From contig CAZZHA010000002.1 of NCBI GenBank assembly GCA_964653685.1, positions 1-44,083 on the forward strand: a DNA stretch of 44,083 nt, given 5' to 3'. Every line of letters begins with the position of its first letter. Within the stretch, counting starts at the first letter, position 1. Both the position numbers and the translations under genes were made by a program. Below, piece by piece: positions 1 to 44,083 of this stretch. A model generated the notes under the pieces. It did not search any database. It was not told the DNA's origin and saw only the letters and a list, made by a program, of their open reading frames with translations. The DNA is from an uncultured Gammaproteobacteria bacterium. Lineage in GTDB: Bacteria; Patescibacteriota; Microgenomatia; PFEM01; JAHIFH01.

Positions 1-497
1 ATGAGGTCAGTCCTTATTTAGCTTCTTTGACTTATGCTGGTGACCGGTTTGAGGCCAAGGAAAGAATTGAGAAGTGGCTGGCTCAAGGCAAGTTGGTGGT
101 GGCCAATCGTTATACTGGTTCAAACATGGGTCATCAGACAGCGAAATTACCTCGAAAAGAGCAAGTAAAATTCCTTCGTTTTTTAGAAAAATTAGAATAT
201 GAAGTTTTTGGTATTCCCAAGGAAGACTTGGTTATTTTTCTTTACATGCCAGTAGTGATTGGTCAATTATTGATTGACAATAAAGGAAATCGTAGCTATA
301 TTGGGGGTCAAGGGCGAGACATTCACGAAGCGGATTTAGACCATCTTAAAAAGAGTTCAGAGGTTTATTTGAGGTTGGTAAGGAGATATCCTTACTGGGT
401 AAGAATTAATTGTTTTGCTGATGATTTGTTGACCCCTCAGGAGATTCACGAAAAGGTTTTGGAGGTTTTAAAAAAAAGAAAGATCATTAAAAGATAA
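1..497 (+). CDS. tmk: thymidylate kinase, C-terminal part (5' end outside the window; the frame is open from nt 3)
   Basis: The ORF has no stop back to the window edge. The segment ...YAGDRFEAKERIEKWLAQGKLVVANRYTGSNMGHQ... resembles the Tmk core (AADR...DRY..S..AYQ pattern). Confidence 0.75.
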   Translation, partial: EVSPYLASLTYAGDRFEAKERIEKWLAQGKLVVANRYTGSNMGHQTAKLPRKEQVKFLRFLEKLEYEVFGIPKEDLVIFLYMPVVIGQLLIDNKGNRSYIGGQGRDIHEADLDHLKKSSEVYLRLVRRYPYWVRINCFADDLLTPQEIHEKVLEVLKKRKIIKR

Positions 498-498
498 A

Positions 499-729
499 AT
501 GGTTGAGAATCCAGAAAGATATAAAATAGCTTATGTAAATGGCGAGATAGGACAGCATCCTCATATTATTGATACTGAAGAAGGTGGTATTGTTAGATTT
601 GGTTTTAGTGGTAATCAGCTCTTTCCTAGTTGTGAGACAGCTGAAACAGTAGCCCAACAATTAAATTCCGGTGTCGCTCCAGAAGAAATAGAAATTAGTT
701 TTTTTAAAAAAAGAGGAGAAAATGGTTGA
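499..729 (+). CDS. hypothetical small acidic protein (76 aa)
   Basis: The ORF starts 1 nt after the tmk stop and its end overlaps the next ORF by 8 nt (ATGGTTGA). No recognisable motif. Confidence 0.45.
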   Translation: MVENPERYKIAYVNGEIGQHPHIIDTEEGGIVRFGFSGNQLFPSCETAETVAQQLNSGVAPEEIEISFFKKRGENG

Positions 730-958
730 AAGTTCTGAAAGCAAAGGAGTGTCCGTTAGGTTTGAAGGTGACATCCAAGATAGTGGGATTTATGGACCTG
801 AGGCGTTAGATAATTTACAAGTAGGTGGAGTAGTTAATGTTGGTCTTCCTGGTGAAATCGGATCTGTTTCGTGCGAGATTACTGAAGTTTCTCAAGAGGA
901 AGACGCCATTGTTGTTACGGTTAAGAGTAGAGCTGGTAGAGAACATCACCAGTTTTAA
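722..958 (+). CDS. hypothetical small acidic protein (78 aa)
   Basis: The ORF is translationally coupled to the previous ORF and shares the same first 8 nt (ATGGTTGA). No recognisable motif. Confidence 0.45.
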   Translation: MVESSESKGVSVRFEGDIQDSGIYGPEALDNLQVGGVVNVGLPGEIGSVSCEITEVSQEEDAIVVTVKSRAGREHHQF

Positions 959-971
959 TGATTACTTCTGA

Positions 972-1001
972 TTAGCTTCAAAGAAAAGATTATTATATAA
1001 T
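972..1001 (+). promoter_or_regulatory. putative promoter; -10 TATAAT lies 7 nt upstream of the ATG at 1009 (leaderless configuration)
   Basis: TTAGCT (972-977), an 18 nt spacer, TATAAT (996-1001), then 7 nt (ccttctg) to the ATG. No SD. Confidence 0.4.
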
Positions 1002-1008
1002 CCTTCTG

Positions 1009-1908
1009 ATGGATAAAATTATTGAATGTGTTCCCAATTTTTCTGAAGGGAGAAATCAAGGGATTATTCAGGCCATTGCTGATACCGCTCGGGGTAAGGA
1101 AAAGGTAAGAGTTCTAGACGTTGAATGGGATAAGGATCATCACCGTTCTTTAGTGACTTTAGTGGGTGAGCCAGAAGCGGTTTTGGTGGCAGTTTGGGAG
1201 ATGATTAAAAAGGCCACCGAATTGATTGATATGGAAAAACATCAGGGTGAACATCCGCGAATTGGGGCGACGGATGTCGTTCCCTTTATACCGGTGGCCA
1301 ATGTTTCCATGGAAGAGTGTGTTGAATTAGCCAAGAGATTAGGGAAAAGAGTCGGTGAAGAATTGAAGATTCCAGTTTATTTATATGAAGCGGCGGCCAC
1401 TAGGCCAGAAAGAGTTAATTTGGCTAATGTCAGGCAAGGTGATTACGAGGGTTTGAAAAAAGAGATTGAAAGTAATCCTGAAAGAAAACCTGATTTTGGT
1501 CCTAGTCAAATGCACCCGACAGCCGGGGCGATGGTGGTTGGGGCGCGGAAGTTTTTAATCGCTTATAATATTAATCTTGATACTCAAGATGTTGAAGTGG
1601 CTAAAGAACTGGCGAAATTGATTCGGGAAAAGGATGGCGGTTTTCCGGCCGTCAAGGCTTTGGGTTTTGCCATTAAGGATAAAGGTTTTGTTCAGGTTTC
1701 GATTAATTTATGTGATTTTGAAAAAACTAACATGGAGGTGGTTTTTAGGAAAGTTAAGGAAGAAGCGAAAAAAAGAGGAGTTAAAGTTTTAGGTTCTGAA
1801 ATCTACGGGATGGTCCCTCAGGCGGCTCTGGAAAAGATTGATATTACTGAATTGCAATTAATTGATTTTAAAGAAGATCAGATTTTAGAAAACAAATTAA
1901 AAGCATGA
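1009..1908 (+). CDS. glutamate formimidoyltransferase (formiminotransferase domain protein)
   Basis: The N-terminus MDKIIECVPNFSEGRN is the characteristic start of the FTCD_N formiminotransferase domain, and the length of about 300 aa fits. Confidence 0.8.
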   Translation: MDKIIECVPNFSEGRNQGIIQAIADTARGKEKVRVLDVEWDKDHHRSLVTLVGEPEAVLVAVWEMIKKATELIDMEKHQGEHPRIGATDVVPFIPVANVSMEECVELAKRLGKRVGEELKIPVYLYEAAATRPERVNLANVRQGDYEGLKKEIESNPERKPDFGPSQMHPTAGAMVVGARKFLIAYNINLDTQDVEVAKELAKLIREKDGGFPAVKALGFAIKDKGFVQVSINLCDFEKTNMEVVFRKVKEEAKKRGVKVLGSEIYGMVPQAALEKIDITELQLIDFKEDQILENKLKA

Positions 1909-2438
1909 AGAAATTTTTAGACGAAGTTGCTTCTAAAAAACCAGCTCCTGGCGGTGGCAGTGCTTCGGCTCTAGCTGGTGCTTTGGCCGCGGCTTTGGTG
2001 AATAAGGTTTGTCTTTTAACGATTGGTAAAGATAAATATCAAGACGTTGCCGAGCAATTTAAACAGTTAAATCAGGAGGTTGTTAATCTCCAGAAAGATT
2101 TATCCGAACTGGTTGATAAAGATGCCCAGGCTTATCAGGAGGTAGTTAAAACCAAGGGGAGTCAAGTGGCCGTTAAAAAAGCGGCAGAGGTGCCTTTGGA
2201 GACGGCGAAAAAATCTTTGGAAGTTTTAAAAAGAGCCATCTATGCTTCTGAATATGGTAACCAAAATCTTCGCTCTGATGCTTTTTGTGCGATTGAATTG
2301 GCCACCGCCGCTGTTTATGGTGCTTTAGAAAATGTTCGAATTAATCTGCCTTTTATTAAAGATGAGAAGTATTTAGGAGATTTGAAAGACAAGGTTGATG
2401 AAATTTTAGCTGGAGCTGATAATTTGGTTAAGCCTTGA
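1905..2438 (+). CDS. formimidoyltetrahydrofolate cyclodeaminase
   Basis: Contains the KPAPGGGSASALAGALAAALVNKV motif typical of the cyclodeaminase (FTCD_C) family. Overlaps the upstream gene by 4 nt (ATGA). Confidence 0.8.
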   Translation: MKKFLDEVASKKPAPGGGSASALAGALAAALVNKVCLLTIGKDKYQDVAEQFKQLNQEVVNLQKDLSELVDKDAQAYQEVVKTKGSQVAVKKAAEVPLETAKKSLEVLKRAIYASEYGNQNLRSDAFCAIELATAAVYGALENVRINLPFIKDEKYLGDLKDKVDEILAGADNLVKP

Positions 2439-2470
2439 AAAAGAAAAAATATTTTGTTAAAAAGAGAATG

Positions 2471-2492
2471 AACTGCCCAGGGCAGTTTTTTT
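2471..2492 (+). terminator. intrinsic terminator after the cyclodeaminase gene
   Basis: AACTGCCC-A-GGGCAGTT hairpin followed by a T-run (TTTTTTT). Confidence 0.7.
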
Positions 2493-2506
2493 GAAGGGAG
2501 GTGAAA

Positions 2507-2860
2507 ATGTCAGAGACATTAGAGACAAAAGCCTTTGTTGGCGAACCAGAAAAAGTTATTTATGAAGAAATGGTTGCTGGCAGAAAAAGATATTTGATAG
2601 ATGAATACCCGAATTTAGAAAGAGAATTGGAAGTAATTTGTCAAGGTTTAACTGGTGACGATGAATCAATTCAAGTAGGTATTGAGGGACTAATTAATCT
2701 TCAAGGTGAAGGTTCTGAGCCGGCCAAAGAGTGTTTTGCTTCGCTTTTACTGGGGCGTTCTAGTAAAGAAGTTTACGCGACTAATCAGAGATTGATTGAG
2801 AGTCTTGAGAATGGTAACTTGAGAGAGATTTTACTAGCGATGAGTGGTAGAGGTGATTGA
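2507..2860 (+). CDS. hypothetical acidic protein (about 117 aa)
   Basis: The ORF has a strong SD (GGGAGGTGA) just upstream of the ATG at 2507; the track start at 2501 is GTG. No recognisable motif. Confidence 0.5.
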   Translation: MSETLETKAFVGEPEKVIYEEMVAGRKRYLIDEYPNLERELEVICQGLTGDDESIQVGIEGLINLQGEGSEPAKECFASLLLGRSSKEVYATNQRLIESLENGNLREILLAMSGRGD

Positions 2861-2885
2861 GTTTTAAGGACTGATCTGTTATAAT
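2857..2885 (+). promoter_or_regulatory. rpsB operon promoter
   Basis: TTGAGT (2857-2862), a 17 nt spacer, then TATAAT (2880-2885). Confidence 0.55.
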
Positions 2886-2909
2886 TTCCCCATTACACAC
2901 ACCTGTCAT

Positions 2910-2951
2910 TAATCCTTGTTGACTGCTGACGGGTGGCGGATTAAAGGATTA
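2910..2951 (+). promoter_or_regulatory. 5'UTR hairpin that sequesters the rpsB Shine-Dalgarno
   Basis: TAATCCTT (2910-2917) is perfectly complementary to AAGGATTA (2944-2951). The 3' arm contains the only SD-like element (AAAGGA), 9 nt upstream of the ATG at 2958. A second GGATTA copy sits at 2938-2943. Confidence 0.5.
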
Positions 2952-2957
2952 TATTTT

Positions 2958-3683
2958 ATGGCCACTAAACTTAGTCTTAAAGATTTATTAGAAGCCGGAG
3001 CTCACTTCGGTCATCAGGCGCGTCGTTGGAATCCTAAGATGGAGGATTATCTTTTTGAGGTTCGGGATGGGATTCATGTTTTTGATTTGGTCAAAACAAA
3101 AGAAGGTTTGGAAAAAGCCGCTGATTTTGTCAGAGAGTTAACCGCCCAGGGTGGTCAAATTATTTTTGTCGGCACCAAACGCCAGGCCCAGGCAATTATT
3201 AAAGAAGAAGCTAAGAAGGCCGGCATGCCTTTTGTCGACCGGCGCTGGTTGGGAGGGACAGTTACTAATTGGCAAGAAATCAAGAAACGGATTGATCACT
3301 TAATAGAGATGAGAGAGCAGAAAGAAAAAGGTGAGTATAAGAAATATACTAAAAAGGAACAATTATTACTTGATCGGGAAATGGAAAAATTGGAGAAAAA
3401 AATGGGTGGTTTGGTTAGTTTAGAAGATTTGCCAGCCGCCATTTTTATGGTCGATACCAAAACAGAGGAAATTGCGATTAGGGAAGCGAAGATGAAAGAT
3501 ATTCCGGTAGTGGCGATTGTTGATTCTAATTCCAATCCTGATTTGGTAGACTATCTAATACCAGCTAATGATGATGCCGTCGGTGCGATTAAGTTAATTG
3601 TTTCGATCATTAGCGAGGCAGCGAGAAGTGGCCGAGAAGCTTGGCAGAAAAAAGCCAGTGAGAAAAAGAAGGAAACATCATGA
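2958..3683 (+). CDS. rpsB: 30S ribosomal protein S2
   Basis: MATKLSLKDLLEAGAHFGHQARRWNPKM is the canonical S2 N-terminus. The TTG start at 2916 in the track is probably a spurious extension. Confidence 0.95.
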   Translation: MATKLSLKDLLEAGAHFGHQARRWNPKMEDYLFEVRDGIHVFDLVKTKEGLEKAADFVRELTAQGGQIIFVGTKRQAQAIIKEEAKKAGMPFVDRRWLGGTVTNWQEIKKRIDHLIEMREQKEKGEYKKYTKKEQLLLDREMEKLEKKMGGLVSLEDLPAAIFMVDTKTEEIAIREAKMKDIPVVAIVDSNSNPDLVDYLIPANDDAVGAIKLIVSIISEAARSGREAWQKKASEKKKETS

Positions 3684-4141
3684 CTAGAATCAAGGCCGAC
3701 CAGATTAAGAAACTTCGAGCTAAAACCAAAGCAGGGGTGATGGATTGTCGTCGAGCTCTTGAAGAATCGAGTGGTGACCTGAAAAAGGCCGAAGCCTGGT
3801 TAAGAAAAAAAGGGATTGAATCAGCTTCTAAAAGAGAGGGTCGAGAAACAAAACAGGGTTTGATCGAGGTTTATCTTCATAATGATGGCAAGATTGCTGG
3901 TCTGGTTGAACTTTTGTGTGAGACCGACTTTGTTGCTCGAACAGATGAGTTTAAAAAATTAGCTCATGAATTGGCCATGCAAGCGGCGGCGATGAAACCT
4001 AAAAATCTGAAGGAGTTTTTAAAACAAGCTTGGATTCGAGACGAAAAGAAGACAATTGATTCTTTAATCAAGGAATTAATCAGTAAGACCGGTGAGAATA
4101 TTGTTGTTAATCGAGTGGCCCGTTTTGAATTAGGAGAGTAA
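3680..4141 (+). CDS. tsf: elongation factor Ts, short form (153 aa)
   Basis: N-terminal UBA-like motif IKKLRAKTKAGVMDCRRALEESSGDLKKAEAWLRKKG, then the CETDFVARTDEF core motif. Canonical rpsB-tsf order, with a 4 nt overlap. Confidence 0.9.
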   Translation: MTRIKADQIKKLRAKTKAGVMDCRRALEESSGDLKKAEAWLRKKGIESASKREGRETKQGLIEVYLHNDGKIAGLVELLCETDFVARTDEFKKLAHELAMQAAAMKPKNLKEFLKQAWIRDEKKTIDSLIKELISKTGENIVVNRVARFELGE

Positions 4142-4142
4142 G

Positions 4143-4688
4143 GTGGACGAAGTTCGTCAAAAAATGGAAAAAGTGCTCGACCTCCTGCGCCAAGAGCTGG
4201 TAAGTTTGAAAGTGGGCCGGGCGACACCGGCTTTAGTCGAACAAATTCAAGTTGAGGCTTATGAAACAAAAATGCCTTTGGTGGAGTTAGCCACGATTGC
4301 CTCTCCTGAATCCAACCAATTATTAATTACCCCTTTTGATCAAGCGATTACTAGAAATATTGAGAAGGCTTTGTCTTTGGATCGGGACTTGGGTCTTAAT
4401 CCGGTGGTTGATGGTGAGGCGATTCGTTTGGTTATTCCCCCTCTAAATGAAGAAAGACGCAAGGAATTAGTTAAGGTTTTAGGCCAAAAGTTGGAATCAG
4501 GCCGGGTGATGATCCGTCAGGTGCGCCAGGATAAAATGCAGGAGATTCGGAGTGCCTTTGAAAACAAAGAAATTTCTGAAGATGAAAAATTTAGAAGAGA
4601 AAAGGAATTACAGGAAATTACCAACGAGTTTAATCAGAAAATTGCGGAAATAGGTAAACAAAAAGAAGACCAATTACTGAGCATCTAA
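4143..4688 (+). CDS. frr: ribosome recycling factor
   Basis: GTG start after SD GGAG. LSLDRDLGLNPVVDGEAIRLVIPPLNEERRKELVK is typical of RRF. Canonical tsf-frr context. Confidence 0.9.
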   Translation: MDEVRQKMEKVLDLLRQELVSLKVGRATPALVEQIQVEAYETKMPLVELATIASPESNQLLITPFDQAITRNIEKALSLDRDLGLNPVVDGEAIRLVIPPLNEERRKELVKVLGQKLESGRVMIRQVRQDKMQEIRSAFENKEISEDEKFRREKELQEITNEFNQKIAEIGKQKEDQLLSI

Positions 4689-5855
4689 ATGCTTTTAACT
4701 ATTATTCTCGCTTTATTAGTTTTATCACTTCTAATTCTGGTTCATGAGCTGGGCCATTTTTTAGTGGCCAAAAGAGCCGGAATTGGGGTGGAAGAATTTG
4801 GTTTTGGTTATCCGCCTCGGATGTTTGCTAAAAAGATTGGCGAAACTGTTTATTCAATTAACTGGTTATTGTTTGGTGGTTTTGTCAGGCTTTTGGGTGA
4901 AGATTTAGAAGAGAGTGAGCGACTTAAAAAACAAGAGAGAAGTTTTTGGAATAAATCAAAAAGAGCCAGAACGGCCGTCATTATTGCCGGCGTTTTAGGT
5001 AATTTTTTATTGGCCATTGTTTGTTTTTCCGCTGTTTATTCGTTGGCCGGTATTCCCACTAAGACGAATCAAGTAGAGGTTGTTGGTCTGATGGAAAACT
5101 CACCAGCCACTCAAGCCGGTTTAATGGAGGGTGATCTTGTTTTAGGTGTTAATGGGATTGCGGTTGATAATGTTAATCAGTTTGTTGACTTGGTTAATCA
5201 GGAAAAAGGCAAACAAATTATCCTTAAAGTAGACCGAAAGGAAAACAATCCTTGTTTGGAAAAGGTCTTAGGTGGTTTAGGTTTTAGTTGTGAAGAGGGT
5301 AAATTAATTCTTTTTATGACACCGCGGGAAAATCCACCTGAAGGTGAAGGAGCCTTAGGAGTAGTGATTAGTGATATGGAAATGAAAAAGTATCCGCTTT
5401 GGCAAATGCCTTTTTACGGAACCAAAGAGGGTTTTAAAGAAGCTTTTGCTTGGACCGGTTTGATTGCTGGCGGGATTGGTCAAATGTTTAGTAATTTGCT
5501 AACCAAAGGCCAAGTGCCTCAAGAAATTGCTGGTCCGATTGGGATTCTCCAATTAACTTCAACGGTCGCTAAAAGTGGTTGGCTAACTATTCTTCAGTTT
5601 ATTGGTGTTTTGTCAATTAATTTGGCCATTCTTAATATTTTGCCTTTTCCGGCTTTAGATGGGGGTAAATTGATTTTTATTGCTTACGAAGCGATTGCCA
5701 GGAGAAAACCTAAACCCAAGATTGAGCAATGGGTTAATCTGATTGGTATGGCACTTTTAATGCTTCTCTTGGTTTTGGTGACGATTAATGATGTCCGGCG
5801 TTTAATTGAAACGACTTCTTTAGGAAGCAAACTTCGTTCAGTCTTGCCTTTCTAA
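4689..5855 (+). CDS. rseP: RIP zinc metalloprotease RseP/site-2 protease
   Basis: Has the HELGH zinc motif in TM1, a central PDZ-like segment, and the NILPFPALDGG motif near the C-terminus. Confidence 0.9.
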   Translation: MLLTIILALLVLSLLILVHELGHFLVAKRAGIGVEEFGFGYPPRMFAKKIGETVYSINWLLFGGFVRLLGEDLEESERLKKQERSFWNKSKRARTAVIIAGVLGNFLLAIVCFSAVYSLAGIPTKTNQVEVVGLMENSPATQAGLMEGDLVLGVNGIAVDNVNQFVDLVNQEKGKQIILKVDRKENNPCLEKVLGGLGFSCEEGKLILFMTPRENPPEGEGALGVVISDMEMKKYPLWQMPFYGTKEGFKEAFAWTGLIAGGIGQMFSNLLTKGQVPQEIAGPIGILQLTSTVAKSGWLTILQFIGVLSINLAILNILPFPALDGGKLIFIAYEAIARRKPKPKIEQWVNLIGMALLMLLLVLVTINDVRRLIETTSLGSKLRSVLPF

Positions 5856-5857
5856 TC

Positions 5858-5886
5858 TTGCTCTTATAAACAGGTTTCACTATAAT
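5858..5886 (+). promoter_or_regulatory. proS promoter
   Basis: TTGCTC (5858-5863), a 17 nt spacer, then TATAAT (5881-5886). A 33 nt leader carries SD AAGGAA. Confidence 0.55.
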
Positions 5887-5919
5887 GAATTTTGTAGATG
5901 ACTCAGAGATTTTAAGGAA

Positions 5920-7362
5920 ATGATGGATAAATTTGAAAAAAAGGAAATTACTAAGAAATCAAAAAATTTTTCTCGTTGGTATACCGACGTTATTTTAAAG
6001 ACTGGCTTGGCTGATTATTCACCGGTTAAAGGTTGTATGGTGATTAGGCCTTATGGCTATGGTTTATGGGAAAACATTAAATCGGCTTTGGATGGAATGA
6101 TTAAGTCAGCCGGGATTAGAAACGCCTATTTTCCTCTCTTTATTCCCGAAAGCTTTATCAAAAAAGAAAAAGAACACGTTGAAGGTTTTTCGCCAGAACT
6201 GGCAGTGGTCACCATTGGTGGTGGTGAGAAATTAGAAGAAAGATTGGTGGTTCGACCGACTTCCGAAACCATTATCTATTCCATGTTTGCCAAGTGGATT
6301 AATTCCTGGCGGGATTTACCTTTATGTCTTAATCAATGGTGCAACATTGTTCGTTGGGAAAAACGGACTTATCTTTTTTTAAGAACCACCGAATTTTTAT
6401 GGCAGGAAGGCCATACTTGCCACGCTACCCATGAGGAGGCAAAAAAGGAAGTTGACCGGGCACTGATGATGTATGCCAAACTCTATCAGGAATGGTTGGC
6501 TCTGCCCGGATTAATGGGAAAAAAATCTGAAGCAGAGAAATTTCCTGGAGCGGTTGATACTTTTGCTTACGAAATGTTAATGCCTGACGGCAAGGTTCTT
6601 CAGGGGTGTACTTCCCATGATCTGGGTCAAAACTTTTCTAAACCATTTAAGATTCAGTTTCAAAACAAAAAAGGAAAATTGGAAAATGTTTGGCAGACTT
6701 GTTGGGGTTTTTCGACCCGGGCGATTGGGGCTTTGATTATGGCTCATGGTGATGATCAAGGATTAGTTCTACCTCCCAAGATTGCTCCTGAGCAAGTGGT
6801 CATTGTTCCGATTAATGGCAAGAAGAGTGAAGCAGTTTTAAAGATGGCGAAAAAGCTGGAACATGATTTGAAAAAAGCGGGTATTCGGGTCTTTCTTGAT
6901 TCTCGGGAAGAGCAAACACCTGGTTGGCGATTTAATGAGTGGGAGTTAAAAGGCGTGCCTCTTCAGATGATGGTTGGTCCAAAGGAAGTTCAAAAGAAAA
7001 TGGTTACTTTAGGACGACGGGATCAACAAAAAAAGTGGGAGGTAGACTTAAATAAGGTGGTAGCAGAGACAAGAAAAATTCTTGATGAAATTCAAGATTC
7101 AATCCTTGATGAAAGACAAAAATTTTTAAAGGAAAATATTCATGAGGTTAAGAACTATCAGGAATTTAAAAAGATAATGGCGGGAAAGAAGGGTTTTATT
7201 AAGGCCTTTTGGTGTGAAGATCCAAAATGTGAGACTAAAATTAAAGAAGAAACTAAAGCGACTTCACGGTTACTGCCTTTGGATGCTAAGACAGAAAAAG
7301 GGAAGTGTATTTACTGTGGTCAAGCTGCCAAACATCGTTGGTTTTTTGCCCAAGCTTATTGA
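5920..7362 (+). CDS. proS: prolyl-tRNA synthetase, archaeal/eukaryote-like type
   Basis: Class II ProRS layout without a bacterial INS domain. The C-terminal Cys-containing domain ends ...CIYCGQAAKHRWFFAQAY. Length 480 aa. Confidence 0.9.
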   Translation: MMDKFEKKEITKKSKNFSRWYTDVILKTGLADYSPVKGCMVIRPYGYGLWENIKSALDGMIKSAGIRNAYFPLFIPESFIKKEKEHVEGFSPELAVVTIGGGEKLEERLVVRPTSETIIYSMFAKWINSWRDLPLCLNQWCNIVRWEKRTYLFLRTTEFLWQEGHTCHATHEEAKKEVDRALMMYAKLYQEWLALPGLMGKKSEAEKFPGAVDTFAYEMLMPDGKVLQGCTSHDLGQNFSKPFKIQFQNKKGKLENVWQTCWGFSTRAIGALIMAHGDDQGLVLPPKIAPEQVVIVPINGKKSEAVLKMAKKLEHDLKKAGIRVFLDSREEQTPGWRFNEWELKGVPLQMMVGPKEVQKKMVTLGRRDQQKKWEVDLNKVVAETRKILDEIQDSILDERQKFLKENIHEVKNYQEFKKIMAGKKGFIKAFWCEDPKCETKIKEETKATSRLLPLDAKTEKGKCIYCGQAAKHRWFFAQAY

Positions 7363-7424
7363 AATAAAGAAATTTTCCTTCTTATAATCCCCAAAAATTC
7401 TCTTGGGTAATAATTAAACTTTTG

Positions 7425-7433
7425 TGATAGAAT
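7425..7433 (+). promoter_or_regulatory. extended -10 promoter 7 nt upstream of the ATG at 7441 (leaderless configuration)
   Basis: TG-A-TAGAAT, then tgtttca, then ATG. No SD. Confidence 0.45.
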
Positions 7434-7440
7434 TGTTTCA

Positions 7441-8277
7441 ATGAAAAAGATTGTCACTCATATTAATCCTGATTTGGATGCCGTGGTGGCTGTTTGGTTG
7501 ATCAAGCGTTTTTTGCCTGACTGGGAAGAAGCGGAAATTGATTTTTGTCAAGCTGGTGAAACGATTGATAAAAAACTACCAGATAAAGACCCTAATGTTT
7601 TGCATGTTGATACTGGTTTGGGCAAACTTGATCATCATCAGTTAGAAGAGATGACTTCGGCGGCTGAACGTTGTTTTGAGTTTCTTAAACAAGAGAGAAA
7701 GGGAGAACCCTTTAAAGAGCTAGATGAAAAGTCTTTGATTCAAATAATTAAAGTGGTGACCGAAGTTGATAATGCTCGAGATTTAAATTGGCCGGAAACG
7801 GGAACTCATCGTTATAATTTTTATTTACATAGTTTGATAGCTGGGATTAGAGGCATGGCTGGAAGTGATGAAGAAGCAATGACTTTTGGTTTAAAAGGGA
7901 TGGATGCGGTTTTCCATCAAATTAAAAAAAGTCTTGATGCCCAAAAAGAATTAAAGGAGGGGATTGAATTTTTAACCTCTTGGGGCAAGGGAATTGGTTT
8001 GGAAACTGGTAATGATAATGTTTTATGGGAAGGAGAAAAGGAAGGTTATTGTTTAGTGATTAGGAAGGATGTGGAATCAGGGGGAGTAAGGATTTATGGT
8101 CGCTATGATACTGAAGTTGATTTGACCAAAGCTTATAATCAATTTCGAAAAATTGATCCCAGTTCTGATTGGTATTTGCATCAATCAAAAAAATTATTGC
8201 TGAATGCCGCGACCAGTCATGAGATGAAACCAACTAAGTTAAGTTTAGAAGAAATTATTAAAGTTTTAAAGAAATGA
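7441..8277 (+). CDS. DHH-superfamily phosphoesterase-like protein
   Basis: Motif I THINPDLDAV (DxD), motif II HVDTG, and motif III LDHHQ (DHH). Confidence 0.6.
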   Translation: MKKIVTHINPDLDAVVAVWLIKRFLPDWEEAEIDFCQAGETIDKKLPDKDPNVLHVDTGLGKLDHHQLEEMTSAAERCFEFLKQERKGEPFKELDEKSLIQIIKVVTEVDNARDLNWPETGTHRYNFYLHSLIAGIRGMAGSDEEAMTFGLKGMDAVFHQIKKSLDAQKELKEGIEFLTSWGKGIGLETGNDNVLWEGEKEGYCLVIRKDVESGGVRIYGRYDTEVDLTKAYNQFRKIDPSSDWYLHQSKKLLLNAATSHEMKPTKLSLEEIIKVLKK

Positions 8278-8651
8278 AAGATTGTCTTTTTTGCAAAATT
8301 GCTAAAAAAGAAATTCCAAGTGACTTAATTTATGAAGACAAAGAAGTTATGGCTTTTGATGACATTAATCCTTTAGCCCCAGTTCATATTTTAGTTATTC
8401 CTAAAGAACACATTGAGGGACTTCAGACCGTCAAAGATTCTCATCAAGAAATTTTAGGGAAACTCCTTTTAACTGCCAGCAAGATTGCTAAGCAAAAGAA
8501 GTTAAAAGGCTATCGTGTCTTTTTTAATTGTGGTAAGATAGGAGGACAAGCAATCTTTCACTTGCATCTTCATTTGGTGGGTGGTTGGAAAGATTTGCCG
8601 GAGTTTGTCGAGTTAGTTAGAAGGAGACTTGGGGAGGGAGGTGCTATATGA
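8274..8651 (+). CDS. HIT-family (histidine triad) nucleotide hydrolase
   Basis: N-terminus CLFCKI and the histidine triad HLHLHLVGG. Confidence 0.9.
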   Translation: MKDCLFCKIAKKEIPSDLIYEDKEVMAFDDINPLAPVHILVIPKEHIEGLQTVKDSHQEILGKLLLTASKIAKQKKLKGYRVFFNCGKIGGQAIFHLHLHLVGGWKDLPEFVELVRRRLGEGGAI

Positions 8652-8652
8652 A

Positions 8653-8838
8653 ATGGCAACCGTGGTACGTAAAAAACCAGGAGAATCTGATGATAAGCTT
8701 ATCGCTAAGTTTCGGAAAAAAGTTCAAGCAGAACAATTGTTAACCGAAATTAAGGAATTAGAATATTACGAAAAACCATCAGTTAAGAAAAAAAAGCAAA
8801 AAGCAGAATTAAGAAGAAGACGAGTAAAGAGGTATTAA
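8653..8838 (+). CDS. rpsU: 30S ribosomal protein S21
   Basis: MATVVRKKPGESDDKLIAKFRKKV...ELRRRRVKRY is a typical S21. The ATG at 8653 follows the HIT stop and SD GGAGGGAGG. Confidence 0.85.
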   Translation: MATVVRKKPGESDDKLIAKFRKKVQAEQLLTEIKELEYYEKPSVKKKKQKAELRRRRVKRY

Positions 8839-9278
8839 TGAAAGATAAAATTCAGTCAGATTTAAATCAGGCCTTGAAAGAGAAAAAGGAGAACGTTGTT
8901 TCGACCTTACGTTTGCTGTTGGCCGAGATTCACAATCAGGAGATCGCTAAACAGAGCCAATTAAGTGAAGAAGAAATTATTGGCTTGATTCAAAAAGAAA
9001 TTAAACAAAGAAAAGAATCAATTGAAGCTTATCAAAAAGGGAAGCGAAGTGACTTAGTGGCTAAAGAAAAAGAAGAATTGGCCACATTGAATAAATATCT
9101 TCCTCAACAATTATCTGCCGAAGAGCTGGAAACAATGGTCCAATCGGTGATTAAGGAGATTGGTGCCAGTGGGCTAGGCGATTTTGGTAAGGTAATGGGA
9201 GCGGTGATGGCCAAAGTTAAAGGTCAAGCTGATGGCCAGACCGTAAGCGAGGCTGTTAAAAAGGTTTTAAGTCAATGA
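8838..9278 (+). CDS. yqeY: GatB/YqeY domain protein
   Basis: Contains KEKKENVVSTLRLLLAEIHNQEI...LNKYLPQQLSAEELE...GKVMGAVMAKVKGQADG. Canonical rpsU-yqeY neighbourhood. Confidence 0.8.
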   Translation: MKDKIQSDLNQALKEKKENVVSTLRLLLAEIHNQEIAKQSQLSEEEIIGLIQKEIKQRKESIEAYQKGKRSDLVAKEKEELATLNKYLPQQLSAEELETMVQSVIKEIGASGLGDFGKVMGAVMAKVKGQADGQTVSEAVKKVLSQ

Positions 9279-9316
9279 TACCCTCTGATATATTTATTAA
9301 TAGTTGACAGCTTTGA

Positions 9317-9730
9317 ATGATTTCCGTTTTAATAAAGCCAACCAATCGCTCTCCTGTACAGAACAATAGAGACCAAAAGATAATTAAATCATTCTTAGAA
9401 AAAGAAAAGATTGATAACGTTGAAGTCAGTTTGATCTTTGTTAAGAGTCAAGCAATGCGGCAATTGAATAAACACTATCGAGGGATTGATCAAGTGACCA
9501 CGGTTTTGACTTTTTCCCAGCAGGAGAAAAAAGAGGGGCAGGCTTTTCCAGAGTCCCCTAGAAAGTTAAAGATTTTAGGCGATCTTATTATTTGTTTAGA
9601 AGAAGCCGAAAAAAAAGGTTATTCTCTTGAAGAATTATTAGTTCATGGATTAAAGAATCTAATCAAAGTTAATGAAAGACAACCGGGTTTATCATCTCAA
9701 ATATCGTCCTCAAAAAATCTCCGAACTTGA
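9317..9730 (+). CDS. ybeY: YbeY-like protein lacking the catalytic His triad (possibly inactive or decaying)
   Basis: LNKHYRGIDQVTTVLTF...LGDLIICLEEA...LLVHG matches YbeY up to the first His. The expected HGxLHLxGYDH is replaced by HGLKNLIKVNE. The tail overlaps dnaX by 59 nt. Confidence 0.55.
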   Translation: MISVLIKPTNRSPVQNNRDQKIIKSFLEKEKIDNVEVSLIFVKSQAMRQLNKHYRGIDQVTTVLTFSQQEKKEGQAFPESPRKLKILGDLIICLEEAEKKGYSLEELLVHGLKNLIKVNERQPGLSSQISSSKNLRT

Positions 9731-11144
9731 TTTAACTGATGTTCGCGAAACTCTAACTAAAGTCTTGAAGTCCAAAAAAATTCCTCATGCCTTGCTTTTT
9801 TCTGGACCCAGGGGAATTGGTAAGACTTCAGCCGCCAGGGTCATGGCCAAAGCGATTAATTGTGTTGGTAAGAAAAAAGATTATGAACCTTGCAATCGTT
9901 GTCAAATTTGTCAGTCAATTACTGAAGGTCGGGCGCTTGACTTAATTGAAATTGATGCTGCTTCGAATCGCGGCATTGATGATGTTCGAGAGTTGCGAGA
10001 TAAAATTAAACTGGCTCCCAGCGAGTGTCACTACAAGGTTTACATTATTGATGAAGTTCATATGTTGACTAGGGAGGCTTTTAATGCCTTATTAAAAACT
10101 TTAGAAGAACCGCCCGAGCATGCGGTTTTTATTCTTTGTACGACCGCCCCAGAGAAATTACCAGATACGATTATTTCTCGTTGTCTCCGTCTGAATTTTA
10201 AGAAAGCGGTTGAGGATGAAGTGTTTCGGTCTTTAAAGAGGGTCATCAAAGGAGAAGAACTTAAAGTAGAAAAAGGGGTTTTGGAGGAAATCGCCAAGTC
10301 GACTGATGGTAGTTTTCGGGATGCCCAAAAGATCCTTGATCAGTTGGCCATGGAAAAAAAGAAAATCAGTTTGGCAAAAACAAAGGAACTTTTAGGTAAA
10401 GTCGAAGCCACAGCGCCAGGCAAGTTATTACAGTTTTTAGTGGAAAAAAACTTAAAGAATTCTCTTTTGGAGATTGATCGGGTTGTTTCTTTGGGAGCTG
10501 ATTTAACTCAATATTGTCAGGAAGTTTTAGATAAACTTCGTTTGGGTTTGTTGACCCAGGCCGGTTTAACGGAAATTAGTCCACCTGAAGAAGTTAAGGG
10601 TTTTAGTATCAGCGAATTGACTGGTTTGATTCGTCTTTTTTCTCAAGCCGCCAATGATTTAAAGACCAATCCCATTCCTCAATTACCCTTAGAGTTAGTG
10701 GTGGTTGAGTGGTTGAATATTGAACCAAAAGAGATCCCAGGGGAAACAAAAAAAATTGAGCAAAACCCAGTCAATAATCAAAAGTCTAGCCGTCAGGACA
10801 GTGAATTGTTTAAGGAGATTGAAAACCATTGGCAAGAAGTCCTTGATGGCGTCAGGCCGCTTAATCATTCGGTTGAGGCTCTTCTAAAGGCGAGTCGGCC
10901 AGCCAGTCTTCAGGGCAGTATTTTGGTTCTCGAAGTCTTTTATAAATTTCATAAAGAAAGATTAGAAACCGATAAATGTCGGTCAGTAGTCGAAGAGGTG
11001 GTTAGTGAGGTGGCTAACAAACCCCTTAAACTGCGTTGCATTTTAGGTCAGAAAGAAGAAACACCAATTCCAGTTAAGGAAGAAGAATCAGAATCAGATG
11101 TTTTTCAGGTAGCCGAAGAAATTTTTGGCACCCGGCCTAATTGA
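9672..11144 (+). CDS. dnaX: DNA polymerase III subunit gamma/tau
   Basis: YRPQKISEL, Walker A GPRGIGKTSAARVMAKAINC, Zn module CNRCQICQSI, and the SRC motif (IISRCLRL). Confidence 0.9.
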   Translation: MKDNRVYHLKYRPQKISELDLTDVRETLTKVLKSKKIPHALLFSGPRGIGKTSAARVMAKAINCVGKKKDYEPCNRCQICQSITEGRALDLIEIDAASNRGIDDVRELRDKIKLAPSECHYKVYIIDEVHMLTREAFNALLKTLEEPPEHAVFILCTTAPEKLPDTIISRCLRLNFKKAVEDEVFRSLKRVIKGEELKVEKGVLEEIAKSTDGSFRDAQKILDQLAMEKKKISLAKTKELLGKVEATAPGKLLQFLVEKNLKNSLLEIDRVVSLGADLTQYCQEVLDKLRLGLLTQAGLTEISPPEEVKGFSISELTGLIRLFSQAANDLKTNPIPQLPLELVVVEWLNIEPKEIPGETKKIEQNPVNNQKSSRQDSELFKEIENHWQEVLDGVRPLNHSVEALLKASRPASLQGSILVLEVFYKFHKERLETDKCRSVVEEVVSEVANKPLKLRCILGQKEETPIPVKEEESESDVFQVAEEIFGTRPN

Positions 11145-11176
11145 CAAAGTCTTCTTGATTGGTTATCCTTTTCTCA

Positions 11177-11461
11177 ATGGGAATTACGGATTCATTTCAA
11201 CAAATGAGAGACTTGAAAAAGATGCGCGATCAAGCGCTGGCTATTCAACGGGAATTGGCAGCTGAAGAAGTCGCAGTTGAAGATAAGGGTATTAAAGTGG
11301 TCATTACCGGTGATCAAAAAATCCAAACTATTGAGATTGAGGGAGAAAAAAAGGATGATTTGATTGAGATTTTAAACAAAGCGATTAAGAAATCTCAAGA
11401 AGTTGCGGCCCAAAAATTACAGCAAATGGGTGGAGGACTAGGCAGTTTGTTAGGGAAGTAA
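11177..11461 (+). CDS. ybaB: nucleoid-associated protein YbaB/EbfC
   Basis: About 94 aa with QQMRDLKKMRDQALAIQRELAAEEV...GIKVVITGDQKI. Canonical dnaX-ybaB-recR context. The ATG at 11177 is preferred to the track start at 11159. Confidence 0.8.
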   Translation: MGITDSFQQMRDLKKMRDQALAIQRELAAEEVAVEDKGIKVVITGDQKIQTIEIEGEKKDDLIEILNKAIKKSQEVAAQKLQQMGGGLGSLLGK

Positions 11462-11492
11462 GAAAAAATTATTATTTGTTTTTTTGAATTTT

Positions 11493-11520
11493 ATTCGCCT
11501 TCTTTTGGCGAATTTTTTAT
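11493..11520 (+). terminator. intrinsic terminator after ybaB
   Basis: ATTCGCC-TTCTTTT-GGCGAAT hairpin followed by TTTTTTAT. Confidence 0.7.
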
Positions 11521-11614
11521 GGAGGAAGAAGTTTGAGTAGGCGGTAACGATTGTGGTGGTTCGTGGGTTTCCCGAGAGAGGGAATCACGATCTTCGCTAC
11601 CGCCTAGCTCTTTC

Positions 11615-11899
11615 TCACCAGCTATTTCTGAAGCTGATGAAGATTGTGGTTCGGGGAAACCTTTGTTTCCTGACACTCTCTATGGCTTCCATGATCGAAC
11701 CCTCTGGTAGAGCTTTATCTCTGAAGACGGTAACACGGACAACTCTTTCGTTTGTATTTCCGATCTTCAGAGTTGGCTCAAATGCTTGAGTTTCAACCGA
11801 AGCCTCTCCTTGGCTTCTTTTGATGATCTCATGCACTGCCTGGCTGATACTATTCAGGGGTTTAGGCCCCTGAATTTGGACGTAGATTTTTGCCATCAT
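11615..11899 (-). CDS. hypothetical small protein (94 aa as read; may continue in the +1 frame to 11491)
   Basis: Strong SD (AAGGGAGAAG) before ATGATG and its own TTGATT-17-TATAAT promoter. No family recognised. Confidence 0.55.
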   Translation of the reverse strand: MMAKIYVQIQGPKPLNSISQAVHEIIKRSQGEASVETQAFEPTLKIGNTNERVVRVTVFRDKALPEGSIMEAIESVRKQRFPRTTIFISFRNSW

Positions 11900-11948
11900 C
11901 TTCTCCCTTCGTTTCCTTATGACTGTGTATCAGGCCAATTTGAAAGGC

Positions 11949-11977
11949 ATTATAAACTGTTTTTGTTCAATAATCAA
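11949..11977 (-). promoter_or_regulatory. promoter of the minus-strand small gene
   Basis: On the minus strand: TTGATT (11977-11972), a 17 nt spacer, then TATAAT (11954-11949). Confidence 0.5.
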
Positions 11978-12010
11978 TCTTATAGGATTATTTGGTTTCT
12001 TAGTTTATTC

Positions 12011-12019
12011 TGTTATAAT
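12011..12019 (+). promoter_or_regulatory. extended -10 promoter 7 nt upstream of the recR ATG (leaderless configuration)
   Basis: TG-T-TATAAT (12011-12019), then ttctctg, then ATG at 12027. Confidence 0.5.
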
Positions 12020-12026
12020 TTCTCTG

Positions 12027-12623
12027 ATGAATCTTCCCAGGCCAGTGCGAAAATTAATTGAGTCTTTTGAAAAATTACCAGGGATTGGGCCAAAGACAGC
12101 TCAGCGTTTAACTTTTTATCTATTTCATGTCCCTCAAAAACAGTTAGATGATTTTGCTGAATCTTTAGAGACCTTGAAGAAAAACACGGTTCTTTGTTCA
12201 ATTTGTTTGAATATTGCCGAAGTTGATCCTTGTCCAATTTGTTCTAGTCAAAATCGGGACAAGTCCCTTATTTGTGTGGTTGAACAACCTTTGGATGTTT
12301 TGGCTTTGGAAAAGACCGGTGAATACAAAGGGGTTTATCATGTTCTTCATGGGGCCATTTCGCCTCTAAATAATATTGGTCCGGATGAGCTCCATATTCG
12401 AGAGTTATTACCTCGTTTGAAAAATGGAGAGGTAAAAGAGGTGATTCTGGCGACTAACCCTAATATGGAAGGTGAAGCCACGGCCATGTATGTTGCTAAG
12501 TTAATTAAACCCTTAGAAATTAAAGTGACTCGTTTAGCTCATGGCTTACCAGTGGGCGCTGATTTAGAGTATGCCGATGAAGTCACCCTGAGCAGGGCAA
12601 TTGAGGGAAGAAGAAAATATTAG
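12027..12623 (+). CDS. recR: recombination protein RecR
   Basis: LIESFEKLPGIGPKTAQRLTFYL (HhH), the Zn finger CSICLNIAEVDPCPIC, and a Toprim region (VVEQPLDVLALE). At 198 aa from the ATG at 12027, it matches canonical RecR length. Confidence 0.9.
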   Translation: MNLPRPVRKLIESFEKLPGIGPKTAQRLTFYLFHVPQKQLDDFAESLETLKKNTVLCSICLNIAEVDPCPICSSQNRDKSLICVVEQPLDVLALEKTGEYKGVYHVLHGAISPLNNIGPDELHIRELLPRLKNGEVKEVILATNPNMEGEATAMYVAKLIKPLEIKVTRLAHGLPVGADLEYADEVTLSRAIEGRRKY

Positions 12624-12624
12624 A

Positions 12625-12810
12625 TTATCTTAAATTATCTCCCCAATGTGGTCCCATTTTCGGAGGTACAGTTTTTCCCTCTTCTGGCTTTTTAGGTTTT
12701 TCCATTCCGATTTTCATTAAAGGGTGTTCTGAATGGAGTCTATCCATTGTTAGGCTATCTAGACCAACACCTGAACTGAAATCTTTTCTTGTTCCAGTAT
12801 CTTCTGCCAT
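12625..12810 (-). CDS. hypothetical small protein (61 aa)
   Basis: The ATG at 12810 is preceded by SD AAGGAGG with a 5 nt spacer. The longer track ORF (to 12873) lacks this support. Confidence 0.45.
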   Translation of the reverse strand: MAEDTGTRKDFSSGVGLDSLTMDRLHSEHPLMKIGMEKPKKPEEGKTVPPKMGPHWGDNLR

Positions 12811-12899
12811 TTTGCCTCCTTTGTGAAAATTTTTAACTATCTTCAGGTTAATAATAGTTTTCACCTTTGTCAAGGGGCGTTTAGGAAAAATTAGTTTTG

Positions 12900-12908
12900 T
12901 GTTAAAAT
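12900..12908 (+). promoter_or_regulatory. extended -10 promoter 9 nt upstream of the ATG at 12918
   Basis: TG-T-TAAAAT, then taatttaag, then ATG. Confidence 0.4.
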
Positions 12909-12917
12909 TAATTTAAG

Positions 12918-13373
12918 ATGCCCAAAGTTGCTAGAGATCTTGCTCGACAGGCGGCTCAACAAGCTAGAGATTTGGGAGAAGAAATCCTTAGAGAAGGTTT
13001 AGAACAGCCTGGTAAAATATTGGAAACTGCGGCTAAACAGATAGGTATTTTGCCAAAAGGTTGGGGTGAGAATTTAGGACCTCTAGTTTCTCAAGAGGCG
13101 ATTGGGAAAAAGAGAAGTGAGGTTGAGGAAAAGCAAGAAAAAGAATTAGCCTTTTGGCGTCAAAGAAAAAGAGAGTTGGCTAGTAGGCCTAGGGAGGCTG
13201 TTATTTCCCGAGAGGAAATTGAAAAACAAGAAAAACAAAAAGGATTAATGGAGTCAGCGGAAAAGGAAAAACCCTTGCCTGAAACTCCTAGCCGGACGGC
13301 TCGGGGCTCAGCCTTTTTACCTTTAAGGGTCAGGAAAAGTCAAGGGACCGGTGAAGTTAAAGGCGGTATTTAA
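12918..13373 (+). CDS. hypothetical highly charged protein (151 aa)
   Basis: ORF only. The Lys/Glu/Arg-rich composition is probably helical or disordered. Confidence 0.45.
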   Translation: MPKVARDLARQAAQQARDLGEEILREGLEQPGKILETAAKQIGILPKGWGENLGPLVSQEAIGKKRSEVEEKQEKELAFWRQRKRELASRPREAVISREEIEKQEKQKGLMESAEKEKPLPETPSRTARGSAFLPLRVRKSQGTGEVKGGI

Positions 13374-13381
13374 ATATTCGA

Positions 13382-14758
13382 ATGAAAGTTAAGCTTTACA
13401 ATACTCTAACTAAAAAGATTGAAGAATTTAAACCCTTGAAGTCGGATTTTGTCCGTCAGTATGACTGTGGACCAACCGTTTATTGGTATGCCCATATTGG
13501 CAATATGTGGCGCTATCTTATTTCTGATTTTTTACGACGAACTTTAGAATACAATGGTTATCAGGTCAAACAGGTGATGAATATTACTGATGTTGGTCAT
13601 TTAACTGAAGATGATTTGGCCGCGGATACTGGTCTTGATAAGATGGAAGTGGCGGCTAAAAAAGAAAAGAAGACGCCTGAAGAGATTGCGGCTTTTTACA
13701 CTCAGGCTTTTTTTAAAGATACGGAAAGACTTAATCTTCTTCAGCCTCAAGTGACCCCCAAAGCCACTGACCATATTGAGGAGATGATTGAGTTGGTTAA
13801 GATTTTAGAGAAAAAAGGCTATGCCTATTGGGCCGGTGATAAATATTTTGTTTATAATATTGCCAAGTTTAAGCATTACGGTCAGCTTTCTGGAAAGAAA
13901 CTAGACGAACTTCAGTCAGGCGCTAGGTTAGAGGCCGTACCTGGAAAAAAGAATCCTTTTGATTTTGCTTTATGGATTAAAGACCCCAAGCATTTAATGC
14001 ATTGGGATTCGCCTTGGGGAAGAGGCTATCCTGGTTGGCATTTGGAGTGTTCAGCTATGTCCATGAAATATTTGGGGCCAACTTTAGATATTCATACGGG
14101 GGGTGAGGATAATATTTTTCCTCACCATGAGAATGAGATTGCTCAATCAGAAGCGGCGACAGGCAAGAAGTTTGTTCGCTCTTGGCTCCATATTCGTCAT
14201 AACTTAGTTGATGGGGTGAAGATGAGTAAATCTAAAGGCAATGTCTATTTAATTCAGGATTTAATTGATCAGGGTTATGATCCTTTAGCTTTTCGTTACT
14301 TGTGTTTGACCGTTCATTATCGTAAGAATTTTAATTTTACCTGGAAGTCCTTGACTGGAGCGGAAAAAGCCCTTAATAAATTACGCCAGCAAATAGTGGC
14401 CTGGCCAGCTGGCAAAAAAACAATTTCTCAATTTGAAAAGAAGTTTTTAGAAGCGATTAATCGTGATTTGGAAATGCCCAGGGCTTTAGCGGTTGTTTGG
14501 GATTTGCTAAAATCAAATTATCCGGATTCGGAAAAGAAAGCGACTCTTTTGAAATTTGATCAAGTTTTAGGTTTGGGCTTAGCTGATTATCGATTGGCCA
14601 AACCGCCTAAAAAAGTGGAGGCTTTGGTTAAGAAAAGAGAAACGTTAAGAAAAAAAGAAAAGTGGCAAGAAGCAGATAAGGTAAGACAAGAAATTAAAAA
14701 ACTAGGCTGGCAACTTGAAGATACCAGTCAAGGAGTAAAATTAAAACCAGTTTCATGA
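13382..14758 (+). CDS. cysS: cysteinyl-tRNA synthetase
   Basis: Class I signatures HIGN (YAHIGNMW) and KMSKS. Also WHLECSAM and GGEDNIFPHHENEIAQSEA, typical of CysRS. Confidence 0.95.
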   Translation: MKVKLYNTLTKKIEEFKPLKSDFVRQYDCGPTVYWYAHIGNMWRYLISDFLRRTLEYNGYQVKQVMNITDVGHLTEDDLAADTGLDKMEVAAKKEKKTPEEIAAFYTQAFFKDTERLNLLQPQVTPKATDHIEEMIELVKILEKKGYAYWAGDKYFVYNIAKFKHYGQLSGKKLDELQSGARLEAVPGKKNPFDFALWIKDPKHLMHWDSPWGRGYPGWHLECSAMSMKYLGPTLDIHTGGEDNIFPHHENEIAQSEAATGKKFVRSWLHIRHNLVDGVKMSKSKGNVYLIQDLIDQGYDPLAFRYLCLTVHYRKNFNFTWKSLTGAEKALNKLRQQIVAWPAGKKTISQFEKKFLEAINRDLEMPRALAVVWDLLKSNYPDSEKKATLLKFDQVLGLGLADYRLAKPPKKVEALVKKRETLRKKEKWQEADKVRQEIKKLGWQLEDTSQGVKLKPVS

Positions 14759-15432
14759 AAGAAAGAACCCTGCCCGTTATCTTGCTCGTTTTCTTAGGCT
14801 TAGTCGTGATTAATTTAATGGCTTTGGATGTGCTCTGGCTTCGCTCCCAAAAACCTCAATCAAAAGAAAAAAACCTTTCGCCTTTAACTTCGGCTGAGAC
14901 AGGTTCGTCTTTAGATGATTCGGTCACCGCCGCGGTTGATACTTGTGGTCCAATTTGTCAACAACTAATTGGCCAAAGAGTAGCCGAATTAGGAGCGACT
15001 CTTTCTGGAAAAGAAAGAACCACCCCAACACCAGTGACTCCTGTTTCAACCGGTTCGACTTCTCAACCAACCGTGATTTATATTCCTTTAGGCGGTGGTG
15101 GCTCAACCACCAGTCGGGATTGGGCTGATGTCGGTAACGCAGAGATTTATTTGGATGTTACTAATTATCCTAATCTTGACAAGGCTTACTTTGAGGCTTT
15201 TATCCGGGTTCAGCACGGTAATGGTACTGCTTTTGCCAGACTTTATGATGTGACCCATAATATTGGAGTTCAGGGAGGCGAAGTTTCGACTGGTAGTGAG
15301 AGTTTTGCTTTAGTGGAATCTGGTTCTTTAAATTTTTGGCAAGGTAAAAATCTTTATCGAGTTCAGGTCAAATCCTTGACTGGCTATGAAGCCTTTTATG
15401 ATTCTGGTAGAATAAAATTAATCTTGAAATAA
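14755..15432 (+). CDS. membrane-anchored hypothetical protein with a beta-rich C-terminal domain
   Basis: N-terminal TM (LPVILLVFLGLVVINLMAL), a Thr/Pro-rich linker, then a C-terminal domain of about 110 aa. A 4 nt overlap with cysS. Confidence 0.55.
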   Translation: MKERTLPVILLVFLGLVVINLMALDVLWLRSQKPQSKEKNLSPLTSAETGSSLDDSVTAAVDTCGPICQQLIGQRVAELGATLSGKERTTPTPVTPVSTGSTSQPTVIYIPLGGGGSTTSRDWADVGNAEIYLDVTNYPNLDKAYFEAFIRVQHGNGTAFARLYDVTHNIGVQGGEVSTGSESFALVESGSLNFWQGKNLYRVQVKSLTGYEAFYDSGRIKLILK

Positions 15433-16083
15433 ATGAAGAATCTTTTAAAAAATAAAAAATTCTTAATCTCTCTTAGTGTTTTGTTTATTTTAATTATTCC
15501 AGCGATTTTGGTGGTTTTAAGTGCTACTTGGTTAGGTCAGAGTTGGATTCGGCCAGTCATTGAAGAAGAAGAATTGGTAGCCGAGTATGTTTCTCCTAGT
15601 GAGATTTTAGGAGATAAGGCTCAATATCAAGATAAATTTATAATAATTCAGGGAAGAGTGACCGAAGAAGATTTGGTTTGTGAAAGAAAAGAGTGTCCGC
15701 CTGATGATCCCTGCTGTGGTTGTAAGCATGAAAGAGATTTGGTGGTCAGTGATTCAGGGACAACCGTGGTTTCTCAATCTTCAGGTGTTCTTCGTTTATT
15801 GGGAGCAGACAAAGAATCATTTTGTCAACGAGTTAGTAATGCCTGCCATTATGATTGTGGTGACTGGCAGTCAGGTGAAGTTTATGAATTACGAGGTACT
15901 TTTAGAACCACCCCACCGCCACCAGGGTCGGGTTTAAGGATTTACTCTGATTCTTATTTTGAGGTTCAGGAAAAAAGATTAGTCAGGACTCTAGGAATTG
16001 TTGATCAGGTGAAATCCTTATTGATTGATTTGAAGAACATTATTCAGAGTACCAGAACCAGCGGTTATTATATTCTTCATTAA
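15433..16083 (+). CDS. membrane-anchored Cys-rich hypothetical protein
   Basis: N-terminal TM, then the Cys cluster CERKECPPDDPCCGCKHE...C...C..C. Starts 1 nt after the previous stop. Confidence 0.55.
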   Translation: MKNLLKNKKFLISLSVLFILIIPAILVVLSATWLGQSWIRPVIEEEELVAEYVSPSEILGDKAQYQDKFIIIQGRVTEEDLVCERKECPPDDPCCGCKHERDLVVSDSGTTVVSQSSGVLRLLGADKESFCQRVSNACHYDCGDWQSGEVYELRGTFRTTPPPPGSGLRIYSDSYFEVQEKRLVRTLGIVDQVKSLLIDLKNIIQSTRTSGYYILH

Positions 16084-16139
16084 GAGTCAGGAACTATTTG
16101 TTTGACAGAGAAAGGAAAATTTAATACGCTAATTAGAGA

Positions 16140-16913
16140 ATGAATCGACAACTGTTCTTTCAGAAAATCCTGGGGAAACGTTGGTTTAAATTGTCTTTTT
16201 TTGGACTACTTCTTTTATTTATTTTTCTGATTGGTTTGATTGTTTTTATTTTTTTGAAACCAGCTTCGCCTCCAGGCCGAGTTAGAGTTTCCAATGTCAC
16301 TGAAAATTCTTTGACGATTTCCTGGGTAACAGAAAAACCGGTTAGGGGGCAAATTTTTTTTACTGATCAAGATAATAAATTCCTTAGAACTTTGAAGTTT
16401 GGCTTAGGGATGATTATTCCTCAGATTCTCAAGCCAGAGTCTGATGATTTTAATTCTCCAGCCACGGTTCACTATGTGACTTTAAGTGGTTTAAGACCTA
16501 AGACAGAATATTATTACCGAATTAATTACAATTCTCGTTCTTACAAGCTTGACCAAAATGGTGAAATATTGCCTAGTATTAAAACCACTGAAACTTTAGC
16601 TGAATTACCAAGTAATTATCCAGCCTATGGTAGTCTTCTGGATTGGAATGAAGAAACCCCTCAAACTCCGGTTTTAGTTTATTTATCTCATCAAGACTCA
16701 TCTTTGATTTCTGGTTACACCAATTCAGAGGGGAATTGGTGTTTGAATTTAGGTAATCTGCGTACCAAAGACTTAGGCCAAGCCTTTAATTTTAGTCAGG
16801 AAAAAATGCTGACTTTTGAGGCTGAGGGAGGGGCATTAGGCTCAATTCAACAAGCGCTTTTTATAGATTATTGTCAACCCATGGCCAACATTATTTTAGA
16901 GATAAATGATTAA
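16140..16913 (+). CDS. membrane-anchored protein with an FN3 / purple-acid-phosphatase-N-like domain
   Basis: TM, then VRVSNVTENSLTISWVTEKPVRGQIFF...VHYVTLSGLRPKTEYYYRI, a fibronectin-III-type pattern. Confidence 0.6.
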   Translation: MNRQLFFQKILGKRWFKLSFFGLLLLFIFLIGLIVFIFLKPASPPGRVRVSNVTENSLTISWVTEKPVRGQIFFTDQDNKFLRTLKFGLGMIIPQILKPESDDFNSPATVHYVTLSGLRPKTEYYYRINYNSRSYKLDQNGEILPSIKTTETLAELPSNYPAYGSLLDWNEETPQTPVLVYLSHQDSSLISGYTNSEGNWCLNLGNLRTKDLGQAFNFSQEKMLTFEAEGGALGSIQQALFIDYCQPMANIILEIND

Positions 16914-18948
16914 AAAACTGATTTCGATTTCCATTTTAATGGGAATTTTGGTTTTAGTTTCCGTTTCTCTAATTGAGGCAAAATGTGATTCTGGAGATCA
17001 GGAATGTTTACGTAAGAAAAGAGCGGAAAAGAGTTGCAGTAGTGCCGATGATCGAGACAGCTGTCGAGGAGATAGAAGTGAAGCGAGAAGGCAGATTGCT
17101 GAAGAACAGGCGCGACGAGCGACCGGAACTGGGGGCGAGACAAATCTAGGAGTAACACCCGAGGAAATGGGACATTACGCTTATGAAACAGAAGTCAATC
17201 GCTGTTTGGCGGCTGGAGGTTCAGATTGTCAAGCTAAAGCTGAAGTTAAGGCTCGAGAAGCTTTTTTGACTCAAGAAAAAACCTGGGGAGAGGCAGGTAT
17301 TAGTTATACGCCAGAGGAAAAAGAAATGATTAGAGTGGCTGATGAAACGAGAAAAAGTCTATTGAGCGACCCAAAAGGATTGAGTCAAGATGATATCTGG
17401 GTAGCTTCAGAGCTAGAGGCAATGGTTAGTAGTGGTGTTGTGCCTGAGGAAGTAGCTGAGACAATTAAAGAAGGTTTAGGTGGAGAAGTTTCGGCTGGAA
17501 AAGAGGTTATTGTCTATATTAAGGACGAAGAAGGAAGAAAGATACCAGTAGTTTCCAGATCTTTAGCAGCAGATATTGGAGAAAAAATAATTAAATTAAG
17601 AGATGAAAATCCAACTAAATATAAAGAAATGATTAATGGATATAAAGAGGCAATAAAATCTTTTGATAGTAAAACTCAAGAAAATGTCAAATTAAAACCC
17701 GTTAAAGCAAAAGAGACAAAGCCTAGTTTGACCTTATCAGAAAAAACTGTCGATTCTGGTTACACACCAGCCCTTAGAAGGTATTCTCCCATTCAAAAAA
17801 CTTCGGGACCAACTCTTGGCGACAAGACAGAAATCTACAAAATTAGTAGCAACTCGACAAAGAATGAGTTTTTTGTTTCCTCAAGAGTAATTGAAAATAT
17901 CATAAGTGAGGTAGGGGGAAGGTTATCCGAATTGGTTGATTTGGGAACTTTGAGAATAAGTGTCGGTGATTTACCTTCAGATTGGGAGGTGACAGGAGTT
18001 GTCGCCGGCTCTATTAGCGCTTCAGGCTCTTCTCTAGAACTAGCTCTTTCTGGTGATGCGAGGGTTGAAATTGGTTTGACGAAGGTTTCTGGATTTGAAT
18101 CACAATTAAATAAAACCATTGAGAATATTAAAGATGCGATTCCAGGTTCTAAGGGGGGACAAAAGACTAATATTAATCAGGGAGGGAAAAATGGGAAGGA
18201 TACTCTTGGCGTTAAAAGTGAGGCAACTGATCAGTCAAATCAAGGGGTACTTAATATTTCTTTGTTTAATGATAAAAATGGTAATGGTAAGAAAGATGAA
18301 GGAGAGGAAGATTTACAAGTGGAGGGGGTTGAAGTCACTCTTGAGAAGTTAACCGAAAATATTGTTTATACTTTGTTGGAAGGCTGGAACCTAGTTTCTT
18401 TTCCTGTTATTCCTCAAGATTTCGGGACAGCTTCAGAGCTGATTAGTCAGGCTAAGGATCAGGGAATTGATTTAACCACGGTGGCTTACTGGGATGGGGA
18501 TAGGTGGCAGGAATTTGTTCAGCGAGGCGATAAGTCTTTTGGCCAGGATTTTCTTCTAGAGCCAGGTATTCCTTATCTCCTCCGAAACTACACTCATTTA
18601 ATTGATTTTAAAGTAACTGGTTTTCCTTTAGCCAAGGCAATTCCTTTGGAATTTGAAGAGGGTTGGAATGCGGTTGGTTTCCCTTTCCTTTCTTCAGAAT
18701 CTCAAGCAGAAGATATTTTAGACAGAATTAATCAGCTCGAATGTGCCAAGAACAATCTTGAGTGTCTTGACTCACCTGAAAAACAAAACGCTGAATCAGT
18801 TAGTTATTATTCTTCTGGCCAATGGCAGATGTTTATTAAACGTCATTATTCAGAAGATGATGTTGAAGTTTATGGTGATAATTTTGAAATAGAGAATACC
18901 AAGGGCTACTTTTTGCCTATCAAGAAGCCGGTCGAGTTTACTCCCTGA
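16906..18948 (+). CDS. large secreted or surface protein (680 aa), unknown function
   Basis: Signal or TM segment, an N-terminal Cys-rich charged region, and an SdrD-B/Cna-B-like stretch (FNDKNGNGKKDEGEEDLQVEGVEVTLEKL). Overlaps the previous gene by 8 nt. Confidence 0.6.
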   Translation: MIKKLISISILMGILVLVSVSLIEAKCDSGDQECLRKKRAEKSCSSADDRDSCRGDRSEARRQIAEEQARRATGTGGETNLGVTPEEMGHYAYETEVNRCLAAGGSDCQAKAEVKAREAFLTQEKTWGEAGISYTPEEKEMIRVADETRKSLLSDPKGLSQDDIWVASELEAMVSSGVVPEEVAETIKEGLGGEVSAGKEVIVYIKDEEGRKIPVVSRSLAADIGEKIIKLRDENPTKYKEMINGYKEAIKSFDSKTQENVKLKPVKAKETKPSLTLSEKTVDSGYTPALRRYSPIQKTSGPTLGDKTEIYKISSNSTKNEFFVSSRVIENIISEVGGRLSELVDLGTLRISVGDLPSDWEVTGVVAGSISASGSSLELALSGDARVEIGLTKVSGFESQLNKTIENIKDAIPGSKGGQKTNINQGGKNGKDTLGVKSEATDQSNQGVLNISLFNDKNGNGKKDEGEEDLQVEGVEVTLEKLTENIVYTLLEGWNLVSFPVIPQDFGTASELISQAKDQGIDLTTVAYWDGDRWQEFVQRGDKSFGQDFLLEPGIPYLLRNYTHLIDFKVTGFPLAKAIPLEFEEGWNAVGFPFLSSESQAEDILDRINQLECAKNNLECLDSPEKQNAESVSYYSSGQWQMFIKRHYSEDDVEVYGDNFEIENTKGYFLPIKKPVEFTP

Positions 18949-18987
18949 TCCTTTTAATAGTCTTTTTCCAAAATTGTGAAAAAAGTA

Positions 18988-18996
18988 TGCTATAAT
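18988..18996 (+). promoter_or_regulatory. extended -10 promoter 9 nt upstream of the ATG at 19006
   Basis: TG-C-TATAAT, then cagaccaaa, then ATG. It lies inside the N-terminal extension offered by the ORF track, which argues for the shorter start. Confidence 0.45.
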
Positions 18997-19005
18997 CAGA
19001 CCAAA

Positions 19006-19674
19006 ATGTCCGAAAGATTAAAACCATCAGGGATTATTTCTGATGTTGATAATACCATCATCGCTACCAGTTCCTTTTTTAAGGAACATATTAATAGAAC
19101 TTGTCAAAGACTTAAAATAATGATTCCAAGTGCGGATGAAATTACTAAGGTTTTGAGAACAAACCCGGCTTTTGAGGATGTTTTTAATCAACTCTTTGGT
19201 GAAGCGAAAGGACCTGAAGTTCTCGAAGCTTATAGAGAAGACGCACCCCAATATGATTATCAACCTACAGCCAGGGCGGTTGAGTTTATTAGTTTAACCG
19301 ATGAACTCAAAATACCAGTGGTGATTGTCACTAACCGAGTGAGGATGATAGAAGATAGGTTAAAACAGGCTGGTTTTACGCCTGAATCTTTTGAAGATAT
19401 TGTCAGCCTTGATTTCCCTAAACCCGATCAGCACGCTTACGATTCCGCCATTAGGAGTTTAATTAATCTCGGGGCAAAAAGGGAAAAGATTGTCTTTATT
19501 GGCGATCATCCAGATGATTTTCTGGCTGTACCGGATGATTTAAGAAAGAATTTTTACGCTGTTTTATCAGGATTAAGTGAATCTCAAGAATTTGAAGAAC
19601 TTGGCTTACCTCCTAATAATATCTTATCTAATCTAGAAGGACTGATTGATAAAATCAGATTGTCAAATGGCTGA
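19006..19674 (+). CDS. HAD-superfamily hydrolase
   Basis: Motif I ISDVDNTII (DxDxT), VTNR, and GDHPDD (motif IV). Confidence 0.7.
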   Translation: MSERLKPSGIISDVDNTIIATSSFFKEHINRTCQRLKIMIPSADEITKVLRTNPAFEDVFNQLFGEAKGPEVLEAYREDAPQYDYQPTARAVEFISLTDELKIPVVIVTNRVRMIEDRLKQAGFTPESFEDIVSLDFPKPDQHAYDSAIRSLINLGAKREKIVFIGDHPDDFLAVPDDLRKNFYAVLSGLSESQEFEELGLPPNNILSNLEGLIDKIRLSNG

Positions 19675-21034
19675 AATAAAAAAGCCCAAATCTTTTAATT
19701 ACCTAACAGCAATTTCCTCTATCGATGGTAGGTTCAGGGGAAGAGTTGAAGAGATTTCAAAATACTTTTCAGAAATGGCCGTAATCAGAGGCAGGGTTTT
19801 TGTGGAAATTGAATACCTGATTGCGTTTTTAGCGGAAATTGGAAAACCTTTGTCGCTAAGTCAAAAGAAATCGTTAAGAAAAGTCGCTTCACAGTTTGAT
19901 GAAGCTGATGCCGAAATAGTCTGGAAAAAAGACCTGGAAATTAATCACGATACCAAGGCAGTTGAATATTTTTTAGGGCAAAAATTAGAAGAATTAAAAC
20001 TCCAAGTACTTAGAAATTTTTTACATTTTGGCCTGACTTCAACCGATATTGATAACACAGCTTTTTCTCTTTCTTTAAGTGAATTTAGAGCAGAGGTCTT
20101 ATTACCCTCACTCAAAAACTTAATCAGTGTTCTCCAGAAGCTGGCCAAAGAAAATAAAAACCTGGTGATGCTGGCTCGAACTCACGGTCAAGTCGCTGTT
20201 CCCACAACCGCCGGCAAGGAAATGGCCAATTTTAGAAACAGACTAGCTGTTCAATTAGACAAGTTGGCTAAATTAAAAATTGGCAGCAAGATAAGTGGCG
20301 CTGTCGGTAATCACAATGCTTTAGTGGCTGCCTATCCAAATAAAAATTGGCTAAAGTTTTCTAAAAAATTTATAAACTCTCTGGGACTTGAGTTCTATCC
20401 GATGTCAACTCAAGTTGAACCTTACGATTATAAAGTAGATTTTATTCAAACCATCAAAAGAATAAATTTAATCGTTGGTGCTCTTGATGAAGACGTCTGG
20501 AGATATCTTGCCCTGGGTTATCTTTCTCTGAGAGATGAAAAGGGCCACGTTGGCTCATCGACCATGCCTCAGAAAATTAACCCCATTGGCTTTGAGATGA
20601 GCGAAAATTACACAAACCTGGCCAACGGCCTGTTAGATATCTTTGAAAAACGTCTGCCTCTTAATCGGTGGCAAAGGGATTTAACTGATAAGTATTTGTT
20701 AAGAGATTTAGGTCTGGCGATGGCGATGTCGTTTTTGGCATATGATTCAACCGCTAAGGCTTTAAAACAGATTGGATTTAACAAAGAATTGATTGGTCAA
20801 GACCTAGAAAACCACTGGGAGTCAATTGCTGAAGGGATTCAGACAATTCTCAGAACCACGGACTATACCCAGCCCTACGAAAAACTAAAAGAATTAACTC
20901 GCGGTAAAAAATTTACCAAGGAAGATTACGAGAAATTTATTGAAGAAATCGATGTTGCCGATGAAGTTAAAGATAAACTTCGTAAATTATCCCCCCAAAC
21001 TTATACTGGTCTGGCAAAAAAACTGGCTGGCTAA
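19667..21034 (+). CDS. purB: adenylosuccinate lyase
   Basis: LTAISSIDGRFRGRV N-terminus as in E. coli-type PurB, plus the fumarate-lyase signature GSSTMPQKINP. Confidence 0.9.
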   Translation: MAEIKKPKSFNYLTAISSIDGRFRGRVEEISKYFSEMAVIRGRVFVEIEYLIAFLAEIGKPLSLSQKKSLRKVASQFDEADAEIVWKKDLEINHDTKAVEYFLGQKLEELKLQVLRNFLHFGLTSTDIDNTAFSLSLSEFRAEVLLPSLKNLISVLQKLAKENKNLVMLARTHGQVAVPTTAGKEMANFRNRLAVQLDKLAKLKIGSKISGAVGNHNALVAAYPNKNWLKFSKKFINSLGLEFYPMSTQVEPYDYKVDFIQTIKRINLIVGALDEDVWRYLALGYLSLRDEKGHVGSSTMPQKINPIGFEMSENYTNLANGLLDIFEKRLPLNRWQRDLTDKYLLRDLGLAMAMSFLAYDSTAKALKQIGFNKELIGQDLENHWESIAEGIQTILRTTDYTQPYEKLKELTRGKKFTKEDYEKFIEEIDVADEVKDKLRKLSPQTYTGLAKKLAG

Positions 21035-21103
21035 AGATTGAGGTAATGGATCAGAATTAAAGACAAGTAGCAAAGTCCTTAAAGAGATATTTTACCAGTA
21101 ATT

Positions 21104-21112
21104 TGTTAGAAT
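21104..21112 (+). promoter_or_regulatory. extended -10 promoter 9 nt upstream of the ychF ATG
   Basis: TG-T-TAGAAT, then atcctcatt, then ATG at 21122. Confidence 0.45.
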
Positions 21113-21121
21113 ATCCTCATT

Positions 21122-21922
21122 ATGTTAGAAGTTGGGATTGTCGGTCTTCCCAATAGTGGTAAATCGACTCTTTTTAACACTCTTCTTAAAAAGCAGGTGG
21201 CTAATGTTGCTTCTTATCCTTTTACGACGATTGAACCGAATGTGGGGGTGGTTGAAGTGCCTGATGAGCGGTTGGCGAAATTAGCTTCGGTTATTAACCC
21301 TGAAAAGATTATTCCAGCGGTGGTCAAGTTCATTGATATTGCTGGTTTGGTCAAGAACGCTCATCAAGGTGAAGGTTTGGGTAATCAATTTCTAGCTAAG
21401 ATTAGAGAGGTTGATGCGGTTGTTCAGATTATTCGGGCTTTTAAAGATGAGTCGGTTTCCCATTATTATGGTTCAATTGATCCTCAGAGAGATAAAGAGA
21501 TAGTTGATTTGGAGTTAGAGTTGGGAGAGATTAAGAAACCGACTCTTTATGTGGTTAATGTTGATGATTTTGGTAGTGATAATGGTCCTGATTTGGTGGT
21601 TAATGCCAAAACGGGTAAGGGGGTTGATGAATTGATTAAAAAGACTTATGAGCTTTTGGATTTGATTACCTTTTACACGGTTAAGGGGAATAAGGAGATA
21701 ACAGCCTGGTCTTTGAAAAAAGGTTTGACCGCTTTTGTGGCTGCCGAAAAAGTTCATACTGATATGGCTAAAGGCTTTATCAAAGCTGAAGTGATTGGTT
21801 TTGATGATTTGGTGGCGGCTGGAAGTTGGTTAGGAGCTAAGAGTCAAGGCAAGGTGAGATTAGAAGGTAGGGATTATTTAGTTAAGGATGGCGATGTAAT
21901 TGAATTTAAGTTTAATGTTTAG
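21122..21922 (+). CDS. ychF: YchF/OLA1-type ribosome-binding ATPase, shortened (266 aa)
   Basis: GIVGLPNSGKSTLFN, ASYPFTTIEPNVGVV, DIAGLVKNAHQGEGLGNQFL, and a C-terminal TGS-like end (RLEGRDYLVKDGDVIEFKFNV). The helical insertion domain is largely absent. Confidence 0.85.
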   Translation: MLEVGIVGLPNSGKSTLFNTLLKKQVANVASYPFTTIEPNVGVVEVPDERLAKLASVINPEKIIPAVVKFIDIAGLVKNAHQGEGLGNQFLAKIREVDAVVQIIRAFKDESVSHYYGSIDPQRDKEIVDLELELGEIKKPTLYVVNVDDFGSDNGPDLVVNAKTGKGVDELIKKTYELLDLITFYTVKGNKEITAWSLKKGLTAFVAAEKVHTDMAKGFIKAEVIGFDDLVAAGSWLGAKSQGKVRLEGRDYLVKDGDVIEFKFNV

Positions 21923-21979
21923 TGGTTGTGAGAAGAGAGAATTTATGGTAAAATCTTGGAGAATTAAGGATAAAAAGTT

Positions 21980-22264
21980 ATGCGTGATTACGAGTTAGTT
22001 TTAGTGATTGATCCAGGTTTATCTGGAGCTGATCGAAAAAAACAAGTCAATAAAGCCCAAAAGATTGTTGAAGCCGCAAAAGGTAAGGTTGAGAAAAAAA
22101 GTGAGTGGGGGCAGATGGAATTGGCATACCCCATTAAGAAAAAAACCCTGGGGTATTATTTTTTATTGGAAATAGGTTTGCCTTCAGGTATTCTCAAAAA
22201 GGTTAGGGACCAATTAATATTGGAAGACAAGATTATTCGTTATTTACTAGTCAAAAAGGAGTGA
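21980..22264 (+). CDS. rpsF: 30S ribosomal protein S6
   Basis: MRDYELVLVIDP...WGQMELAYPIKK pattern. Canonical rpsF-ssb-rpsR order. Confidence 0.9.
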   Translation: MRDYELVLVIDPGLSGADRKKQVNKAQKIVEAAKGKVEKKSEWGQMELAYPIKKKTLGYYFLLEIGLPSGILKKVRDQLILEDKIIRYLLVKKE

Positions 22265-22280
22265 GGGCTAAAGGAGGAAT

Positions 22281-22835
22281 ATGGCAGCTAGATCGCTCAA
22301 TAAAGTTCAGTTAATTGGTAATTTAACTCGGGATCCCGAGTTGCGTTATACCCCTCAAGGGACAGCCGTTTGTACCTTTGGGTTGGCGACTAATCGTGCT
22401 TGGGTAACCGAGGCCGGTGATCAAAAAGAAGATACCGAGTTCCATCGGATTGTTGCCTGGAACAAACTAGCTGAGATTTGTTCTCAGCTTTTATTTAAAG
22501 GTAGAAAGGCCTATGTTGAGGGTCGACTAAAAACCAGGCAATGGACGGCTCAAGACGGTAATCTTCGTCAGACAACCGAGATTGTTATTGACGAGATGTT
22601 GATTCTTGATTCCAAGCAGATGCCTGATGAGGGAGTAACAGAAGGGGCGGTGCCTGAAGAACCAGTCGAAATGAAAGAGGAAGTTCCTTCTGAGGAGGAA
22701 GCTGGTTCGGCTGAGGCTGAGAAAAAAGAGCCGACATCAAAGGCAACCAAGTCAGCCACTGATCAGCCAAAAACTAAAAAGGCTGATGAAAAGAAAAAAG
22801 AAGAAGAGGTCAAAGCCGAAGACATACCGTTCTAA
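22281..22835 (+). CDS. ssb: single-stranded DNA-binding protein
   Basis: LNKVQLIGNLTRDPELRYTPQGTAVCTFGLATNR OB-fold start, an acidic C-terminal tail, and a DIPF tip. Confidence 0.95.
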   Translation: MAARSLNKVQLIGNLTRDPELRYTPQGTAVCTFGLATNRAWVTEAGDQKEDTEFHRIVAWNKLAEICSQLLFKGRKAYVEGRLKTRQWTAQDGNLRQTTEIVIDEMLILDSKQMPDEGVTEGAVPEEPVEMKEEVPSEEEAGSAEAEKKEPTSKATKSATDQPKTKKADEKKKEEEVKAEDIPF

Positions 22836-22867
22836 TTTTTAATAATTAATAGAACTCTTAAAATCTT

Positions 22868-23098
22868 ATGAAACCAAGATTAAAGCGTCCCGTTAGGGGC
22901 TTAAAATGTTCTTTTTGTGAATCAGATGAAAAGCCTGATTACAAAGAGATCGAAATTCTAAAGAATTTTATAGATGATCGAGGTAAAATTATTCCTCGGA
23001 TTCGTTCTGGTGTTTGTGCCAAACACCAGCGTCGTTTAGCCCAATCAATTAAGAGAGCCAGGTATTTAGGTTTAATTCCTTTTACGACTCAACCTTAA
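22868..23098 (+). CDS. rpsR: 30S ribosomal protein S18
   Basis: CSFCESDEKPDYKEIEILKNFIDDRGKIIPRIRSGVCAKHQRRLAQSIKRARYLGLIPF. Confidence 0.95.
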   Translation: MKPRLKRPVRGLKCSFCESDEKPDYKEIEILKNFIDDRGKIIPRIRSGVCAKHQRRLAQSIKRARYLGLIPFTTQP

Positions 23099-23102
23099 AG
23101 AA

Positions 23103-23906
23103 ATGACTGCCCCAAAAGTTAGTCTAGAAAAAGTTACTGCCTCCGTCACTTTACCTCTTCCTTCTGGAGCTGATTTAAAAGTTTCTAAAGACCAAAAAGT
23201 TAAAGAGGGACAGTTAATCGCTGAAAGAAAAGCTTCTTTTCAGACCAAGAGCTATCATCTCCATAAATTAATTAGCGTCTCGCCAAAAAAAGCAATGAAG
23301 TGTTTGGTAAAAAAACTGGGAGAAGAGATCAAACAGGGAGAATTAATTGCCCAAAAACAGGGCTTATTAGGTAAGGGCGAAAAATTTATGGCACCTTTAG
23401 ACGGAATTTTAGATTCTTTGACTGAGGACGGAGTTTTAAGGATAAAAAAAGAGGTGGTTGAAGAAAAACTGAAAGCCCCTTTTGACAGTAGAGTCAGTGC
23501 TCTTTCCCCAGATTCGGTGGGTTTGTCTTTTGTGGCTTTAGAGATCAAAGGAGCCTGGGGAAAAGGTGGCAAAGCGACTGGCTATTTAATGGTGATTGAT
23601 GATGAAGATTATGATTTATTCTCTCTTGACACCTCCTGTCGACAACAGATTATGGCTCTTCAAGGAAAATTACCAAAGGGCTTATGGTACAAGGGCACCA
23701 GTTTAGGTCTAGCTGGCTTTATTGTCGGCGGTTTTGTTGAGAAATCTTTAATTAAAGAAATTGAAGAAGATGATGATATTTTGCCAATAGTGATCTTAGG
23801 AGAAAACGATAAAATTAATGAAGAAATCTGGAAAGAATTAAAAGATACTAATGGTAAGATGATTTTAATTGATGGTCAGCAAAAGCGAGTTTTAATTCCT
23901 AAATAA
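23103..23906 (+). CDS. hypothetical protein with lipoyl/barrel-sandwich-like hairpins (267 aa)
   Basis: KVSKDQKVKEGQLIAERK and IKQGELIAQKQG...MAPLDGIL resemble biotinyl/lipoyl-like hybrid motifs. No catalytic motif was seen. Confidence 0.5.
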   Translation: MTAPKVSLEKVTASVTLPLPSGADLKVSKDQKVKEGQLIAERKASFQTKSYHLHKLISVSPKKAMKCLVKKLGEEIKQGELIAQKQGLLGKGEKFMAPLDGILDSLTEDGVLRIKKEVVEEKLKAPFDSRVSALSPDSVGLSFVALEIKGAWGKGGKATGYLMVIDDEDYDLFSLDTSCRQQIMALQGKLPKGLWYKGTSLGLAGFIVGGFVEKSLIKEIEEDDDILPIVILGENDKINEEIWKELKDTNGKMILIDGQQKRVLIPK

Positions 23907-23910
23907 TAAA

Positions 23911-25146
23911 ATGAGATTCAGACTAAATTTAAAACAAATTAGATTAATTATTTTTATCATTGCTTTGGTTCTTTTGGCGGGGGGAATAGGTTATCGATTA
24001 GGTGGTCAAGGATTAACGATCAACTTCGGTGGTCCAAAGCGAATTAGTATTGATCGAACCGGACCGGTTGATAAAAGTCTTGATTTCTCTTTATTCTGGA
24101 CGGCTTGGGATCGAGTCTTTGCTTCTTATTTAGATAAAAGCGCCCTTCAGCCTCAGGAGATGATTTACGGAGCGGTCAGGGGCATGGTTAATTCTTTAGG
24201 CGATCCTTACACGGTTTTTCTTTCTCCAGATGAAAATGAAGAAGCTAAAGGAAGTTTGAATGGGACTTTTGAGGGAGTCGGTATTCAGCTTGGCTATGTT
24301 GATGAACAATTAGCGGTGATTGCGCCTTTAGCCGGGATGCCAGCGGAAAAGGCTGGAGTCAAAGCCGGCGATTTGATTCTTAAGATTGACGACAAAGAGA
24401 CAATTGATATGAGTTTGCCTGAAGCAGTCAATCTTATTAGAGGACCTGAAGGAACAAAAATCAGATTGACCCTCATTCATCAAGGAGAAATGGAACCTTA
24501 TGAAGTTTCGATTGTCCGCGAAACAATTGTTGTTTCCAGTATTGAAATAGAATTTATTGATGGCAATTGCCTACCTAAAGGATCTTGCTTGGTGGCTCAT
24601 TTGAAATTAATGAGATTTGGTGATCGGACTAATGAAGAGTGGAATCAGGCTGTTAGTGATATTTTAGAAAAACCTGATGTCAAGGGAATTATTCTTGATC
24701 TGCGCAACAATCCAGGTGGTTATTTAAGCGGTTCGGTTTTTATTACTTCAGAATTTCTTAAGTCCGGGGTGGTGGTTTTACAAGAAGCGGCTAGTGGTCA
24801 TCAAGAACCTTATTCAGTTGATCGCGCCGGTAGACTTTTAAATCAGTCTTTAGTGGTTTTGGTTAATCAGGGGAGCGCTTCGGCTTCAGAGATTGTGGCC
24901 GGGGCTCTTCAAGAATCTAATCGGGCTCAAGTGGTGGGTGAGAAGACCTTTGGTAAGGGTACCATCCAGGAAGCCGAAGATTTGCCCGGAGGTTCAGGTT
25001 TGCACATCACCACCGCCCGGTGGCTTTTACCTTCAGGTAAATCTATTGACAAACAAGGAATTACGCCCAATAATCAGATAGTCGATGATCCGGAAACAGA
25101 AACTGATGAACAACTCCAAAAAGCAATTGAACTTTTGGTCGATTAG
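23911..25146 (+). CDS. ctpA: S41-family C-terminal processing peptidase
   Basis: TM anchor, a PDZ segment (GMPAEKAGVKAGDLILKID), RNNPGG, the Ser nucleophile motif GSASASEI, and TFGKGT (catalytic Lys). Confidence 0.9.
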   Translation: MRFRLNLKQIRLIIFIIALVLLAGGIGYRLGGQGLTINFGGPKRISIDRTGPVDKSLDFSLFWTAWDRVFASYLDKSALQPQEMIYGAVRGMVNSLGDPYTVFLSPDENEEAKGSLNGTFEGVGIQLGYVDEQLAVIAPLAGMPAEKAGVKAGDLILKIDDKETIDMSLPEAVNLIRGPEGTKIRLTLIHQGEMEPYEVSIVRETIVVSSIEIEFIDGNCLPKGSCLVAHLKLMRFGDRTNEEWNQAVSDILEKPDVKGIILDLRNNPGGYLSGSVFITSEFLKSGVVVLQEAASGHQEPYSVDRAGRLLNQSLVVLVNQGSASASEIVAGALQESNRAQVVGEKTFGKGTIQEAEDLPGGSGLHITTARWLLPSGKSIDKQGITPNNQIVDDPETETDEQLQKAIELLVD

Positions 25147-26290
25147 AAAAATTCTGATCGGCCTAGCCGTTGCCATTATTATTGTTGCTTCAGTTTTAGG
25201 TGGGGCGATTTCTGACCGCCTTTTTGGTTACAAAATTCTTGATCGTTTCTTTCCTCGAGAGGCCAGTCAATTGGTTACCCGCCAGCGGGTTTTGACTGAG
25301 GAATCAGTCGTCATTGATGTGGCTGAGAAAGTTAGTCCTTCGGTGGTGACCGTCCAGATAGCGATAGAGAAAAGCCTTATCAATCCTTTTGGTCTTGAGT
25401 TGGAACCCTTTGGTTTCAGTTTACCTCCAACTCAAGGAGAAACCGAAAAAGTTGAACAAGATATTGGCAGTGGCTTTATTATCTCTCAAGACGGTCTGAT
25501 TGTGACCAATAAACATGTGGTTAGTGATTTGCAGGCAGAGTACAAGGTAATTACTAATGATGACCAATCTTATAATGTCCAGAAGATTTATCGGGATCCG
25601 GTTAATGATTTGGCGATTTTAAAGATTGAGGCCAAGGGTTTGCAGCCAGTAGAAATGGGTGATTCGGATCAGTTGAAGGTCGGTCAATTTGTGATTGCCA
25701 TTGGAACGGCTTTAGGTGAGTTTCGCCATACGGTGACCACTGGAGTTGTTTCTGGTTTGGGTAGAGGAATCACCGCTGGTTCGCCTTACGAAGGCTATGT
25801 TGAGCAGCTAGATAACGTTATTCAAACTGATGCCGCCATTAATCCTGGCAATTCTGGAGGGCCACTTTTGAATTCCGCTGGCCAAGTGATTGGTATCAAT
25901 GTGGCGGTTGGGGCTGGTGAAAACATTGGTTTTGCTATTCCGATTAATGTTATTAAAGAAGCGATTGACAATTTTAACCAAACTGGTCAGTTTGCTCGTC
26001 CTTTTCTAGGAGTTCGTTATCAGATGATTAATCAGGATTTAGCTTTGATGAATGAAGTTCCTCAAGGTGCCTATGTAGTTGAAGTGGTGGCTGATTCAGC
26101 CGCAGCTAAAGCCGGGATTGAGACTGGAGACATTATTACTAGTTTTGATGGTCAACCAGTAAGAGAAGAAGAAGGAGGCTTGGCTAAATTAATTAATTCA
26201 AAAAAGATTGGTGATCAAGTTAATCTAAAGATTTGGCGGGATGGAGAAGAGAGTGATTTAAAGGTTACCCTGGAAGAATCTAATCAATAA
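25085..26290 (+). CDS. htrA: HtrA/DegP-family serine protease with a C-terminal PDZ
   Basis: TNKHVV (His), NDLAILKI (Asp), GNSGGPL (Ser), and a PDZ (AAAKAGIETGDIITSFDG). The start is uncertain (25085 or 25106); both overlap the ctpA end. Confidence 0.85.
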   Translation: MIRKQKLMNNSKKQLNFWSIRKILIGLAVAIIIVASVLGGAISDRLFGYKILDRFFPREASQLVTRQRVLTEESVVIDVAEKVSPSVVTVQIAIEKSLINPFGLELEPFGFSLPPTQGETEKVEQDIGSGFIISQDGLIVTNKHVVSDLQAEYKVITNDDQSYNVQKIYRDPVNDLAILKIEAKGLQPVEMGDSDQLKVGQFVIAIGTALGEFRHTVTTGVVSGLGRGITAGSPYEGYVEQLDNVIQTDAAINPGNSGGPLLNSAGQVIGINVAVGAGENIGFAIPINVIKEAIDNFNQTGQFARPFLGVRYQMINQDLALMNEVPQGAYVVEVVADSAAAKAGIETGDIITSFDGQPVREEEGGLAKLINSKKIGDQVNLKIWRDGEESDLKVTLEESNQ

Positions 26291-26296
26291 AAGTCT

Positions 26297-26992
26297 TTAC
26301 TTTTTAAAACCACCAATAATTTTTCTCAGATCTCCATTAAGAATGGCTTCGAGATTGTGGAAACTTTTTTTTAAGCGATGATCCGAGACTCTGTTTTGAG
26401 GAAAGTTGTAGGTTCTTATCTTTTCTGAACGTTCACCTCGACCAATCGCTTCTCTTCTCAAATCACCTAATTGGTTTTGTTTTTTGGCTTGTTCTTTTTC
26501 CCAAAGCCTGGCTCTTAATAAATCCAGGGCAATTTTTCGATTTTGTTCTTGAAATCTTTCTTGCTCACAGGTAACCACAATCCCTGAGGGTTCGTGAATT
26601 AATCTGACGGCCGAGGAGACTTTTTGGACATTTTGGCCACCTTGGGTTGAAGCTCTATAAAACTGCCAGTCTAAATCTTGAGGATTAATTTTAATCTGGT
26701 TTTCGCTAATTTCTGGCAAGATAGCAACCGTGGCGGTTGAAGTATGGATTCGGCCGTGTCTCTCGGTTGTTGGGATTCTTTGGACTCGATGAACACCGGC
26801 CTCTTTTTTTAAGAGTTCGTAAACATTTTTCCCCCTTATTCTTAAAACTCGTTGACCGAGAGTTTTAATCTGCCAGTTTTGTTTTTCGGCAAAGCGGAGA
26901 TACATTCGCAAAAGGTCATCAGCCCAAATTTTAGCCTCATTGCCACCAGCGGCACCGCGAATTTCAATGATGGCAATATCTTGATTCATCAA
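26297..26992 (-). CDS. prfA: peptide chain release factor 1, N-terminally truncated form (231 aa, lacks domain 1)
   Basis: GGQ (STQGGQNVQKVSS) and the RF1-type PxT context (RVQRIPTTERHGRIHTS). The start is 3 nt after the rpmE stop and aligns by eye to about residue 105 of E. coli RF1. Confidence 0.8.
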   Translation of the reverse strand: MMNQDIAIIEIRGAAGGNEAKIWADDLLRMYLRFAEKQNWQIKTLGQRVLRIRGKNVYELLKKEAGVHRVQRIPTTERHGRIHTSTATVAILPEISENQIKINPQDLDWQFYRASTQGGQNVQKVSSAVRLIHEPSGIVVTCEQERFQEQNRKIALDLLRARLWEKEQAKKQNQLGDLRREAIGRGERSEKIRTYNFPQNRVSDHRLKKSFHNLEAILNGDLRKIIGGFKK

Positions 26993-26995
26993 AAT

Positions 26996-27286
26996 TTAGC
27001 CTTTCTTTTGAAGCATTTCTTTCAGGGTTTTGGGGCGTTCCTCTTTTTCTTCTTGAGTCTTTTTTTTCTTCTTCCAGTCTTGAGTTTGGGCGGCTTTTTG
27101 TTTAGCTTGAAATTTTTCGACTCGTCCTTGAGTGTCAATATATCTCATTTCACCCGTAAAGAAGGGATGACAAGCTGAACAAATTTCCACCCGAATTTCC
27201 GGCTTGGTTGAGCCGGTGGTAAAAGTGTGACCGCAGACACAAGTCACTTTTGCCTCTGGATACCACTTAGGATGAGTTGATTTCAT
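26996..27286 (-). CDS. rpmE: 50S ribosomal protein L31 (Zn-ribbon type) with a Lys/Glu-rich C-terminal extension
   Basis: [18 protein letters not shown]...[13 protein letters not shown]...GRVEKF. Canonical rpmE-prfA neighbourhood. Confidence 0.9.
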
Positions 27287-27304
27287 AAGGGAATTTTAAC
27301 AAAT

Positions 27305-28555
27305 TTAGCTTAATTTATCTAGAAGCTGTTTCAAATCTACTTCTTCTTGAGATTTAGCTTTCATATTTCGAAGAGTGAAGATTTTTTTCTTGATTTCTTC
27401 GGGACCAAGAATAATCACATAAGGGATACCTTTGCGGTCTGCGTATTTAAGCTGTTTGTCTAGTTTTGTTTCCGGATCAAGATAGAGTTCGGTTTTAATC
27501 TTGGCCTCTCTTAATTTGTTAGCCAATTCAGTTGAATTCTTTAATGATTCAGAATTAAAAAGAGTTACTAGGACTTTGGTAGATGTAGAAACAAGTTCAG
27601 GCATAAGGTTTTTTTCTTTAATGACATCACAGATACGGTCCAGACCAATGGTGGTGCCGGTGGCAGGAATGTCAGGTCCACCAAGATTAGAAATAAGTTT
27701 GTCATAGCGGCCACCACCAGTAATTGAGCCTATTTTTGGTTCTTCAACAATAGTTTCAAAAACAGGTCCAGTGTAATAGTCAAGCCCTCTTACCAGAGTG
27801 GGATCGAATTGATAAAACCTCTCATCAACTTTTAGTTGTTTTAAATATGCAAAGAGATATTGAAGGTTTTTATCCGGTTTAGCTGATTTAATCAAAGCAA
27901 GAAGTTTTTCTGATTCTTGATCGGTAAGACCTTTTCCTTTAAGTTCTTTTTTGGTTTTGATTGTTCCTATTTTTTCTAATTTATCGATGGTTCTTAAAAG
28001 AGACAATTGCTTATTCTCTGTTTTTATCTTTAAGTCTGACATCAATTTTAAGAGAACCTGGCGACTGTTGATTTTGATAGTAAATTTTTTGAAATTTAGT
28101 TTTTTTAGACATTTATAAATAATGGCAATAATTTCGGCATCGGCTAGGGGAGAGTTCAGGCCAAAGGAATCAATATCACACTGAAGAACCTCACGATATC
28201 TACCTTTTTGAGGTTTTTCAGCCCGCCAAATTCTTTGGATTTGATAGCGCTTGAAAGGCAAACCGATTGTTTGGGAGTAGAGAGCCAGGATTTTTGAAGC
28301 AGGTACAGTTAAGTCATAGATGAGACCAATCTCGCGCTTGCCTTGGTCTTTAAAAGTATAGATAAGTTTGTCGGCTTCTTCGCCATATTTACCTAGAAGG
28401 GTGGCTGCGTATTCTAACGAAGATGTTTCCAAAGGTTCGTAGCCATAAGACTCAAACACCTCTCTTAGGGTGTCAATTACTTTTTGGCGGATAACCATTT
28501 CTTTCGGTAAAAAATCCCGAAAGCCTTTTAAGGTTTGAGTTTTATTTTTAGCCAT
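27305..28555 (-). CDS. hisS: histidyl-tRNA synthetase
   Basis: Class II motifs: GFRDFLP, RYQIQRIWRAEKPQKGRYREVLQCD, RGLDYYTGPVFE, GGGRYDKLI. Confidence 0.95.
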   Translation of the reverse strand: MAKNKTQTLKGFRDFLPKEMVIRQKVIDTLREVFESYGYEPLETSSLEYAATLLGKYGEEADKLIYTFKDQGKREIGLIYDLTVPASKILALYSQTIGLPFKRYQIQRIWRAEKPQKGRYREVLQCDIDSFGLNSPLADAEIIAIIYKCLKKLNFKKFTIKINSRQVLLKLMSDLKIKTENKQLSLLRTIDKLEKIGTIKTKKELKGKGLTDQESEKLLALIKSAKPDKNLQYLFAYLKQLKVDERFYQFDPTLVRGLDYYTGPVFETIVEEPKIGSITGGGRYDKLISNLGGPDIPATGTTIGLDRICDVIKEKNLMPELVSTSTKVLVTLFNSESLKNSTELANKLREAKIKTELYLDPETKLDKQLKYADRKGIPYVIILGPEEIKKKIFTLRNMKAKSQEEVDLKQLLDKLS

Positions 28556-28564
28556 CTTTATTTG

Positions 28565-28593
28565 ATCATAACACTTTTAATAATGACTGACAA
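28565..28593 (-). promoter_or_regulatory. putative internal promoter for hisS (leaderless configuration)
   Basis: On the minus strand: TTGTCA (28593-28588), a 17 nt spacer, TG-T-TATGAT (-10 at 28570-28565), then 9 nt to the ATG at 28555. Confidence 0.45.
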
Positions 28594-28597
28594 TTTG

Positions 28598-28670
28598 GGT
28601 GACTGACGGGATTCGAACCCGCAACCTACTGTTCCACAAACAGTCGCTCTACCCTTGAGCTACAGCCACC
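28598..28670 (-). tRNA. tRNA-His (anticodon GTG) with encoded G-1
   Basis: Cloverleaf read by hand: G-1, acceptor GTGGCTG/CAGTCAC (one G.U), D arm GCTC-AAGGGTA-GAGC, anticodon arm ACTGT-TTGTGGA-ACAGT, T arm GCGGG-TTCGAAT-CCCGT, discriminator C. CCA is not fully encoded. Confidence 0.9.
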
Positions 28671-28694
28671 AAAAAACCAGCCGTTAGCTGGTTT
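28671..28694 (-). terminator. intrinsic terminator (segment 3:4 of the attenuator) immediately upstream of tRNA-His
   Basis: On the minus strand: AAACCAGC-UAACG-GCUGGUUU followed by UUU. The next nucleotide is G-1 of tRNA-His. Confidence 0.7.
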
Positions 28695-28782
28695 CGTTTA
28701 TTTTTCTTTACTTTAATTAATTAAATCATTCTTTCTCTTCCATTACAAAACCAACCAACGATTATTCGCGGTTTTGGTAATG
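28682..28782 (-). promoter_or_regulatory. leader-peptide transcription attenuator (alternative 1:2 / 2:3 / 3:4 structures)
   Basis: Segment 28782-28770 pairs with 28752-28741 (12 bp, one bulge). Segment 28760-28745 pairs with 28697-28682 (16 bp including 3 G.U), which overlaps the terminator 5' arm and loop. Confidence 0.65.
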
Positions 28783-28806
28783 ATGATGAAGAGATAAAGA
28801 TGTCAT
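28762..28806 (-). CDS. His-rich leader peptide MTSLSLHHHYQNRE (14 codons)
   Basis: The ATG lies 9 nt after the -10. There are three consecutive CAT codons (28788-28780), and the TAA stop lies in the loop of hairpin 1:2. Confidence 0.55.
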   Translation of the reverse strand: MTSLSLHHHYQNRE

Positions 28807-28815
28807 CTCGAACCT

Positions 28816-28844
28816 ATTTTATTATTTAGGGGTTTATTTGTCAA
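28816..28844 (-). promoter_or_regulatory. near-consensus promoter driving the leader / tRNA-His unit
   Basis: On the minus strand: TTGACA (28844-28839), a 17 nt spacer, then TAAAAT (28821-28816). Confidence 0.6.
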
Positions 28845-28846
28845 GC

Positions 28847-29566
28847 TTATTCTTCTTCGGGAGCTGAGATTTCTGAAGGAGTTTGATTGGTGACAACCCG
28901 AATCAAATCAGCCGTAACCATCTTTTCGCCATTTTCTCCAGGGATACCCACCACTACCAAACGGTCATCTTCTTCGATATCACTGAAATCAATTTCTTCA
29001 ATTTCTTCATCAACTTTCTTAGTAATTGTTGTTTGGCTTTTAACTTCAATCATGTAGACAGTTTCATTTTTAGGATGTTTAATAGTTAGGACTTTTTCTT
29101 CTTGAGAAATATCGGTGACCACACCAAAAACAACTTCGGTTTCTGGTGCTTGGAATTCTTCGATAACAATAATTCTTTTGGTGTTAAGAGTCGTTTGACT
29201 TTCAGTGTAGCCCATGGCAATTATTTTGCTGCCGATTGAGAGGTCTCCTAATTCAATTTCGTCTTTGTCAGGATTTAAAATAATCACCTCATCATCTGTT
29301 TTAACTTGAGCTTCACCAGATTCTGTTTCCACTGTCAGAGTTGAATTGGCAATTGATTTTAAGGTACCAACCAAAGCACCTTTTTTCTCTTCATCAGCCG
29401 CTTGGAGAACATTTTCAATTCTTTCTTGAACTTGTTCTTTGATTCTTTCATCATCAGGCGAGGGAATTGGAGAAGAAAGAGCATCTTCATTTTCTTGAGC
29501 CAAAGCCCCAACTGAAAAAAGACTAAAAGAAAAAAAGATTGATAAAAGTAAAATGGTTTTTTTCAT
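28847..29566 (-). CDS. secreted hypothetical acidic protein (239 aa)
   Basis: Signal peptide MKKTILLLSIFFSFSLFSVGALAQE, then a repetitive beta-rich acidic body. Confidence 0.6.
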   Translation of the reverse strand: MKKTILLLSIFFSFSLFSVGALAQENEDALSSPIPSPDDERIKEQVQERIENVLQAADEEKKGALVGTLKSIANSTLTVETESGEAQVKTDDEVIILNPDKDEIELGDLSIGSKIIAMGYTESQTTLNTKRIIVIEEFQAPETEVVFGVVTDISQEEKVLTIKHPKNETVYMIEVKSQTTITKKVDEEIEEIDFSDIEEDDRLVVVGIPGENGEKMVTADLIRVVTNQTPSEISAPEEE

Positions 29567-29584
29567 TATGTTTTATTATATACT

Positions 29585-30013
29585 TTATATTTCCGCGGTT
29601 GAATAGACGATCGTTAAGCTTTCAGTTGCTTCGTCACCCTCATCATTAAAGGCCGAGATTTTAATTTGATTATCGCCGCCAATTAAAGAGATTTCGGTGG
29701 AAAAACTACCGTCTTCGTCAGCTTCTAGTAATTTTTCTCCTTCAGGGTAGGTGATAGCGACAATGGCTTGAGGAATTGTTTGTCCCGAGACTTCAATTAA
29801 CTCCTGATCACTGATAGTATTATTTTTAGGAGAAACAATGGTTAACTCTAGAGTTGGAGCTGGCGTTGGTTTAGTTTCAACTTTTTCTTCAGCCGGCGCT
29901 GTTGTTGTTGGCGCTGTTTCTTTAAGGGCTTTGTTTGCCGTCCAAATACCAAAGGTAATAATCAAACCTAGACCAAAACCGATAATAATTGCAATGAGGA
30001 CTTCTTTTCTCAT
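29585..30013 (-). CDS. membrane-anchored protein with an Ig-like extracellular domain (142 aa)
   Basis: N-terminal TM (VLIAIIIGFGLGLIITFGIW), a Pro/Thr linker, and a beta-sandwich-like C-terminus (LTIVSPKNNTISDQELIEVSGQT...). Confidence 0.55.
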   Translation of the reverse strand: MRKEVLIAIIIGFGLGLIITFGIWTANKALKETAPTTTAPAEEKVETKPTPAPTLELTIVSPKNNTISDQELIEVSGQTIPQAIVAITYPEGEKLLEADEDGSFSTEISLIGGDNQIKISAFNDEGDEATESLTIVYSTAEI

Positions 30014-30033
30014 TTAAAGTGGCAGATAAAATG

Positions 30034-30084
30034 ACTATAGACCAAAATTATCCTCTTGTCAAGGCGCTAGTTTTGTGTTAAATT
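30034..30084. promoter_or_regulatory. back-to-back divergent promoters sharing overlapping -35 hexamers
   Basis: Plus strand: TTGTCA (30056-30061), 17 nt, TAAATT (30079-30084). Minus strand: TTGACA (30062-30057), 17 nt, TATAGT (30039-30034). The shared palindrome is CTTGTCAAG. Confidence 0.45.
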
Positions 30085-30092
30085 TTTTCTTG

Positions 30093-30755
30093 ATGGAAAT
30101 TACTTATCTGGGTCATTCATCCTTCCGGATTAAAGGTAAAAAGAACATTGTTGTCACTGATCCCTATGGAGATGAAGTTGGTTTTAAAATGCCCCGAGTG
30201 ACGGCTGATATTGTTACCATTTCTCATCAGCATCATGATCACAATAATATTACGGCGATTAGAGGAACAACTAAGAGAAAAGATCCTTTTATTGTTGATG
30301 GGCCGGGAGAATACGAGATTGGTGATGTGTCTATCTTTGGTATTGCCAGTTATCATCACAAGTCTAGTGGAGGAAAAAGAGGCGAGAATACAATTTATTT
30401 AATTAGTTTTGATGGTTTGCGTTTAGCCCATTTAGGTGATTTGGGCCAGAAATTAAACGAAGCCCAATTAGAACAGCTTAATGGCGTTGATATTTTGTTT
30501 ACTCCGGTTGGTGGGACTTTCACCATCGATGATAATGAAGCGGTTGAGGTTATCGGTCAAATCGAGCCCCGGATTATTATCCCGATGCACTATCTTGCCC
30601 CAGGAATGAAAAAAGATTTTGGTATTAAGATTACGGTTAACGACTTTCTTAAAGCGATTGGTGAAGAGGGGAACAAAACTAAAGACAGATTAATTGTTTC
30701 TAAAGATAAACTGCCCCCAGAAAGAGAAATAGTGGTTTTAAAGAGAAAATCTTAA
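30093..30755 (+). CDS. metallo-beta-lactamase-fold hydrolase (UPF0173-like)
   Basis: MEITYLGHSSFRIKGKK...VTDPY and the HQHHDHNN metal motif. Confidence 0.75.
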   Translation: MEITYLGHSSFRIKGKKNIVVTDPYGDEVGFKMPRVTADIVTISHQHHDHNNITAIRGTTKRKDPFIVDGPGEYEIGDVSIFGIASYHHKSSGGKRGENTIYLISFDGLRLAHLGDLGQKLNEAQLEQLNGVDILFTPVGGTFTIDDNEAVEVIGQIEPRIIIPMHYLAPGMKKDFGIKITVNDFLKAIGEEGNKTKDRLIVSKDKLPPEREIVVLKRKS

Positions 30756-30771
30756 ACTACTATTATTTATT

Positions 30772-32094
30772 ATGGCTGAAGAAATTCGTATTCCACCTCA
30801 CAGTGAAGAAGCTGAAACCTGTGTTTTGGGCTCTATTTTGATTGATAAAGATGCGATTGTTACCGTGGCTGAGTTTTTGCGCCCCGAACATTTTTACAAA
30901 AAAGCTAATAGCTTGATTTACGAAGCCATTCTCCACTTATATGAGTTGAGAGAGCCGATTGACATTGTCACTCTTAAAGAACGTTTAAAAAAAGATAAGA
31001 ATTTGGAAAAAATAGGTGGTTCAGCTTACCTGACTAGTTTGGTTAATGCCGTGCCAACCGCTGCCCACATTGAACAGTATGGACGGATGGTTAAAGACGA
31101 TTTCACTAAAAGAGAATTAATCTCCGCCGCTTCAAAGGTGACAGAATTAGCTTTCGATGAAGGCCAAGAAGCAACGGCTGTTTTGGATACAGCCGAACAG
31201 TTAATTTTTTCCTTGTCCCAAAAACATCTGCGTCAAGTTTTCCAACCGATTAAGGATGCCTTGGCTGAATCTTTTGATCGTTTGGATGAGCTTCATAAAA
31301 GAGCCGGGGGTTTAAGAGGGGTGCCGACTGGCTTTAAAGATATTGATAACACTTTGGCTGGTTTACAGCCTTCTAACTTGATTATTCTGGCTGCCAGGCC
31401 AGGCATTGGTAAAACTGCTTTGGCTTTAAATATTGCCCAGAATGTTAGCGTTAAAGAGAAGTTACCAATCGGTTTTTTCTCTTTAGAGATGAGTAGTGAA
31501 GAATTGGTTGATCGGGCTTTGGTAGCTCAGGCGGATATTGATGCCTGGCGAATGAAAACAGGACGCTTAGATGAAGAGGATTTTACCAAATTATCAGAGG
31601 CGATGGGAATCTTGGCTGAAGCCCCCCTTTATATTGATGACACTCCGGCTTTATCGATTTTGGAGATGAGAACTAAGGCAAGAAGACTGATGGCCGAACA
31701 TGGTTTGCAACTGATTATTGTTGATTATCTTCAACTGGTAAGAAGTTTAAGTCGGCGGGAGAGTCGGGTTCAGGAGGTCTCGGAAATTTCCCAAGGTTTG
31801 AAAAATTTAGCCAGAGAATTGAAAGTGCCGGTTTTGGCGGTTTCTCAGTTGTCGAGAGCGGTTGAACAACGAGGCAGTCCGCGGCCGCAATTAGCTGATC
31901 TTCGAGAAAGTGGCGCCATTGAGCAAGATGCGGATGTGGTCATGTTTATTTGGCGGGAAGATAATGAAGATATCGAGAGTATTGAATTGGAAGTCGCTAA
32001 ACATCGTAATGGACCTTTACGTCGAATGAAACTTCGTTTCCGAGGTGAAAGAATCAAGTTCTATGGGATGGAAACAAAAAGAGAAGAAGGATAG
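30772..32094 (+). CDS. dnaB: replicative DNA helicase DnaB
   Basis: PPHSEEAETCVLGSILID N-terminal domain, Walker A ARPGIGKTALALNIA, Walker B IIVDYLQL, and QLSRAVEQR / EQDADVVMF. Confidence 0.95.
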   Translation: MAEEIRIPPHSEEAETCVLGSILIDKDAIVTVAEFLRPEHFYKKANSLIYEAILHLYELREPIDIVTLKERLKKDKNLEKIGGSAYLTSLVNAVPTAAHIEQYGRMVKDDFTKRELISAASKVTELAFDEGQEATAVLDTAEQLIFSLSQKHLRQVFQPIKDALAESFDRLDELHKRAGGLRGVPTGFKDIDNTLAGLQPSNLIILAARPGIGKTALALNIAQNVSVKEKLPIGFFSLEMSSEELVDRALVAQADIDAWRMKTGRLDEEDFTKLSEAMGILAEAPLYIDDTPALSILEMRTKARRLMAEHGLQLIIVDYLQLVRSLSRRESRVQEVSEISQGLKNLARELKVPVLAVSQLSRAVEQRGSPRPQLADLRESGAIEQDADVVMFIWREDNEDIESIELEVAKHRNGPLRRMKLRFRGERIKFYGMETKREEG

Positions 32095-32115
32095 CTTCAA
32101 ATTTAATCCCTATTT

Positions 32116-32124
32116 TGGTAAAAT
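32116..32124 (+). promoter_or_regulatory. extended -10 promoter 9 nt upstream of the mature 5' end of tRNA-Leu
   Basis: TG-G-TAAAAT, then agtaattga, then GCCGAGG (tRNA nt 1 at 32134). Confidence 0.45.
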
Positions 32125-32133
32125 AGTAATTGA

Positions 32134-32219
32134 GCCGAGGTGGCGGAACTGGCAGACGCGCGAGACTCAAAATCTCGTGGTAGACAACTACCGTGCGGGT
32201 TCGACTCCCGCCCTCGGCA
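32134..32219 (+). tRNA. tRNA-Leu (anticodon CAA), long variable arm
   Basis: Acceptor GCCGAGG/CCTCGGC, anticodon arm CGAGA-CTCAAAA-TCTCG, variable arm TGGTAGACAACTACC, T arm GCGGG-TTCGACT-CCCGC, discriminator A. Confidence 0.9.
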
Positions 32220-32222
32220 CTT

Positions 32223-32804
32223 ATGATTTCTGTTAATGATTTAAGATCAGGGACTACTTTTAAACTCAATGGTGTTCCTTTTCAGGCAATCCAATACAAA
32301 CATACTAAGCTGGGTCGGGGAAACGCCAATATTAAGGTTAAGGCCCGGAATTTAAGTACTGGTGCGATTGCGGAAAAAACTTTTATTTCTGGGGCTAAGG
32401 TTGAGCCAATTGAAACCTTAGTTAAAACTCTGGTGTTTCTTTATCAAGATGGCGACAATCTTTATTTTATGGATCCTCAGAATTTTGAACAATTTTCTCT
32501 TGACAAATCAGTTCTAGGAGAAAGAGTGAAGTATTTGGCTGAAGAGGGTAAGGTTAAAATCATTTTTTATGAAGACAAGCCCTTGTCAGTTGAATTGCCC
32601 AATTCCATTGTTTTAGAGGTGATTAGCGCGCCGCCTGGAGTTAAGGGTGATACAGCCACCGCTTCGACCAAGCCAGTGACTTTAGTTAATAATTTAATTA
32701 TTCAAGTTCCTTTATTCATTAAAAAGGGAGATAAGATTAAAGTCGATACCCGGTCAGGTAATTATATTGAAAGGGTTAAGTGGAGTAAACGATTAAGAGA
32801 ATAA
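32223..32804 (+). CDS. efp: elongation factor P
   Basis: MISVNDLRSGTTFKLNGVPFQAIQYKHTKLGRGNANIKVKARNLSTG. The ATG at 32223 is 3 nt after the tRNA-Leu 3' end, and the track start at 32193 lies inside the tRNA. Confidence 0.9.
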   Translation: MISVNDLRSGTTFKLNGVPFQAIQYKHTKLGRGNANIKVKARNLSTGAIAEKTFISGAKVEPIETLVKTLVFLYQDGDNLYFMDPQNFEQFSLDKSVLGERVKYLAEEGKVKIIFYEDKPLSVELPNSIVLEVISAPPGVKGDTATASTKPVTLVNNLIIQVPLFIKKGDKIKVDTRSGNYIERVKWSKRLRE

Positions 32805-33225
32805 TCGCGATTAGGAATAATTGAGGAATTAAGCCGTAAGGAAATTTTAATCTTCGGTGGAACGAATTGTGGAATTCTTCTAATTGTTTGATCGGGAAAG
32901 GACGATAATCTAGGAATAAGGCTGGGGCTTCAATTAAGTCAGGCGAAATTCCTAAGATGACGCCTGTCCAAAGTTTAATTGAAAATTTTTCTCCTAGTTG
33001 GAAGACAAGGAAGACAGTGCTGGCGGCTACAGCTAAGTCAATCAGGGTATCAATGATGGCTTTCTTTTTGGTTTTAGTGCCGTGGGTTAGACCACTGCCG
33101 GTATCCCAATGAGGAGTGGCATCCATAATATAATGAACGATAATCACAAGAGGAAAACTGATGAAGGGAGAAGGAATTCGACTGACGATTAGAGCCGATG
33201 CCAGTGAATGGGTAGTTGATAACAT
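32776..33225 (-). CDS. small polytopic membrane protein (possibly YdjM/DUF457-like metal-dependent hydrolase)
   Basis: Four hydrophobic segments and His-containing motifs (THSLAS, VHYIMDATPHWD). The functional assignment is weak. Confidence 0.45.
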   Translation of the reverse strand: MLSTTHSLASALIVSRIPSPFISFPLVIIVHYIMDATPHWDTGSGLTHGTKTKKKAIIDTLIDLAVAASTVFLVFQLGEKFSIKLWTGVILGISPDLIEAPALFLDYRPFPIKQLEEFHNSFHRRLKFPYGLIPQLFLIAIILLIVYST

Positions 33226-33273
33226 TTGACGTCAATTCAGTATAATATCTATAATAATCATTGTCAAAATAAA

Positions 33274-34056
33274 ATGTTACCTTTACTTTTTTCTATCGGG
33301 CCAATTAATTTTTATACTTTTGCCTTATTTCTGGCAATTGGTTTTTTCTTGTCAAGTTTTTTGATTTGGCGGAGATTAAGGGATCTGGGGGTTGATGAGG
33401 AGAAAACGATTGATTTGATTCTTCTGGTTGCTCTTTTTGGCTTGGTTTTTGCCAGAACCTTTTTTATTATTCAAAATCTCTCTCTTCTAGGCTTTAAGCC
33501 TGAACATTGGCTTTTGATAGGTAAATATCCAGGATTATCTTTTTGGGGAAGCGTGAGTGGCATTCTTTTGACTCTTTTTTGGTTTAGCCGAAAAGAGGGT
33601 TTGAATTTTTGGCAGATTGTTGATGAATTTACCTATGGCTTGATGCCTTTCTTTATTTTGATTCAGATTGGGGCTTTTTTTGATGGTTCTGGTTTTGGCA
33701 AGCCAACCACTATGCCTTGGGGTATTTATATTGTTGGTAGTTTAGTGAAAAGGCAACCATTGCCTTTATTAATGGCGATTGTTTTTGTTGTTCTTTGGCT
33801 TTTCTTAATTAAAATTGAAAGACAGTGGCGGGCCTGGGAATGGTATAGAAGTAAAGCCTGTGGATTGATCGCCCTTCTTTTTGTTTTTGTTATGATGTTA
33901 GTGAACTTTTTGATTGCTTTTTGGCGAGGAGGTTTGTTATACTGGCACTGGCTTGAGATTATTTTAAGCTTGACTTTTGTGGGACTCTCTGCAATAGTAA
34001 TTTATCTCCGTTCTGGAAGGAGGACATTTGGAAAAATCAAAGAAAAGAAAAAATAG
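33274..34056 (+). CDS. lgt: prolipoprotein diacylglyceryl transferase
   Basis: MLPLLFSIGPINFYTFALFLAIGFFLSSFLIWRR is a typical Lgt start, and the protein is polytopic. The ATG at 33274 is preferred over the track start. Confidence 0.8.
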   Translation: MLPLLFSIGPINFYTFALFLAIGFFLSSFLIWRRLRDLGVDEEKTIDLILLVALFGLVFARTFFIIQNLSLLGFKPEHWLLIGKYPGLSFWGSVSGILLTLFWFSRKEGLNFWQIVDEFTYGLMPFFILIQIGAFFDGSGFGKPTTMPWGIYIVGSLVKRQPLPLLMAIVFVVLWLFLIKIERQWRAWEWYRSKACGLIALLFVFVMMLVNFLIAFWRGGLLYWHWLEIILSLTFVGLSAIVIYLRSGRRTFGKIKEKKK

Positions 34057-34441
34057 AGTGGTTAAGCAGGTTAAACAAGTGATTACTTTTCCTGCTAAAG
34101 TTTTAGAGCCAATAAGAAGTTTCCTCAGTCGGGAAGAAAAAAGACTCCAGGAAAGAAAAAAGGAGATAAGTAAAACTGATCCTTTTCAGGATGCCCGTCG
34201 TCTTTCTGATAACGCGGCGCCCGATGCTGATGCTGAGGAACAATTTGGTCATGAGCGAGCGAAGGCCATAAAAGATCAAGTTGATCGCAAATTAATTCAG
34301 ATTAGGAAGGCATTAAGTCGGATTAAAATTGGTAAATATGGTACTTGTGAGAAATGTGGCAAGATGATTGATACTGATCGCTTGATGATTATGCCTGAAA
34401 CAACCATCTGTGTTGATTGTGAAAAGAAAAAAGGAAAGTAG
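34028..34441 (+). CDS. DksA/TraR-family C4 zinc-finger protein
   Basis: C-terminal CEKCGKMIDTDRLMIMPETTICVDCEKKK four-Cys finger preceded by a coiled-coil-like region. The start is uncertain (TTG at 34028 or GTG at 34058). Confidence 0.7.
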   Translation: MEKSKKRKNRVVKQVKQVITFPAKVLEPIRSFLSREEKRLQERKKEISKTDPFQDARRLSDNAAPDADAEEQFGHERAKAIKDQVDRKLIQIRKALSRIKIGKYGTCEKCGKMIDTDRLMIMPETTICVDCEKKKGK

Positions 34442-35142
34442 TGATAACTTCTTTAAGCCCCAAGATTATTTTTGAAGACAAAATTATTCTTGTAATCGAT
34501 AAACCAGCCGGGATGGTCGTTAATCGAGCAGAAACAACTAAAGAAAAGACAATTCAAGATTGGGTTGGTGATTATTTAAAAATTAAGGGGAGGGGAGTCG
34601 GTGATCGAGCCGGGATTGTTCATCGTTTAGACAAAGAAACTAGTGGTTTGCTTTTAATTGCCAAAACACCAAAAGCCTTTAAAAATCTTCAAAAACAATT
34701 TAAAGAAAGAAAAGTAGAGAAGTGCTATCTTGCCTTAGTTCATGGAAAGATTGAACCAAAAGAGGGTGTAATTGAAGTACCGGTCTCCCGCAGCCCTTAT
34801 AATCGTCAAAAATTTGGGGTTTTTTTGGGAGGGAGGCCAGCCAAGACAGGTTACAAAGTGAAAAAATATTATTCTGATTATAGTTTACTCGAATTATTTC
34901 CTAAAACTGGCCGAACTCATCAAATCAGGGTTCATTTAAAACACCTAGGTCATTCGGTCGTGGCGGACGAAAAATATGCGGGGCGAAAAATTGCCAGGAA
35001 AGACCGCCAATGGTGTTCTCGCCAATTTCTTCATGCTTATTATCTAAATTTTATTCATCCAGACACTGGAAGAATAATTGAGTTTAATAGTCCACTGCCA
35101 AAAGATTTAAAAAGAGTCTTGAATAGCTTGAATAATAAGTAA
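34441..35142 (+). CDS. RluA-family pseudouridine synthase (no S4 domain)
   Basis: Catalytic-Asp motif HRLDKETSGLLLIAK, and GRTHQIRVHL. Confidence 0.85.
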   Translation: MITSLSPKIIFEDKIILVIDKPAGMVVNRAETTKEKTIQDWVGDYLKIKGRGVGDRAGIVHRLDKETSGLLLIAKTPKAFKNLQKQFKERKVEKCYLALVHGKIEPKEGVIEVPVSRSPYNRQKFGVFLGGRPAKTGYKVKKYYSDYSLLELFPKTGRTHQIRVHLKHLGHSVVADEKYAGRKIARKDRQWCSRQFLHAYYLNFIHPDTGRIIEFNSPLPKDLKRVLNSLNNK

Positions 35143-35186
35143 TAAGACTTTACTCTCTTTCTTTTTCCTTTTAGACTATTATTATA

Positions 35187-36908
35187 TTGATGGTTAATCT
35201 TTCTTTAGTTTGGACCGTTGCTATTGTTTGTGGTTTAGCCTTTTTGGGTGGCTTTCTAGCGAAGAAACTTAAACAGTCAACGATTATTGGTTACTTATTG
35301 GCTGGGATTCTTCTTGGTTCTTGGGCGATTAACTATCTTCAGGCAGGCCAGATTCTTTCGGGTTTGGCGGAAATCGGGGTGGCTTTTCTGATGTTTACCA
35401 TTGGTTTAGAACTTTCTTTGAAGCGGCTTTATCGGGTTCGAGATATTGTTCTTTGGGGTGGTATTCTGGAAATTTTAGGCGTCATTTTTCTAGGAGTTTT
35501 AGTTTTACCTCTTTTTGGTTTTGATTTTTACTCTTCTTTGTTTATGGCGGCCGCCTTTTCTCTTTCCTCAACTGCCGTAGTCGTCAAGATCCTTTCTGAG
35601 AGAGGCGAATTAGACACCCTTCATGGAGAAATTATGTTAGGCTGGCTTTTGATTCAGGATTTAGCGGTTTTACCGATGATCGTTATTTTACCAGCCGTAG
35701 CCGGTGTCGGTAATGGCGGTTGGGGTGAGCTTGTTCTTTCAGTTATTAAGGCGATTGGTTTTTTAACAGTGGCCATTCTTTTAGGAAAAAATGTCTTACC
35801 CTTTGTTATTGGTAAGATTGCGGACCTCAAATCAAGGGAGTTATTACTTTTGGCGGTAGTCGCTATTTGTTTGTTTTTGGCTTTAGCTAGCGCCGCTTTA
35901 GGTTTGTCGATTGCTTTGGGGGCTTTCTTAGCGGGGATTATTATTTCCGAGACAAGCGAACGCCACGCTATTTTTAGTCAAATTCGGCCTTTAAGAGATA
36001 TTTTTGCCATTCTTTTTTTTGTTTCTTTGGGAATGTTTTTAACCCCCAAGTTTTTGTTAGTTAACTTCCTCCCAATTTTAGGCTTGTCTTTAGGAGTCAT
36101 TTTCTTTAAATTTTTAATTATTTTGATTCTCACTTTTTATCTTGGCTATCATGCTCGGACAGGTATTTTGGTGAGTTTTGGTCTGGTTCAAGTAGGCGAG
36201 TTTGCTTTTATTCTGGCCTCTTTGGGTTTGAATCGAGGTTTGATTAACAGTTACCTCTATTCACTAATTTTGTCAGTGACGACCTTAACTCTTTTGTTAA
36301 CTCCAGGTCTAATTTTCCTGGCCCCTAAATTTTATCTTCGCTTAAGAAAAATTAGCCAAAAACATTTTCCTAAACTTTATCAATATTTATTTACCCGCTA
36401 TGATTCTTCGCGACCCCTGGCCGCCGGATTGGCTTTGGAGAATCATGTGGTTATCTGTGGCCATGGCCGGGTTGGTAGCTGGATTGCCCGAGCTTTAAGA
36501 ATGCTAGGAATACCTTTTATTGTTATTGATTATGATCATCAGGTAATTAACCTCCTAAAGAAGGAAGGAATTCCTGCCCTTTATGGTGATCCGGCTGATA
36601 TTGATGTTCTTGATTACGCTCAAGTAGATAAAGCCAAGGTGGTGATTCTGGCGATTCCTGATGAAATTACCCAAGAAATAGTGGTCACCAATTGTCAAAA
36701 TCTTAATTCCGAAGTTAAGATTATTTCCCGGATTCATCACGCTAGTGACCAGTCGCGCTTAAAGGCTTTAGGCGTGGCTTCAATTATTCAACCTGAGTTT
36801 GAAGCGGCCCTGTCAATTATTCACCGATCCTTACATTTTTTCGGGATTGATAAAGAGGAAATTGCTAAAAAAATTAAAAGAATTAAAATTGAACACGGTG
36901 TCGAATGA
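35187..36908 (+). CDS. Kef-type monovalent cation:proton antiporter with a C-terminal RCK/TrkA-N domain
   Basis: About 12 TM segments of the CPA2 type, then the Rossmann motif VICGHGRVGSWIA and ...VILAIPDE. Confidence 0.85.
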   Translation: MMVNLSLVWTVAIVCGLAFLGGFLAKKLKQSTIIGYLLAGILLGSWAINYLQAGQILSGLAEIGVAFLMFTIGLELSLKRLYRVRDIVLWGGILEILGVIFLGVLVLPLFGFDFYSSLFMAAAFSLSSTAVVVKILSERGELDTLHGEIMLGWLLIQDLAVLPMIVILPAVAGVGNGGWGELVLSVIKAIGFLTVAILLGKNVLPFVIGKIADLKSRELLLLAVVAICLFLALASAALGLSIALGAFLAGIIISETSERHAIFSQIRPLRDIFAILFFVSLGMFLTPKFLLVNFLPILGLSLGVIFFKFLIILILTFYLGYHARTGILVSFGLVQVGEFAFILASLGLNRGLINSYLYSLILSVTTLTLLLTPGLIFLAPKFYLRLRKISQKHFPKLYQYLFTRYDSSRPLAAGLALENHVVICGHGRVGSWIARALRMLGIPFIVIDYDHQVINLLKKEGIPALYGDPADIDVLDYAQVDKAKVVILAIPDEITQEIVVTNCQNLNSEVKIISRIHHASDQSRLKALGVASIIQPEFEAALSIIHRSLHFFGIDKEEIAKKIKRIKIEHGVE

Positions 36909-37876
36909 AAAAGAAGAAAGAGCCTCGCTGGGAACGCGAACAAAAACAAAGGAAAAATAATCAGTCAAGGAAAGTAATTATTTATATTCTGGTTTTTATC
37001 TCCCTGATTCTTTTTGTCGGCTTTAGTTGGCGAATTTTGAATCTTTTTAGGAACTCGGTTTGGGATGGGGATAATAGACTAAATTTGGTTTTAAATATTC
37101 AGCCAGTCACCATTGCTTCTTTCGATCCGGGATCTCAAACAATGAGTTTTCTGACAATTCCTGATGGTACCTATATTGAAGCGGCCGGGGAGTATGGTCC
37201 CTATCGAATCGAAAAAATTTATCCTTTAGGTAAACTTGAGGGTAAAGGAATAGAATTATTGGCTGACAGTATCGAACTTTATTTTGGCATGCCAATAGAT
37301 GGTTGGTTAGATGTTAGGGAAAACTGGCAGATGTCAGTCGGGATTAAGAGTTTTTTCTCTCGTTTGATTGGTTTGACTTTGAAGGACAAGTCTTTGACTA
37401 ACCTCAGTCGTTGGGATTTATTTCGACTTTGGTTAATGGTCGCCCGAACTAGGAGTCATAAAATTGAAGTGATTGACTTAGGTGAAACGACAGTCGCCGA
37501 GGATTTTATCTTACCAGATGGTCAAGAGGCACAGAGAATCGATAATCAACGGATTAGTCGGGTGGTCAGTAATCTTTTTACTGATTATCGTTTACGTGAA
37601 GAAGGTTTAGCAATGGCGATGATGAACGCCAGTGGCGAAACCGGTTTGGCTACTAAAAGAGCCAGGTTAATTACCAATATTGGCGGCCGGCTTATCGAAG
37701 TAGGTGATTGGTCAGAAAAGGTAAAGGGTTGTCAGATTAAAACCACTGCGGCAGTCAAAAAGTCTTATACCAGTCAAAAATTAACCAAGGTTTTTGGCTG
37801 TCAAATTCAATCTGACTTAGGTGAGGATTCACGTTGGGACATTCTTATTATTTTAGGTCAGAATGAGGAAAGTTAA
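36905..37876 (+). CDS. LytR-CpsA-Psr (LCP)-like envelope protein with a LytR_C-type C-terminal domain
   Basis: N-terminal TM, an LCP-like core (FLTIPDGTYIEA...IEKIYPLG...ELYFGMPIDGWLDV), and a C-terminal segment NASGETGLATKRARLITNIGG. Confidence 0.6.
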   Translation: MKKKKEPRWEREQKQRKNNQSRKVIIYILVFISLILFVGFSWRILNLFRNSVWDGDNRLNLVLNIQPVTIASFDPGSQTMSFLTIPDGTYIEAAGEYGPYRIEKIYPLGKLEGKGIELLADSIELYFGMPIDGWLDVRENWQMSVGIKSFFSRLIGLTLKDKSLTNLSRWDLFRLWLMVARTRSHKIEVIDLGETTVAEDFILPDGQEAQRIDNQRISRVVSNLFTDYRLREEGLAMAMMNASGETGLATKRARLITNIGGRLIEVGDWSEKVKGCQIKTTAAVKKSYTSQKLTKVFGCQIQSDLGEDSRWDILIILGQNEES

Positions 37877-38580
37877 GGTTCTTCTTCACCTGTAGGTGTA
37901 GTTTCGGGACCATCCTGATAAATAGTTTTAGGGGGAAGGTAAGAGAGATAATTACTGCCAGAGGGCGAGAAAGAGGGTAAATTATGAAAACGACTACTTC
38001 TGAAAACTTCTCGGACAAAGATTTCTAAATGATAACGGTCAACTGCTTTAACTGAAACTTGATAGCGATTACCACCTTTGATGAATTTGATTAAGCGAAT
38101 AGAGAGGTTATCGGGAACCGTTCCTAGATAAACATTTTCTTCATTAGTCACACTGATGGCTCGTTTTTTGGGGACTAATTTCACCCTTTGACCATTACTT
38201 AAATCAGAAAGAACTTGACTTGAGGCTAAACGGATTAATTTGATTGTCTTTGTTTTGCCTGGCTCTTCGATAAAGAGATTACCACTTAAATAGGTTTTTT
38301 TCTGTTGGGATTTTTTGCTTTTTTTACCTAAACGCTGAAGGTTTTTACTAGCAATTGGATTGTATAGGTCATGAGTAAGAACTTGACGATAGGTTTTCTG
38401 GGCTTGGTTAGTTTTGCCTAATTCCCAATAAGCTCTTGCTAAACGGTTTAGGGCGGGAATGTTTTTATGATTATCATTAATCAATTCTTGATTAAGTTTA
38501 ATCGCTTTTTGCCAATTGCCATTATTGGCGGCTTGAATCGCTTGTTTTTCCAGATTATTATTTATCATTGGTTTCGACAA
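37873..38580 (-). CDS. TPR-repeat protein with an unknown C-terminal beta domain
   Basis: N-terminal TPR-like repeats (NWQKAIKLNQELINDNHKNIPALNRLARAYWELGKTNQAQKTYRQVL). Confidence 0.6.
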   Translation of the reverse strand: MSKPMINNNLEKQAIQAANNGNWQKAIKLNQELINDNHKNIPALNRLARAYWELGKTNQAQKTYRQVLTHDLYNPIASKNLQRLGKKSKKSQQKKTYLSGNLFIEEPGKTKTIKLIRLASSQVLSDLSNGQRVKLVPKKRAISVTNEENVYLGTVPDNLSIRLIKFIKGGNRYQVSVKAVDRYHLEIFVREVFRSSRFHNLPSFSPSGSNYLSYLPPKTIYQDGPETTPTGEEEP

Positions 38581-38630
38581 TATAATAAATCACGATTAAG
38601 TGTCAAGTCCGTGTTTTTTTAACCTAAATT

Positions 38631-38639
38631 TGCTAAAAT
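38631..38639 (+). promoter_or_regulatory. extended -10 promoter 8 nt upstream of the yebC ATG
   Basis: TG-C-TAAAAT, then tagactta, then ATG at 38648. Confidence 0.45.
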
Positions 38640-38647
38640 TAGACTTA

Positions 38648-39394
38648 ATGTCAGGTCACTCCAAATGGTCAACCATTAAACGGCAGAAAGAAGCTACCGA
38701 TATTAAAAGAGGTAAGGTTTTTTCTAAATTGGCTAAGGCAATTACGATTGCCGCCGTTGAAGGGGCCGATCTAGAAAAGAATTTTAAATTAAGGCTAGAA
38801 GTGGAAAGAGCCAAACAGGCAAATATGCCTAAAGAGAATATTGAAAGAGCGATTGCCAAGGTGACAGGAAAAGGAGACAGCAAACTTGAAGAGGTGGTTT
38901 ATGAAGGTTATGGTCCAGAAGGAGTGGCGATTATTATTGAAGCAGCGACTGATAATCGCAACCGGACAACAGCTGATGTCAAGAATATTTTTGAGAGGGG
39001 AGGAGGGAAATTGACTGGTCCAGGAGCAGTTGATTATCAATTTAAATCAATGGGTTTGGTCACGGTCGAGAAGTCAAGTAAGACTGATGAACAAATTTTG
39101 AGAATCATTGATTTGGGAGTCGAGGATGTTGACGAGGCGACTGATGCTTTAGAGGTTTATGTTGAGCCAGGTAAATTAGCTGAAATTAGGGAACAGTTAA
39201 GTCAGGCCAATTTTAAGATTTTGGATGCTGAGTTAGTTAAACAACCTAAAAATGAAATTAAGATTATCAATCCAGCTAAAGCCAATAAAGTGCTTAAATT
39301 GATGAACAGCCTTCACGAGCATGATGATATTCAACGAGTTTTTGCCAATTTTAATATTCCCGAAGAGGTTTTAAAACAAATTGATGAAGTTTGA
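38648..39394 (+). CDS. yebC: YebC/PmpR-family transcriptional/translational regulator
   Basis: MSGHSKWSTIKRQKEATDIKRGKVFSKLAK is the invariant family N-terminus. Confidence 0.9.
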   Translation: MSGHSKWSTIKRQKEATDIKRGKVFSKLAKAITIAAVEGADLEKNFKLRLEVERAKQANMPKENIERAIAKVTGKGDSKLEEVVYEGYGPEGVAIIIEAATDNRNRTTADVKNIFERGGGKLTGPGAVDYQFKSMGLVTVEKSSKTDEQILRIIDLGVEDVDEATDALEVYVEPGKLAEIREQLSQANFKILDAELVKQPKNEIKIINPAKANKVLKLMNSLHEHDDIQRVFANFNIPEEVLKQIDEV

Positions 39395-40220
39395 AAAAAT
39401 TACTATTCCGAAAAGGCAGAATTTTAAAAGACCAAATTTTATAATTCTTATTTCTAAAAGACAAAGATTCATTATTAGTGCTTTTTTGCTTTCAATTGGT
39501 TTATTGGCCATTCAGTTTGCCAATATTTCTTGGCGCTATCAAGCCATTTTTGGCCTAACAGTCTTAACCTATATTTTATCAGCTTGGTCATTAAAAGAAG
39601 GGCTTAGTGGGATTGAATGGTTAACGGTTTTGATTTTACCTACTCTATTTACCAGTGGTGTCGGTCTTTTTTACTTCTTATTGCCTTCTTCCTGGTTGGC
39701 CCGTTTGCCAATCGCTGTTCTCTATGGTTTGGGTCTTTATGCTTTGTTGCTGACCGAAAATATTTTTGCTGTTGCCGCTATCCGTAATATCCAATTACTT
39801 CGAGCGGCTCATGCGGTTGGGTTTTTACTAACCCTTTTAACTGGTTTCTTTCTTTATAATACGATTCTTTCTTTTCGTTTTTCTTTTTGGCTTAACTTTG
39901 TTTTAGTTTTTATTGCCAGTTTACCCCTTCTTATTCAAGGACTTTGGTCAATTAATCTTGAAGAAAAAATTAGCCAACAAATTTGGTTTTATTCGGTGGC
40001 CCTATCTTTGATTATTGCTGAAGGTGCTTTGGCTCTATCTTTTTGGCCGGTAACGGTTTCCGCCAGTTCTTTGGCCTTGATTACGATTATGTATGTCGTT
40101 TTGGGTTTGACCCAGCATCAACTTAGCCAGCGTTTGTTTAAAAGAACGATTAATGAATATCTTCTTGTTGGAATTGTTGTTTTGGCTGTTATAATATTAA
40201 CCACTCAATGGGGAGGTTAG
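39381..40220 (+). CDS. polytopic membrane protein, unknown function (279 aa)
   Basis: About 8 hydrophobic segments. Overlaps the yebC end by 14 nt. Confidence 0.6.
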   Translation: MMKFEKITIPKRQNFKRPNFIILISKRQRFIISAFLLSIGLLAIQFANISWRYQAIFGLTVLTYILSAWSLKEGLSGIEWLTVLILPTLFTSGVGLFYFLLPSSWLARLPIAVLYGLGLYALLLTENIFAVAAIRNIQLLRAAHAVGFLLTLLTGFFLYNTILSFRFSFWLNFVLVFIASLPLLIQGLWSINLEEKISQQIWFYSVALSLIIAEGALALSFWPVTVSASSLALITIMYVVLGLTQHQLSQRLFKRTINEYLLVGIVVLAVIILTTQWGG

Positions 40221-40715
40221 ATGAGTGAACGACAAGAAGGAAAAGAAAATTTAGTTAAAAGTATTAATGTTCCAGGTGGAGCAGTGATTCACGAAGATTT
40301 TAGTTTTAGCGCCTCTAGAAGATTGGCTGGAGAAGATGGAGAACGACTACCCTGGACAACAATGGTCAATGCCGAACAAGCTGCCTGGTTTGGTGAAGCC
40401 AGAGGAGAATGGGTACCAACCGTCCCAGGTAGAAAAAAACCAAGAGTTTTTTATGGAGAAGATGGTAGGATTATTAAGGGTCCGAAAGCAAAAAAAAGAC
40501 TTTCTCCTAAAATTAAGAATGGAGGTGAAGGAGAAGTGCCAGATGAAAGAATAGCGCTGGGGTTTAGAAGACCAACTAAAGAAGAATTACGGGAATTAGA
40601 TGAAGATCCTGTAATTAGAGCAGCAAAAGAAAGAGGTGGGGTAGTGGCCGGTGTTCAAGAGCTTGGTGATCAGAAAGAATTAAATACTTTAAAAGAACCT
40701 TCTGAGAAAAAATAA
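40221..40715 (+). CDS. hypothetical charged protein (164 aa)
   Basis: The ORF starts directly after the previous stop. No motif recognised. Confidence 0.45.
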   Translation: MSERQEGKENLVKSINVPGGAVIHEDFSFSASRRLAGEDGERLPWTTMVNAEQAAWFGEARGEWVPTVPGRKKPRVFYGEDGRIIKGPKAKKRLSPKIKNGGEGEVPDERIALGFRRPTKEELRELDEDPVIRAAKERGGVVAGVQELGDQKELNTLKEPSEKK

Positions 40716-41025
40716 ATTAAGATTTAAAAAACTCAAAAATTTTTTTGACAGACACAAAAAAAGGGGAGTAGGGTGACCGAAAGTGGCGAATTAAAGATAA
40801 ATATCCCATAATAAATAATCATCTTTTCACGAATAAAGACCTATAATTTTCACAAAACGGCAGAAAAAATCTTTGACTGCTAGTATGAAGAATCAAGCAC
40901 GACCTCTTCTCTAGGGATGATCGTTAATAAAAGACCTGAAGTAGGTCTAATTCTCTCTTAAGAGTTTCTCTAAAAGAAAGCTAAAATAGTCTTTTCTTTT
41001 AGCTTTGAAAAATGTAAAAAAGAGC

Positions 41026-41127
41026 GATATTTCCATAAAAATTGATATTAATCCTGATATATTTTGATATAGTTGATTGTTAGGGTTGTGGATAACTAGA
41101 AAAGGATTAAAACAGGACTCGTGATAA
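41026..41127 (+). repeat. co-oriented array of 8 GAT(A/T)(A/T) elements including one perfect DnaA box
   Basis: GATAT at 41026, 41044, 41056 and 41066; GATTG at 41075; TGTGGATAA (the complement of TTATCCACA) at 41087-41095; GATTA at 41105; GATAA at 41123. The central copies are 9-12 nt apart. Confidence 0.5.
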
Positions 41128-41518
41128 GAAGAAAGTAAGTAATAATGGTTCTAGAGTGTTTAGATGACAAGGTTCCTCTTATACTCCCCAGAGAAGACAT
41201 AGGCTTTAGAAGAGAATTGAGGGAGTTAGGCAATGCATAATGTCGTACAATAATACTTTTGCGACGTTATAGCCGCTAGCTTTTGGAGGAGGGTTTAAAA
41301 GGTCCTTTTTAAAATACTTCTCGTTATTTTTATTTCTGTTTCTTTTTGATTGCCACTATTTTCCTTTTATATTTCTCTGTTTTTTGGGTCAAATCCCTAA
41401 AAATAGCTTTCCCAATAAAACCCGAACTTATGAAAATAGGGACTCTCCCCTACTATAGGATGTCTGTCTAATTTTTATTATTTTTTATTATCAAATTCTT
41501 AAAAAAATTCTGAAAAAT

Positions 41519-41563
41519 TAATCATTTTAATCAACCAATTATTTTTAATGATTAGTTGATTAG
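41519..41563. repeat. four TAATCA half-sites (two direct, two inverted), a candidate operator
   Basis: TAATCATT (41519-26), TAATCAAC (41528-35), AATGATTA (41547-54) and GTTGATTA (41556-63), located 50-95 nt upstream of the -35 at 41612. Confidence 0.45.
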
Positions 41564-41611
41564 CCTTTTTTAAGAAAAGGTCTTAGAGAGCCTCTAAGGG
41601 GCTTGTTAGGT

Positions 41612-41640
41612 TTGACAAGGAGCTTTTTTTCTGTTTAAAT
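41612..41640 (+). promoter_or_regulatory. near-consensus promoter for the 41664 gene
   Basis: TTGACA (41612-41617), a 17 nt spacer, then TTAAAT (41635-41640). Confidence 0.55.
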
Positions 41641-41663
41641 GATTATTCTCCTGTCCAATTTTT

Positions 41664-42365
41664 ATGTCTCATCCAGAAAATTTAACCTTAAAAGAAAGCC
41701 AAGAAATTCCCGGAATTTTAAGAATCGGGGTTGATTTGGATGCCAATGTCAATGACATCGATACTTGGGTTTGTCGTTTGGTCAAAAGGGGTCTTGGCGT
41801 TGACGTCAGATCAATTCTTGAACAAAGGCCAGTCAATTTTTGGCTGGATGATTGGCCAGAGATAAAAGCCATTCCCAACGGACCAGCGTTTATAAAGGAG
41901 TTATTTAGAAAATCTTTTATTTATGATAATGCAATTCCCATTGAAGGAGCAATTGAGAAGTTAAATCAATGGAGGGAACAAGGACATCAAATTTGGTTTA
42001 TTACCGCTCGATCAGAAGAAACCCTTGGTCAAGAGACCTTAAATTGGTTTGAAAGAAACAGCTTGGCTTGGGGTCAGGAAAGAATTTTTTTCTCGGATGG
42101 CGACCGGGTTGAATTTAAGACTCGACAGTCCCAAAACCTCGATCTCCATCTTTTAATTGAGGATCATGCGCCGACGACAAGAGAGGCTGGTTCGCTCTCT
42201 ATGATGGCCAAATTAGTCTTAAAATATCCTTGGAATATGGCGGAAGAAATTGGTTTCCAAGCAATCTACTTGAACAATTGGCAAGAGATGGATGAAATGG
42301 TTCAAACTGCCAGTCGTTGGCATTATTTTCTTTTTTCCCAAAATGTTAATGTCGCACAATATTGA
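41664..42365 (+). CDS. HAD-type 5'(3')-deoxyribonucleotidase-like protein (NT5C-like)
   Basis: RIGVDLDANVNDI (DxD nucleophile motif), WFITARS, and LLIEDH resemble the NT5C/YorS-type nucleotidase layout. Confidence 0.55.
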   Translation: MSHPENLTLKESQEIPGILRIGVDLDANVNDIDTWVCRLVKRGLGVDVRSILEQRPVNFWLDDWPEIKAIPNGPAFIKELFRKSFIYDNAIPIEGAIEKLNQWREQGHQIWFITARSEETLGQETLNWFERNSLAWGQERIFFSDGDRVEFKTRQSQNLDLHLLIEDHAPTTREAGSLSMMAKLVLKYPWNMAEEIGFQAIYLNNWQEMDEMVQTASRWHYFLFSQNVNVAQY

Positions 42366-42397
42366 CAAGTCTTTTCGTTTAGTGTAATTTATTATTA

Positions 42398-43357
42398 ATG
42401 ACTGATCAAGCAAAAGAAAAATCTTCTCGAACCGAGCTTGATCGTTTAATTGAAGACTTTTTAGAACACTTGGAGATTGAACGTCAGTCCTCTCCCCTAA
42501 CGATCCGTAATTATCGTCATTATCTAGGACGTTTTTCTAACTGGTTAAAGCGCAATAGTTTCAAGGCTAAACCAAGTTCCATTGACCTTGAAAAAATTAA
42601 AAAATATAGGGTATATTTAGCCCGATTTAGCGCTCCCAATGGTCAACTCCTCTCACGTAGCACTCAAGCCTATCATGTGATAGCTTTGCGGTCTTTTTTA
42701 AGATGGCTGGTCAAGAATGACCACCAAACCCTAGCGCCAGAGAAAGTTGATCTACCCAAGAGTGAGTCGAGGTCATTAAAGTTTCTTTCTACCGAGCAAG
42801 TTGAACGTTTTTTGGCCCAACCGTTACCTTCAAAGAAGACTGGCTTACGGGACAAGGCCATTTTGGAGACTTTGTTCTCGACCGGTCTGCGAGTCAGTGA
42901 ATTAGTTAGGTTAAGTCGGGACCAGATTGACTTAAAACGCAGAGAATTTGGGGTGATTGGCAAAGGTGGTCGGGCCAGAGTGGTTTTTTTGTCTGAAAGA
43001 GCAGTTAAGTGGTTAAAAAAGTATCTTGATAATCGAGAAGATAATTGGAAGCCTCTTTTTATTAGACTTGGAGGTAGTCAAAAGGTTGAAGAGACTGGTG
43101 AGAAGATGAGATTAACAGCCCGTTCTGTTCAAAGAATCGTTGATAAATATTCTCGAAAAGCGAAATTACCGGTGAAGGTCACGCCTCATGTCATTCGCCA
43201 TTCGTTTGCCACTGATTTATTAATTGCTGGAGCCGATATTAGGGCGGTTCAGGAAATGCTAGGCCATAAAAACATTCAGACCACCCAAATCTATACTCAT
43301 GTTACCAATCGTCAACTTCGGAATGTTCACGAGATGTTTCATGGTAAGGGGAGGTAA
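42398..43357 (+). CDS. tyrosine recombinase, XerC/XerD-like
   Basis: N-terminal SAM-like domain (LIEDFLEHLEIERQSSPLTIRNYRHYL). Catalytic residues are in GLRVSEL (R), HVIRHSFAT (HxxR) and LGHKNIQTTQIYTHV (H...Y). Confidence 0.85.
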   Translation: MTDQAKEKSSRTELDRLIEDFLEHLEIERQSSPLTIRNYRHYLGRFSNWLKRNSFKAKPSSIDLEKIKKYRVYLARFSAPNGQLLSRSTQAYHVIALRSFLRWLVKNDHQTLAPEKVDLPKSESRSLKFLSTEQVERFLAQPLPSKKTGLRDKAILETLFSTGLRVSELVRLSRDQIDLKRREFGVIGKGGRARVVFLSERAVKWLKKYLDNREDNWKPLFIRLGGSQKVEETGEKMRLTARSVQRIVDKYSRKAKLPVKVTPHVIRHSFATDLLIAGADIRAVQEMLGHKNIQTTQIYTHVTNRQLRNVHEMFHGKGR

Positions 43358-44060
43358 TTATTTCATCAAGGCTAATAATTCCTCGTTGAAGAGCTTCGAT
43401 TACGACTCTCGTTCTGGTTATTCCTTTTATTCTCGTCTGACCAATACCCAGTCTTTGACAAATACCTGGAGGAAAACTTTGATATAGATGTGCTTTAACT
43501 GTGTTAAAACTAATATTTAATTCATCAGCTATTTCCTGAATAATTTTTCCTTGAGCATAAAGAATTAAAACTTCTAATTGACGTTCTGTGAGGAGAGGTT
43601 TTTGTGTTTTAATTAAGGAAATGTTTTCTATTAATTCTTCAGGCGATTTAAGTCTTTCTACTTTTGGATCAAAAAAACTTACCGAGCGGTTTTCACCAGG
43701 ACCAACAATAAAAATTCTTTTAACTTTCCTGGAGCCTAATGCCATACCTAATTCTGAAAAACGGGTGGTGCCGCCAGATTCACCGGGAAGAAGAACAAAG
43801 ACATCACAATTAGCGGCAGCTTGGTGATCTTCCTTGGCATATTTGGTTGCCAGCTTTTTATTTTCTTCATAGGGTTTAATTGGCAAATGATCCGTCCAAT
43901 CATAAATTATTTGATGACCCATCCCTTCAATTTCCGTCATCATCACCCTTATTTGGTCTCTTTGATCAAAAGGACCAGCAATGTATAATTTTAGAGGATG
44001 AGGCGTTGATTCTGATTCTTTGCCAATCCCCAATTCTTCTGATGCAAATTCTCTTGCCAT
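43302..44060 (-). CDS. fusion protein: nucleoside 2-deoxyribosyltransferase-like domain plus an atypical LuxR/GerE-type HTH
   Basis: The N-terminus has LKLYIAGPF...CDVFVLLPGESGGTTRFSELGMALG (NDT-like pattern). The C-terminus has LTERQLEVLILYAQGKIIQEIADELNISFNTVKAHL, followed by insertions relative to the canonical HTH. The 3' end overlaps the xer gene by 56 nt. Confidence 0.6.
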   Translation of the reverse strand: MAREFASEELGIGKESESTPHPLKLYIAGPFDQRDQIRVMMTEIEGMGHQIIYDWTDHLPIKPYEENKKLATKYAKEDHQAAANCDVFVLLPGESGGTTRFSELGMALGSRKVKRIFIVGPGENRSVSFFDPKVERLKSPEELIENISLIKTQKPLLTERQLEVLILYAQGKIIQEIADELNISFNTVKAHLYQSFPPGICQRLGIGQTRIKGITRTRVVIEALQRGIISLDEIITSPYHETSREHSEVDDW

Positions 44061-44083
44061 AAAAAACTGCCTTTTGGGCAGTT
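44061..44083 (-). terminator. hairpin plus T-run at the window edge (terminator of an upstream minus-strand gene)
   Basis: On the minus strand: AACTGCC-CAAAA-GGCAGTT-TTTT, running directly into the ATG at 44060. Nearly identical to the terminator at 2471-2492. Confidence 0.4.

Follow-up and report, generated by a model that had tools for sequence, protein, structure and literature searches.

The minus strand of the window, by which we mean the whole 44,083 nt stretch of DNA analysed, carries in order a near-consensus promoter, a short ORF, an intrinsic terminator, a tRNA-His gene and hisS. The promoter (P1; 28816..28844, minus strand) comprises TTGACA (28844-28839) and TAAAAT (28821-28816) separated by a 17-nt spacer, and scored 11/12 in a consensus scan. 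The leader ORF, MTSLSLHHHYQNRE (28762..28806, minus strand), is 14 codons long, opens with an ATG at 28806 and closes with a TAA at 28764-28762; inside it, the putative regulatory His codons CAT CAT CAT occupy 28788-28780 (minus strand). Segment 2, CGTTGGTTGGTTTTGT (RNA CGUUGGUUGGUUUUGU; 28745..28760, minus strand), begins 2 nt past the stop codon and supplies the 5' strand of the predicted antiterminator, whilst segment 3, ACGAAACCAGCUAACG (28697-28682, minus strand), was recognized from a reading of the sequence and from folding. The intrinsic terminator (28694-28671, minus strand) is placed between the leader ORF and the presumptive regulated gene and reads AAACCAGC-TAACG-GCTGGTTT then TTT, or as RNA AAACCAGC-UAACG-GCUGGUUU plus UUU, with a stem of 8-10 bp followed by six U. 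The same hairpin also scores as terminator-like on the plus strand. The tRNA-His (GTG) gene (28597..28670, minus strand) was called by ARAGORN at 28669-28597 and matched the Rfam tRNA family at 68 bits, and a genome-encoded G-1 at 28670 directly follows the terminator U tract. A second promoter-like sequence (P2; 28565..28593, minus strand), consisting of TTGTCA, a 17-nt spacer and TG-n-TATGAT (10/12 plus the upstream TG), ends 9 nt before the ATG of hisS (27305..28555, minus strand), which encodes a histidyl-tRNA synthetase of 416 aa (Pfam tRNA-synt_His, 1e-42, and HGTP_anticodon). An earlier note on this DNA had assigned positions to P1, the leader ORF, segment 2 and the terminator, all of which match the minus-strand sequence base for base. 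Its placement of G-1 at 28670 followed by hisS was upheld by ARAGORN, Rfam and Pfam, and the second putative promoter that it had suggested at 28593-28565 was seen in our promoter scan as TTGTCA-17-TATGAT with its upstream TG.

Folding of the leader RNA indicated two alternative arrangements of these parts. The MFE structure of the free RNA comprised a 1:2 hairpin (28727..28802, minus strand; -23.5 kcal/mol as a whole), a candidate anti-antiterminator and possible pause hairpin, together with the terminator, with P(terminator) of 1.00 and antiterminator pairing of the terminator 5' arm of 0.02. The 5' strand of the 1:2 hairpin is drawn from the bases that flank the His codons and those that follow them (UCUCUUC ... 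CAUUACCAAAACC), and its 3' strand includes segment 2 and GUAAUGGAAGAGA. The 1:2 pairing proposed previously is thus present but larger than had been claimed, since UCUCUUC, which precedes the His codons, pairs in addition with GAAGAGA. Translation was modelled by masking the RNA up to the ribosomal A-site plus 12 nt, a footprint length that was assumed. A ribosome on His codon 1, 2 or 3 masked segment 1 and gave an antiterminator of -18.5 kcal/mol, with the arm paired at 1.00 and P(terminator) at 0.00. This antiterminator is a 16-bp 2:3 helix joining 28760-28745 with 28697-28682, and ViennaRNA therefore returned the same helix as the 16-position 2:3 pairing claimed beforehand. A ribosome at the stop codon left the antiterminator with just -2.3 kcal/mol and P(terminator) at 1.00. 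Antiterminator and terminator were mutually exclusive in the masked-ribosome folds, and constrained comparison of the 1:2 plus 3:4 state with the 2:3 state, which the earlier note had suggested as a check, yielded the predicted switch.

Comparison of hisS upstream regions revealed that the arrangement recurs. A short ORF with an HHH run and a terminator was found in the same place at 13 hisS loci including the window, the other 12 encoding HisS proteins 39-95 % identical to that of the window. Counting longer and shorter runs, 12 related loci carried HHH or HHHH and three more carried an HH version, so that equivalent leader ORFs of 13-21 codons were present in 15 related loci, and a terminator was found in all of the related leaders. 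The contig search with a HisS alignment contributed, among the matches listed, relatives with at most 51 % identity, including L003, L008, L015 and L022. The earlier note had called for a conservation check, and at related loci a run of His codons within a short ORF is indeed retained, along with a terminator and an antiterminator to match. The switch pattern itself was reproduced to varying degrees. Masked folds showed it in L081, L086 and L171, and in L084 solely when the third His codon was the one occupied. It was seen in MFE folds of L003 and L015, solely for the first His codon in L137, and kinetically, on a truncated transcript, in L126, L128, L131 and L008. Equilibrium folds of L144 (27-codon ORF) and L119 gave no evident switch, and these two were left out of the clear members. 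Folding of L022 gave no convincing antiterminator (-5.2 kcal/mol), and the folds of L102 contained no 1:2 hairpin.

These counts bear on the simplest alternative, namely that the hairpin is the terminator of the upstream gene (28847-29566) and that the HHH ORF and its complementarities are fortuitous products of AT-rich DNA. In its favour, no second terminator serves the upstream gene, the hairpin is terminator-like on the plus strand too, and the match to the Rfam His_leader family is weak (E 0.3-0.9). Chance does not, however, account for the strand bias, as 12 of 154 dereplicated hisS upstream regions contained an ATG-started ORF of no more than 30 codons with HHH, whereas none of the 154 reverse complements did, and the count for every amino-acid triple other than HHH was at most 6. 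On both strands of the 44 kb window, no short ORF other than the leader ORF combined a run of three identical residues with a terminator after it. Nor did the three-state switch (free RNA, stalled ribosome, ribosome at the stop codon) arise in any of 400 dinucleotide shuffles. The leader region had a folding z of -4.5 against shuffled sequences. The related loci are also not assembly duplicates, given the range of their HisS identities to the window and their differing terminator sequences. Together with the substitution patterns described below, these observations render a fortuitous origin highly improbable.

The leader ORF has homologues in L081, L084, L086 and L171. Between the window and L084, codons 2-9 differed by four synonymous changes and no non-synonymous ones. 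His codons alternate between CAT and CAC yet encode His in all loci, whilst the rest of the peptide, leaving aside the His run and whatever the RNA-pairing segments encode, is unconserved past the closest clade. RNAalifold returned the 1:2 hairpin and the terminator as the consensus structure; of its 39 pairs, 4 were altered on both sides. Three of these two-sided changes fell in 1:2, for example UA to CG (CAUUAC/GUAAUG versus CACCAC/GUGGUG), and the conserved terminator stem displayed one GC-to-AU double change. A further change in 1:2, from CUCUUC/GAAGAG in the window to CUCUAC/GUAGAG in L084, was read directly from the aligned sequences, as MAFFT gap placement hid it and it lies outside the RNAalifold pair count. 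No double-sided compensatory change was found in the antiterminator among the closest five sequences, in which 93.6 % of antiterminator cells were nonetheless paired, compared with 23-53 % when the partner was slid. Compensatory substitutions, which the earlier note had proposed to look for in three helices, are seen in the 1:2 hairpin and the terminator but not, among the closest five, in the antiterminator. Across the 13 loci, the segment following the His codons paired with its own terminator arm at a mean of -13.1 kcal/mol, and none of 50,000 permutations was as good. The terminator sequences of the 13 loci are unrelated (CCAGCC, CCCGCC, CUCCC, CCCUCC), and the attenuator family splits into sequence-unrelated terminator classes.

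We therefore read the leader as a predicted transcription attenuator of the ribosome-mediated (leader-peptide) kind, responsive to how much His-tRNA(His) is available, and place the probability of this reading at roughly 0.85. The earlier note had arrived at the same interpretation, which gains support here from constrained folding and from the comparison of related loci. Transcription from P1 would begin a few nucleotides ahead of the AUG that opens the 14-codon leader ORF. When charged tRNA-His is plentiful, the ribosome would reach the UAA and cover segment 2, allowing the terminator hairpin to form and transcription to end at the U tract, one base ahead of tRNA-His. The terminator would form as well on an untranslated leader, in which segment 2 is predicted to be held in the 1:2 hairpin. 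A ribosome stalled on any of the three CAU codons would instead cover segment 1 and free segment 2 to pair with the terminator 5' arm and loop over 16 bp. The terminator would thereby be blocked, and RNA polymerase would read through into tRNA-His and hisS. Termination and read-through in vivo are predictions of this model, as is the yield of functional tRNA and translated hisS from read-through transcripts, and the net effect would be feedback, with more tRNA-His and HisRS made if His-tRNA(His) is limiting.

Some observations count against the attenuator reading. Several close relatives (L161, L168, L172, L085 and L087) carry no such element whatever, and there are just three His codons here (two in some relatives) compared with seven in enterobacterial hisL. 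In addition, three related lineages (L082/L163/L164, L083 and L170) retain P1 and the terminator and have lost the leader ORF, which the attenuator model does not account for. The last observation would suit a different reading, whereby P1, the short ORF and the terminator constitute an independent small gene, producing an sRNA and/or a His micropeptide that acts in trans, with no regulated read-through and a terminator that merely ends this gene and the upstream 239-aa gene. A unit with its own promoter and terminator is what such a gene would look like, and trans-acting attenuator RNAs and leader peptides are known, as in Sinorhizobium rnTrpL/peTrpL (PMC7298713). The peptide, though, lacks conservation beyond the closest clade other than in its His run and pairing segments. 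What is conserved is geometry, i.e. His codons followed by a segment complementary to the element's own terminator arm, as well as a position directly upstream of hisS or tRNA-His. A function in trans would moreover be compatible with attenuation. We regard an independent gene as a poor prospect.

In its parts the locus fits the leader-peptide attenuator class (trp/his/pheM), with the short ORF, cognate codon run, terminator, antiterminator and their geometry all present. Direct sensing by RNA, through T-box-like binding of uncharged tRNA-His or another riboswitch and without involvement of translation, would be the usual expectation in Firmicutes, where hisS and most synthetase genes are under T-box control (PMC2965389, PMC1262725). 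Here, it is very hard to credit: Rfam searches of 28300-29100 and 28600-28860 gave no match to the T-box or any riboswitch family at E values up to 10, the leader spans just ~135 nt from AUG to U tract and lacks a specifier-loop architecture, and the His codons belong to the reading frame of a conserved ORF, where they vary synonymously. The Firmicutes hisS T-box does resemble the predicted attenuator in coupling synthetase expression to tRNA-His charging through a choice between terminator and antiterminator, but it does so by direct tRNA binding rather than by a translating ribosome.

A close functional parallel is the enterobacterial his leader (hisL). Its short ORF, likewise promoter-proximal, contains His codons in succession, its anti-antiterminator, antiterminator and terminator helices exclude one another, and ribosomes stalled for want of His-tRNA(His) bring about read-through, as is predicted in our case. 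There is no sequence or structure homology between the two. Rfam His_leader (RF00514) aligned to 28668-28786 of the minus strand at 20.1 bits (E 0.3-0.9), below its gathering score of 49, so that the attenuator is a functional analogue and not a member of that family; Rfam Phe_leader (RF01859) likewise reached 14.2 bits (E 7.5) against a gathering threshold of 55 bits. Further differences from hisL are the target, which is a tRNA and synthetase here and a biosynthetic operon there, the leader ORF, which lacks a Shine-Dalgarno sequence and is probably leaderless, and the host, a CPR/Patescibacteria bacterium. CPR/Patescibacteria are generally without amino-acid biosynthesis.

Synthetase genes have been linked to leader peptides in other phyla. 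The earlier note had cited E. coli pheM-pheST as the established precedent, which stands, but it is not the only one, since classical attenuators have been predicted for Streptomyces trpS and leuS (PMC1262725) and for a hisS paralog (PMC2965389). pheM-pheST, trpS and leuS share with our locus the control of a synthetase gene by cognate codons in a leader peptide; they concern other amino acids and phyla, and none has a cognate tRNA gene between terminator and synthetase. In bacilli, a His leader peptide has been predicted upstream of the hisS paralog (hisS*) and hisZ (Naville & Gautheret 2010, PMC2965389), whilst Bacillus hisS itself is under T-box control (PMC2965389). Both that leader and ours are comparative-genomics predictions of a His-codon short ORF and premature terminator before a hisS-family gene. 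The bacillar targets, however, are an extra paralog and hisZ, as opposed to the hisS of the locus in a different phylum, with tRNA-His embedded in the unit in several lineages. No second hisS was present within the 44 kb window. In mycobacteria, leaderless polycysteine short ORFs are reported to act as Cys-responsive attenuators (bioRxiv 10.1101/834739). They share a start at or near the transcript 5' end and the sensing of one amino acid through a codon run, and differ in amino acid, phylum and target genes.

The promoters and translation starts have consequences for what the attenuator controls. Five leaders, from loci with HisS proteins only 68-95 % identical to that of the window, have identical copies of both P1 hexamers, whilst the spacer between the hexamers varies. 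As the leader ATG lies 9 nt past the -10 box and no Shine-Dalgarno sequence is conserved, translation of the leader ORF most likely takes place on a leaderless or near-leaderless transcript, a prediction made from sequence. The spacing from P1 to ATG is mostly 6-10 nt in related leaders, with L144 and L022 having no clear box there, and a comparable layout, in which 6-9 nt separate a -10 box from the ATG and a Shine-Dalgarno sequence is missing, is seen for many first genes in the window. P2 is kept in close relatives with or without the leader or the tRNA. Both P1 and P2 are predicted to fire, and P2 probably provides basal hisS expression. With a conserved P2 between the terminator and tRNA on one side and hisS on the other, hisS may be largely independent of read-through. 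If hisS normally uses a leaderless P2 transcript, translation from its internal AUG on read-through RNA is uncertain.

These features raise the question of whether the attenuator is real but has tRNA-His alone as its effective target here, with P2 supplying hisS as a leaderless mRNA. Little HisRS would then come from read-through RNA, because the hisS AUG on it is internal and lacks a Shine-Dalgarno sequence. The position of P2, 9 nt before the hisS ATG, and its conservation irrespective of the leader agree with this, as does tRNA-His being without a detected promoter of its own. A scan of the region from P1 to tRNA-His returned no promoter, and inspection of the conserved spacer yielded just a poor TG-n-TTTAAT, whose transcript would keep the whole terminator and not segment 2; we rejected it. 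On the other hand, many internal operon genes in the window also lack a Shine-Dalgarno sequence, so initiation of this kind at internal genes seems normal in this genome. Most leader-bearing relatives, moreover, have no tRNA at the locus. In L084, L102, L003, L015, L126, L128, L131 and L008 the terminator runs straight to hisS, which must accordingly be the target there. The order leader, tRNA-His, hisS was found in the window, L081, L086/L166, L171 and L093, and probably in L022, a Buchananbacteria sequence in which leader, terminator, tRNA-His and hisS follow one another and which we treat as a candidate member. We thus consider restriction to the tRNA unlikely and favour an attenuator acting on both genes in the window. 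The pairing of tRNA-His with hisS as a regulated unit, as first proposed, holds in that hisS is the constant partner, but tRNA-His belongs to the unit in some lineages only.

CPR/Patescibacteria have very small genomes with few recognizable regulators, and to our knowledge their gene regulation is essentially unstudied. Tentatively, and at slightly worse than even odds, we propose that in a CPR clade (Microgenomates-type, with possibly one Buchananbacteria member) tRNA-His at this locus lacks its own promoter and arises chiefly through transcripts that read past a leaderless His-codon attenuator. Together with the synthetase it would form a closed-loop homeostat of His-tRNA(His), working through ribosome decoding speed in bacteria that do not make histidine. 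If true, this would give CPR its first described family of leader-peptide attenuators and, as far as the literature searched shows, would be the first attenuator gating a tRNA gene. That literature, with most subscription journals and the older scanned E. coli tRNA-Phe papers outside reach, contained no attenuator-gated tRNA gene or CPR leader peptide. A further implication of the proposal would be that transcription and translation are tightly coupled in these bacteria and that initiation is leaderless. A conserved attenuator would mean that CPR bacteria gauge aminoacyl-tRNA supply with the translating ribosome, and that leader-peptide attenuation reaches the hisS of this locus and, in several lineages, a tRNA gene. 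At ~135 nt the element is compact and could be examined in a heterologous host. Uncultivated lineages may additionally be searched for further attenuators by the same pattern, namely cognate codons in a short ORF and, after it, a stretch able to pair with the arm of the terminator downstream.

The spacer between segments 2 and 3 contains a palindrome, TTTAATTAATTAAA (28712..28725, minus strand). As only one copy is present in the window, a repeated operator received no support. In the antiterminator fold the palindrome forms a small AU hairpin within the loop. It is absent in L171 and identical in the window, L081, L084 and L086, and it contains stop codons in all three frames.

Re-reading the minus strand directly from 28848 down to 28555 confirmed every coordinate in the earlier note, which had proposed a His-codon leader-peptide attenuator before tRNA-His and hisS. 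Downstream of a 239 aa gene of unassigned function (28847-29566, minus strand; no Pfam match) lies promoter P1 (TTGACA 28844-28839, 17 nt, TAAAAT 28821-28816), which scored 11/12 in a consensus scan. Nine nt past its -10 box, the ATG at 28806 opens the leader ORF MTSLSLHHHYQNRE, which includes the predicted regulatory His codons CAT CAT CAT (28788-28780) and ends in TAA at 28764-28762. The G/U-rich segment 2, CGUUGGUUGGUUUUGU (28760-28745), begins two nt past this stop codon and is followed by an A/U-rich spacer with a perfect 14 bp palindrome, TTTAATTAATTAAA (28725-28712), and a sequence that reads as a terminator hairpin, AAACCAGC-UAACG-GCUGGUUU then UUU (28694-28671). The U tract abuts G-1 of tRNA-His at 28670. 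Also on the minus strand are the tRNA-His(GTG) itself (28669-28597; ARAGORN, Rfam tRNA 68 bits) and hisS (28555-27305), a bona fide HisRS gene (Pfam tRNA-synt_His, 1e-42), and between them the promoter scan recovered the second putative promoter that had been claimed, here termed P2 (TTGTCA-17-TG-n-TATGAT, 28593-28565, minus strand). The palindrome contains stop codons in all three frames and occurs once in the window. Four leaders (HisS 76-95 % identical to that of the window) have it unchanged, and L171 lacks it; its role may be simply to make the antiterminator loop shorter, or it may bind a protein or act as a stop in every frame. The terminator hairpin (28674-28694) is symmetric enough to score as terminator-like on the plus strand too, and it has no converging plus-strand gene.

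Switching was modelled by folding the transcript from the AUG onwards with a ribosome masking RNA to 12 nt past position 1 of the A-site codon, the footprint length being an assumption. Two measures were taken: pairing of the terminator 5' arm once polymerase had reached the terminator loop, and the equilibrium P(terminator) of the full leader. Free RNA formed the 1:2 hairpin, or anti-antiterminator (-23.5 kcal/mol; arm paired 0.02; P(terminator) 1.00). With the A-site on His codon 1, 2 or 3, the predicted outcome was the same irrespective of the codon: a 16-bp antiterminator (-18.5 kcal/mol) paired 28760-28745 with 28697-28682, reproducing the 16-position 2:3 pairing proposed earlier (arm paired 1.00; P(terminator) 0.00). 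A ribosome at the stop codon left a residual antiterminator of -2.3 kcal/mol (arm paired 0.48; P(terminator) 1.00). Constrained folding, a check suggested in the earlier note, gave the expected switch. The 1:2 pairing exists and is larger than had been noted, as UCUCUUC, which immediately precedes the His codons, also pairs with GAAGAGA. None of 400 dinucleotide-preserving shuffles of the 112 nt that precede the terminator reproduced the three-state pattern, and the folded leader RNA (-36.1 kcal/mol) had a z of -4.5 relative to shuffles. When both strands of the 44-kb window were scanned for ORFs of 6-30 codons (any start) in which one residue occurs three times in a row and which are followed within 130 nt by a hairpin and T-run, the His leader was the only match.

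A protein search returned many metagenome relatives of the window HisS at 55-77 % identity, and those with names were Patescibacteria or Microgenomates (e.g. Ca. Shapirobacteria, 73 %). Loci were collected from GTDB genomes (all at most 51 % identity among the matches listed) and metagenome contigs (38-95 %), with more added by exact-protein look-up. Four close leader types beyond the window, each with promoter, segment 2 and terminator, encode MTSLSLHHHCQNRE (L081, HisS 95 %), MMSLSLFHHHHDRE (L086/L166/L167, 77 %), MTSLSLHHHENDRD (L084/L169, 76 %) and MRSLSLHHHDHRE (L171, 68 %). In the close-clade alignment the P1 hexamers are invariant and the spacer between them is variable. Comparing codons 2-9 of the window leader with those of L084 gives four synonymous and zero amino-acid changes, and His codons swap between CAT and CAC, always retaining His. 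The RNAalifold consensus comprised the 1:2 hairpin and the terminator, with both sides changed in 4/39 pairs, for example CAUUAC/GUAAUG to CACCAC/GUGGUG in L086; a change from CUCUUC/GAAGAG to CUCUAC/GUAGAG in L084, seen by direct reading, is left out of this count by a MAFFT gap. The antiterminator was paired in 93.6 % of cells in the close set, compared with 23-53 % when its 3' partner was slid by 1-3 columns, and its substitutions were one-sided only. Conservation, which the earlier note had put forward as a check, extends both to the His-run sORF and, through compensatory substitutions, to the 1:2 hairpin/terminator consensus.

More distant hisS loci carry comparable leaders of 100-111 nt from ATG to the end of the U-tract. 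Their peptides are MNKQFNKLSHHHSLA (L102, HisS 54 %), MTNKANKLSHHHRPI (L093, 57 %), MEIEVLTSSHHHPA (L126, 45 %), MKVAKNITIPHHHLL (L128, 46 %), MKITVLANSHHHPAFGGR (L131, 46 %), MLQNTILLATHHHSHI (L008, 45 %) and MYLNSITNNNHHHK (L022, Buchananbacteria, 39 %), with two His codons in L003 (Woesebacteria, 48 %; ...NHHQPA), L015 (Pacebacteria, 45 %; ...AHHTLS) and L137 (44 %). Their terminators belong to unrelated sequence classes (CCAGCC, CCCGCC, CUCCC, CCCUCC), and at each locus the segment following the His codons and stop is complementary to its own terminator 5' arm, weakly so in L022 (-5.2 kcal/mol). Own-pair duplexes averaged -13.1 kcal/mol, the cross-pair mean was clearly weaker, and own-terminator matching was equalled in 0/50,000 partner permutations. 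Among 154 dereplicated hisS loci (450 nt upstream of each; ATG-started sORFs of at most 30 codons), an HHH sORF occurred in 12, against 0/154 reverse complements, and each other residue triple occurred in at most six loci. The comparative and enrichment results together rule out coincidence as the origin of this resemblance, indicating that sORF translation and the alternative pairings are selected features.

Masked folds, comparative loci, covariation and enrichment all support the interpretation as a ribosome-mediated attenuator, and we place the probability that the predicted leader is a functional His-responsive attenuator at roughly 85 %. The mechanism is that of the classical trp/his/pheM scheme. 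The window leader belongs to neither Rfam His_leader (20.1 bits, 49 needed) nor Phe_leader (14.2 bits, 55 needed), and an Rfam search gave no T-box match in the region. Published predictions include classical attenuators of Streptomyces trpS and leuS (PMC1262725), a bacillar His leader peptide before hisZ and a hisS paralog (PMC2965389) and His attenuators for several Firmicutes his operons (PMC9413887). In mycobacteria, leaderless polycysteine sORFs are reported to serve as Cys-responsive attenuators (bioRxiv 10.1101/834739). Full-text literature searches turned up neither leader peptides in CPR/Patescibacteria nor a leader-peptide attenuator before a tRNA gene, which is weak evidence as most subscription journals and old scanned papers fall outside their scope. 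The phylum is new here; the target is hisS of this locus, several lineages have an embedded tRNA gene, and leaderless initiation is probable. To our knowledge, almost no gene regulation has been described in CPR/Patescibacteria. The element represents a clean, widely conserved regulatory device, its mechanism itself familiar and unsurprising to specialists.

The earlier note had placed both tRNA-His and hisS under the attenuator; across loci hisS is the constant partner of the predicted leader, and tRNA-His belongs to the unit only in some lineages. The tRNA lies between terminator and hisS in the window, L081, L086, L171, L093 and L022, and no tRNA is present there in L084, L102, L003, L015, L126, L128, L131 and L008. 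Where it is embedded, a simple consensus scan found no promoter for tRNA-His, so its synthesis would depend on leader read-through; this would be the most unusual aspect of the system, on the basis of that negative scan. Close relatives include some with leader and tRNA, some with the leader alone and some with neither, and the predicted element is evolutionarily labile. L161, L168, L172, L085 and L087 lack both. Three related lineages (L082/L163/L164, L083 and L170) retain P1 (TTGACA-17-TAAAAT or TAGAAT), a terminator 6-16 nt on, then P2 and hisS, with His leader ORF and tRNA absent from the 100-115 nt between upstream gene and hisS. P2 is kept with or without the attenuator in close relatives, and read-through probably supplements basal hisS expression rather than being its sole source.

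Other arrangements were seen around tRNA-His. At L093:346-575, tRNA-His is followed by two direct repeats of ~77 nt and then hisS; each repeat has a tRNA-like 3' portion whose T arm and acceptor end equal those of tRNA-His, and a different 5' part. The same locus has a second hairpin and T-run immediately before the tRNA, ~180 nt beyond the His attenuator in the downstream direction. Two more distant Patescibacteria (L001:2840-2895, L002:2800-2872) have two tandem terminator-like hairpins directly upstream of tRNA-His and hisS; no His-run ORF is present there, L001 having only MSLVHA with one His codon. Placing terminators next to tRNA-His may be more widespread in Patescibacteria.

Across loci, no Shine-Dalgarno (SD) sequence is conserved before the leader ORF, and its ATG lies 6-10 nt past a -10 box in most of them, L144 and L022 lacking an evident box at this distance. 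In the window, many genes that come first in an apparent transcription unit have a like layout: they lack an SD and have an extended -10 box (TG-n-TAnAAT) whose end lies 6-9 nt upstream of the ATG, for example the genes starting at 1009, 7441, 12918, 21122, 27286(-), 28555(-) and 29566(-). For these reasons the leader ORF is most likely translated from a leaderless message, as most likely is hisS when expressed from P2. Just one in three or so of the window's long ORFs has an SD-like motif, and the overall pattern suggests that leaderless mRNAs are widespread in this genome.

Downstream of L31, the window encodes a release-factor-like protein of just 231 aa (26297-26992, minus strand; listed ORF start TTG), comprising only the C-terminal half of the PCRF domain and the RF-1 domain. 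All close relatives share this short version in synteny; it may represent a frameshifted prfB, a truncated RF or an RF-H-like protein. Record titles such as Marinimicrobia, Pseudomonadales or Gammaproteobacteria are attached to several contigs that carry CPR-type hisS loci (P0006; L001, L004, L007, L008, L012, L016, L020), and these non-CPR labels are probably binning or labelling errors.
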